Assembly: GCA_001938485.1 (NCBI GenBank)
Contig: MQRK01233770.1
Span: forward strand, 1-64,000
DNA from: Girardia tigrina
Lineage: Eukaryota
Length of the DNA: 64,000 nt
Reading direction: 5' to 3'
The translations under genes were made by a program, and so were the position numbers. The notes under the pieces were generated by a model, which made no database searches, was not told the DNA's origin, and saw only the letters and a list, made by a program, of their open reading frames with translations. Shown piece by piece: positions 1 to 64,000 of this stretch (positions within the stretch are counted from its first letter, which is position 1; the number at the start of each line of letters is the position of its first letter).

Positions 1-264
1 TAATTTTTAATTTTTTAAAATATTTAATAAGTAAATTAATATAAAAATATTTTACCCTTTAAATTAAAAAATAATAAACTATTCAGGCGAGATAAAAATT
101 TAAAATTAACCCCTCATAGCATTATTAGTTAAAATTGTTATTTTATAATTATTTTAAGTCTCCAGTATCCAACGTTAACCTTTTCAAGTAAGTTTGTCGT
201 AATATTATTTCTTTACTAAATTTTTTGTTTTATTTTTAAGTTAATACAAAAGTAAAGTAAAATA

Positions 265-499
265 CAGTGATCGCTCTTTAAATTGAACACTAACCGTGTT
301 CATTTTCAAGAGCTTCGTGGATGTATTTTCTTATCATGTAATTTGCTGTTGTTTCACTTAGAGAGCGTTTAACCTTGTACAAAATTAATTTTAAAAAATA
401 TATGAGAAAAATCATAATAAATTGTGTTCACGTTCAAGAGCTGGAATGTATATTTTAATCGCGTATTTTGATACAGTTCAATTTTTGGAGCGATTACTG
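265..499. mobile_element. Tc1/mariner-pogo type MITE
   Basis: Imperfect TIRs CAGTGATCGCTCTTTAAATTGAAC / GTTCAATTTTTGGAGCGATTACTG, flanked by TA (263-264, 500-501); no coding capacity. Confidence 0.85.
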
Positions 500-527
500 T
501 ATAAAAACAATCAATAAGTGAACAATA

Positions 528-688
528 CAGCTCACTTTTTTCTAATACTTAAAAGTAGTAGTTGTAAACCATTTAGCAAAGTTATGGCTTAACCATTAAA
601 GTATAATCAAAATCGCGAAATCTGCATTCATGGGGACCAAGAAAATTAATCCAAATTGGACGAAATCCGGATTAGAAAAATTTGACTG
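528..688. mobile_element. Tigger/pogo-like MITE (degenerate)
   Basis: TA|CAGCTCACTTTTTTCTAAT ... ATTAGAAAAATTTGACTG|TA imperfect TIRs; the internal GGGACC...CCGGATTA motif resembles 838-900 and the MITE at 54421. Confidence 0.55.
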
Positions 689-704
689 TATATATATATA
701 TATA

Positions 705-809
705 CAGGGGTGGCCATAAGTCGCCATCAACATCTGCAGTTCGTGCAAGTTTGCAGTTGCATATACCACGCACAAGTTTACTGAGTAAAGCGACATATGG
801 CCACCCCTA
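705..809. mobile_element. Short Tc1-like MITE in (TA)n
   Basis: TIRs CAGGGGTGGCCATAAGTCGC / GCGACATATGGCCACCCCT, about 105 bp, with TA microsatellite on both sides. Confidence 0.85.
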
Positions 810-2282
810 TATATATATATATATATATATATACATTTGGGACCAGAAATATCCTCCGGCTTTCGCGAATATCCAGATTATACACATGCGGATTAGGCAT
901 TTGTACACTTATAAGACGAATTTTTATCTTAAAATTGTCATATACTCCGCTCACCATACATACAATAAAAACTTAGAACCCTTACCACTAGTGTAATTCT
1001 ACCTGCTTGATATTATTATTTATGATTTACTTTTTTATACTCTGAAAAAAAATGATCAATTTATTAAAAATTACTTTTTGTTATTATTTTACTTTAAAAA
1101 TTCAGTTCAATGTCGCTGCTTTTATTTAACCTTCGGTAATATTTCGGGACTCTTTAGGGTAACTGGAGTTGTAAGAGTCAGTATTTAATTAAGTTTGGAT
1201 CTTTATTCACCTTATCTGATTTTTTTCTGATTATCTGCACATTTTTCGTCTTGCATCTTCGAGTCCTTGGAACATCCTCTCTGTATAATGAATAAGTAAA
1301 TAGTTAATTATACATTTCAATTATTCCTTAAATTTATTTTTCCTAATTTTCTCATTATATTTTTCTTGCGACAGAATATTGTTATATCTCGTCTATTTCT
1401 TGATTATATTTTGTAACAACTAAACAAGATAAGTTTGTGAAAATATTCTTTTTAATTGGGAAATATTCTTTTAAATCAAAGAAAATTAACTTTGTAAAAA
1501 TATTGATAAAAATAGTATTTTTATTAAATTAAATTGTCGTTTTAGAAATATAAATAATATTCTTTTTGTACATCCATATATTTTAAAAAAAATATAATTT
1601 AGTTTAAGCTTTTTGATTGTTGAATATGTTTTAAAATATCATATTCCATCATCCAGAATTACAATTTAATTTTTAAAGTATTTGAATGATAGTTGTAAAT
1701 ACACAAAAATATATTTAAAATCTTCCATTAAGATATCATTGAATATTAATGACATTTTTTATTTAATTAATTACACTTTTCAAAAACGTGGTCAAAAAAT
1801 TGATTTTTATTTTATTTTATTTTTAAAAAAATCGACTTTCCACCTGAGATTTATAGTAATATTTTTTAATGTCTTTTACTCATAAGAATTAAGGAAAACA
1901 TCATTATTGATTTAGTTTGAATTTTACTATTCAAAAAAAAATAAAATCGAAAAACGGTTTTCTTTAAAATACTCGAAAACCGTTTGAGATAAATAGCAGA
2001 AAATTTGGCTGAATTATCTTTATTTAATGTCGAAACGGTTCACCAAATGCAAATCGAAAAACCCACGGGGGCAAATTTCTCTTTTAAACCCGGCTATACC
2101 ATTTAATCCGAAAATATAATTATTATTGTCTAAATGTTTGCCCATGGAGCACAAAGTATCACAACGTCTTGCAATCCCCAAATCAAAACCAGATAAAAAT
2201 TCCAAACGACAGTCATATTGAGTAATTTCAATATTTGAGTCAAAGTTTAAAATAAAAAATTTATTTTCGGTATCATTTTTTC

Positions 2283-3777
2283 GGTTCCCTGACACCTCAT
2301 CCTTCGAGATATTTCAACATTATAGCAATTCATCATTATAATATTTCATCACCATAACATTTCCTTTTTTCCATTTTTTAATTATGTCCATTTTTTATTA
2401 TTTTAAATATATTTAATACTTGCTTGTTACTTTACTGTTTTTTGCGTGTTTTGATGTAAAATTTGTTTTGTTTGTAATGTCTTTGTATTTTACTGTCAAG
2501 AATTTCGTTGTAGGATAATAAATAAATGAAATAAATTCAAGAAAAAATAAAAAACAAAAAAACCTGTTTGTGGGACTAGTATTTACTTGGCAAACAGATA
2601 AGTAACCAAAATTTGGGAAACCAATATGCCCTTTAAATTTAATTACCTGTACAAATTTACTCTACATCCAAATCCTCTAAAATGTTTGTTCCATTAGTTT
2701 CACTGTGCAACAAAACTGCAAACTGCTGCAACATGTTGCCACAATTGCTCAGTATGTTAATTACTCAATTACACATATATGTACTTAAGTTTGCAAAATG
2801 TACTTTATGCAATGATGAAAAATATCTATAAATAATAAAAACAAGTACATGCATTTAAAACAACAGTATTTAAAGTAACAAGTAAGTATTAAATATATTT
2901 AAAATAATAAAAAATGTACATAATTAAAAAGTGGACAAAATAAAATGTTATGGTAATGAAATACTGTTAGGGTTTCGAAAAATACATATGAACACTTTTG
3001 ATAAAATTTTATGTAAGAAAAATTTTCAAATAATTATTTTAGTAAAATAATTAATTTCAAACAAAATAATATTTAGTTTAACAAAATTTGGAATTTAAAA
3101 TTAAAAATATTTTAGTCTTTGTTTTAATTGATCAATTTTCAAGGCTGATGAAAATAACTATATAAACAGCAGCAAATTTAGTTTAGTTTGCCCAAAAATA
3201 TTTGCTGAAAAATTCACCTAAGAAGAGTTCACGTAAACAAGTAAAGTGAATACCAAATTTATTTTATTTTTATTTTATCCTTTAAAATATTGTTTTATTA
3301 AAGAAACCATAAGTACCCCGTACGGGAGAAAAAGGTTTTTGAATTTAAAGTTTTAATCAAATCATCGTTCGTTTTTGGAGATTCACAGTTTTTACTGTAA
3401 TCTGTTAACTCGCACGAAATATTGATTTGTGTTTGTGTTCTGTCATCAAGAATTGAATTATTATTATTATTTGTGACTTGTTAATTTTTGTTATTTGAAA
3501 TAAAGTTTCATAAAGAATTTGTGTTCCTTATTCATATATTTATGTTGGAAGTCATTTCTGATTAATTGGAGTCAGATCAAAGATTTAAGATTTCAGATTA
3601 AAGATTAGTGATTAAAGATTAAAGGTTACGATTAAAGATTAAAGATAAAGATTTGTGTTTAAAAGTAATATTTAAATTAAAGATAATTTAATACCCAACA
3701 ATACTATAATGATGAATTGCTATAATGTTGAAATGTGCAATGATGAAATGTCTCGAATGATGAGGTGTTCGGTCACC
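2283..3777. mobile_element. Long-TIR non-autonomous DNA transposon (possibly MULE-like), interrupted by a solo LTR
   Basis: 2283-2450 is the reverse complement of about 2860-2964 joined to 3705-3777; GG...CC termini; flanks CATTTTTTC / CATTCTTTT could be a decayed 9-bp TSD. Confidence 0.7.
2965..3700 (+). mobile_element. Solo LTR, family 1 (4-bp TSD)
   Basis: TGTTAGGG...ACCCAACA termini; exact TSD ATAC at 2961-2964 and 3701-3704; internal TATATAAA and AATAAA; AAGATT-type short repeats near the 3' end; second copy at 23279. Confidence 0.85.
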
Positions 3778-3991
3778 CATTCTTTTGTAGAATTTTTACG
3801 TTTATATTTCATTCTTTTGTAAATTTTTACCCAATGAAATTTTTTCTGTAATTTTTTTCCTGTGTATTTTTTTCATGTGTAATTCTTTCATGTTACCTTT
3901 TAAAATTATATACTTTAAAAATTCAAATTTATTGCAAATATATTATGAAACTTGATGTAAGTTTAATTTAAAATATTGTTTAAAAAATCTT

Positions 3992-4036
<45 letters not shown>

Positions 4037-4619
4037 AAAAAATGGAAAGAAAATTCATTTTCAAAAAAAATATAAAAAAATAAATTATGCTCCATTGCAC
4101 TAAAATAATCCATAGGAATAGTCATATTTTTCAGTCATAAAAGGGTTCTCCCTCCGTCTTATGTCTTCTACGTCTATCTGTATTTCTTTAATTGTTTCGT
4201 TATACTTTTATAATGTCAAAATATTTATTTGCTGTTGAAAAGCAATTATTATGGTCGAAACATGTACGATGATAATTTTTCAAAATATGCTTCGATATTA
4301 TCTATTCAAATAATATATCAATACATGACTCGAAAAAAATTATAAATTAATAAACCAAATCATTTCAATATGAAAATTGTGTGAACGAATATTTAAAATA
4401 AAATAATAATAATAAATAATTTTTTCCAATTAAAAACTAAGAAAATTGCATTAAATATATCTTAAATAAAAACTGAAACTATATTAATTGTTCGATAAGC
4501 TCTATGTAATCCTATTAATAAAAAATCAATTAATTTTCATTTTAATTTAATTTTTTAATTAGTAAAATCTTCAAAATTTTGTTTAACATGTATTTTAATT
4601 CATAATCAGTTTACTGCAG

Positions 4620-4941
4620 TCTGTACCATTATACGGTGGTGGGACAATCACGTTTGATACTCAAAAGCATAAGATAAATGATATTTCCTATGGACTGCAG
4701 CTTGATAAGGGAGACATCTGTTTGAGTTCAATTGCTAACAGTAAAGACTTTAATGCTCAAATTTATATGAAACTCTCTGAAAAAATGGAAATCGGAATAG
4801 AAAATGGTTGGAACCTCGACACAAAAAAATCGAAATTTGCAGGAGTCAGTCAATTAACATTGGAATCTGGATCTCAAATCAAGGCTAAAATAGAATCTTC
4901 GGGGATTTTATCCTTTGGTTATACGCTTGCAGTAAATGAAG
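4620..4941 (+). CDS. VDAC: Voltage-dependent anion channel (mitochondrial porin), penultimate exon
   Basis: Open frame SVPLYGGGTITFDTQKHKINDISYGLQL...DFNAQIYMKLSEKMEIGIENGW...SKFAGVSQLTLESGSQIKAKIESSGILSFGYTLAVNEG matches the VDAC C-terminal beta strands (F..[30 protein letters not shown]). Acceptor CAG at 4617-4619 (alternative AG at 4608-4609); GT donor at 4942. Confidence 0.88.
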
Positions 4942-5503
4942 GTCTTTATTTATTACCATGAAAGTATTTAAACTTTTTTTAAAAAAAATTGGAAAATATA
5001 AATTTTTGGAAATTGAGATATTAATAAACTCTATTCAATAAAGTCAAATTTATTTTTAGCCAACTTCAGGTTTTATTAACAACAATAGAGCTAACTTATT
5101 CATTGACGATTTGGAAATGACGTAGAGTAGAAGCTAATTAAAGGCTGTTAACAATGTGGAAGAGAGACTTATTTGGATATTAATTGATCAATTAATGTTA
5201 CTTAATTAAATATACCTCGCAAAAAACTCTTTCCCAATAATTTTTAAAATTATTACACAATATTTTAAAATAGGTTGAACTTATATAATACTGGAGTGAC
5301 TTCTCGTAATCTCTGAAAACGGATTAAGTAGCATAAGCCTTATTAATAAGATAAATTAATCCGAAAATTGATTTTAAAGTTCCATACGCAATCTCTCTGT
5401 TACAAATTTTCAAATAGAACTATAATGATCTACTTCGTTAAATAATGACGACTTATTATCATTATATATATATATATATATATGCTTCTAAAGGTGTTGT
5501 TAA

Positions 5504-5548
5504 TTTAGTCTGAAGATTGCGGACAATCCACCGAAATTAATTACTAAA
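5504..5548 (+). ncRNA. Minimal type I hammerhead ribozyme motif
   Basis: Stem I TTTAGT/ACTAAA, core CTGAAGA (5510-5516), partly decayed stem II, GAAA (5533-5536), palindromic stem III region AATTAATT, predicted AUU cleavage triplet. Confidence 0.7.
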
Positions 5549-5654
5549 ATAAATTTTAAAAAATAGTGTTCAATATTTTTTAATAATTTTAAATTTCCAT
5601 CGTTTTATTTAATTTATTATCTTCAATTTATAAGCCATTTCTTTTTAAAAATCA

Positions 5655-5697
5655 GTGGTCTGAAGATGACGTTTAAACCATCGAAATTAATAAACAA
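5655..5697 (+). ncRNA. Minimal type I hammerhead ribozyme motif (degenerate)
   Basis: CTGAAGA-TGACGTTTAAACCATC-GAAA-TTAA-TA; core intact but stems I and II imperfect; 150 nt downstream of the first motif. Confidence 0.55.
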
Positions 5698-6180
5698 AAC
5701 AAATGGATTGGCTTGTGAAATTTGATTTTAATAAGTTGCCAATATGTCTAAAATTTGTTTACAATATTTGAAATATATTATAGTTTAGGATTTGAATAAT
5801 AACTTAAATAAAACCAAAATTCATTGAATAAAATAAATTATTGTTTTTTAATATAATGTATATCGTGATTTATTGGCATAGCTTGTTCAATTCTTTATTA
5901 GGGCGATATTTCCCCCAAATCGTTAAGTAGATCCTTGATCTGGGTTGTTTTACTTTCACAGGGTCCCACAAATTCTACACTAAATTAAATGTAATTCTAA
6001 GCTACTGTTGTTTCTCATACTCTCTCTCCCATCTTTATTCGTACCAGCCAATGAACAGGTTATCAGTTAATAACAATAAAGTGATCACGAGGATCGGAAA
6101 AGTGAAGCGTTTTGATTAAGTTATAAGGGAAATATGTAATGTGGAATACGTCGATCTTCTTTATCTCCAAATACCTACAG

Positions 6181-6645
6181 CAGTGTTTTTCAACCTTTTC
6201 GGTAAAGCGGAACCCTATACAAATGACTACCTTGGTCGCGGAACCCTTATTCTATGTCACATAATAAACCTCATCGGTGAAAATGCAGCTTTTACGTTTA
6301 ATTGTACTATTTCTAAAATTTATGTCACATTTTCATTATTCATTATAAGCGTCACCAACAACAACTTATTAAAAGTTGCATAAAAATCCACAAATATCAA
6401 GGAATGTAAACATTAATTATAGTTACATATACATAGCAATAGTCAACAATTCAGTGTGAAATTTGTGCTTGATGATTTCTGTAGATAAGTTGAATTCTAT
6501 GCCGCGTTTTAGACAGACACACCTGAAATTCCTCTTCGACTGAAAGTAATCTTTCTCGCTTCTTGTATTTAATTGTTGTCAAACACGAAAATCCTAACTC
6601 ACATAAGTAAGAAGTTGAAAATTGAACCAACAGAGGTTCCGCCAA
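6181..6645 (-). mobile_element. hAT Buster/Charlie 3' end fragment
   Basis: TIR CAGTGTTTTTCAACCTTTT at 6181; near-identical reverse complement of about 12050-12501; encodes C-terminal FSTSYLCELGFS...QAQISH; flank ACCTACAG fits the NNNTANNN target. Confidence 0.9.
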
Positions 6646-6913
6646 AAATATTTAAAATTTTAGAATTTACTGACACAAAATCCAGAATATTGATTTTATG
6701 GGGGTATGAATCATTCTTTAATCAGTTACTTAGTTATATATATATATATAATCGCATATTGGGTTCTTGATCAAAAGACGTTGTCATTAACACAAAACTT
6801 TATTTCTAATACAACTTTCATTATTCAAACAAATTTATGAGAAACAATATTTCAGTTACATAAACCACATTTTAAAATTCTAAATATAAATAATATTGAT
6901 GTATATATATATA

Positions 6914-7017
6914 CAGTAGCGCTCAAAAATAACCGGACGAAGTGAAAATTGGCTATATCTCTTGAATGGTATTAAATATATTAATGAAATTTTGCCAAAA
7001 TGTGTAGCTTAACAGTT
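6914..7017. mobile_element. Tc1-like element terminus cut by an assembly gap
   Basis: TA|CAGTAGCGCTCAAAAATAA, similar to the terminus at 59750 (CAGTATCGCTCAAAATGA). Confidence 0.5.
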
Positions 7018-7119
7018 NNNNNNNNNNNNNNNNNNNNNNNNNNNNNNNNNNNNNNNNNNNNNNNNNNAAGATGTTTGCATAATCATCAATTTGCTATATA
7101 TAAGACAGCGAAATTGTTG

Positions 7120-7170
7120 TTTATTCAGCCTGAAGATGGTGGAAAATCCACCGAAATATATTGCAATAAA
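7120..7170 (+). ncRNA. Minimal type I hammerhead ribozyme motif
   Basis: Stem I TTTATT(CA)GC / GCAATAAA, CTGAAGA (7130-7136), perfect stem II GGTGG-AAAAT-CCACC, GAAA (7153-7156), palindromic AATATATT, AUU triplet. Confidence 0.8.
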
Positions 7171-7237
7171 ATTTGATTTTAATGGCTTTCTTAATTATAA
7201 AATTTTGCCATTATTTTTTAAATTTCTTATTAAGATT

Positions 7238-7296
<59 letters not shown>

Positions 7297-9676
7297 TTAT
7301 TTATAGCGGGAAAAGTGCTCAACTCACAACATCATGAGTTTCCCAAATAGCACTTAAAGAAAGAACAAACAGGTAAAGATAAGAGTCAATGAGAATTTGT
7401 TATTTTATGAAATAATGTTGAGTTGTATAAAATATAAATAATGGTTGTATAAAATATAAATCAGGAAGTAATTTAAGGTAATGATGTTTAAATATTGTAA
7501 TTTTAAAATTACTACTATGAAATAATTAAACTCAGAAAGGGAGAAAGGGCAAGGAGTCTAGCTCAATCGCAATGCTAGTCTCCAAGAAAAAGAAACGATA
7601 AAGAAATAAATATAACAAATAACCAATTATTGTTCGCCTTTAAAATACGGAACAGTTCATTGGATTCAACGAGGTAAACTCGCTACTAATTGGGTAGTCC
7701 TTAATAATATCTGGTAATCGAGAGGGATAAGAATTGACCTTATTAGGTCTTGGATTTTGCGAGACGATATTATTTAAACAATACATTCCAGAAGATGTTC
7801 CTGAAAAATTGAAAATAATTTCGGAAAAGTCACTTTGAATTGCGGTTAGCTATTCCAAACAAAAACTTTTGAAATTCCTGGAAGCTAAAAGAATAAGATA
7901 AAACTAATAATATATCCACGCATTTCTTGTTGTATTTTCAATTTGTGCGAACGTTTCACGATAATTATCTTTTGTCTTTAAGATAATATTTATTTCTGTT
8001 GATTTTTTATCGATTTTTTAATAATATTTTTATTTTGTACTTTTTATTTATAAAATAAATAAAAAATAAATACATATACAAATACATATTCACAGGCATA
8101 TATAAACTAAAAAATTATAATAATAAATAATAATAATATATAAATAAAAATATTTGAAATTAAAATAGATAAACATATAATTGTTCGTTGTAGTGGAACA
8201 CAACATTACTTAATACATACGCTAAATTCATTGAAAATCGATTGTTGATTGAGAGTACATGCAGATTATTTTAAACAGGTATTTTACCAATTTATAATAA
8301 AAAAGTAAATAAAACAATGTTCTGAAAAGTATAAAATATTTTTATTAGTTTATAGCTTTTTAAAAGTTTTGGTTCAACATGTTGCACATAGCGAAGTTTT
8401 ATCCCTTAATGTCACATCTTTCGTTTCTCAACACATACAAGTATAAAAAAGAATTAGACAAGCACACAAGTCAGTGCATTTTCTAAAAGTTTCAGAAAGT
8501 ACCTAGCTGCAGCAATCCAAAAGTCTATAAATCTATAAGTTATTTCAGGAATTGAAAATTTTAATTAACTCATCCTAATATTTACATATCATTTACTGAA
8601 TTTATTTATTTAAATTAAAATAAAAATTTGGATAATTAAAACTTTTAATTAATTTTTATTAAATTTTAGGTTATTGAAATCACATTTCTTGATTAAGAGT
8701 AAAAAAATAAGCCCTTAATTTGTTAAGCAATTTTCAGGGAAGCAATGCAGCAAAAAGTTTTTCAATACATAGAAATTGTTAAAAAAAATATTCACTGTTA
8801 CTTTTTTTTAATTAAAAATATATATTTTTCTTAATTTAAAACTAATTTCTTTATCATTTTAATCTTCTTTCAAAAATGCCAAAAAATATGGAATTAAATA
8901 AAAATTTGCACAAAAAATTCCGGCTACCTTTTTTCAAGATTTGAACAGTGTTTCATTTTTTAAAGAAAATAAAAGAATATATATAATTTCCGTAAAATTA
9001 AACGGAGAAATTTATTTTTAATATAGAAAAAGGTTTTATTAAAAAATTATTTTTATCCAATTAAAACTAAATAAAATTGTTTTAAATTTAATAAGATTTA
9101 CTACTTGTTTTTTTTAAATGACGGTCTTTTCCAAAGCTAATAATTATAATTTTTAAATTCTGTATTATTTATAACAAAATAAGAATATACTTTAGATGTA
9201 TCGATTTTTGTTTTAATCATCAAATCTCTAGAGTTTCTGAATTTCTGAAAGATAGACTTAAATTATTTTTTTTCAATTTAAATATTTCTTTACCGCGAGA
9301 CGTTTTATTTTTTTTATAACTTGTTAAAATAATGAAGAAATTGTAGAACATAAATCTTTCTTCAGAATTTATTTTTAAAAAATTAATATCTTTCTCATAT
9401 TTATGTTTATTTGATTATAATTTTAAATTATTTTATTAAAAAAACAACTATTTTCCTTTAGTTTGAATCAATTTTTTCTCATATTTGTTTAAATCAATAA
9501 ATCGTCTATTTTTTACTTGGAAAATAACTGGCAACTATATTCTTCTTAAAGCTGAAATTCAACAAAAATATGTTCAAATTATTATGCTAATAAATTATAT
9601 ATATTATCTAGAATTGATAATGGCATTTTTAATAATAATGAAAAGAAAGGCCATTTTTGAATATTAAATTTATTCA

Positions 9677-9719
9677 CAATACAAACGCGTTTCACCATTT
9701 CGGCATCTTCAGTGCAATG
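9677..9719 (-). ncRNA. Minimal type I hammerhead ribozyme motif (inverted pLTR copy)
   Basis: Reverse complement reads CATTGCA-CTGAAGA-TGCCGAAATGGT-GAAA-CGCG-TT-TGTATTG. Confidence 0.75.
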
Positions 9720-10143
9720 AAATAAAGAGATTAATTAATATTTATATATATTAATATTTATATAATTAATATTTATAAAGGTAATAATCCTTTCATAATT
9801 TGTGTCAAAATTATTTAAAATCACTTTAAAATCTTTATTGTAATCCATAAGATTACCTTTACATCTTTTATCTTAATCTTATGGATTAAAATAAAGATTT
9901 TAAAGTGATTTTAAATAATTTTGACACAAATTATGAAAGGATTATTACCGAAGCATTGTTAATAAAGCATCATAAATCATGCTTAAACGTGCAAGGTGAT
10001 TCATCTAATCATATTAAAGTTTTTTAAATATTTTTAAATATCATTAAAATACTTTTCTTTTTTTTAAAGAAAAAAAAACATGTTTTTGAGACGTATGATG
10101 TAATAGTTTTCAACTATATAAATAGTATTTAATCACTTTATTT

Positions 10144-10186
10144 CATTGCACTGAAGATGCCGAAATGGTGAAACGCGTATGTATTG
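10144..10186 (+). ncRNA. Minimal type I hammerhead ribozyme motif
   Basis: CATTGCA-CTGAAGA-TGCCGAAATGGT-GAAA-CGCG-TA-TGTATTG: stem I pairs, palindromic ACGCGT stem III, GUA triplet ending at 10179. Confidence 0.8.
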
Positions 10187-10225
10187 CTAATAAATTTAAT
10201 ATTCAAAAATGGCCTTTCTTTTCAT

Positions 10226-10289
<64 letters not shown>

Positions 10290-10382
10290 TAATCAAAACA
10301 TTTGTTTTATTGATTCAAATAATATATTTCTTTTTATTTTCATTTAAACTTATTTATTATATTTATTTTGTAAATTACCATT

Positions 10383-12501
10383 TTGATCGCGAACATGGAC
10401 CGATTTATTAAAAAGCGTAAATTGGAAGACGCCGTAACATCCGACGATACTAAGTTTCCGGAGCCGAACACTACATCCACTCAACTGCAGTTGCCGAAAA
10501 ATGACGCTGGCAATCCGCGGGTCAAAGTCCGCCAGTACTATGATAACTATATAGCTCTGGGGTTCACTTGGATGGGTGACCCAGACTGTCCTTTACCACT
10601 GTTTGTTGTTTGTGGAGTAAAACTTGCCAATAGTGCCATGGTGCCAGCTAAACTTAAGCGGCACTTTACAAGTAGACATCCGGAGGTACCGAAAAAAACG
10701 AACAGTACTTCCAGAGAACATTATCGTTGAATAAGAAGCAAATGGCTACGTTTGAGAAAAGATTTAAGATAAATGACAAAGCTCAAGAAGCAAGTTATGC
10801 TGTAACGGAGATGGTTGCTAAAAAAATTAAGTCGCATACCGTCGCTGAAAGGGTAATTTTACCTGCATTCCAAGAAATTGTGAGGATTATGTTTGGAGAG
10901 GATACCGTATCAGAAATCAATAAGATTCCGCTTTCATATAACATCATAAGTGCAGACATGTCCAGCGACATTGAGCGCAATGTTCTCTCAAAAATTAAAA
11001 GCCGAGAGTTTGTTGCAATCCAGATATACGAGAGCACAGACATTAGTGGCAAAGCACAGCTGATTGCGTTTGTTCGCTTTATTGACAAATAAGCTATCAT
11101 AGAAGACTTTCTTTGCTACAAGGAATTGCCGGAAACAACAAATGGACAAGATATTTATGATATCTTAAATTCGTATTTGCAATCTTGCGAATTGACTTGG
11201 GAAAACTGTGTAGACATTTGTACAGATGGTGCACCTACTATGACAGGAAATGTCAAAGGCTTTGCTTCACTGGCCTAACGACAAAGTCCCAATATTATAG
11301 TCATTCATTGTTTTCTTCATAGAGAAGCATGGGTTGCTAAAACAATTGGACCTGAGTTGAAGTCTGTATTGGACATGGTGGTGAAAATAGTAAATTACAT
11401 GAAGACGAGACCATTGAAATGTCGTCAGTTTGCGAAATTATGCGAAACTATGGAAGCTTACCACGTTACTTTTATTCAGTATACAGACGTACGATGGTTG
11501 TCTCGAGGGAATGTTTTGTGTCGTTTCTACGAACTTAGAGAAGGGATGCTAATCTTCTGTTCTCAAGGGTACATGACGGACTTTGCAGAAGCTTTGAGTG
11601 ATAAATTATGATGTTTCAGGTTAACATATTTGGTTGACATCTTTCACGAATTAAACTTATTGAACAGTAGCATGCAAGGTAGGAATGAAAATATATTGAC
11701 GTCAGCAGACAAAATAAGTGCTTTTTCAGAAGAAAAATAACTATATGGAAGAAACGTGCTACTACAGGGAATGTAGTAATGTTTCTCAGTATCGTTGAAA
11801 GAAACTGTCAGGACAGTCTGCCATTGATTTTAAATCACTTGGACATACTATTGGCAGGTCTCAATTAATATTTTCCGTCCATATCCTTAAACCGGTACGA
11901 CTTGGTTCGAAACCCATTCATTGAATTTGAACCATCCGAAGAACAGTTCACCTTATCAGAAGAGGTACAACTCGCTGGCTAAACTTGGATGCCTTATTGA
12001 TGCTGGTTGAAAAGAAGTATACATCAATTGCTCAGAAAGCCCTGTGATTGTTGGTTCAATTTTAAACTTCTTACTTATGTGAGTTAGGATTTTCGTGTTT
12101 GACCACAATTAAATACAAGAAGCGAGAAAGATTACTTTCAGTCGAAGAGGAACTTCGGGTGTGTCTGTCTAAAACGCGGCCTAGAATTCAACTTATCTGC
12201 AGAAATCATCAAGCACAAATTTCACACTGAATTGTTGACTACTACCTATGTATATGTAACTATAATTAATGTTTACATTCCTTGATATTTGTGGATTTTT
12301 ATGCAACTTTTAATAAGTTGTTGTTGGTGACGCTTATAATGAATAATTAAAATGTGACATAAATTTTAGAAATACTACAATTAAACATAAAAGCTGCATT
12401 TTCACCGATGAGGTTTATTATGTGACATAGAATAATGGTTCTGCGACCAAGGTAGTCATTTGGTTAGGGTTCCGCTTTACCGAAAAGGTTGAAAAACACT
12501 G
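10383..12501 (+). mobile_element. hAT Buster/Charlie transposon with a disrupted transposase (ZBED5/SCAND3-like)
   Basis: MDRFIKKRK start, BED-finger region (P.C.VC...L.N.AM.PAKLKRH), ESTDISG, CTDGAP, HCFLHRE, VRWLSRG and LCELGFS motifs with stops and frameshifts; 3' TIR ends at 12501; 5' TIR not seen. Confidence 0.93.
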
Positions 12502-15495
12502 TCCTAAACCTCCTATGCCTTCTTTGGCTTATAGGTAATGGAAATAATAGATCGTTATTAACAAAATCAACGACTGTGATACTTTTGATCTATGTGTAAG
12601 ACCGTATGAATATTAATTTAATTCCTTAAAATGGATAATAAATTATATAATATATTTAATTAATATTTTTGTTTTAATGAATATTTCATTCAATACGTTT
12701 ATTCGCTTTACAAGAGAAAGGAATTTGTACTGTTTTATTCATTTAAAATATTTGTCTAAAATTAAGATTAATAAAACATAAAAGCCACAACTGATTCAAA
12801 TTTAACAAAAAAAGTTACAAGATTTTTTAATAATTTTATAATTATTTATATAAAATTGAAATTATATTTCATGATAATTATATTATAAAAAATTTTAAAA
12901 AGCATCTGTTCAAATGAAAATAATTTATTATTATTTTTTTGCTATATTTAATTATATTATTTGAAAATTTTACATTCAAACAAAAATTCTTTATTTTATA
13001 TATGTTAAAAATAAAATATAAAAAATGAAGAATATTAAAATTATTAAATATTGAATTTTATATTTTTAATTTTAATTAAATTTTAACCGATTTCTTTGTT
13101 GATTTATATGAAAAAATGACTTTGTCAAACAATAATAAATCCGTTCATGTGTTAATAAATTTTGATTGTTTTTTTTATTAAATTCTCTGATAGAAAGAAA
13201 CATCTGAAAAAAAAAATTTATATTAATTTTTTTTCTAAAAATTAAATGAAAAAAAATAGGAATTTACTTCAACAAAGGTTGTTTTGTTTTATTTCTAGAA
13301 ATCACTTCAAAAAGAAAAGGAATTTCATTAATTTTCATGAAAATGTAATTATTTTCAATTTTATTTGGATGAAAATTTATTTAATTTTTTATTTTAATTA
13401 AAAAAAATTCTTTTCGATTTCTTAGAAAATCAAATTTACTGCTGCCAAAGAATTGAAGAGAAAAAAGGTCTTGAACTCTGTTTTCTTTAACTTAGATTTT
13501 TGTAGGTTAAGGTTGAATAATTTTGTTATTAAGGGTTTTGTAGTACAGGGTCCTTTTACACTAAGGGTCCCCTTGTACTCTAAATAAAATTTAATTTGAC
13601 ACCAAATGATTGCTTGGGACCAGTACTGTTTCGGGAGATCTTTGATCCGCCATCACCAAACAGTTGGCCCAAGCCACTCATGTAAATAACAATAAATGCA
13701 ATTGGAGAAATTCAATAATTGTATATATAATTAATTATAACTAAAATTAAAATTAAAGAATTATATATTTATAAAAAAAAAATTAACTGTTATAAAAAAA
13801 GGAAAATTATTGCAAAAAATTNNNNNNNNNNNNNNNNNNNNNNNNNNNNNNNNNNNNNNNNNNNNNNNNNNNNNNNNNNNNNNNNNNNNNNNNNNNNNNN
13901 NNNNNNNNNNNNNNNNNNNNNNNNNNNNNNNNNNNNNNNNNNNNNNNNNNNNNNNNNNNNNNNNNNNNNNNNNNNNNNNNNNNNNNNNNNNNNNNNNNNN
14001 NNNNNNNNNNNNNNNNNNNNNNNNNNNNNNNNNNNNNNNNNNNNNNNNNNNNNNNNNNNNNNNNNNNNNNNNNNNNNNNNNNNNNNNNNNNNNNNNNNNN
14101 NNNNNNNNNNNNNNNNNNNNNNNNNNNNNNNNNNNNNNNNNNNNNNNNNNNNNNNNNNNNNNNNNNNNNNNNNNNNNNNNNNNNNNNNNNNNNNNNNNNN
14201 NNNNNNNNNNNNNNNNNNNNNNNNNNNNNNNNNNNNNNNNNNNNNNNNNNNNNNNNNNNNNNNNNNNNNNNNNNNNNNNNNNNNNNNNNNNNNNNNNNNN
14301 NNNNNNNNNNNNNNNNNNNNNNNNNNNNNNNNNNNNNNNNNNNNNNNNNNNNNNNNNNNNNNNNNNNNNNNNNNNNNNNNNNNNNNNNNNNNNNNNNNNN
14401 NNNNNNNNNNNNNNNNNNNNNNNNNNNNNNNNNNNNNNNNNNNNNNNNNNNNNNNNNNNNNNNNNNNNNNNNNNNNNNNNATACGGTCCTCTTAAGGACC
14501 ACAATTGACGATTGGGAACTCGAATTTTGGACCGCATCCTCATGGGCCCGGATGCTGGTGATTAACCAAAGTAATTTTCTAGTAAATAATTTTCCAGCAA
14601 TATTAAATAAACTAATTATGTTACTGCATAACAGAACCATCTCGATGTGGGCTATGCAGATTGATCTCAACTTTGCACGGATTCCCTCCCTGTTCCTCTA
14701 CTATTTCGCATTTTATCAGCATATATATGATCATAGTAAAATTTGAGCTTGACCGAAAAAGCATTATTCCGATTATAACAAAATTTTGCAAATTTATACT
14801 TAATTGATTTTTAGAAATATAATTAATAAATAAGTTACGGAAATCGTCATTTATGGATTGAATGTTATTAGTATTTTTAAAACTTTCTCACGAAATTCAT
14901 TGTAGGAATTGTCAAAATCGTCACAATTCGAAATTTTTTTTAACAACTTAACGACCTGCACGGTTTTCGGTCGAATTTTTCGGCTTCCCAGCGTCTTTCT
15001 CCAAAGGCACTGTACCGCTAGAACCGTTTCGATGTGGGCTATCTAGAATGGCCACGCCTTGAGTGGATTCATTCCAGTTCCTCCAAAATTTTACATTTCA
15101 TAGCGTGACCCACAAACAAACAAATTAACATCGTTTTTAGACAAATATACTACATAATTTGTTTTTATTCCAGTTATTGACATAAAAATAGTTCACAGAT
15201 AGACTTACATAGATCAATCTATTAGCTCGTTTTTACTGGTTCTTTGACAACTTAATTGACTTTAAGCAATTTAAATTAAATAAAAATACTGTTTCTTTTG
15301 TATTTTATCGATTTCACGTGATTTGAAATATAAGGGAATAACTGCATCCTCAAGAATTTGTAGCTTTTTCTATGGATCATCTTTCTGATGACATCCTTAC
15401 TTCGTAACTTTCCATAAACTTGAAGAACATTATCAAGAATTTCAATTAATACTTCTATTGTTTCATAGCCTTTAGTAGATGAAGATCCCACTCAT

Positions 15496-15944
15496 TATTA
15501 ACAACATCACAATTTGAATGCAAAAATTTATTTACAACACAAACAGATTCTTCACAACAATTTTCAGAGGTCATCTTTCTTTGATTGATATAGTTTTTGA
15601 TTAAATATTCAAATATGAAAAAATCAATGAATGGGAAATTTTAATATTACATTTTAATTTCTCATAATTTTATTTGATAAAAAGACATTATGTAATTTTT
15701 TAAATAAACATTGATTTTTAAAATATATTAAATTTAATAAGTTAAAATCATTTACTGAAAATATTAATAAAATTTATAATTATCAAACTTTAATTAATTA
15801 GTACTTTAATTTAATATCATTAAATTAATTTCATTAGATTCAAATAATTAATCAATAACATATCAATCCCATCTGAGTAGGAGAGTCACCAATCTAAACA
15901 GCATACAAACAACAAACTTACAACATTCCAAATTATCCCTCACA
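15496..15944. mobile_element. Solo LTR-like element, family 2 (5-bp TSD)
   Basis: Reverse strand reads TGTGAGGG...TGTTAATA; TSD CTCAT at 15491-15495 and 15945-15949; shares the CCATCTG..TAGGAGAG..C.CAATC...CATACAA motif with the element at 26251-26831. Confidence 0.65.
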
Positions 15945-16522
15945 CTCATTATTATGTTAATTTAGAGATTTGACATTTATCATGTTACCCTTTCAATTAT
16001 CCTCATCAAAACTTTGTAACACCATCAGAATTTTGTTTATCAAAACGTGTAGATATTTCTTTTCTGGAAGTTTTTTTATTTTCTTTATTCGATAATAATA
16101 ATTGATTCTCCATGTTCATAATGAAAGCAAAATAAATTTATAAATACTTTTTCATTAAATATTAAAAATTTGCGAATTTTTTGCAATATTAAAACATTGA
16201 TAACGAAAGAGATAACATTTAAAGTGGTGATGGTCTTAGTATGGCTTCCAACATTTCTATTATTATCACAATTCTAATTGCATTTAGGATAACTCTTAAC
16301 AAACTTTTGATAAGATTTTTTAATGAATTGTTTTAAAATTAAAACAAAGATTTCCATTTTATACAATTAAATTAATTTTATGGTTTCATGATTATTTTAT
16401 TCATTTTTTAAAAAAAAATAATATATTAATAGACAGAGTAATTAAAAAAGAATGCAAGAAAGTCATTGCATTATATTTAAAAAACAATGGCTACTTGTGG
16501 AACACAAATGTTGTATTTAACT

Positions 16523-17050
16523 TTAAATCTTTATCATGCTTAACAAGTGTTCAATATGATCATCATTGGAAGCGCGGACAACAAAGCGATATGAAAATTC
16601 CTTCCAAACGCGCTTCAGAATGTCCCTGACCACTTTTGATTGCAGTTGTTAATCGATCATCTTTCATGACATTGAAATTTTCTGGTAATGGTGGAATAAG
16701 AACTTTGTCTTTAACATAATCCAACAGGAAAAGGTCAAACACAGTAAATTATCTAACCCACTATCGGATGCTTGCACGGTGGGGTAGATCGATGCCATAT
16801 TCTGTTTTAAGCAATAGTACTTTTTTGCAAAGTCAAGCATACAAGCGCTTTTCGTTGAGGATTCATCATTCTGATGGTAAATAAACAAGGACCCTCTTAA
16901 TCCAGTATAAATCCAGTATCAAAATGACCATTAATTCAGTTAATTGCAATGCTTTCTTATTGAATAAATGAGAGATGATTTTGGTCCATTCTTGTATTGT
17001 ATGGCAAAAAAGATTATACTGAAAAAATGATCTTCATTATAAAACTTTCT
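16523..17050 (-). mobile_element. Tc1/mariner-superfamily transposase remnant (DUF4817-type C-terminus)
   Basis: Frameshifted translation gives DYVKDKVLIPPLPEN...LKRVWKEFSYRF...HIEHLL, typical of this transposase group. Confidence 0.7.
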
Positions 17051-17407
17051 TGATCGAAATAATAACTTCATCCAATATTTTACATAAAAATTTATTTCAA
17101 TGATTTTTTTACAAACTTTTATTTAATTGGTTTTAAAAATTTAATTTAAACTTTTAACTTTAACAAAATTTATAATTTAATTCTTATAATTTTAAAATTT
17201 TTACATATCTAATGTAGCAATTTAAAGTGTAAATCATGCTCAAACAATTACTCATCACGAACATCACAAATACTAATTTTCCATCCGCATTTCCAAATAA
17301 CAAATTCAACATACCAAATTTATAATATTCCCCACAATAATCATTATTAAAGTTTATTTAGTAAAATTATTTGAAAACTTTTATTATTAATTTATTTTGT
17401 AAGGATA

Positions 17408-18651
17408 TTAGGGTGAACCAAAGGTCTTTTCGTATTTTTTATTAAAAATTTAAACATAATTTTACAACAAATAAAAAACATTTAAGTTTCAAAGTAAAGG
17501 CCATTTGAATCTATAGCTTGAACTCATCTATGGGCAAGTTGTGCGATCCCGCTGCGGTACCAATCCTTGTTCTTATAAGCGAAGAACTGGTGACACCCGT
17601 TTTCGACCTCGGCCAGATTATTGAAGCTGCGACCACGAAGAAAGTGTGACATAGAGCGGAAAAGGTGATAGTCGAATGGCGCAAGATCCGGACTATACGC
17701 TGGGTGTGGAAGAAGTTCAAAGGCGTCGAGATTTTTGATTTTTTTCTGTTGTAGAAGAACTCGCTTTCGATTGATCAAAGCGGGGTATTTCTCGCCAAGT
17801 GCGCATACATTCGATCAAGTTGGGCGCAGTAAAGGTCAGCGTCGGTGGTACGACCATTTGGAACCAGCTCAAAGTGAATCACGCCTCCGAAATTCCACCA
17901 AACACACAAAAGTGCCTTCCTTGAGAAACGATCTCGTTTCGCTACCGGTTTCACCATTTGTCCGGGGTCCAACCATTGATTTTGTTGGTCTGGATTACAG
18001 AAGTAAACCCACTTTTCATCGCAAGTTACAATTTGACGGTTGAAACGATCATCGCGCGGATTTTCAAGCAATTTTTGACAAGTTTCGAAACGCTTTTTGG
18101 CTTGAATTTGTGTCAATTCATGAGGCACTTCTCTACATCGTCTATTGACCTTGCCAAGAGCGTGAAGGTGTCGTACAATGGATGTTTGAAGAATATCGAG
18201 TTCAGCCGACAATCTGCAAGTACTTATTGACGAATTTGTCTCGACGGCTTCACGAATTGCTCCGGAATCTACGGTGATAGGTCGGCCTGAACATGCATTG
18301 TCTCCGAGGTCAATGTCGCCTTCGTTGAACCTTTTGAACCAATTTTGTGCAGTACGATTTGAGACCACATTATCGCCTTCAACTTCGCATATCTTCTTTG
18401 TTGCTGCAGTTGCGTTTAAGCCCTCTTTTCAGTAATGGCGTAAAAGAACAGGAATTTCAAAAGTTTTCTAAAAGACCATAAAAATTATATTAACGACTAA
18501 TTAGAAGTTTTAATATATATTAGATGTGATAGAGCAGTTCAAGAGCTTTAAAAACATATAACACATGTATATAAAATATCTTTATTTGGTAATAAGAAAC
18601 AATTGAACAAAAAGACGTAGAAAATACGAAAATACTTTTGGTTCACCCTAA
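17408..18651 (-). mobile_element. Full-length mariner element with a disrupted DD34D transposase
   Basis: TIRs TTAGGGTGAACCAAAGGTCTTTTCGTATTTT / AAAATACGAAAATACTTTTGGTTCACCCTAA, TA TSDs, 1244 bp; motifs VPHELT, TCDEKW and YSPDLAPFDY; frameshifts. Confidence 0.95.
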
Positions 18652-18961
18652 TATTTTTGAGATAAATATTGATAAGTTTTTTTAAGCAATTAATTTTAAT
18701 ATAGGAATAATAATAATAAAGTAATAATAATCATCAAAATCATTTTTAAATTAAAAGATTTCATTTATGTTTTAATAAACGGACATGAAATAATTATTCC
18801 CTAATGGGTTTTCCCAATTTTATTTCTTTAATCAGTTTTAATAACATTTTCTAAATATTATACTTATATTTTTGTCGAAATTTCTTTTGAAAAAACATTT
18901 AATATTTTATTATTTATAAAAATTATAGTAATAAAATATTTAATATGAATTTTATATTTAG

Positions 18962-19047
18962 GCATTAAAGCAACACTTGGGATGAAATTGAATGGCAAGA
19001 ATCTCACGAGCGGGGGTCACGAATATGGGCTTGAAATAGAATTTTGA
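18962..19047 (+). CDS. VDAC: VDAC last exon
   Basis: TTTAG acceptor ending at 18961; G(4941)+GC completes a Gly codon; GIKATLGMKLNGKNLTSGGHEYGLEIEF* matches the VDAC C-terminus GIKLTLSALLDGKN.NAGGHKLGLGLEF. Confidence 0.93.
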
Positions 19048-19135
19048 ACCGATATATATAATGATTTTCATAATTATTTTATTGAGAATTATTTTTTTAC
19101 AATTATTATGATTTTTTTTATTTAAGTTTCAATTT

Positions 19136-19141
19136 AATAAA
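19136..19141 (+). promoter_or_regulatory. Candidate polyadenylation signal of VDAC
   Basis: AATAAA about 90 nt after the stop codon; weak evidence given the AT-rich background. Confidence 0.35.
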
Positions 19142-19225
19142 TTATTACAAGCGTTTAACAATTATATATTAAATTCAATTTTTTAACAAAACTTTCTCTT
19201 TTAAAGTTTGTGCTTATTACGTTAA

Positions 19226-20940
19226 CCTTTTGAAACCCCTTTGACATTTTTAGACGGCCCGGACGTTACAGATCTTCACATGATGTTTTACTTCATATGA
19301 TCAAAATAATTAATTTCCATTTTTTTTATTTTTTATTTACATTTATTACCCGAAATTAGAAAAAAAAACTTTTACAATGACAGAAGAAATGAGACCTATA
19401 ATTGTGTTTAGAAAATAAATATTCTATAATTAATATATAAATAAAATTATTAATTATAAATTTCATATAAACGTTGACATCATACAGAAACTGTATTGAA
19501 CATTTAGATCGATGTAAAAATAATAATTGGCCAAATAAATAAATTTTTTAACCCGAGGGAATATTAAAAACAAATGTTATTTATGTAAAAATGTATGCGA
19601 TACTTCCTCTGGATTTATTCTACTAGAGAAGGGAAGCAGAAGGTAAATTACTCCTATGTAATTCTCTATCTATACAAATCCATCATTGTTATTTATCTTC
19701 TGTGGTAATGTTAATAGGTAACTGAAATGGTTTTCTTATTCTGAACTACAAACCGCCCATCATAGATTAACCAGATACATACATTTCATATGAACTCTAA
19801 AACAGAAGAGACAGACCATAGGGGTTACAATTCCAGAATACCAGAATATTCCATAAAAATTTCGGAATTTAACCCGTTGACTACCGAATATTTTTTGGAG
19901 ATATGTTAATTTTATTGAAGTTTTAGGCGTAACACAGGTAATTCAGCATGAAAAAATTTTAAGACTTAGAAATATTTATTAAGTAAGAGTTACAAAAATG
20001 AGTTTTTTGAGCTACAAACAAGAGTTTTCAATGAATATTGCAATATTATTGTATTTTACTGATTAGAATTGGTTTTTATCAGTCATCTACATCAAAATGA
20101 AGCTTAGTGTGGTAAATTCGTTACGCCTAATGGCACATTACAGTCAAGACACATGAAATAACTTCGTTGTCGAATTTGTTTCGCACTACAAAGAATACAA
20201 TTTCTTCTACTTCGTTATCTACTCTTTGGATCTTATGGAACATTGTCGGGAAAGTGATGAGCAACTGATCTCAAAGGTGTAGGAGCATTAGAAGGTCTAC
20301 CAACTCTATTTCTCTCTGAAGGACCATATCTCTGAAGTATTTCTCTAACCAAAAGCAATTTGAACTGAGCAAGCTGTAAGTCTTTAGCGTTGTACTTCAT
20401 TCTGTATGGTATATACGAATTGAATATCACCATATCCATCATATGAAAGAATAAATTTTTATACCACTTCAAAGTTTTCCTAATTGAAGCAGAGAATGAT
20501 ATCTGCATGTCAGTTTCATCAACAGGGCCCATTTTTTGCGAATATTCCATGACTAGAGTGGGCTTCATAATTTCTGTTCCGTTTGATCTATCAATTTTTC
20601 CACTGTTGAAGAAATTTGTACTTTTTACAGTCGATAACATGTAGACATCTCGTTTGTCTTTCCATTTCATTGCTAGAAGAGCTGAAGACGAAAACCATTG
20701 AACATCTCTTTTTCCAGTGCATTTTGGCAATCCTTTACGATTTTTTCTCACTGTTCCACATGCTCCAGTTTTTTTCTGATGCAATAAATTGAATAGAGTT
20801 GGATTAGAGAACGAGAGAACTGGATTAGAAAAGTTAATAGTAATATTTAGAAAAAGAACGCATTAAAAATACCTCTTCGTTCAAAAATTATAAACCGTTA
20901 ACCCATATACGGGTCTCCGGTAGTCAACGGGTTAAAAAGG
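19226..20940. mobile_element. Outer non-autonomous piggyBac-like element
   Basis: TTAA|CCTTTTGAAA at 19222-19235 and AAAGG|TTAA at 20936-20944; removing the inner element restores TTTAAAAAGG|TTAA, an imperfect TIR. Confidence 0.5.
19873..20931 (-). mobile_element. Internally deleted piggyBac element
   Basis: Perfect 14-bp TIR CCCGTTGACTACCG with TTAA TSDs (19869-19872, 20932-20935); ORF 20233-20784 has GTVRKNRKGLP, WKDKRDVYMLST and MGPVDETD...KWYK (PGBD4-like C-terminal half). Confidence 0.95.
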
Positions 20941-21088
20941 TTAATTTCGTAATTTACGAATTTCTGGCATTCCCAATTTTACATATTTCCCGGTCATCAC
21001 GATCCAAGATTTATTTTAAAAGAAAGTTTGTGTATTTTGTAAATAAAATTTTGTAAATAATAAATAATAAAAATGTGAAAACGATTAA

Positions 21089-21625
21089 CCCTTTGAGTCA
21101 TGAATTATTTTCCTTATGAAATATGTTTTTTTAGTTGGTAAAGGGTTTTTCAATAACTGATGTTTTACAATTTTTTGTATCCAGTAGTCAATAAAAAACT
21201 ATTGGATGTATCATATATGATACATTGTGACCAAGACTGTAAATGTCCCGAAATATAAAAAGCAGTGAAACGAGTTTATACATAACAACGCTTTATTTAT
21301 TATGGTATTCTGTGAAGTAGTTTCAAGATCAGTCTAATTTATATTGAGTGAGATCAAAATATCAAACGAAAAATCACTTTTTTTGCTAAAAATTCTACAA
21401 AAACACTGAACGCATATTTACTTCGACGACTGTCTCAACCATGTCTCCGCACAAATGTTATTTGTGTCACATGGTTATGATGCTTATGATGCATACCATC
21501 TATGAAAATATTCGAAAAGCTTTATAAAAATGATACACGGTGAACATTTTGGTTAAATATTTTAACTTCCATTCTACAGCACTAAGAACGCGCGTATCAC
21601 GTATGATACAGGGTGACTGAAAAGG
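21089..21625. mobile_element. piggyBac-type MITE
   Basis: TTAA|CCCTTTGAGTCA ... TGACTGAAAAGG|TTAA; palindromes GTATCA(TA/CG)TATGATAC near 21208 and 21595. Confidence 0.8.
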
Positions 21626-23222
21626 TTAAAAATTATATGATGATGAATTTTAATTCATATTACGTTCATAAATTATGTATTAAAAATTTAGCGGACAGTG
21701 ACGGGTAAAGCCGTCATGCCCATGATTCATGATGTAATAGCACGGCTATAAGTTTGTTTTAATTTTAAAAGCATGAAGTTAATGATCATAACTTTTTTAA
21801 TATTTTTGTTACATCACAAATTCGCACAAACCTGTAATAACTTGATTTGCATTAATAGAATAAAACTGATATTAATCCATAAAAAACAATAAATCACATC
21901 TCGAAGTGAACAATTTTTTTTTGAATTTGTGAATGTGTTAACTCAATGCAAACAGTAGAATTTATTTTATTCAATTTGTTTGATAAATGTCTGATCAGGT
22001 TCTATTTCTAACAAACGATAACTCTGTTGGTTCTGCATTAATAAAGTCGCTTCTCTCCGACTTTAATCTGGTTTAGACAGTAGTATTCGGTATTAGGTTC
22101 ATATGGTAAATATTGTAAAATATTCCATCGACCTCAATTTGTTGCGGTAATTACATCTTCATCTATACATAAACTTTGATAATCTTCTTCGGCTTTATTT
22201 ACATTGTTATTTTGTTTTATTTAATTTTTATAATACTAATTTTCCATTCTTTTTATTAGCTTACTTTCTATATAGGTATATAGGTATCCATGGAATTTAG
22301 AAACCTATTTTTAAAGGCTTTTACAGAATCAATTTTCTGCAAATTCTGCACAATTACCCATTTTCGATTTTTATCGAAAATTTTATTGAAAAAACTTTTT
22401 AAAGTTCAAAAATTGGAAAAAAACGAAATATTCGGAGTTTCTGAACTATATTAATTGAAAAAGATCTACTTATAAATTATAAGTAGTTTATATTAATTTT
22501 TATTGTGTTTTTTTAATTATTTTTTTTATTTAAAATTTTTTGGCAGAGTAGAGTTATGTATGCATAAAGAAGGGATATAAAAAAATTTATATTTTGATTT
22601 ATTAGTTATTTAATTAGTTTCCTAATGTATCAAAGTTCAATTTTAATTTTTAATATTTCGTTTAATTGCATTTATTTTATTTAAAGATATTTAATATTGA
22701 GGCTGCTTTACTTTTACCATTTTGTATGTTAATTATGGGCTTATAGTGTTTTATTAGCAATGATTCGCAATACAACTTATCATAATGCAAATCCAAATTC
22801 TTCTGAATAATAGAAAGTTCATCTTTGGAAATTGATGAAGTTCTATCTTTACAAATTTTCTGTGATCTAGAACCTTACTCGATCTTTTCGACTGTAAGTG
22901 AATACATATAATAGAAATTTCAGTTAAATTGTATCGATAAGATTTCAGGTTGTTTTGGATATGATGTGAAGGCTAAAATTGAGTTTATTGCATTGAGTAT
23001 GAGTAATTTCATCAGAAAGATTACCTTTTAGTTGGCTGTCAATTATTATTCTTATTGTAGTAGCCAGCTAATAATATATATATACACTTTTTTTCTTTTT
23101 AATAGGGCATTTTGATATTTGTTAAGGGCTCTATATTTAGAAATATGTATTAATGCATCTTGAAATTTTAATTTATTGTTGTAATGAAACTATCAACAAT
23201 TATTTCTATTATTAATTATCGT

Positions 23223-24191
23223 TGTAAGGATAAATAATGTATATTAATATTTATATGCCTAATATTATCATTTATATATGTTAGGGTTTTGGAAAAGCAT
23301 ATGAACACTTCTTGATAAAATTTTATATAAGTAAAAATTTAAAATAATTCTTTTTGGTAAAATTATTAATTTCAAATAAAATAATATTTAGTTTAACCAA
23401 ACTTGGAATTAAAAATTATAAATGTTTGTTTTACTTCATCAAAAATTATAAATATTTTACTCTTTGTTTTATCTCATCAATTTTCAAGGCTGAGGAAAAT
23501 TACTATATAAACAACATCAAATCTAGTTTTAGTTTGCCCAAAAATATTTGCAAGAAATTTAATCAAGAAGAAGTCGCGTTAACAAATAACATAAAAGCTT
23601 ATTTTATTTTTATTTTATTCTTTTAAAAATATTATTAAACTATAAGTACCCCGTATAGAAGAAGAAGGTTTAATTTAAAATCTTTGAATTTTAATTAAAT
23701 CATCGTTCGACTTTGGAGATTCACAGTTTTTACTGTAATCTGTTAACTCGCACGAAATATTGATTGTGTTTGTATTCTGTCATCAAGAATTGAATTATTA
23801 TTATTATTTGTGACTTGTTGATATTTGTTATTTGAAATAAAGTTTGATAAAAGAATTTGTGTTCATTATTCATATATTTATGTTGGAAGTCTTTTCTGAA
23901 TAATTGATCTGACGATCAAAAGATTAAAGATTATTGATTAAAGAATAAAGAATAGAAATTTACGAGTAAAGATTAAGATTTAAGATTTGTATTTTTAAAA
24001 GTAAATATTTGAAATTAAAGATAATTTTAATAAAACCCAACATATATAGTATAATTATGGATTCCAAATATTCGTATAAAAATTCTCTTGAAAGCCGATT
24101 TGTTTAAATATTCGAAAGGCATAAAATTTGAATTATTATATAAATCTTGTTGGAATTAATTCGTTCTCATTTATTATGGAAACTCCTTACA
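23223..24191. mobile_element. Short solo LTR (about 200 bp) hosting a nested solo LTR
   Basis: Perfect 8-bp inverted termini TGTAAGGA...TCCTTACA; flanks ATCGT / ATCGC (5-bp TSD with one mismatch). Confidence 0.7.
23279..24042 (+). mobile_element. Solo LTR, family 1, second copy
   Basis: TGTTAGGGTTTT...AAAACCCAACA, TSD TATA (23275-23278, 24043-24046); collinear with 2965-3700 over its whole length. Confidence 0.85.
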
Positions 24192-25089
24192 ATCGCTATG
24201 GAATTAAATCGGTGATTATATAAATGGAAAACATACGAATAGAATGACGCAAAAGCGTTCTCCATCGTTCGTTCTATAGAAAGCGTACATGCGAACAGGA
24301 CTGCTGTTGGATATGCAATTTACATTCCGAGATTTAAAATGTTTACGACGACGAATGCATCAAAACACGGACTATATAAACAAATCCACCAGTATCGACT
24401 CGGATTTAGCTGCATCGAAACCGCATCTCATTAATCACTACAGAATCATATTGGAATTTCCTCACTTCAACTGGCTTGAGAGACTTTAGGGTTTTGTGTG
24501 TGGGGGTGCCAAATATCGGCGAATCACGTTTAGATAAATACCAATGAACTTCGTAAAAGAAAAGATCACGTTTTGATGTTTTGTAGAGAGAAATACATTA
24601 CTGCTATTATTAAATAAAATTTAATAAATATTTGCTATTTATTGTCTGATTTTGTTTATTCTGCATTAAAAATGTAAAATGACGATTTTTTAAACACCAA
24701 ATTTCGTTTTTTCTTGTGTCATCTTTATTTCTGTTTCAAGTTATAAATTTCCCTACTATATTTCAATTTGGAAAATATTAATTAAAAAAATAAAATTTTT
24801 TTGTAAATTTTAATTTTAAATTGCCCTATTAAAACGAAAATGCAAAAATGTTGTGTAAGTATATTAGTGTGTCTTCGAATTTTTTGGTGTGTTTGTGGTT
24901 TTTATATGTGTTTTTTTGCATGTATATTTTGTTTTCATATAGTAATGCTCTTTTAAAATGAAAATGCTATATCTAATTGAAAAATGATTGAATTGCATTG
25001 GTCAGTTAATATTTACATGATAAGTTTTTTTAACTTTTATGTATAGAGTGTCCTATTTAAGTGCCACAGTGCCCTATCAAGAAGAAAAC

Positions 25090-25120
<31 letters not shown>

Positions 25121-25125
<5 letters not shown>

Positions 25126-28100
25126 CCGGCTCAAGGTGTTTTGCCGCCCGAGGCAAGATCCCAGCTTGCCGCTCTAACTAAAAAGCACCAATATATTAAA
25201 AAATACCTTAAAGTAAAACTAAGAGTGACGTACAAAATCGTATAATTGCAAAACATTAAATCCAAACAGTACAAACACAAAAAGCAAGCAAAATACATAC
25301 AAAATTGGCATATTTTAACATGACTTAGTGAAAGAAGTTTACTTTCCTACACTTTTCCGATGCAAAAGCCTTCAATAAATCAGTAAAATCTAATTTTTTA
25401 GCAATATCACTTTCTATGGAAATTAAAGAAAGACCTGTCAAACGATTTTGTGACATAGTAGATCTTAAGTAATCTTTAATTAATTTCAGTTTTGAAAAAC
25501 TACGCTCTCCAGATGCAACTGATACTGGCTGTGTTAACAGAATTTGTAAAGCAATAGAAACATTTGGAGTGAAATTATTGTTTCTTAAAATAAACTGTAG
25601 TACTTTTATTGGTGACGTTTTTGGTTCAATTAATTCAGACAATGCAAGCAATTCATCTACTAATTCCACGCCATCAATATCTGCAGAAGTATCTGTGCTT
25701 AATATTTTTTGAAGATTTAAACATTTTTCTCTAAGACTTTCCTTTGAAAAATCTTTTTTAATATTTGCAATATCGTACAGGAATTCAAAAGCATCACAGT
25801 GTTCATTTAACTGGTTAAATCTTTTTTCAATCGAATTTATAGCACTATCCAAAATGCAATTAAAACATTCTATTTTAAATCTATCTTTTGGATTTATAAT
25901 GGGATCATCTCGAGTTTCATAAGAAAACATTTGTTTTTTAAACCTTNNNNNNNNNNNNNNNNNNNNNNNNNNNNNNNNNNNNAAATCTAGTTCAGCTGCA
26001 ATTAATTCTGCATCAGAAATAACTTTTTCAAAAGCTTCATCTGAGCGATATAACTTTAAGAAGTTAACAGTTTTGTTCAAAATTTGTTTGGCTTCAGAAA
26101 TGTCAAATTCAATATTCCGAATAACTTTGCTGGCTAACTTTACTTGGTTAAAAATATTGAACCATATCACAGTACAGCAACAAAATTTAAAGTTTTTCAT
26201 CTTTTGAGCTAATACCTCTGCTTCATGACGTGAAGATGGATCATAAGAAATGTTAAGAGAACTCACACATTTGACAGAACATTTATTACATTCACAATTT
26301 TTATCATCTTTATGATGATCAACAGTAAGACTTTCACTAGATTCCATCAATCAATTTTTCAATATCTCTCATTATAATCTGAACTAACTTGNGAAAAATA
26401 TTTTATTTAAAAATATTTACTTTAAATTTTATTGGCTGAAAGAAAATATTTTTATAGTTATTTTTAAACATTAATTTGATTTTAATTATTTAAAAATTTA
26501 CAAAAAGAAAATCATTAAAATTATTTAAAAAGTACAATAATAAAAACTTAAAAATTTGAATATTAAATCTAACTTTAAATAAATTAGTTTCAGATTATAA
26601 AAATTAAATATTGACAATCCATCTGGTTAGGAGAGGCACAATCCCAAATCAACATACAACATTTAANNNNNNNNNNNNNNNNNNNNNNNNNNNNNNNNNN
26701 NNNNNNNNNNNNNNNNAAAATTAAATATTGACAATCCATCTGGTTAGGAGAGGCACAATCCCAAATCAACATACAACATTTAAACATACAAAAACTACAC
26801 AAAAACATCCACACACCAAATATTCCTCACAAGAAATGTCCTGGCTGATTTCAAAAAGAACATCAAAGATTTATCCAGCACAGTATCGAAAAGGTCGCAC
26901 AGCTTCAATCCTGCTTTCCCATCTTGTTGCACTCAAAGGTTTGGAAAGATTTTTTTTCCAAGATGATTTTTCAAAACTGTCCATCTACGAGATGATCCAC
27001 TCAGAAAGTTATAAATGGCTTGCACCATTCCAAAATAAGCCACAGCTTCTCTAGATGATTTTGCAGCATCATTAACGACCAAATTTAATGAATGAGCATG
27101 ACATGGTACAAAGAAGGCTCTGCTGTTCTTTTCCAATATTCTTTTCTGCACTCCTGACTGATGTCCTCTCATATTGGCACCGTTTTCCCAGTTTGAGTCA
27201 ACATTTGTAGAATAACATCTGTGAGTGCTGCACCAGTTGTCTGCTCTACAGGTATGAAATCGATGAAATGTTCACAGACTTTAACTTCAGCATTTTCCAT
27301 CTGAACAAAACGTAGCACAATTGACATTTGTTCCACTTTACTCACATCGTGGGTACAATCCACTATAAAGGAAAAATATTTTGCCATTTTCAGTTTTGAC
27401 AAAATTTCTTCACGAATTCGTTTTGCAATTATTTGAATCAGTTCATTTTGTATATTTTTCCCCAAGTAATGGGTGTCAATCTCCTTATTTTTTATTCGGT
27501 GAGCATGATCTGCCATAACTGCATTAAACTGTGCTAGTAGTTCAACTAGTTTCAGGAAGTTTCCATTACTTTTCTCATGCAAGACAACTGAATTTCCACG
27601 AAAGGCAAGGCATTGTTCTCCTAAAAATATCACAATTGCAAATAATCTTTCCAGAACTAACTGCCAACGCTGTATCTCTGCACTAAGAAGTCGTTGTTGT
27701 GATGCATCAATTGTTTTTTTGGTATCTAGTCGGTTTGCTAATTCCATCCATTTGCTTAATGAACAGATGTGATTTTTAGAAGTTTCATGTTCCTTCAGCT
27801 GTCTGTGCAAATTATTCCAGTCTCCAAAACCGATTGTCTTCAAATGTATGTCCATGTCACCAAACAACTTACATGAGAAACAAAACACAACATCTTTTCT
27901 TTTAGAGTATATAAGCCAGGATCTTTTAACAACTTCACCATTCTTGAGTACTTTTTGCGTGCATGAAGGATTAAATCTTCTGTTGTTGGCATTGACAGGA
28001 AATAAAAAAGATGGATTAGGTGCTGATGGACCATTTTTAACAAGAGTCACTCGAAGATCATCTGGAATTCTATCAGGCCAATTGGCAGGATCTGTCAGGT

Positions 28101-28434
28101 CTGTAGTTGGTAAAGTTTGAAAACTCTGTTATTCTTCTGGCAATGCAATTTGCGAAGTCGTAGATAAATTTGCTTCATCTCCCAATTTAGATTTTTCACC
28201 TTTCAGCTCATTTTCCACTTCCAAGTTTGAACTTCTTTTTGCATCTTGAATTTCATGGATTTCATCACAAACACTAACATCACAAGGATCTCTCATAGTT
28301 GTTGTTGGCTTGCTTTTGATGTTAATAAAAAAATTGCTTAAAGATCCAGACATTTGTTCATCCTCTTCTCTTCGTTTTTCTTTTTGCTTTCCGTAGAAAT
28401 AACCAGACGACTTCTTTCTTTTATGTCCAACCAT
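25121..28434 (-). mobile_element. hAT Tip100-type (ZMYM1-like) transposon with a disrupted transposase
   Basis: Terminus TAGTGCCGGCTCAAGG...TTGCCGCCC at 25121; ORF pieces with TTF zinc finger (WLIYS...FCFSCKLF), LAFRG, IQNELI, PCHAHSLNL and dimerisation motif VSVASGERSFSKLKLIK; the other end lies in or beyond the gap. Confidence 0.93.
26251..26831. mobile_element. Solo LTR-like element, family 2, inserted in the hAT transposase
   Basis: TGTTAAGAGAA...TTCCTCACA termini; TSD AGAAA (26246-26250, 26832-26836); removing it restores transposase ...EISQDISYDPSSRHEA. Confidence 0.8.
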
Positions 28435-28724
28435 TTTTNNNNNNNNNNNNNNNNNNNNNNNNNNNNNNNNNNNNNNNNNNNNNNNNNNNNNNNNNNNNNN
28501 NNNNNNNNNNNNNNNNNNNNNNNNNNNNNNNNNNNNNNNNNNNNNNNNNNNNNNNNNNNNNNNNNNNNNNNNNNNNNNNNNNNNNNNNNNNNNNNNNNNN
28601 NNNNNNNNNNNNNNNNNNNNNNNNNNNNNNNNNNNNNNNNNNNNNNNNNNNNNNNNNNNNNNNNNNNNNNNNNNNNNNNNNNNNNNNNNNNNNNNNNNNN
28701 NNNNNNNNNNNNNNNNNNNNNNNN

Positions 28725-28774
<50 letters not shown>

Positions 28775-29856
28775 TGTATATATAATATACATTTGAGAAT
28801 AATTATTATTATCGATCGATTCAATAATAATGAATTAAACAATGAAATGGTTAGATTTTTTCGTACGTTCTTCGCAAATTCAGTCATAACATGAAGACTA
28901 CATCAAATTTATCGTTTTTGATATCATGGATTTATGTTTTACGACATTCTCGATATTCCTCGTGACATTGGTAATTCATTTTCTGTCAAATACCGCCATC
29001 TCATCGGACAACAACCATCAAATTGCAGTTATTCAGATTTTTGAACGGTGTCGTGATATTTGTCATTTCGATGTTGGAAATTCTGATAATACTGATTGAA
29101 GTGCAGCGATTTCAAGCTTTATATAATTTGTGGATGACCGCTATCCCAAAAATCCAAATATTATTTCTATTAACCCTTTCAACTCTAACGATTCGAACGT
29201 ATGATTATTCAAATAGCAATTTTAACGATAGTTCTTCATCGTACAACTTTGAAAAAGGAGTTAAAGAATTAATTGATAATTGCCAACAGTGAACATGATG
29301 TGACATCTTATCTCGAAATAATATAAATAGATAGTTCCTATGTAATGCCTAAGTATTCTGGTCAGTCAAAGTCCGCTGATTTTAGTAGCATTGGAAAAAT
29401 CTACAAGCTGATTTCCCAATTGTTTTTCTGTGACACATCCAACCGGATCACTATCCATTTGCCGGGTCTTCTGCTTTAGCTGGAAATGGAAATTCGTCTC
29501 ACTGGGCACTCTCGCCTACGAATTTTTATCAAACTACCGGCACCAAAACCGCTTACATTGCTAGTTCACCCAACTAATGTTTAGTAACAGACTAAACAGG
29601 GAAATCAGCGTTTTTACAACAAACTCCATGTGATAATTTCGGTTCACTAATTTTACCTTGGCCAAAAAGATATTTATTGTCACCGAATGATATGACAATT
29701 AATAATATTCCTTAACAATCGGGTGTCTATTGTGTTACTAGTAAACATTACTCATCTCATTACCTAATTATTCTATAACGTTAATGAAAAAGGAAATTAT
29801 GCCCTATTTCTCTTTCCATTACATTGAGTTTATTGCAGTGAGTATGAGAAATTTCA

Positions 29857-30075
29857 TTGATTGAAAAGAAGCAGAATAGATTCATGACAGGGGTCTACAG
29901 AAAACCAAAGGACACTGGTCTTTACAGTACTCTGAGTAGTTTCAGTGACCCAAAATATAATAAAAATATGATTAAGGGTCTAGTGCATAGAGTTTGGAGT
30001 TTAACTTCTTCTTTTGAAATTTTTGATAAAGAAATTGATACTCTTCATAACAGACTTAGTATTAATAATAATTAA
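29857..30075 (+). mobile_element. Penelope-like reverse transcriptase fragment (thumb region)
   Basis: TGVYRKPKDTGLY...S.PKY.KNMIKGLVHR.....S..F..EI..L...L..N is the characteristic PLE RT C-terminal pattern. Confidence 0.85.
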
Positions 30076-30941
30076 CGCAATGAATTCGTCCAACCAGCCC
30101 TTTGAAAACTTTATTTTCAGCTTCTCATCAGCCGATGTTCTACGGTTATAGATTTCTCTGGCTTTATACACCAAAGGTCCGTGAGAAACCAAGATTTTCC
30201 TCTTAATATATTCTTTCTCATACCATGCAAAAAAATTCCTCCTCTAATTCTGCTGAAGTCAGATTCCTTCCTCCACCTTTCATTCTTGTCTGAGGAAGCA
30301 GTTGGGTATCATCTTGTAATCGTTTCTCTTTTTTCTTCCAGTCAATGATGACAGATTGACTAATTTCAAAATGCAAGGATGCAGATTTGTTGGAGGTCTT
30401 CTTGATCTACTCTATTACACTTAACTTGAGTCCAAGTGTGTATGAAATCCTTTTACGATGATTTTTAAAAGTGAGATTTGCCTCATGTTTATTGCATTCA
30501 TCTTTATCTGCAATGTTGACGATGTCCATTGGAAAAACACAACAATAAATCAATATCAATCTGTCATACCAGAAAGTGAATCATACGTCATGCTTTTAGC
30601 TTCCAAGCACTAATCAGTAGAGGCATAAAGTAAGATTATGATATGTTACGGGAGGTGTGTTACGCATACACATAAATTTTATTACTCACACGTGACAACT
30701 GTTTTACTGCACTTCATCACCTCATGGTAAATAGAAGATACAATAACTTGGATAACTCTTTCGCCATCCCCTGTGTGTTTGTAACTGGTGATAGGTACAA
30801 ACGTTGATTTGGACGATGATTTATTTTTTAAATGGTTGTCACTAGACATGTCTTATAGAGCGGTATGTCGCTCTAATTCGGCAATGACGGTCTATAGTTT
30901 CAAATTGCAGTCAACATGTCGCTCTAGTATAAGAAATACGG
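30076..30941 (-). mobile_element. pogo/Tc2-type (POGK-like) element, 5' part
   Basis: Reverse-strand terminus TA|CCGTATTTCTTATACTAGAGCGAC; decayed N-terminal HTH domains (RISYTLGLKLSVIE...; KFSKGWLDEF). Confidence 0.75.
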
Positions 30942-32419
30942 TAAATTATTTTCAATAAGTAGGAATCAAAGAATATACCAATCAGCCACCCGGGTAGGAG
31001 AAACACAATCAACATACAACATGTACAATATAAAACAACAAACAATTCAAAACATTCCTTATATTATGTATATATGCATGTGTGCCACCAATTTATTAAA
31101 CGATTTCCCCTCAACTTTCTGTTGTCCGATTCAGATGAAATTTTCACAATTTTTCATCTCGAGGACAATATGATGAATAATTAAGTCTTGATGAATAATA
31201 ACTAAGCCATTTTTTTGAAAAACTAACACATTTTTCAAAAATTATGGATAAAAAGAAAATCTCATGGTCCAGAAAATCAATATTTATTTTGAAAATTGCT
31301 CATGACATAAATATATATATATAAATAAACTTTAATTAATAAAAAATACAAAAATGCATTTATTACGAAAAATTTACGAAAATTCATAAAGTTTTGATAA
31401 GTATAAAAATACAACTTTAACTTTATATATCTTTTTAATCTATAAATATGAAGCAGAAATTAAATTAAAAATTTTCTATTTATCCAACGTTATTAATTTT
31501 CGGTGATTTTTCGTAATAAATATATTTTTGTATTCTTTTTTGATTGTTGTTTATTAAATTAAATCTTTGTAATGAGGAATTTTCAAAAAGAATTATTGAT
31601 TTTATGGACTCGGGTCTAAAATTTTCCAGTGCTATTTTCTTGTGAATTTGTTATTTAATTTTTCAGTGATTTTTTTCGCACCTAGCATGGCTTAAACTGA
31701 GAATTTATTTTGATTTACTAGTTTCACAAATGTTTCAATTTATCTTAAATTTTTTTGTTAAATAAATTTGTTTTACTGGATGCCGCTTTTCCGCCATATT
31801 CATAATCGACTAAATAATAAAGGTAATTGTGTTTCAATATAAATATTATTAGAATGTATTTTTGACAATTTTTATTTACAAAATTAATTTGCGATGATGG
31901 TTTTTTTTAATAATCGAAAGTGTTTATAATTGATACTGTATTATAAAGAAAAAGACTCGTACAACCAACTTATTGCGTAAACCATTTGTATACAATAATT
32001 TATAAAAAATAATGAATTAAAGAAACTGTCTAGGATTTTAAAGTTTTATGCTTGAATTTTGAGTAGGATTTATTTTACATTTATTATAATAAATATCTAT
32101 TTACATCCTCATGTTAATTGCACCAGTCCCCATCGATATCTGCCGGGTACAGTACTAATTACAACACCTAATTATTTACAACGAAATACTAGTAAAATAA
32201 TATTAATATTGAAAAGTATTAAACAGAATCGAGGCAAAGATGTTTCATTAAAAATACAAGCTTTCCAATATCATTATTAAGGAGTTTTCTCTTGACACTT
32301 TGATTAAGAATCTGGAGTGTCTCAGTATTCTCAGCCTTGTAAAAAAGATTATTGGTCGTTCATAGAGACTCCAAGTTAAAATATTCAATCATTGAATTCA
32401 ATTTTTTCACGAAAAACCG

Positions 32420-32570
32420 GGGTATGGTTAGTTTTGGGTCTCCATCCGGAAAAAAATATAAATCCAGAAATAATCAATTTTTTTCATCCATCATCCCTAA
32501 CCCCTAATCCATAACCCTAGCTCTAACCCCAAATCCTAACCCGGGTGGGGACTCAAAACTAACTACATCC
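32420..32570. mobile_element. 151-bp MITE containing telomere-like CCCTAA repeats
   Basis: 30-bp TIRs (24/30 identical; right copy reverse complement GGATGTAGTTAGTTTTGAGTCCCCACCCGG); degenerate CCCTAA units at 32495-32542; no TSD found. Confidence 0.75.
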
Positions 32571-33739
32571 TAATTTTCCAGTGAAGTATCTAGAAATGGT
32601 GGATTCCGATTCATTTTTTTCAACGTTTTTCTTCAACCGATCTTGTAATTAATTGGTGGTTTTTGTGTTCTCCATACCTGCCTTTTGATGTTTGACGGTC
32701 TTTTGTACCTATAAATTATAACTGATGTGAGTGCGGGGGCAGCGCGGCTGCAGTACCATGGTTCAATTGGAGGGAGTCTGGGTCGAGGGGAACAAAAATA
32801 CATTGGCATCTCGCTTGAAGATTCCATCAAATATCGTTTATTGTTATTCTGTAGACGTCCTCCTTTCATCAGTCGTTTCAGTATATCAAATGACTAAGAA
32901 CTTGAAATCGATAGGATACACAGACATCAGAGCGCGTCATAACTAGAGGACGACATTTGATTTGAGAATCGAGTCCGTGCTTATCTGTTGTACATTGGAG
33001 CTTAGATTGAAGTGAAAGAATTGTAGATGTTATAAGTGAAACATCTTTTTCCGGTTAAATATTTTCAATTAACAATGAAAATATATTTGTTTTCTTTCGG
33101 ATATCTGAAATTCGTTTGATCAATTTCGAATAATCATTTGAAGAATGATAATCGCCTATCATATAAATCATTATTTAATTTTCTATTAAATCTTTATCTA
33201 TTTTTCGGTGATATAAATAAGATCAGGGAGAAGTAACCTTTTATTATCGTTTTCTAAAAGAGTTTTTCTTTCATTTATCAAATCTTTGACAATCGAATAA
33301 AATTCTGATTTATATTTTTGAAATTGAATTTCTATTTCATCGTTTTCGTAATTTATTTTCATTTTGACAATTCGTATTTCAAGACCCTCGAAAACAACTA
33401 GAACCCATTTACAATAATCATCTAACACCATATTTTGAAAAATTTAAAAGGTCATTAATTTTTAATCAATTCATTTTTCTACAAACAAAAAATATCGAGA
33501 CTTTGATCCATTTAAATATTTCGTTGTTTTGTTATCATCAATCAAAAATACGATATTCCAAAACACTTCAGACGATGAAACTTTTAAATTTAAATTTCGC
33601 CAAATAACAACAATCACAATGGATTAAATTTTTTATGTGACTACTGCCACATAAAATAATTTTGTCGATATTTTGACGATAATTTCAATGTAAACTCAAT
33701 ATCTTCGATCAAAAGCGTTCGCGAGACAGAATTTTCAAT

Positions 33740-34046
33740 TGAATAAATCCAAAATATTATTTCTTTCACTCGATCGGAATTCCTTTCCTTAACTGAGCCT
33801 CGAACTTTCTTAATTTATATTAACTGCCCAGTCAGGAATCTGGATATTGTTGACTTCGAAATATTGATATGTTTATTATCCTGCACATATCTTTTCATTT
33901 CGGTCAACGCGGACTGGGGTTTTTCTTCAATGAATTGAATAATGCAATACCCGATTTCATTATTAATTATTGATTTCTTGTAACCTCCCAGCTTGTCGAA
34001 TGAAATGATGCCATATTTGCGGTACTTGTAAATTATTGTTTTGGCC
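33740..34046 (-). mobile_element. Tc1/IS630-like transposase N-terminal remnant
   Basis: Translation TAKTIIYKYRKYG...GG.KKSII...IEEKP...NISKSTISRFL.G...IKKV....ERNSDRVK with a frameshift and a stop. Confidence 0.65.
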
Positions 34047-35100
34047 GTATCATCTGAGATATCTGTAAAAATCAGTTTATCGGGATAATAGATATACAGA
34101 AAATTGTGCGTTATGAATTTACTACGATGAACTGATTTTTACTATCTAAACGTCCACGAGTAAACACACTTGATTGAAAAAAATATATTGTATAAAACAA
34201 TTCAACGTTTACTGATAACTCCAACAAAATTAAAAAATAACCTCACAATAATCGGTCCTGAATAAGTCAAAAATTAACAATAAAGATTGTCCCAATTATC
34301 ACAGTAGGCAAATGTATTGGACTTCTTGATCAGGCCTCAATATGGATGTTGATGCAGATAAGCAAAACCCTCAACTATTGTTGGTTGAAACCCAAATAAC
34401 TCAATCGTCGACTAAGGAGTCCCAATCCATGACAATGAAGCCAAATTTTAATAATAAATTTGTATTTTTAATTTCTGATTGTTTTATCGATCGTAAATTT
34501 AATATTAAATTGTCCTTGGCAATTTAATAATTATTATTTGGATTTGGCTTTATTATATATAATTGGGTGGAAATAGACCATTACTTTTCATTCTTTCTTC
34601 TTTTCTTTCTTTCTGATTAACTTTTTTCTTGTAAAATAAAAAAATAATAAAAAAACATATTGCATAGCTTTCGGACGAGCATTCAAATCAAAAGACCAGA
34701 AAATAATTAATGAAAGATAAGGACCACATAAAAACAATATCTCAACATATGAAACACACACAACACGAAAAATGATACAGTTAAGGAGGTATTACAATAT
34801 CTAATAATTTGGTCAACGTCAGATAATCTTCTGAGTTATTGAAGGCTCTAATATACCTTAGCTTATCAATTTCTGCAATTCTGTCAATAATAAATAAATG
34901 ATATAAATTTAATAGAAAATCGATTTTCGAGTTTTCTTCTCAAGACATACCTCCATCTTTTCACTATCTTCGGATAAACTGATAAAAAAATAATAAAAGG
35001 TCTTAATAAAATTAATAAAATTCAATTTCATTATAATTAAATTTCAATATAACTTAAAAAGGTCTTTGGGTTTCAAACTCTTTTTGTCACCATGGTTCCG

Positions 35101-35206
35101 AAATTCGTGGAACAACTACAATTCGTGGAACAACTACAAATTCGTGGAACAACTACAAATTCGTGGAACAACTACAAATTCGTGGAACAACTACAAATTC
35201 GTGGAA
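35101..35206 (+). repeat. 19-nt minisatellite, about 5.6 copies
   Basis: AAATTCGTGGAACAACTAC repeated; the second unit is 18 nt. Confidence 0.95.
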
Positions 35207-36378
35207 AATCTACAATAGACTGATCAGAACTAGGAATGATAACATCGCCTGGTAGTCTTCTGGAGGTACCGAATAGTATCTGCGATGGTGAAAGGCCAGA
35301 GTCGTTGATTTTGTTTCTAAGTCCCAATAGAACTAGGAGTAACGCATTTGTTGAGCCGGATCGAAGAGCTTCTTTGAGTGTCCGGTGTAGTCGTTCTATT
35401 TTACCGTTGCTTTGTGGGTGATATGGAAAATTGTAAGAAGGATCCATGGCTGATTTAAGTGTCTCCAAAATGTCAGGAGGTAGGCTGGTAAGAACATGGA
35501 AATATTTTGTCTTCTAACTGGAAATGTTTGCGAATTCAAATGCGGTTTCCACTTGAATGAACCAGTTAGCAATATTTTTGAAAAACGGAGGGATTCTGAC
35601 TTGAATGTGACTGGACTCAGCCACTTTTCTGACACCAGTGTAGTCACTTTGATCCATAATTAAAAATAATCTAAATAACGCTTTGTAACAAATGCTTATT
35701 TTTATGAAATTCTGTTTATTTAAACAAATATATATAATTTTAATTATTGCATTTTAATGCATTTTTAAAATTAAAGTATATTTGTCTGCTATTAAGATTT
35801 AGACATTAGGATTATGCTTACAACTAGGATTTGGAATTTTTATATAAAGTTGTGGGAAAGTGGAAAGATTATTGGGTTTTGAATTAACTGTTCCCTTTTG
35901 ATTTTCTTGTTGAAAATATTAGGAGGTTCGATATTTTTCCGTAGATTAATGAATGTAGGATCGATGTTATCCTGCACTATTCAATCACTTATGAATTAGC
36001 GATAATAAATGACTTATGAATGCGAATTTTTGAATTGAATCGTTTTCATGACTGTTAGATATTGTTCGATATAAACGTAATAATTCGACCTAACCAGTCT
36101 CGGTATTAAATTCGGTTCGCTTGGTCGCCGGGTCGACTGTTCCGCTCGTAGAGGGTTCGCTGCGGTACCGACCGGTGAAGACCGTAATTCTGCGGCGACG
36201 GTTTTCTTCGGTTCGATTGACGACGGCGATGATCGCTCGATGTTTTCGGACAAATGCCAATTTGATAGAATTTATTCGTCGTACAATATCGACGAATTCG
36301 AACGCCACTCGTGCAGTTTCGATATTGTTCCTTCGTCGGACAATTTCCGCGTGTTGGGATTGTCACTTGTGATCACCA
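35172..36378 (-). mobile_element. Gypsy LTR retrotransposon remnant (integrase core, GC-rich leader, putative PBS)
   Basis: PYHPQSNGKIERLHRTLK...VLLGLR...SPSQILFG integrase motif; PBS-like TGGTGATC on the reverse strand at 36371-36378 followed by a GC-rich leader. Confidence 0.75.
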
Positions 36379-38405
36379 TTATGGGAATTTATTCGGTTTG
36401 ATGACGAAAAATACGATGGATAATAACATAAAATTTTGGTTTTCTAAAAGATAAATCGATCAGGCATTTTTAAACATTTATTTAATTAAATTATTTAAAC
36501 AACTTCCTTTGTTTTTATGTACACATAATGAAATCATTTTTCAGTATTATCGAGAAATAAAAGTTTTTTACATGAAATTTATTTTTTTACATGTTAAAAT
36601 AAGTATATTTTTTGTTTTTTTGCAGTGAAATCTTGTGGTACACAACAATCACAAATGTAAATAAATTCAATACAGAGATTTTCTATTCTAAAATTTAATA
36701 TTTGTGAATCAATATCATCACTATAAGCTATATTGATTCCTTTTATATTTTAAATTAATTATTTACATAATATTCTTCCAGTCCCGAATTGCCCCGAGAA
36801 CCGGTCGGTTTTAGCAATCGCTAGGTTAAGTGAACATAAGGATGGGAGCTCAGTATCAGTGTGTTGGGTGCATTTATAAATGATATTGTTTATAGAGATC
36901 ATCCCACTAAATTTTTTATAAAGACTGGCGACACCGTCTGCGATCGAATTGACTGCGATCGGCAGTTTCGACTTCGAAAATATTATTTGTCACAAATTTG
37001 TATATTTCTTTCGACAATAGCCGACTTCTGACGGCAATCATCGTCATTTCAGAAAGGTCCATTTAAATCAATGAGATCTGAAATCCGAAATTCTTGTATT
37101 TACAAAAAAATATCAATAACTCAAAAAATATATTTGCTATAACAAAATTTCCACCAACTCAAATAAACAGAAAGATTCAATTAAACTATCATGCCGTTTT
37201 TTTCTTTTTCAAACAAAAATCGATCAGCAAAATTTAAGATAATGAAATTCATTTTTATACCATTAGATTTATTATTTTTTATAAAACCTTTTTTTTACAT
37301 CTAATATATCATTTTGTGTATGCATAAATTCAACAAGGAACGATAAAACGTTGTCACAGATTGTCATTTTTGAGGATGCTGAGAGTTGTTAAAAAATGAG
37401 AAATTTAAAGGAATCCAATTCATTTTTTTATAAATAATAATAATTAATCAAAATATTATAAAATTTAAAATTTTGAATTCCGAACAAACATAATGTTATA
37501 ATTATTAAAATGATATAATGATGTAAATAATATAAACGTAATAACATCTCGTTTATTAATGACACCTTGTTTGTATCATTGAATCATTTATTTTGTATAG
37601 AGTGTATTTTGAGAACAAGTTTTTTGTATTGTATACCATTTATGGTTATTATTCATGAGAATGTATAAATCAAAGAGTTGTCGTATCGCTTTCTATCAGT
37701 CATTGTCGCTGTATTTTTAACATTTGGAATTTTTTATTGTTGTTATTTTTTTGTTTAACAAATAAAAATTTTGTTCAACAAAATTAAATTAAAGAAAGAC
37801 TGAAAAAAACGAAAAAGAAAAATACCCCCTCCCCCCGCGCATGAAACAATAATTATAAATATAAAAATTTAAAAATATCGATTGACAACGAACCGTTTTA
37901 ATTTGGAAATATCGTCATAGTTAATGAATATTTGGATTTATTATAATTATACATTGCCAAATACATATACAATTTGTTCCACAGTAATTTGTATCAAAGA
38001 AGGGAAAATATTTGGATATATATATCCGACAAATAACAGAAATTAAAATTGGGAATTTCGTCAAGGATATTATTGTTGGATTGTCGTATTAATTCCGTAT
38101 ATAAAGAAACAAAACGAACAAAATCAACCGTTAAATTTATCGAAAATAATCCGAATGATAAAGTTGATCAAGTCTCCAATTACTTCTTCGGTCGTCGATC
38201 AAACAAATAAGAAACAAAATTGCATCCAAATCCTACAACACTGAAAAGTGACATTCATTATTTTGTTTACCACTTTTATAAATAATAACATCATTTCTAC
38301 ACAGTTATTTTTTTATTTATTAGCCTTACGATCAAGCATTCCATAAATTAACGGTCGGTTTATTAGACCAGATTTATAAAAAATAAAATTTAAAAAAATG
38401 ATAAA

Positions 38406-40702
38406 TGTTGCGGTACGAAATTCATTAACTTAGACCTATATAACCCCTTACAAAACATTGACAAAAAACACATAACAGAAAGAGAGGAAAAATAAAAAAA
38501 CAATAGTGTATAATACATGTGTTTAAGTATTCATAACAGCGGCACAGCAGAATAGAGCGGCTCCTCTCCTCGTATATTCATGATAACGACCCACCAGAAG
38601 GTCCCAGTAATTTGAGAAAGTCATCAGTCTTAGAAAATTACCGGATCAATTAAATACGAACCCGAAAAATAACAAAGTTCTTTACCGAGCTCCCCGAAAG
38701 ACTTATGAGGTCAACCAACCCTTTCCAGAAAGCTCTCAATGAACCAAGTCCCTGATCGAAATCTGCGAGATCATATCACCTTCCCGGAAAAAGTTATCAG
38801 ACCTTGAAATATGATGAAAAGATAATTAAAATAAAAGAATTATTTAAAAAACTTACATGAGTCAGTCACAACTCAAAAATAAACGTCAGGCGATGAATCC
38901 GCATGAATCACTATGAATCAGCAGGTACCTGATTACAACACACATTTACGAAATCCTATAATAAATCAAAATCTCACTTTTAAAATCATGGACACACCGA
39001 CACGTGCACCCCAGAAATGCCGGCAACTGACCAACCATTATCGAGAAAGTTGTTTAATTACTCGTTGGCAGATTGCGATTGGATGAGGTATAACGGCAGG
39101 ACATCAAATCCATACTATAAAAATCACAGACAATTCTAGAATAACAGAAAAATTTAGAGAACACATTTCAACACAACACAATCAATCTAAGGCAACGTAC
39201 AACAAAAGAACCAAAACAAGAAAACAAAATTAGCAGTGTCAACGAGATATCCACTCTTAACAAGAGACAAGACAACAATAGCGAGAATTACCCGAGGCAT
39301 CGGACGAGTAGTATCAGACGACGATAGCAGCGAGATAAGATCCGAATTCCGAGACAGATACTGCAACCCACTGTCGTATCGATAGGCGAAGCAGAGAACC
39401 ACGATAAATTCTGCACCGTACCATTGCTTTCCGGATCCGAATTGTATAATTAATGACGTAATCATTTTGTTATATTCTGATTATCATTTTGATTATTTAA
39501 CCTGAATATATGTTTACTCTAATAATGACTTTCTTGTTAACTAATTATATTTAACTGTTGAATTCCTATTTTATTTGACGTTAAGCTAAGGAGGAGTAAA
39601 GGCAATCCCGTCGTTGTTGAAATCGTTCTTGAATAAGATGAATTCCAATTGTTGTAGATTGACCGATATAAACCCAATGAATTACTTTATAATGCCAGTC
39701 GAACAGAGAACAATTAAAGGAGATGTGGTTGCTAAAAATAGAACCCGATCGATTAGAAATTTCGCAGAGAGCTGCGCCGTCGCACGAGCCAATAGATTTC
39801 GAGGAGTGTCTTGACAGAGTTAGAGAGATATTTTAGACAGAGATAAAACGATTAAATTGAATGAGACGATCGGTATGAATTAACAATGTGAATTAATTTA
39901 GCGTGAATTTGTAAATACGATAGATAATAAAGCCTGTGGATCGGATGTTGGTATAGCTCTTAATTTGATAAAATTACAGTGAGAATTTAGTAACTCGCAA
40001 TATTAATTTGGTAAAGACCTTGATGATGATATGACAAAATTGCGATAATAATCTGATAAAATTAGGGTAGTAATTCATTAAAAATCTGTTAATAATTTGT
40101 TACAAGGCGACAACAATTTCTTGATAATATAATTGTGATTCAGAGATAATTTGATAATCGTATGATAAATAAGATGATGATAATTAATTGATGTGATTAT
40201 ATTCATCAGATTGCAGAATGATGTGCGCTTTAACAATGATCAACAAGTAACAGGATAAAGTGATAACGATATATGACGATACATATTATTCATATTGATT
40301 AGACGATTTTAGACACGTCGTAGTACAACAGTGCCGTAAGTCACATATATTACACAACATTGCCACAAGTTTGTCGAGACACATTACACTACAATACATG
40401 AAGTCGGATTCGTAAAATAACTGTAACTCAGATGAATTAGCCATACACATATGCAGAGGTACATATTACATAATCACCCCCGAACGATACTGAGTTAGGC
40501 AGGGGGCCCATAGCTCATCCTGTCATTAACCGAACCCGCAGGCCCTCTGAGCTTGACACTGCTAGTCAGATGTCAGGTAAGGGGAGGCGTCCGACCCTGT
40601 TACACAACAATGTTTAAAATTAGAGTAAAACCAGAGTGGGTTTTAAAATCACTGGGGGCTCTTTAGCTTACAAAAATGTTTGAACTCGAGAGGGTCGTGA
40701 CA
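38406..40702. mobile_element. Probable LTR-retroelement-derived block
   Basis: TGTTGCG...CGTGACA outer termini with TAAA on both sides; internal LTR-end-like TGTTACA at about 40603; higher GC than flanks; no recognisable protein motif. Confidence 0.35.
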
Positions 40703-41398
40703 TAAAATAATCTATATTAAAAATCAATGTATCTATTGAGATCCAAAATAGAATTTACAAATTAAAAAATCTACAAATCAACAGAAACTCACTGTACCTA
40801 TTTTGTCTAACAATCAACGACGAAAGTAATGTATTAATTGGCTGGTTCTATCTCCTCATTACTTTCATTTCATTTCGTTCGCGTTATTTGTGATCAATAA
40901 CTTGACATATTTCTTTTATCTGAGTTAATTTGTTGATATCATTTGAATATATTTAAAATTCTGTTTTATCTATTTGATATATAATAAAAGAGGCTCATAT
41001 AGAAAGATTATCAACTAGTCACTAGTTAGCCTTTTCTATATTTATAATAAATGTTCTCCGGTTTTGTTTATTACAATATTTTATCGAATATTCATTGTAG
41101 TGACTCGCATTATCGTATTCACATTTCATTTATTCCATTTTGTCCATCTGCATTTAAATATCTACTGTTAGTCGCGTTTATGCCATTTTCATTATCAGCA
41201 AGTTCACAATTAATATTCAACACAAAATTTATTAATACAACGAACATCGATTTTCAAACTAAATCTTTGATTAATTTCATTTAAATTTTATCTATTTTAT
41301 TCGATTACATTTTTTGAAATTTTTATTTCATCAAACTTTTTATTTATTTATAAAATTTATTTAAATTCTAATTTCTTTCAAATTATTTTGTAAAACTA

Positions 41399-41700
41399 CA
41401 AGGCGCCCAGTAGAAAACCAAAGGATTTTGTGAAACCAAAGTGTATTTAATTAAACACATGATAAAAGTAAACAATTGTATTTACATAAATAAGATTTCT
41501 GTTCAGAGGTGTTCAAAATGTCCTCCGTCATTGTTGCAACACTGTAGAAGATGTGAAATCCAGGAAACTGGCCTTCTATGTCAATGTTCTTCAATGCGAG
41601 TAGTAAAGCACTTTTAAGCTCATCAACCGTGTTAATATCTCTGCGTACTGTTTGTAAGTGTTGAAGAAGATATCTTCGGAATAGTCAAACTTTTATCCAT
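41399..41700 (-). mobile_element. Tc1-like element, 3' fragment
   Basis: TA|CAAGGCGCCC terminus; the reverse strand encodes ...LLQCCNNDGGHFEHL*, a typical transposase C-terminal GGHFE motif. Confidence 0.65.
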
Positions 41701-42261
41701 CCAAGGCTACTTATTTTGTCAAATATAGTCCGCGGGCAACTATGAATAACGCTTCCAAATATAGGAATTTTAAAATCTTGCATAGATAAATCATTAACAA
41801 AAATTTTAATTATAAAATATTATTGCGTATAAAGAAAAAATAATTCTTGGGATAAATTTCAAATTGTAAAATGTCAGTAATTCCAAATATACAAAAATTC
41901 GAATTGTTGAAAAATTACTGTTAATTAATTCTGTTCGCTCTCTCAGGGTCGAAATTTGTAGGATTTAAAACCTCTTTTGAATAAACGAATTGGCAATGCT
42001 CTCGATGCGATTTAATTTAATCGATTACATTTAGTATCTTGAATTTTTAATTTTGAACGATATTTTTATAATATTTTTGCACGAGCTTGATTAAATGGAA
42101 AATCAGATTGATATAATTCTTTTTTTTTGAAACTGAGTTTTTTTAATTTAAGTGTCGAAATTATTAATGTTGTTTTAATTGAATAAATATAAAATGATAT
42201 TTGCACGCGAATTTGGATTTTGTTTATATATACTCATCGTAATTACTATTAGAATAAGCGA

Positions 42262-42705
42262 TTTGGTTGTTTTTTGTTGAAAAAATCGATTGTGAAAAAG
42301 CGTTATTATGCCAGTAATCAGAAATATTTACGAAATGCACCGTGTTCTGATTTCATTCACCCATGGTGTGATAATTGCCTGGAAACGTTTTGGGTGATAT
42401 GGAAAATCGGTTTTAAGAAGTCGATAAAAGTTTATGTAGCATTTTATACGCTCACTTCTCTTTTGTCAAAGCGCCAATTGAATTATTACGTTTCTCAATT
42501 TCCAGTGGATATTTTTCGATCATCAATATTTCTTTTACTCAATGGAGCTTTATTTTCCACTTTGATTTGCGTTTTTAGATTTTTTTTGTGAAATTTAACA
42601 GTCCTATCGATTGCGTATGTGCCGTCATTTATTGCGTCGTTTTTGTCCGTGTCTTTTGACAGAAAATCCAAGCGAAAATAACTTGCAGTTTATATGATAA
42701 ATATT
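42262..42705 (+). pseudogene. TMEM135: TMEM135-like N-terminal region, intronless, two in-frame stops
   Basis: C...HPW...C...SIKVYVAFY....LSKRQLNYY...DIFRSSIFLLLNGALF...CVFRFFL*N...ASFLSVSFDRKSKRK*LAVYMINI parallels TMEM135 (CYEIGHTW..SC, SLKIYAPLY, QSASFLTANGALY, IERKSRRGLLTIYMAN). Stops at 42589-42591 and 42679-42681; no in-frame ATG. Confidence 0.85.
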
Positions 42706-43029
42706 GATTCAGGATTTACAAATTGTGATAGTGAATTAAAGAATCTCGGATTGGAATTGAGAGAGAGCGATGAAAGGGTACAATAATCGATCGATATTGG
42801 TACAATAATCGATCAGAGATGCTTGAGATATTTGTGTAAGTCGATATTAACGCGGTGTGAGTGTTGGGGCGCAATCACTCGTGATGGTCAATCGGTGTGT
42901 GATAATTATCTGAATGAGTTAATGAATTAATCATTGTGTTTTAATTGCATTGTAAGAATACATAGCTACTCTTAAAATTACTTCAATATGCTTATCATAT
43001 CTATTTTTTGTTTTATTTTTACATTTTAG

Positions 43030-44130
43030 TTACAGATTCAGTTGATGTAAATGTTCTGTAACATCAAAGAAAAAGCAAAATCAAGAAGCCATTCTTGATC
43101 ATTTAATTGTGGAAATGAATCACCTTTGGTCTTTAAATATGGGCATATTTGTGGTAAAAGTTCTCTAAATCTTCTTAAACATTTAGCACGACCTAAACAT
43201 CTTACGTCAGTTTGAAGTAAAAATTCACTGTGTTCATCTTCACATTCTTTAAGCAAGGCTCGAAACTGACGTCGTGAAAAACTTTTTGATCTTATGGAGT
43301 TTACTATTTTGATTTCAACATTCATGACGTGATCGAATTTCAATACTTTTTAACACATCACTTGAGTATGTATAATACAATGATAATCCATAAAATTTGG
43401 TATGCTATCATCAGCTTTACACAAAGCGACAAAACCACTTTTTGTACCGATCATTACGGGAGCTCCATCACTGGTTATTGATATCAACTTACAAATCTGA
43501 AAATTTGTACACAAAACAGACATTTTAAACAAATCGAAGATATACTGACATTTTGATCGTTCATTAATTGGAATAATAGTTGATAATTCTTCAGTGGTAT
43601 CATACCATCGAAAACCATGAGAATAAAAACACATAATTGTGCAGTGCCGATATAATCCGCAGATTCGTCAAATTATAGTAATAACATAATGTATTTATTA
43701 ATATTTTTAGGTAAAATATATTCCAGGTTTTTGCTAATTTCTTCTGATATACGCATAACTGTATTTCGTGATAACGAGATATTTTTAATGGATGCCATTA
43801 TTTCCAATTTATTTTTAAAAATTTGAAACAATACCTCTCCAGCTTTGATAAAAGTCTCTTTCCATACTTCCCTATCTTGAAAGGGTTTATTATGTCTAGT
43901 TAGAGCATCAGTGACTTTGAATGAGGCTATTGTAGAAGTCTTTGAGTTCGTTCGGTATCTGAATAAACTATTAAATCACACCGTAAATTCAATTAACTTA
44001 ATAATAATCATAATTGTGCCTTGAGTTTTTGAACTTTGACCTTTCTTAACGCAGCACCACGTGCATAATCAGCTTCATATTTTTATGAACTGTTAGAAAA
44101 TGTCTTTTAACGTTTGCTTACTTAGTTATA
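43030..44130 (-). mobile_element. hAT (GTF2IRD2/SPIN-like) transposase remnant
   Basis: SITSDGAPVMIG.KSGFV, YHCIIH, RQFRALL.E and VRCLGR (from VRWLSRG) with many disruptions. Confidence 0.85.
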
Positions 44131-45559
44131 GCTACTTTTACATTATAAATAATACAGACACACTTGTCTTCTCTCATAGTAAAGAAGTAGTCTTCTTCCC
44201 ATTTACTGTGATAATGACAAGTTTTTTTATGTTTTTTTCTGGCTGTTCTTGGTATATTCATTCAAAAATAATAAGGTTAATGTTAATACAGGATTAGTAA
44301 TAAATTCTTGAAATAATTATTAATAAATTATCGGAATAATTTTTAATAAATAATTAATAAATTTATATTCTGAAATAACAAAATTTATATCCTGGAATAA
44401 AAAATTGATATTTTAGAATAATAATAAAACATTTTTCCATTAATTCGATTAGTACATGAACTAACTATTAATTACGGATCACTTCACGAAGATAGAAAAA
44501 ATAAAATAATTATACAAAAAAATTTTAAATTGATTTTTTAAAATTAAAATGATTTTGACTATGATTTGAAAAATCTTATCTAGTAGTAAATTAAAGTGAA
44601 ATAATACTGTAAAAATAGTGATTTTGAGAATCTACCAAACTCACTATTTTTACTATAAAGAAAAAGTAATACGCAAACTAAAAAAATAATAAAATTATGA
44701 ATAAATGATTGACCAAGCTGATCAAACTATGTCGGGCAATATGCCGTTTGTTTAACTTGCTCAAATGTCGTGATAATACAACTTATGGATGATAACGTTA
44801 TGATTATAAGTAAATAACAAGTCAAAAATGTCAACCAAACGAATTTTAATAAAGAAAAATAACCGTTCTTACACCACGTATTTGAGAAAATGTAATTAGA
44901 GAATCGGAACAAATGTCAATCGAGATTAAATTTTGTCAAAAATGTTTGTTGGAATCGGTTATTAGTAGTTATTCGGTAAATAAGCAAATATGAATGTTTT
45001 GATGGGAATCCGTCAAATACGAAGTTGGTATTTAGTAATTTGCGTTACCACTATTATAAACAGAATTTCAGTTAATATTAAAAATATTTCTGATTCTGTC
45101 AATCAATAATTTCATTTTTTGAATTCAAAATTCAAAATTTGTCATTATATAATTAAAATTCCAACTTGACATTATATAATTAATCCACTTCTTTTTTTCT
45201 TTTTCTTCATAGAATACCTTTTTTTTTAACCAAAAGTCTTTCTTTTTCTTTTAATTTCTTTCCTTTTTATACAATTGATTCACAAGACAAATTAATCATA
45301 TATAAAAAAAATAAAACACGAGAAATCACTCACCACACCAAAAAATTAACACCCGCGAAGGACAGTTACAAAAAAATATGATACAAGTCAAAATAAAAAA
45401 GATTAATGAAACGAATACACAAAAGAAAAGCGAATTGATGTCAGAAGACTATCACCCTACACTGAGGTCATCACAATAGTCCACGCCTGATGACAAATGG
45501 AGAGCTACTTAATGTCATGTGTGTTTATGTTTATGATTTTGATAAAGGTGTTGGTTGAA

Positions 45560-46446
45560 ACATTTTTTATTTACCGCCAGTGGTCATCACAAATACAATC
45601 AGGTCTTTTCAGTCGTATTGCCTAATTTACGTGGTGAACTGGACAATTTATTGTTCCTTGTTGACCATGAAATTCTTTTCGAATATTTCCCAGTGCACCA
45701 TGCTCTCCAAGTCCCACGAAACACATCAGGATCTTCTTTGGATGAAGGCCAGACTTGATTCTCGGCTTTGGCGTATCTGCTGGAGCTACCCACTCCTTTC
45801 TTTGCTTCATATTGATGTATATGCACCATTTTTCATCTCCCAATACGATTCAGTACAAAAAAACGTTGTTTATGTCCGCATGTTGTTCGATATCGGGCCA
45901 GATGCTGAGAAGCAATTTAGTTTTTTTCGTTGAGGTCGAGAGGCACTCAGGATCCAATTTTTCAGTAAATCCCATAGAATCGTTTTATGGTCGCACTTCA
46001 TTTTTTTCGCCAATTCACGACTGGTTTGGCGACCCTTTTACTTCAAAAGTGATTTGAGACGTTCTTCATCGAATTCAGAAGGTCTTCCGCTGCGGGACTT
46101 GTCATCGACGTCAAAGCAGTTATTTTTTTTCAAACCAATTCTGGGCTTTAGTTTATGACACCTTCATACACGTCGCAAATGTCCCGGGTTGCTTCGGAAG
46201 CTTTTAGACCTTGATGAAAAGCAAAGAAAAGCAGGTGTCGGAAATGGTGATATTTACCTTCTGATTATTTCATTTCTAAGCCTCAAAACTAATAAAAAAA
46301 TAAATAACTCAAAAATACAATAAACATAGCTTTGTAGAGCAGAAAGAGTTCTATCGAATGAATACTTACAGTTTGCCAAATAGCAAACTAATCGTTGTAA
46401 AATAAAAGAAAATATAAAAACGCTACGAACTTATTCCCAAACCTAA
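45560..46446 (-). mobile_element. 3'-truncated mariner element
   Basis: Reverse-strand TIR TA|TTAGGTTTGGGAATAAGTTCGTAGCGTTTT; HFRHLLFFAFHQG N-terminus, GDEKW, and HPKK.L motifs. Confidence 0.9.
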
Positions 46447-46911
46447 TATATATATATATATATATACTTAAAAAATAGTGTTATTTCTCTCTTTGTTTAA
46501 TTCATAATCCTTCTTTTATACTTTTGGATGAGACGTGTACTTTATCTCATTACAAATTCGTAAACTTCAATCAAACGACAATGTAGTTTGAATTACAAAT
46601 TCATTGACCCAATCATCATGCATTAACAATTCGGATTGGACTCAATAGCGCACACTCACATACACACCGACATACATTTGCACAAGTACTCGACAGTAAC
46701 CAATTGATTATCGTTATTTGAATTGAAATGTGAACAAAGCTTTTCAATTTAACAATGGTCTTTGTTTGAAATTTTTTTTCAGTCTCCTTAAAAAATTAAT
46801 TTTACGTTTTAAATATTGAAGTTTATTGTATTTATTTAATAACTATTTTTTGAATTGTTTTTAGTAAGTGATGTAAAAATATTTCAATTTAAAAGTAATC
46901 AAAGTTATATA

Positions 46912-48193
46912 TTGGGTTGACCAAAAAGTCATTGCGTTTTTTACTAAAATATTTATTATCAAAAAATAACATGGATGTACAAATATTTTTACACGATATA
47001 CTGTCCATTATTTTCAATCACTTTCTTCCACCTTTCCGGTAGCTTCATTATTCCTGATTCATAAAAACCTTTGTCTTTGTCAGCATAAAAAGCCGTCTAG
47101 GAACGATTTGATGTCATCATCACTGGCGAATGTTTTTCTGTTTAAGGAATTCTGCAGTGATCTAAATAAGTGAAGATCCGATGGGGCAAAATCTGGAGAA
47201 TACGGTGGGTGCGGCAAAACCTCCCAACCCAATGACAAGAGTTTCTGGCGAGTGGTCAAACTTGTATGCGGTGTTGCGTTATCATGCTGAATTATTACTG
47301 CTTTTCGATTTGCCAATTCAGGACGTTCCTGTTGAATTGAATGAGTTAATTTCTCCAGCTGACCACAATATCTGTCTGAATTGATGGTTTCATTCCTCGG
47401 AAGGAGTTCAAAAAACACGATTCCTTTAAAATCTCACCAAACGGAAAGCATAACATTCTTTTGATGAATTTCTGCTTTTGGGATCTTTTTGGCAGGCTCA
47501 CCACGTTTTTTCCATGATCATCGGCGTTCCATATTGTTGTAAACAATCCATTTTTCGTCATCCGTAATCAAGCGCTTCAAAAATGGATTACTTTGTTCTC
47601 GCTTCGAAAGGGAATCGCAAATGTCTATAGGTTTCACCAAATGAATTTCTTTCAGTTCATGTGGTAACCACAAATCAAGTTTACTGACGAATCCAAGTTT
47701 CTTTAAATGACTTCCAACACTTGATTTTGATATTTCCAGTCTCTGAAACTTCTCTTGTCGCCATATATGGATTAGATTTGATCAGTGATGTTATTTTGTC
47801 TCCATAAACTTCAACTGGTCGACCGGAGCGTGGTGCATCTTTCAGATGACATTTTTCAGAACGAAATTTAGAAAACCAGTATTGACACTGTCGAAGTTTT
47901 AAGGAGTTACTACCATATACAAAACATATCTTCTTATGAGCTTGCACAGCGGTTTTCCCTTTGCGAAAATAATGCAACAAAACATGACATATATGCTCAT
48001 TTTGATTTTCCATTTCGAATTGACGGTAAAGTAATGAATTAAAACAAAATCAATTAATATTTTGTATAAACATAGTCTGAAAATTAAGGTTTCAGAATAT
48101 ATAATTGAATTTAAATTTTATCACATCGTTTTATATTTTCAAGCTTATTATTAGGACGTACTAAAAAACGCAATGACTTTTTGGCCAACCTAA
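46912..48193 (-). mobile_element. Full-length mariner (mellifera-subfamily-like) with a disrupted transposase
   Basis: TIRs TT(G/A)GGTTG(A/G)CCAAAAAGTCATTGCGTTTTT, TA TSDs, 1282 bp; MENQNEHICHVLLHYFRKG, HDNATPH and YSPDFAPSD motifs. Confidence 0.95.
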
Positions 48194-48599
48194 TATATTG
48201 TTTTTTGATTTTTTTATAATTAAAATTTACGAAAAAAAATTGATTCTTCAATCAAGTGCCGAATAAGACTCTTATTTCGTCTACTGATTTGTATAATATA
48301 TTTTTACAACGGATTTTCGTTTTCTTGAGATTTAAAAAAATGATGAAATGTAAATATTGATAGTTTTTTTTATAGTAGTTTAATTTATTTTTGTAATGAT
48401 ATTTTGATTTTATATTTTGTTATTTAACATTTTTTTCTAAATATTTGAACTGTCTATTCTTTTACTCATATTTGTAATGATTATTTATATACGTTATATT
48501 TATACTAATCATTATTTATTATATAATAAAAACGTAAACATTTCTATTTACGTTTAATAGTTATAACAAAAATAATTTTATTTTTCCTTTCTCAACAAA

Positions 48600-49065
48600 A
48601 GAAGCCGCTTTTTTGAAGTAGTTTTATTTATTCGAAGCAGTTAGAGATCGTCATCTCCTTGACCATTTCCCAGGCCTTCGCAATCATAAGCATTGTATCC
48701 AAAATTGTAATTTGTCGAGACACATCTGCAACGGCCTTGTTGACATTGGCATCGATACACTGCACTAGGCGTATATTTACTAGCTGGCGATAATTATGAT
48801 TTAGGCTTTTAATGACGCCCTGGTCCATGGGTTAAATAAGGGACGTGGTATTTGCAGACAAAAATTCCAGTTTGATGAACTGTAAGTCACTGATATGGGG
48901 ATGTGAAGGGGCATTATCGATGAGTAGCAAAATGTGACGCTTCTATTGAGCTAAAGAGCGATCCCATTCGTGGAACCCATTGCAGAATATCGCACTGGTT
49001 ATCGAAGCCGACCCGTTATTAGCATATGAAATAGGCAGCGCTTCCATTTTAACGTTTTCGCAGAC
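48600..49065 (-). mobile_element. Tigger/pogo DDE transposase fragment
   Basis: ILLLIDNAPSHP...FLSANTTSLI*PMDQGVIKSL...YR...AW..V...TISNCF. Confidence 0.85.
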
Positions 49066-49459
49066 ATCGTGGCTGCTGTGACTTTCCAGGTCACGTTGAT
49101 TCATTTCTGGAGTTGCTACTCTCCACTTTTACAATACAGAAATCTTCTTAGAGAGAGTAAGCGCACGCTGTTTATTCTCGAGGAAACTGCTGATAAAAAA
49201 TGGCTGACAGTTACAAAACCTTGCAATGACTTGCCTGGTTTGGTAATTATATTAATTAATTTAATTTTTTCCTGTATGATAATGATTATTTTCGATAATA
49301 GAGTTCTTCATTTGGTCTAAAAAAGAACATAATCGCCTATTAATTTCCTTAAACATTAATTTCTTATTATCGAAATCAAATTTAATTATCATAAATATGG
49401 CGTTAGTAAAGAAATCAATTAAGAGTTTAGTTGACTTAAACAAATTTTTACCACGTTTT

Positions 49460-49560
49460 TATTAGCTTGCTTTCTTGTCTGTTTGTCTGTTTGTCTGTCT
49501 GGAACAAATCTTGCGATTGATTTTTCGACCACTTTCAGTCATCCAATTGAGCTGAATTTT
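49460..49560 (+). repeat. Helitron/Helentron (DINE-1/HINE-like) end fragment
   Basis: (GTCT/GTTT)n microsatellite followed by CCAATTGAGCTGAATTTT, an arrangement typical of these elements; cut by a gap. Confidence 0.45.
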
Positions 49561-50147
49561 NNNNNNNNNNNNNNNNNNNNNNNNNNNNNNNNNNNNNNNN
49601 NNNNNNNNNNNNNNNNNNNNNNNNNNNNNNNNNNNNNNNNNNNNNNNNNNNNNNNNNNNNNNNNNNNNNNNNNNNNNNNNNNNNNNNNNNNNNNNNNNNN
49701 NNNNNATTTTGAAATAAAACTTGCTTTTATTAAAATAAAACTTTGTTATTTTGGATTTATTATCATTTCTGTTATTCGAAATCAATCGAAAGATTTGAAT
49801 TCCTAAATGATAACTAAAAATAGTTAAATAATATTATTAATAAAAAAAATTATTTTCCTCTTTTTAGTGCATTGGTAATGCTTGAAAAACGTGGTTGTTT
49901 TTATAAAATTTTTTTTTATTAATAATATTTTATTATTTTAATTATTCTTAAATTGATTTTCATAACTAGATAATAAATAGGAATTTTTTATAATAATAAT
50001 TTTTTATAAGTTTAGTTGCTCTAAACTTATTGATAGTTGCTCTATCAATTAATTATATTACACGATAATATATAAAAAAATTAATAGAATTAAATAGTAC
50101 TAAAAATAAAAATATAAAGATACAACTAATAATAGAAAAAGCGAGCT

Positions 50148-51100
50148 CTAAAAAAATAATATAGTATGTAAAAATTTAAGGTGGTGTTCAAACAATAGCC
50201 ACTCATCAGAAGTGGAACGTAAACTGAAAGGGATCAATTTTAAGTTCCGATGATTCACATGACCTCGAAAAGAATCTGATGGGAGTTGAGCGGTGTTATT
50301 TTCAAAGACCTTAGCTTTGAAAGGACCAATGAAACGGTTTTTAAAAGCTGTTGGTTTAAGGACTTTGACGTACGCGTTTGCTTCTTTTGATTGTAACTTA
50401 TGTTTGACTGACATAGTTGAATAATTTAACGAACGTTTTCTTCCCACAAAACTTTTCTGAAACGTTTTAAGTGTAAAGTCAAAATAGCTTCTGGTAGATT
50501 GAATAACCAATTTGAACCTTTCAAACGAAGAGATTGTTTTACATAAATGTTGAATATCTGTACTTTGCCGTTTGAATTTGGGGATTATCTTGGAAATTTT
50601 ATGATTCCATAAGGTGTACAAAATGTTTTGAATAATTCCGATTTAAGTTGTCTGCCTTGATCGGAAATATTTTTTTTGGATAGTTGTATCCACAGACCTA
50701 CTGATCGTTGATTACTTATGTTACATTTTGGGCTAAAATTTCTCGAACAGGAATGTCTTCAAACCAAGAAAAATTGCGATCAATGATAGGGACAATATAT
50801 TTTTGTTATCTCGATTAGGGGGTGAAGGACCGATAATGTCAACGTGAATTATATCGAATATGTCACCGTCTTCGATTTTTAAATCTTTGATTTTTTTATT
50901 ACACATGTAACAAAATTTCACCAATTGTCTGACATCTTTACGTATATTAAACCAACAAGCTTGTTCCCACAATAAATTATAAGTACAATGACTTTCGTAA
51001 TGTCCAAAATTATGCACAAAGCGATACATTTTTTCCCTAAAGCTTTGGGAATCAGTGGTCGTAGACTGCTTTATCTTGAGAGGTCGTACCAAATTCCTTT
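50148..51100 (-). mobile_element. Gypsy-type (or Ginger) integrase remnant
   Basis: H..GH...W..IRKDV...VK.C..C zinc finger, FDIIHVDIIGP, ISDQGRQ and a GPF motif. Confidence 0.8.
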
Positions 51101-52269
51101 TATTTCTCTAAATTTGATTGAGGGGTAATTTATACATTCCTTGACCGCATCTAATTGTCAGTAATAGACAAATCAAGACTAAAATTAATGCTACAAACAA
51201 GGTTCCTAGACAGGAAAGCAGCGGCGATGTTAATCATGCCACAAATTTGTCGCACTTCTATTACGTTGCTTTGAGAGTTGAGGTCTAAAATGTGATCGAT
51301 CTTACTGCTTATTGGAGTGAGGTAATTTTCTGTGTATTGTGGAATTAAGTTAGCAAAGATAAAGATGTGTAATAACTCAACTACACAATAATCAGAAACA
51401 AGTCAAAATTTTAAGGTATGAAATGTTTTTGAATAAATATCAATCAAGAATATTAATAAAATGTAATAACTAATAACAATTTTTAAACAGAAAGAATAAA
51501 AAGAAATTTATTTGTATATGATCATACAAAAATTTAAAAGTCTAATATAGGAAATAAAGTTATTCAATGAAACGAATAAAAGTTAATTACTTTTTTTGAA
51601 TTTCGAGATGTTAATCGGCTAATGTTAATTTTGAACGTAAGTCGCGAAGAAATTTGGAGGGGCATATATCGCCAAGCTGTTGATTGTGTAAACAAGAATT
51701 CAAAGTTTTCTCAGATCTGTTAGGATAGATCATATTTAAACAGTTCTTCAGAAGATTCAGATGCTTTTCAGAATTCCTAATGTTTTCAAGATTATCTTCA
51801 AGTTTTGAAAGGCTTCAAGATTGTAATTTGTTTATAAGCAGAGAACATTGTTTGAATTCATCAGGAATACGATGAAATTGAAGCATGTTTGATACTAGAG
51901 TATACCATTCCTATGGAGAAAGATATTGGTCAAAAAATCAGGGATTAAATTTAATCTACAATTTTTTAGTTTTCTGACAATTGCACAATAAAATTTTGTT
52001 TAGGGAGGTTGTAGCTCAGTAGTTGTGTAGACTATTGTTTTAAAATACAAAAGAAAGATAATTTACTAATGCTTGTTGTTCTAATCTGGTTCCTTATGTT
52101 ATAGTATAAAAATTAAGATATTAAAATTAAGCTCAAATAAAAAGGTCGCATATAATAATAGATTTATAAAAGGGGTTAACATCCAAAATAGTATATTTTA
52201 CAACACAAATAACCATAAAGGTTCTTTAATAACATTAATTACATATAAGAAACAAATTTAAGGAATCAG

Positions 52270-53330
52270 ATTTTTAATTCTCAAATAACCTGTAATTTAC
52301 ATATAGCATCAAATTCATTTAATCATTTCATTTTTCATTGATGATCTCTCAGGTGTTTGTAAATAGCGCATCATAGAAAATGTTCTTTCTGCATCACAAC
52401 TTTCAACTGGCATATTTAATAAATCCAAACAAACTTCACTTAATATTGGGTATCTCATTCTTGAGTAAATCCAATATTTGTTTAAATCAATTACGTTTCC
52501 TGTTGGACTATCTTCATGAAGATATCTATTAAATTCTTTTTGTATTTCATCTGAATATTCATAGTTTTTACTCAATATCGAGAAATTAATTTTGTTTTTG
52601 TCAACAAATTATGTAGTGAATGGATTTAAAATTTGAATTTGATTCCATAACTGAAGAACATCTTCAGAAATGTTTCGTTGAACTGTCATTTCCCATTTTC
52701 AGCCATCCTTGCTGAAAATATAGTAAAAATATTTTCTTATAATTCTCTGCATTGCGACATTTAAAATGACTTGTTCTTCCGTCTGGTGCTGGGATCCAGT
52801 CCGTCAATTCATAATTCAATTCGACATTCGGAATATGGTTCATTTCAAAAATAAAAGAAGATTGACTCTCCAGTTTTAGCTGTAATTTATTAATTTGGAT
52901 TAATCTTTCTTCTAAATATATTAATATCAAATATATTTTGAATTCCCTATATTATTCTATTAATTCCATTATTTTTTCAAATTTTTTGCTTTTAGTTTTC
53001 GTGTAGAAACCCTTTGAGCTGATTTGGTTCCACGTTTAGTTGATTATTTTCATTGCTTTATAATGAGTTAAAAATCTTTTTTCGATAATAGTAATTGATC
53101 ATTTCAAATGAACGTTCTTTTCCATATAATATTCCTTATATAACTCTTCAAATGCTACATTAAGTCCGTCTATATCTGTTTAAACATTTCTCCTGTGCCG
53201 ATGATTTCAGAATTTAGACAATTTGAAAATTTTTGTCACTACCACTGCATTCAACAGTCCATGGCAAACTACACGTGATAGTTTTGTAATATACCATTGA
53301 TTTACGCTTTTCTTTACTCAATTTTGTGTC
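52270..53330 (-). mobile_element. hAT transposase remnant
   Basis: Dimerisation domain YW....YPILSEVCLDLLNMPVESCDAERTFS; upstream part heavily decayed. Confidence 0.75.
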
Positions 53331-54420
53331 ACATCTAAGTGTTATCCTCTATATTTTACAAATAAAATGTACGGTAGTGTTTTGGTTTGATTGAATGAGG
53401 CGATTATTGTAATAGGAACAGCTAGTCTATATGGTTTCGTGTTTAAATCTTATTTTAGAGAGTAACACTTAACTAATTACAGTATTGTACGTTCCATTTT
53501 CAGGAAATCGGCTATTATAAAATCCAGTTATAGTAATATTTTTTCTGGTAAAAGCTTTATTATATCAGAAAGTTACTGTAGTAAAAATTATTCAATGATA
53601 ATCAATGAAAACAAGATTTACTTTATGCAAAATATATTTATAAAAAAATCTAGAAAATTTAAAAACTTATAAACGATTAGAAAGAGACTGCAATCAAGAA
53701 TGTGTAATGTGATTTATTTCTTTTGTATTGAAAATAATCACTTTCAAGTAATAATTACTTAACACGATAAAAGTTGTGCATATTGTAAAAGTAACCTAAA
53801 GTTCTGTTCTATGAACCTGAAATTACTTTTATTTAAACAAAATAATGACGTAAAAGTCAGTCAAAAATGGATATATTATAACGGATGAGTTCAAAAAAAA
53901 TTGATTAACAAATTTGACAAACTCAGTCGAATAAATAACGAAACAACCCAAATAGTAAAAAAATAATCACCAGACGTATTTTAGCGAAATAGAATTGTCA
54001 GTTGAGTATTAATCGAACTTCAGTTTCGAATAATTAGATCAGACGATTTAATAATGCTTTCTTATGACGACGAAATAATTATTCGGCATATAATTCTGAT
54101 GAATATTGTGTGACAATGATCACAATTCATGTGATGTACAATTCGATATAAATAATTATAAATTGGCTATAGGAAAATAATGAGGGAAAATATACCAGCA
54201 ATATATTCCTTTATCTTTATTGTCTTCTTTAATTTATCTTCTTTAAGTACAGAACAACAAAAAATGATAAAAATTACATTTTATAAACCACATACATACA
54301 ACACAAACGAGAATGTATCACTCGAGAAAGAAGAACAGAAAAAGGTACAGATTAGATGAAGAATACGACACATGTCGGTAAAATAAAATTCAGAAGTGTG
54401 AGAAATTCATACTACACATA

Positions 54421-54542
54421 CAGTAGAACCTGGCTATTCCGGCATGTCGGAATAGAGAGAGTCAGAACAAATACCGTGACTGAAAAATGGGGATTTTCAG
54501 ACCTGCCGGATTAAAGAGGGACGGATTAGACAGGTTCAACTG
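54421..54542. mobile_element. Tigger-like MITE
   Basis: TA|CAGTAGAACCTGGCTATTCCG ... CGGATTAGACAGGTTCAACTG|TA, 122 bp. Confidence 0.85.
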
Positions 54543-55012
54543 TATAATCAAAAAAATTTGATAACAATAAAATTAATAATTATAAAATTTATAGATTTTA
54601 AATAAAGATACATTTAATATAGATTTTAAATACGATATGTAAATAGCAAGTATAATGATTAATTTCTCAGAATTTCTGGTATCTTCTCCTTGTTTTTAAT
54701 TATTGTCGATAAATTTACTTAAATTAATTTAATTGCCTCGAATATTTGAATATCTTTCGTTCTAATTCCATTTCTCCGCTTGATAAATTATTCAGTTAAA
54801 ATCGTTGCGGTTCGGTACTATAATATATAATTAAAATTTTCTTTTAATTGATTTTGTTATACTGAAGTAAAATTATATTTCTTTATAGAGATATTTCTTC
54901 TCCAAAGATCTGAAATAAATTTTAATTTTATTTTAACTCATTACCTGTATATACAAGAAATTCTAAACAAAATTTCGATAATATTCCTTTTATCGTGTGG
55001 TAAGTTTATTGT

Positions 55013-58000
55013 CGGGCCGTTTTATTCATTAGGCACAGTAGGCACACTGCCTAGGGCCTACGAACATTTAGCCTGATTTAGGGGCCTACGAAAATCAGAA
55101 AATTATATAATATTTGAAGTTTTTTTTTATTAGAAAAAGAAAATTGAAAAAGGAAAATTGACAATATATATTTAATAAAATTTTGAAATGGAAACGTTTA
55201 AGTTATGCTGTGCAGCCTATGGTAAATTAGGTTAACTTTTTGTGGCTTTTCACATTAGCAAAATCAAATATTACGTCCTCAAGTGCCATTTCCCGCATTA
55301 AATCACTTTAAATTGAAAGAAGTGCAAGGGAAGATAGTCGTTGTTGTCTCATCGTTGACCGCAGATAATTTTTTATAAGTTTGAGTTTCGAAAAAGAACG
55401 TTCACCTTCACAACTTGTTCCAAAAATGGAGAGATACATTCGAAAAACAATATTTACATTTGGAAAACTTGTCACCAGTTTATCCTTTATCTATGCCCTT
55501 AGCATTTCAACAACAGTTTTTTGTCAGCATACATCTGTGAGATTAATAGAAACTCATCTGTGAATGTCTCTTCCAGATCTGATGGATATATCTCAATTAA
55601 TGCTTTGGCTTTAGAAATTATTTCATCACTTGACAAAGATCTGTCAAGTAGAAAATTGAACCTTTCATATCGTGTTGCGTAGGCTGCTCGCCGTTTTCCC
55701 ATCTCAGCAATAAGTCAGTCTATGATCACGTAGAAAGTCAAGGGACGGAATTTGTCACTAGCACTCATATTTAAACTAGGACCAGTATTATCCACTACTT
55801 CATCATCAAGTCGTTTGCGTTGTGTACATTCTTTGTAATCAGATTGTGTTAGATTTTTTGCCATACCTTCAAATATTTTAAATTTATTGCGTGTATCATG
55901 AAAGTGATTAATGAGGGTGTCATACAATTTGATAGTAGTGCACAATTCAATTCCGGACTCCTGCAGAGCTTTATTGACAATATCAATTTTTTGAAGTAAA
56001 TCTTTCCAGATTACACACATTAATGCTGTCTCAAAATGATCTAAGTGTTTAATTAATGATTTTGCTTCATGAACAGCTGCCGGTGGTTGACGCTCACTTT
56101 CAGCAATGTCAGACAATACTTGACGAATTTCTTTATAATTATCATAAAAAGCTCTGGTAGCATCACTCTGTGCAGACCATGTTGTTTCTGATAGACCTTG
56201 ATGCACAAATGAGTTATCCTTCAAGGCTTCTTTAAATTTTGACCATCTCTGTGGGGAAGCTGATAAAAATATGTATACTGAATGAACAATACCAAAATAG
56301 CTCACTGCTGATGAGCAGCACTCTGCAGCAAGATGACCCAACCAAGTTTAGACTGTGGGCAGCGCATGGCACCCATTCTGCTAAATTGTTAATCTCTCTA
56401 AATCTTGCCTGCACCCCAGAATAAATGCCACTCATATTGCTGGCATTATCGTATGATTATGACCTGCAATTTGTAATATCTATACCATGAAATTTAAGAG
56501 CACTCACAACTAGATCGAATAGGTATTTGCCATCATGATGTTCAATTGGAATAAATTGAAGAAACCGCTCTACGACATTTCCATTGTTGAGAACATAACG
56601 AATGACCAGTGTAAGGTGATCCACATGACTAATGTCAGGAGTTGAATCAATATTTATTCCGTAGTACTTAGCAAATTTGATTTCAGAAATTATCTGCCTT
56701 GATACGTTGGACCCCAATAAATCAATGAATTCATCACATATACTTGAAGAAAGATATGATGCATTTCCCTTTCCTGGATTTCCGTATCTCCGAATGTGCT
56801 CCATTAGAAATGGATCAAATTCAGCTAGAAGGTCATTACAACCAAGATAGTTCCCATTGCAAGAATTGCTATGCAACTATCGCTTATATTTGATATATTT
56901 TATATATCAATATGTATATATATATTTTATATATATATCAAATATTATCGCTACAAAAAGCGAATCCTCTTTCAGCAAGAAATTTGATCACTGCAATGAT
57001 TTTCTTCAGGACTTTAGTCCAGTATTTGCACAATTTTGTCTTCTCGCAGTTCTGCATCAATTTTGGTTTTCTGGCTTTGCAACATCATTGACAAAGCAGC
57101 AATATGGTTTTTCGACTTCTCATGTGATGTAATCCTTGCAATGGCATTTTTCCAGTCATCGAAACCAGTTGTAAACTGATTATAACATTCATTGGCACTG
57201 CCAGCATTTGAACCAAATAGTTTGCACACATAACAAAACACTTTACCAGTTGAATGAGAATAAATAAGCCAATCTCTCTTGATAATTTTTCCATTTGTCA
57301 ATTTTCATACAAAATATTATTTTCGTGCATATCTTATCTTGTCCCCAAATTGTCTGCCTTTTAATTGAAAATCTGATTCTAAATTTTGAGACAGGATATT
57401 TTCTGCATAAAAAGTTATGAGATCTGCATTCAGCTGGATTATTAGATTCATTTTTAAGCTTCAAATTGATGTCTTTTTCTTCTACAACTGTATCTATTAG
57501 TTCAGGATCAGACTGATTAGCAGTAGTCTGACATTCCGCTTCATTTGTAGCACTTGCTTCACTTTGTTTATCAGTTTCTGTCGGCAAGTTTCAGTTTCTG
57601 AAATTAATATATTGGTTGTGTCAAATTCAATCGTTGTGACAGAGGGAGTGTGTGAAGTCGATGAACTTTGTGAAGTGTCATTAACGTGATTAATGCAATT
57701 TGTATCTTTCTTCATAAATTTGAGCATAGAACCCTTCATCTTTTTTAATGCCTCATCTTTCTCATCTTTTCTCTTTCGTTTCTCATATCCAGACTCGTGT
57801 TTTCTCTGGTATCCATCAGACATGGCATTGATTTTTTAATTGATTAATTAATTTAAAAACTGTTGTTAAAGCCGTGAGTTATTAAAAATAATATTATTAA
57901 GTTATTCAATAAATGTTTATTTTTAATTTTTAAAATTTTCTTTTAAGACGAAAATTCTTAAAACCGGATATAATAAAATTGTCAATAAGTATCAAAAATG

Positions 58001-58220
58001 AAAATTGAGATTAAAAATAAAAAGTTCATGAATCATGAATAAACATGACGTCATTTTCACGTCAGGAATCAATATGAATAATTAATTTTAATCTTTAGCG
58101 ACTTTTAAAATTAGTCTATCTTTAATTGTAGAGTTGACGTCCGGTTGGTTATAATTGATTTAGCTGGGGCCTACGAATGCAAGAGTGCTTAGGGCCTACA
58201 ATGACCTTTAAACTGCCCTG
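55013..58220 (-). mobile_element. Full-length hAT Tip100-type transposon with a disrupted transposase
   Basis: Exact 8-bp TSD TTTATTGT (55005-55012, 58221-58228); termini CGGGCCGTTT / AAACTGCCCTG; subterminal GGGCCTAC repeats at both ends; ORF pieces 57823 to about 55230 with WLIYS, DSTPDISH, PCAAHSLNL and EGERSFSKLK. Confidence 0.96.
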
Positions 58221-59749
58221 TTTATTGTTAAATGTATCTTGTATAGATATTTGTTCCACCCTACCCACACGTTGCTTTGAAGACTACTCGGACTTGTTGT
58301 TCTCGGCCCATTTTGTATTACGAGGATTTGATAAATTCATTAGAATTTTTCTCATATTTGATTGATTTAAAAATTCAAATTCTTTTTTTGTCAAATTCAA
58401 AAACTGAATAAATCGTTTTAGCATCAAAATTTAAAAGTTCAAGATATCGTTTTATCTCAAAATTCAATCATTCAATAAATCGCTTTTATCTAAAATAATT
58501 CTAAGACTGGTACAAATTTTAAAAATGCGCTCGACAAATCAAAAATATATACTTTAAAAATATGAAAATGTTGGAGCTCCACAAAAATCTTTTTAGAGCT
58601 CAATTAAAAATTAAAAATTGTATTGATCACAAATTTAAATTTCGTTTCAAATAATAATAAATCTCAATCAGAAACAATTCTTAAAGGTGAAAAATAAATT
58701 TCAATCGATCTCAATATTCCTTCTGATTGGCTAAAAGATTAGTGATTGTCATTCGAATGATAAAGGATTTTCTTAACTTTAATTTGATCCGATACAAGAG
58801 GAAGTTGATTGTCTTTTTTGAGAGGAGAGAAATATGAAATCATATAAATGAATTTTCAAATTCAATTCCGTACAATTTTAGTAATAAAACTAGTTTAATA
58901 ATGAAACGTGAACATGTAATAACACTTTCGATAATGAAGAAAGACGTTTAGGATGAGAAAATCAGCTAGAAATATTGGTTTTGTGTAGCTTTTGTAAATA
59001 ATAATAATATGATATGAAATGAAAAAGGATTATTATGATATAAATTTTGTGGAATTAACTAGAACCTATGACACAATCGATAATTATAGGAAACCTAAAT
59101 ATGAATTATTAGTGAATGAACAAAGAAATTTATAAGTAAATATAAAAATAATTGCATATGCAATGATTTGAGACAGTATAAAATAACTTATTATGAGCAT
59201 TATAAGAAAGAGATAGGGATGTGTGTCAATGTTAAGAGATAAATTTATCCTAAGCAGTGGAGAAAATTCATGAAAGAATTTGTAGTATAATGCGACAAGC
59301 ACGGTTTTAGGTTAGTTTGTGAATTTGTTAAAACTTTTCCAGATAATGAAATTACCGATAGTTGAAGAAAATGGTCTTTTTAGTTTTACAAACTCTATCT
59401 CCCTGGGCAAGTTTAATGATGACAACAGTTTCATTCAACCTAAGACGTAAATTCATTGAAAAAGGCAATTTTGAAGAAAATGTAGAAATTGTAGTGAAGA
59501 AATTAAATGATACGATAAAGGTAATATCTGAACATGTTCTAGAGAAGCAACTGACTGGCTAATTCTTGCTTGGGTAGATAAAAAATGGGTCAGTGAAAAA
59601 TTTCTACTTTTACCCATAAAGTATCATAATTACCGATAAAATGAACTCGTGAGTACAAATATATAAGCTTATGTCAGAACTCTTGAGTAATCAAAACATG
59701 AATATTAAAAAGTAGTGATATTAAATGTATGATAACCTAAATTTATGTA

Positions 59750-60200
59750 CAGTATCGCTCAAAATGATAAGGGCAGTATTTTTTTCCAATTTTTAAAACA
59801 ATATTGCTTAAAAGACTTAATAATATTAACAATTTATATACTGTTTTGTTCACTTTTTATTGTAATTTCCAAATTCATCAATGGTTTTCATACAACTTTA
59901 CCTAATTTCAAAATCGAAACAAAAAGTGTTTTTGTGCCACTGAAAATGATAAGGACAGCTAACATTTTTATACGTTTTGGATCGTAAAATTTAATATTTT
60001 GCAATAATTTTTGTTCAATTAATTTAAAAGGTTATCAATTAATCAATAGCCGTAAATTAAGTCATAGGCAAAGGTAAAAACATTGTATTACCAGTCAAGA
60101 AAATCATCTGGAGTGTCGTACAAAATGGAAAATTTTATCGTGAAATAGCCAAGGATTTTGGAGCTTCAAAAACAGCCGTATGTTATATATAAAACATTAC
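59750..60200 (+). mobile_element. Tc1-like element, 5' part
   Basis: TA|CAGTATCGCTCAAAATGATAAGG terminus; 60068-60185 encodes GKGKNI...YREIAKDFGASKTAV (HTH). Confidence 0.7.
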
Positions 60201-60279
60201 ATTTCAGCTTTTAGCTCTTCCTCGAGACAACGCATTTTTACCAGCCGGTCTACTTTTTCAAAAAAAGGTCTGTGCTTTA

Positions 60280-60540
60280 TCAATCCGTCACGGGTGCTCT
60301 CGACTTCTCAAATGCTAATCTTAGCCGATCTACAAAATTATATGCTTTACTAACTGTTTTCTCATATGCTTCCAAGAGATTTTCCTGTATAATGGAGTAA
60401 ATACATGTTTGCCAATTCTTTTGATTAATTTCCACTGCTTCAAAATATTTTCTACAACTAGAAATAAATTTTCCGATCTGGAAATGTCTTGTAATCCGTC
60501 GGTTCATGATTGAATCCGCTAGCGCTGCCACCATGTTAGG
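60280..60540 (-). mobile_element. Gypsy LTR end + PBS + gag-like start
   Basis: Reverse strand CCTAACA|TGGTGGCAGCG: an LTR 3' end followed by a PBS (60523-60533), then ORF ...KFISSCRKYFEAVEI...LLEAY...RLRLAFEK. Confidence 0.7.
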
Positions 60541-60729
60541 TTGGGAATTAACTTCCAGTCTAAATCAAAAAGAAATTAAGACTTTCAAAATTTATTCAAA
60601 ACAACAAACAGTTAAATTTGTTATTTAAACAAATTTATTTTTTTTATTTTCTTTTTTAATATATTTTTTTAATTTCGATTATAATTCGAAATTTTAAAAA
60701 AAACTAAATTCCTATTTTCGAAAACTAAA

Positions 60730-61768
60730 AAATGAATCACACTCTTACAATAACTTTATAACCATTTAAAGCCACTATCAAGATTGTTCTATCATTCTGA
60801 AGAGTTTAAAGTATTTGTTAAAATTATAAATAAATTTATGCAAATAGATCTTCATGTATCATGGAGTAAATACATGTTTGCTATTTCTTTTGATTAATTT
60901 CCGCTGCTTCACAATGTCTAATACAACGAGAAAGAAATTTTCCGATCTGGAACATGTCGGGAATCACAATTAGCAGGACTATTAATTCTGAAAAAGAACT
61001 TTACAATATTTTCATGACCATTTAAAGCAGCGTTATTAATTCGACTTCGTTTTCATATAGTTTTATGCTTCCTATCAAATAATCAAACATATATTTACAT
61101 GTTTTGATATAATTATTTTTAATCCATGATTAGATTATATCGTTGAAGCCTTTGTTACTTATAAAAAATTGTTTACAATCCTGATTATTATTTACGTAGT
61201 TTGTTTCATAATTCACATCGCAATTTTTGTGAATTACATATTTTACGATATCACTGTAAACTTTAAAAATGCCAAATAAATCAGTGTCATGTTCTCCAAA
61301 AATATTAATATAATCTACTTTTGTAACATTTCATTAAATTTTCGTTTTTGCAATTTATATTGTGATAACTCTATGGTTATCAGCATTGTTCGTACGTTAA
61401 TTGACTTTATCACCCGACTACTAGAAATTAGTCATCTAATATCCGAAACCGCCCTTACACGAAGCGATGAGTCGATTACACATTTGGAAATTTGAAAAAC
61501 TTCGACCGAATCACTAACACTGTCGTCAAATATCGTCCGCAGTTCCGGCCTGTAGCTGATCGGGAACAAGAGGATCATGCGGTACGTATATGGGGTGCGC
61601 CCGTCGATCTGACTGTAGGCATATTTCAACACTACAAATTCCATTTGATGAAAGTTGACTGAATTTTTAATTTCTTCTAATTCGTCGGAAACACAACAAT
61701 TTACAACATAATCATTTAGCAACATCAAATAATAAAGACGAGTCACAAGACAAAATTTTATACGCCAT
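60730..61768 (-). pseudogene. Decayed gene of unknown family
   Basis: ATG at 61768, long protein-like stretches (ORF 61432-61746 and NVTKVDYINIFGEHDTDLFGIFKVYSDIVKY...) broken by stops and frameshifts; no recognisable domain. Confidence 0.4.
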
Positions 61769-63391
61769 TTTTTTAAATCACAAACTGTTTTGAACTAAAT
61801 AAATCTTCCAATTGTTTAAACAAATGGATTTTATTGTTGATTTATAATTGTTTACTCAAATTTTTATTTACATAATTATTACATTTCTTTCCATTAACAT
61901 AATACAAGCGACAAAAAAATCTTTACAAATAAAAAAATTATAGAGGTAATTCTCTAAAGTAATGTTGAAACATAAGAATACAGTATCGATTGACGATTAA
62001 CAAGTTTATAATTTCTTTCTGATTAACCAGAAGCAGCATAATGAATCGAACTCATTTTCTAAAGTTTTTAAAGAATTGATTTTTGCTTTAAAAATCGGCA
62101 TTTTGCAATTATTTATTATCTATACATTTATTATTATTTACTTAATTATCTTAAAAATTTATAGCAGCGTTTATAGCAATTAATTTTTCCACTATATCTT
62201 TATAAATATTTGAAACCTTTTGTTATTAATATGTGAAAATAAATTTCACTTATTAGTAAATTTTAGTAACCCTACTGTTAAAAACTAGTTATTCGTGTTT
62301 ATAGTGGGTATATTTAATTTATATTAACGCAAAAATACAAATATATTTATTTGCATTATTATCTTAATAATAATAATAATAATAATTATAATAATAATTA
62401 ATGATAATAATTATTCAAGTTAAAGAAATGAAATTGAACTAAGAATAACGAAATAATGAAATTAAAACAAAATAAACAAGAAATAAAAAATCAATAAAAT
62501 AATAGAAATAAAAATAATAGAAATATTTAAAAATTCAAACAAAATAATTAATTGCGCCAGTTGAACAACAATTTCCTAACCACGACAATTTATTAGTAAT
62601 TCTCATTAGAATACAATTTCTTCCTATCACCAGCCAACGGAATTATATTTATTATTCAATCAAAGCCAGGTACTAATTATTTCGACTAAAAGAAACAATT
62701 TTTCTCTATTATTTTATGATAATACTCACTACTTAGCCAATTTAATCTCCAAACCAACAACATTTCAGATTCTTATCCCGATCCAACTCAAGCAAGATTG
62801 TCATTTATCATTAACTAAAAAATATTTCCTATTATCCGAGATATTTTTGGTATCAAACATTTAACTTATCTCTCGACACTGTCATCATCATTTTTCGTGT
62901 TTCGTTAAAGTAAACATTTCCTTTCCATGCATTCGAAACGTTTTGTTCAGTAATATACTTTCATTAAACTAAGTGTTAGGGATTAAATTAGAAGCTAAAA
63001 TTTTTGATGGATAATTAATTTAATTTAAATTAATTTAGTTGATTCCGCGTGGAATTTAAATTGAATTAATTAAATTAATTTTAATGAATAATAATGTAAA
63101 TTCATTAAGAAAATTCTTTAAGAAAATTTCATCAAAATAATTAAGTTAAATAAGTAAACTATTTTTATTTATATAAATATCTGTACTATATATGGTTGGT
63201 AATTTAAATAAATTGGTTCCTCCAAAAATAACTGAATATATGAAAATAAATTGTTTTAATATTCAGAGGTTTGGGTGAAAATTCAAAAAGTAGCAAATTG
63301 TTGATTTAAATAAATTTTCGAAACTGCTTTATTTATTTTGAAATTTCGGGTTTATTTTCACTGTATTCGGCCGTTCCAAAAGAAGATAACA

Positions 63392-64000
63392 CTAAGGTTT
63401 TAAGTTATTATTATTATTATTCCACTTGGGTAACTTTCTGATGTGTTTTTCAAATTCAAAGAATTGTACGTTTATTGCCCCAAGAGTTGTTGGAGGTACC
63501 CGAAGTGGTGAAATATGACGAGCTGGAACTAATTGATCAATCACCAAATTGCATTTGTATTTTTCAATACAGCCAACTCCATTGAAAAGTTCTCCAAACT
63601 CTTCGTCCCACGTGAATCTAATTGAATTAATAACCCTTTTGCTAAGGGCAAAAATACCCAACGAGTTGCAAGTCGAATTATTGCACAGAAAAGTAGGTGG
63701 ATTATACAATGAATCAACTACAATAAAACACAATTATTTTCGTCTACAACATTCAAAGAGAATCCTCCTTACGCGGTCAGTGTTGTTTTTGCAGACTCAT
63801 TAAGGTAACTGATTTGTCAAACAAAGTATGGATTGTTTTCGCTGTGTTCAAACAAAATATAAATAAAATACGAATCATTTGATTCTTCAACCTCACACAC
63901 AGTTGAAGGAATTTTTAGCGAACATTTCTGACGTCTATGGGCATGATAACTTGCTGTCTGTTTTTCACTGACACGTCTGACAAAGACGAGTAGTCATGTT
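63392..64000 (-). mobile_element. Gypsy gag-pol remnant (protease to pre-RT linker)
   Basis: EFGELFNGVGCIEKYKCNLVIDQLVPARHISPLRVP matches the F..LG.......I.....P.....RRVP linker that precedes Gypsy RT. Confidence 0.7.

Follow-up and report, generated by a model that had tools for sequence, protein, structure and literature searches.

Five hammerhead-like motifs are found in the last intron of a VDAC (eukaryotic porin) gene of Girardia tigrina, and as a whole they are very probably debris from the 3′ hammerhead regions of Penelope-like retrotransposons (PLEs) in an intron that is normally spliced. The motifs would represent 3′-terminal hammerhead-like modules ('min-HHRs') from four PLE families. 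At least four separate insertions of 5′-truncated copies probably brought them into the intron, at or beside (TA)n microsatellites and beside one another; one of these insertions would be an inverted pair in the head-to-head arrangement that PLEs typically show. As parts of the VDAC pre-mRNA the motifs are probably passengers that display little or no self-cleavage. Whatever the nature of a motif's action, it would belong to the PLE's own RNA and not to VDAC. The window referred to below is the whole stretch of DNA that was analysed, 64 kb in length.

A preliminary description, made from the letters of the DNA, reported five CUGAAGA...GAAA motifs, and all five are present (Table 1). The core C3-U4-G5-A6-N7-G8-A9, G12-A13-A14 with a non-G H17 is complete in each: CUGAAGA, GAAA and the A15.1-U16.1 closing pair are found throughout, and H17 is U, A, U, A and U in m1 to m5, respectively. 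The pattern CTGAAGA-N8-22-CGAAAT has three matches in the window vs 0.05 expected. The loose core CTGANGA-N6-24-GAAA has seven vs 2.97 expected, which is weakly significant by itself. With filters off, a covariance model finds exactly the five motifs in the 64 kb (48-60 bits; the next match has 18.9 bits, E 0.19), these being its own matches by construction, as the model was made from the five motifs and related copies. This search agrees with the earlier statement that no comparable motif is present elsewhere in the window, bar one: a sixth, dead remnant, CTGAAGT at 5069-5063 on the minus strand, where a 24-nt deletion took away cut site and GAAA box alike. A covariance scan with type I hammerhead models, proposed as a check in the same description, did not succeed, in that the Rfam hammerhead models find none of the five, either at gathering score in the window or, for positions 5000-10700, with relaxed filters and a limit of E<=10. 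The Rfam matches obtained are spurious miRNA and lncRNA hits in AT-rich DNA.

Table 1. Hammerhead-like motifs, VDAC gene parts and PLE fragments in the window (a slash marks the predicted cut)
Feature	Position	Strand	Detail or basis
Motif m1	5504-5548	+	core from 5510; predicted cut 5542/5543
Motif m2	5655-5697	+	core from 5660; predicted cut 5692/5693
Motif m3	7120-7170	+	core from 7130; predicted cut 7162/7163
Motif m4	10144-10186	+	core from 10151; predicted cut 10179/10180
Motif m5	9719-9677	-	core from 9712; predicted cut 9684/9683
VDAC penultimate coding exon	4610-4941	+	Pfam Porin_3, transcript contigs, splice sites
Last VDAC intron, about 14 kb	4942-18961	+	transcript contigs; compatible splice phase
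Last VDAC coding exon incl. stop codon	18962-19047	+	paralogue comparison; acceptor tttag/GC
Old PLE family-A-like 3′ fragment with dead hammerhead remnant	4990-5277	-	76-83% identity to GIY-YIG-coding ends of natural copies
Family A′ PLE fragment, strongly 5′-truncated, carries m1	5484-5615 (ends approximate)	+	78% identity to family A 3′ end
Family C PLE fragment, 5′-truncated, carries m2	5616-5693	+	L066 and L083, about 82% identical from -46 to +34/+35
Assembly gap hiding 5′ end of m3's parent copy	7018-7067		flanks are different repeats
PLE family A 3′ end with m3, intact family-standard min-HHR	7068-7239	+	97.7% identity, 172 nt, natural copy L093
Family B PLE copy, 5′-truncated, internal deletion, carries m5	9635-9870	-	BLAST to L038 and L047: 9870-9780, 9748-9635
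Family B PLE copy, 5′-truncated, carries m4	9874-10268	+	L038, 397 nt at 91.9% identity

The location of the motifs in a VDAC intron, and of the two exons on one transcript, had been proposed before; both are confirmed by spliced transcript contigs that join exon 4610-4941 to exon 18962-19047. Motifs m1-m4 are sense within this contig-confirmed intron, as was also claimed. The penultimate exon displays a Porin_3 domain (Pfam, 52.7 bits, profile positions 135-253) and is bordered by an acceptor AG at 4608-4609 and a donor GAAG/gt. The VDAC gene has both the domain and its two exons on one spliced transcript. Contig coverage spans 4610-4942 and goes on with the opening letters of the 18962 exon (three runs, one sample); in an X3 contig the letters past 4942 are the start of that exon. 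These RNA data are assembled contigs, informative on splicing and not on RNA ends or strand. The last exon translates to IKATLGMKLNGKNLTSGGHEYGLEIEF*, which matches the C-terminus of a paralogue, and it was through paralogue comparison that the exon was found, a simple-motif search for it having had no success. VDAC exons upstream of 4610 lie outside the window, except for unplaced contig letters before 4610. The intron contains two assembly gaps, at 7018-7067 and 13822-14480, and a series of open reading frames at 10383-11611 that has no Pfam match, even at E<=10.

Each of the five motifs, like every aligned family sequence, has an extra unpaired U between A9 and 10.1 (invariant column T18). 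A palindrome of 6 nt with no loop makes up helix III: AUUAAU in m1 and m2, AUAUAU in m3 and ACGCGU in m4 and m5. It is not a closed hairpin, and pairing is possible between two copies only. In an 11-sequence cross-family alignment 100% of helix III cells are paired/palindromic, with two covarying pairs. Helix II varies: m1 has U.C at 10.1-11.1 plus a C.A mismatch; m2 has a G-C opening pair, but one internal mismatch and one lost pair when compared with the intact sequence of its family; in m3 the helix comprises 6 bp, with G-C, and in m4 and m5 it is 4 bp long with G.U as the closing pair. Helix I consists of 6 bp in m1, 2-3 in m2, 2 in m3 and 6 of 7 in m4 and m5.

Among 76 distinct copies the 10.1-11.1 pair is G-C in 49, G.U in 24 and another combination in three; helix II is 97.3% paired, and five of its six pairs have changed on both sides. 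The two core-proximal pairs of helix I are kept in 67/76 and 69/75 distinct copies, with several pair types, and the distal pairs are mostly unpaired. Overall pairing in the 76 copies amounts to 75% of cells vs 56.5% in shuffled sequences (0/500 reach it) and 33-46% in slid controls, and in the 11-sequence set to 81% vs 59%; all covariation figures are inflated, as these sets are related copies, partly structure-selected or model-fitted.

Minimum-energy folding of monomers and homodimers never recovered the hammerhead fold as the minimum. For m1 to m5 that fold has -2.1, +5.3, -8.0, -2.6 and -2.8 kcal/mol vs minima of -6.7, -6.8, -10.6, -5.1 and -5.4. Predicted dimers pair via UUCAG/CUGAA stretches; the double-hammerhead topology is not scorable as a nested structure. 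Motifs m4 and m5 lie in an inverted repeat (I1, 114 nt, 95%) that is predicted to form a 114-bp hairpin. Over 681 nt (-294.5 kcal/mol), 42 of the 43 nt of m4 are predicted to be paired with the antisense m5 arm, which argues against the earlier suggestion that m4 could cut the pre-mRNA.

Each motif resides in a PLE fragment (Table 1). The m1 fragment directly follows (TA)n at 5463-5483, and the likeness of the m2 fragment to family C copies ends 2-3 nt or less from the predicted cut site. Motif m3 is an exact family A core with an 87-nt tail beyond the cut site, and its fragment ends at (TA)n, 7236-7305. The left flank of the 7018-7067 gap is a repeat unrelated to the PLE on the right flank, and none of the transcript contigs listed bridges the gap; m3 is 62 nt clear of it, and the m2-m3 spacing spans it and is hence nominal. 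The family B copy at 9874-10268 ends in (TA)n and stands head-to-head with the antisense copy at 9635-9870. Inverted '- then +' pairs have been published for PLEs (PMC4209133, PMC8557442) and are frequent in the genome lists. A 150-nt unit bounded by (TA)n was considered and rejected; the 'TATATA' upstream of m3 is element sequence.

The motifs are not chance matches, each being a copy of a high-copy repeat family. Within three mismatches the genome contains 4,913 copies of family A, 2,653 of family B, 8,093 of family C and 225 of family A′, about 15,900 in 1.43 Gb, and reversed-pattern controls give 0 copies. To our knowledge, these particular PLE families have not been described previously. 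With such numbers, the cluster in the VDAC intron is ordinary for this genome, and the special character implied for it earlier is not upheld. Five motifs in 4.7 kb nevertheless greatly exceed the genome-wide average, about 11 per Mb, and so dense a group would be compatible with a local cause beyond PLE target preference.

In natural copies of families A and B the motif is situated 70-130 nt downstream of a GIY-YIG open reading frame. The stop is about 70 nt before the motif in the family A copies L091 and L093 (GIY-YIG, 23.7 bits, cut-off 22.6); the family B copy L047 has 30.7 bits, and a family C copy retains an endonuclease C-terminal remnant. The family A copies also have an RT-like piece further upstream (weak RVT_1, 13.1 bits). 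All protein tests were on natural copies. A motif with an upstream GIY-YIG frame, together with the RT-like piece, is the layout of the 3′ end or pLTR of PLEs, and the Penelope-like origin put forward in the preliminary description is supported by the families and by both coding remnants.

The 5′ ends of copies are variable; the 3′ ends lie downstream of the cut, by 0-90 nt in family A and by 15-110 nt in family B. Boundaries in family A were located with a majority-rule profile that covers its terminal ~1.1 kb. Most copies extend 20-90 nt beyond the cut site, and ends at the cut site itself, the footprint that cleaved templates would leave, are without enrichment: by ungapped X-drop extension three of 59 family A tails measure 0-4 nt, near the neighbouring bins, and one of the three is an indel variant. 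Local alignment is unsuited to this test, as AT-rich flanks lengthen the alignments.

It might be asked whether the motif is a working ribozyme at all, or whether the PLE 3′ region has in it a module for structure or protein binding that merely retains hammerhead-like boxes. The silence of the Rfam hammerhead models, a helix I down to two conserved pairs and the distribution of genomic 3′ ends, most of them 20-90 nt past the cut, are compatible with such a module; copies that run past the cut site imply templates that were uncut. In the Anolis PLE, moreover, insertion in vitro is unaffected by hammerhead mutants, yet the motif of that element is able to cleave in vitro, an activity lost on mutation of C3/G8 (PMC11167929). 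Across the four families the boxes, the G at 10.1, A15.1-U16.1, non-G 17 and the palindromic helix III are kept while the helix sequences differ, and these features are exactly what catalysis requires. A module without a working ribozyme is therefore unlikely. Whether a ribozyme would act on the host transcript is a separate matter. Sense motifs that cut a share of the VDAC pre-mRNA co-transcriptionally, and so tune its output, are suggested by four motifs on the pre-mRNA strand of a confirmed intron, by complete catalytic boxes and by the exact family-standard m3; the same RNA runs also hold PLE-derived transcripts with the same helix III palindrome, and pairing in trans is possible in principle. 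Correctly spliced VDAC contigs nevertheless exist. In published work min-HHR monomers lack activity and dimers have little of it, and RNA-seq ends at the cut site were not found in the one PLE studied (PMC4209133, PMC11167929). The PLE-related HHR repeats known as tandem non-LTR retrozymes are depleted from Xenopus introns, and this speaks against a host function (bioRxiv 10.64898/2026.07.22.740005). The motifs themselves look like passengers because helix II is mutated in m1 and m2, m3 is alone, needs a dimer partner and, like its family, has a helix I of 2 bp only, m4 is predicted to be locked in a hairpin with the m5 arm, and m5 is antisense to the gene. Regulation of VDAC by cleavage is very unlikely on this evidence.

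Three contigs leave their match to the window within 1 nt of predicted cuts, at 7162 (X3), 7161 (X5) and 5693 (X5), out of 24 of 196 loose ends that were listed. These breakpoints could hint at processing, and subfamily differences explain them equally well. Solitary intronic min-HHRs such as m3 might be cut in vivo when their helix III pairs in trans with transcripts from PLEs of their own family, and the breakpoints at 7161/7162 (in two organisms) and 5693 would then be footprints; contigs matching the family of m3 in the same RNA runs do have a high summed depth. This variant is rated slightly lower still, as highly improbable. Lowest of all stands the proposal, made in the preliminary description, that a retrozyme-like unit (5543-5692) is set free between m1 and m2 and forms a circle. 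The two motifs share one orientation, a distance of 150 nt and the palindrome AUUAAU. They derive, however, from different PLE families, A′ and C, and the 'units' are similar in a 47-nt core only. TRF detects no 150-nt repeat or tandem array in positions 5300-6000, helix II is defective in both motifs, the hammerhead fold of m2 has a positive energy, and contig depth at m1-m2 is low (3-29). In the non-LTR retrozymes described in the literature a single unit with canonical type I hammerheads is repeated in tandem (PMC7229834), and m1-m2 shows no such array of two or more hammerhead-bearing units of 170-400 nt. Such a unit has almost negligible probability.

Debris of PLE 3′ ends is thus the preferred reading. 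Hammerhead motifs of this kind were already known as a large repeated fraction of invertebrate genomes, and four hammerhead-bearing PLE families, which account for about 16,000 copies of the motif, now join them. The locus represents one intron in which several motifs are piled up and splicing is not stopped. It also offers a caution for genome scans: in a PLE-rich genome a clean hammerhead core in a housekeeping intron is expected transposition debris and not a regulatory device. Should locus-specific cleavage occur after all, it would provide a simple route from transposon activity to lower host gene output; should cutting take place in trans, transposon bursts would nick host pre-mRNAs that carry sense fragments, VDAC included.

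The motifs closely resemble the PLE min-HHRs of Cervera and de la Pena (2014, PMC4209133), which have no activity as monomers and weak activity as dimers in vitro. Common to both are the CUGANGA and GAAA boxes, a single nucleotide left unpaired between A9 and 10.1, a helix II that at family level is long, covaries and starts at G10.1, a helix III that is palindromic and has no loop, and a helix I of few pairs. In both, copies number in the thousands, stem from truncated elements and mostly stand alone; pairs on opposite strands at distances of 100-700 bp and an adjoining GIY-YIG endonuclease frame (with the RT-like piece in family A) are also shared. Differences are that helix II of family B is closed by G.U and not G-C, and that helix I of family A has 2 bp. 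With canonical EN+ PLEs (Penelope/Poseidon/Neptune; PMC8557442, PMC11167929) the elements have in common a C-terminal GIY-YIG, heavy 5′ truncation, inverted head-to-head copies, a 'tail' past the ribozyme, microsatellite insertion and frequent breaks in short-read assemblies; the 3′ ends of family A, however, are spread 0-90 nt past the cut, in place of a single tail of 30-40 bp. Metazoan non-LTR retrozymes (PMC7229834; bioRxiv 10.64898/2026.07.22.740005) display the same type I topology, link to PLEs and A + T richness, but they consist of a single tandem unit of 170-400 nt with canonical hammerheads (loop-loop contacts) and circRNAs, whereas m1 and m2 belong to adjoining fragments of two PLE families. 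Amniote intronic hammerheads, as far as they are presented in PMC7229834 (refs 22 and 25 therein), likewise place a sense hammerhead inside an intron of a protein-coding gene; by that account they are single, complete, ultraconserved and detected by Rfam models, in contrast to the recent multi-copy transposon fragments of the VDAC intron.

The five hammerhead-like motifs are ordinary transposon debris of a kind known since 2014. The motif is real and was rightly recognised in the preliminary description: all five copies claimed there (m1 to m5) were found again in place. They share a layout in which the 5′ strand of helix I is followed by CUGAAGA, one extra U, a helix II hairpin and GAAA; 3′ of GAAA come a 4-nt self-complementary stretch between A15.1 and U16.1, H17 and the 3′ strand of helix I. 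CTGAAGA-N8-22-CGAAAT has 3 matches against 0.05 expected, and bare hammerhead cores are weakly over-represented (7 against 2.97 expected). A strict descriptor of the minimal hammerhead motif of Penelope-like element (PLE) terminal repeats (min-HHR) is passed by m3, m4 and m5; m1 and m2 fail because of a break in helix II that lies at its closing pair or close to it. An Rfam scan has no hammerhead match at the gathering score or at E≤10. At the family level the motifs show every published hallmark of the PLE min-HHR. They fall outside the Rfam definition of type I: they do not score, and helix III does not form within one molecule.

PLE insertions in the VDAC intron, with their hammerhead motifs and predicted cut sites
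Feature	Position	Strand	Motif	Predicted cut site	Remarks
Old family-A-like fragment	4990-5277	-			hammerhead destroyed by a 24-nt deletion
A′ fragment	about 5484-5615	+	m1	5542/5543	immediately 3′ of (TA)n
C fragment	5616-5693	+	m2	5692/5693	homology ends at most 2-3 nt from cut site
A fragment	7068-7239	+	m3	7162/7163	(TA)n at its end
B copy	9870-9635	-	m5	9684/9683	internally deleted; half of head-to-head B pair
B copy	9874-10268	+	m4	10179/10180	other half of head-to-head B pair; (TA)n at its end

Helix sequences diverge between families, and pairing is retained. Helix II occurs as GGUGGA/UCCACC, GGCGGA/UCCGCC, GACGG/CCGUC, GAUGU/ACAUC, and GCC/GGC or GCC/GGU, and helix III as AUAUAU, AUUAAU, ACGCGU or ACAUGU. 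Paired cells make up 81% of an 11-sequence cross-family alignment (59% when shuffled, 30-45% in slid controls), and among 76 distinct copies, which are model matches in 222 kb of genome loci, pairing in helix II reaches 97.3%, 5 of its 6 pairs show compensatory change, and helix I retains only its two core-proximal pairs; both sets consist of related copies, partly structure-selected or model-fitted, and the figures are therefore generous. Helix I, which had no role in the selection of copies, covaries at its first two pairs.

Counted over the whole 1.43 Gb genome at ≤3 mismatches to the core, with reversed-pattern controls at 0, there are 4,913 copies of family A (m3 core), 2,653 of B (m4/m5 core), 8,093 of C (core of an intact relative of m2) and 225 of A′ (m1 core). 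The 5′ ends vary among copies, and 3′ ends past the cut site are scattered over 0-90 nt in family A and 15-110 nt in family B. Natural family A copies display an open reading frame that stops ∼70 nt upstream of the motif and contains a GIY-YIG domain above the Pfam cut-off, with a weak RT-like piece farther upstream. Family B copies carry a distinct GIY-YIG frame (30.7 bits), and the conserved endonuclease C-terminus persists in a family C copy. Upstream GIY-YIG frames and 5′-variable multi-copy families are the anatomy of canonical endonuclease-bearing PLEs, and the Penelope-like origin put forward earlier is borne out. A mariner-like transposase frame adjoins the PLE copy at one natural locus (L091).

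The host gene is also as described. The exon at 4610-4941 codes for the part of the eukaryotic porin domain from position 135 to 253, and comparison with a paralogue places the missing C-terminus at 18962-19047, with a proper acceptor and a fitting splice phase. In three runs of a single sample, contigs 880-1026 nt long cover 4610-4942; past 4942 the contig of run X3, the one whose continuation is listed, has the letters that open the exon at 18962. The run label 'RNA' is only a guess, but the spliced junction demonstrates a transcript origin. Both VDAC exons are thus on one transcript, the intron is 4942-18961, and the claimed context of four sense motifs in a VDAC intron is correct. Elsewhere in the genome 16-21 separate porin-domain exon matches are spread over many contigs; those with identical scores are possibly haplotigs or paralogues. 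On contig C234464 (L006) a C-terminal coding piece (1843-1959) lies directly after the exon at 1503-1841 (reverse complement), so the 14-kb intron is seemingly absent from that copy. One 379-nt contig (L005, C7049:1-379) codes for the C-terminal end of a porin domain (profile positions 216-261). It is GC-rich, unlike the rest of the AT-rich genome, and contamination or a processed copy may account for it.

The min-HHRs would have reached this intron inside 5′-truncated PLE insertions, in at least five events. Four motifs are sense and two antisense, one of these dead, with no orientation bias visible at this intron. An antisense PLE coding remnant lies at 5134-5277. To the right of the assembly gap (7018-7067), 7068-7239 shares 97.7% identity with the 3′ terminus of a natural copy of an element; the left flank is from another repeat, and none of the contigs listed bridges the gap. 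The 5′ end of the m3 parent copy is therefore in or beyond it. As the stretch is non-coding, the gap affects no reading frame. Repeats of very high summed contig depth (6600-7017, 5200-5400) adjoin motifs, and 6760-6913 resembles unrelated repeat pieces at two other loci (L042, L085). Four or five frame-shifted frames at 10383-11611 (+; 115, 121, 50, 45 and 84 amino acids) read like a decayed transposase-type gene; Pfam has no match to them even at E≤10. Outside the VDAC gene, a further family-B-like PLE coding fragment (29938-30057, -; 76% identity to L047) has no hammerhead motif nearby.

The motifs probably do not cut VDAC pre-mRNA, or barely do so, as predicted from pairing defects, folds, published min-HHRs and copy ends. 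In helix II, m1 has U.C at 10.1-11.1 and a C.A mismatch, and m2 has lost two pairs relative to its family. Motif m3 is intact but solitary, with a helix I of 2 bp and a helix III that consists of A and U alone and depends on a partner. The hammerhead is the minimum-energy fold in none of the five. For m4, folding of 681 nt (-294.5 kcal/mol) predicts a 114-bp stem in which the antisense arm of m5 pairs with 42 of the 43 nt of m4. The min-HHRs described in the literature show no activity as monomers and little as dimers, and the sole biochemically studied PLE inserts without need for cleavage and has no RNA-seq ends at the cut site (PMC4209133, PMC11167929). The majority of genomic copies extend well beyond the cut site, and their templates were thus uncut. 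A function for VDAC lacks support and is unlikely.

Among the loose contig ends listed (24 of 196), the window match of at least three contigs stops within 1 nt of predicted cut sites: at 7162 (X3; 1,979 nt, depth 1,331) and at 7161 and 5693 (both from run X5). RNA ends cannot be read from assembled contigs, and beyond these stops the contigs, from two differently labelled organisms, run into unrelated sequence. Chimerism between subfamilies, boundaries of elements or processing may lie behind the stops; differences among subfamilies would be enough to explain them. The suggestion that m1 and m2 bound a retrozyme-like unit fails: their families differ, the two do not make up a repeat unit, and contig depth there is low. 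Within 9590-10270, the head-to-head pair together with a 76-nt perfect inner palindrome (9780-9855 with 9874-9949) is predicted to fold the intron RNA into a hairpin of ∼300 bp, which could plausibly supply double-stranded RNA directed against elements of family B; contig differences of the A>G and T>C kinds there are inseparable from copy variation.

Known PLE insertions display heavy 5′ truncation, microsatellite bias and an added tail, often with an inverted truncated copy joined head-to-head, and their terminal repeat bears a hammerhead motif (PMC8557442, PMC4209133, PMC11167929). The families in the window are like canonical PLEs in their 5′ truncation, head-to-head pair, (TA)n neighbours and hammerhead motif.
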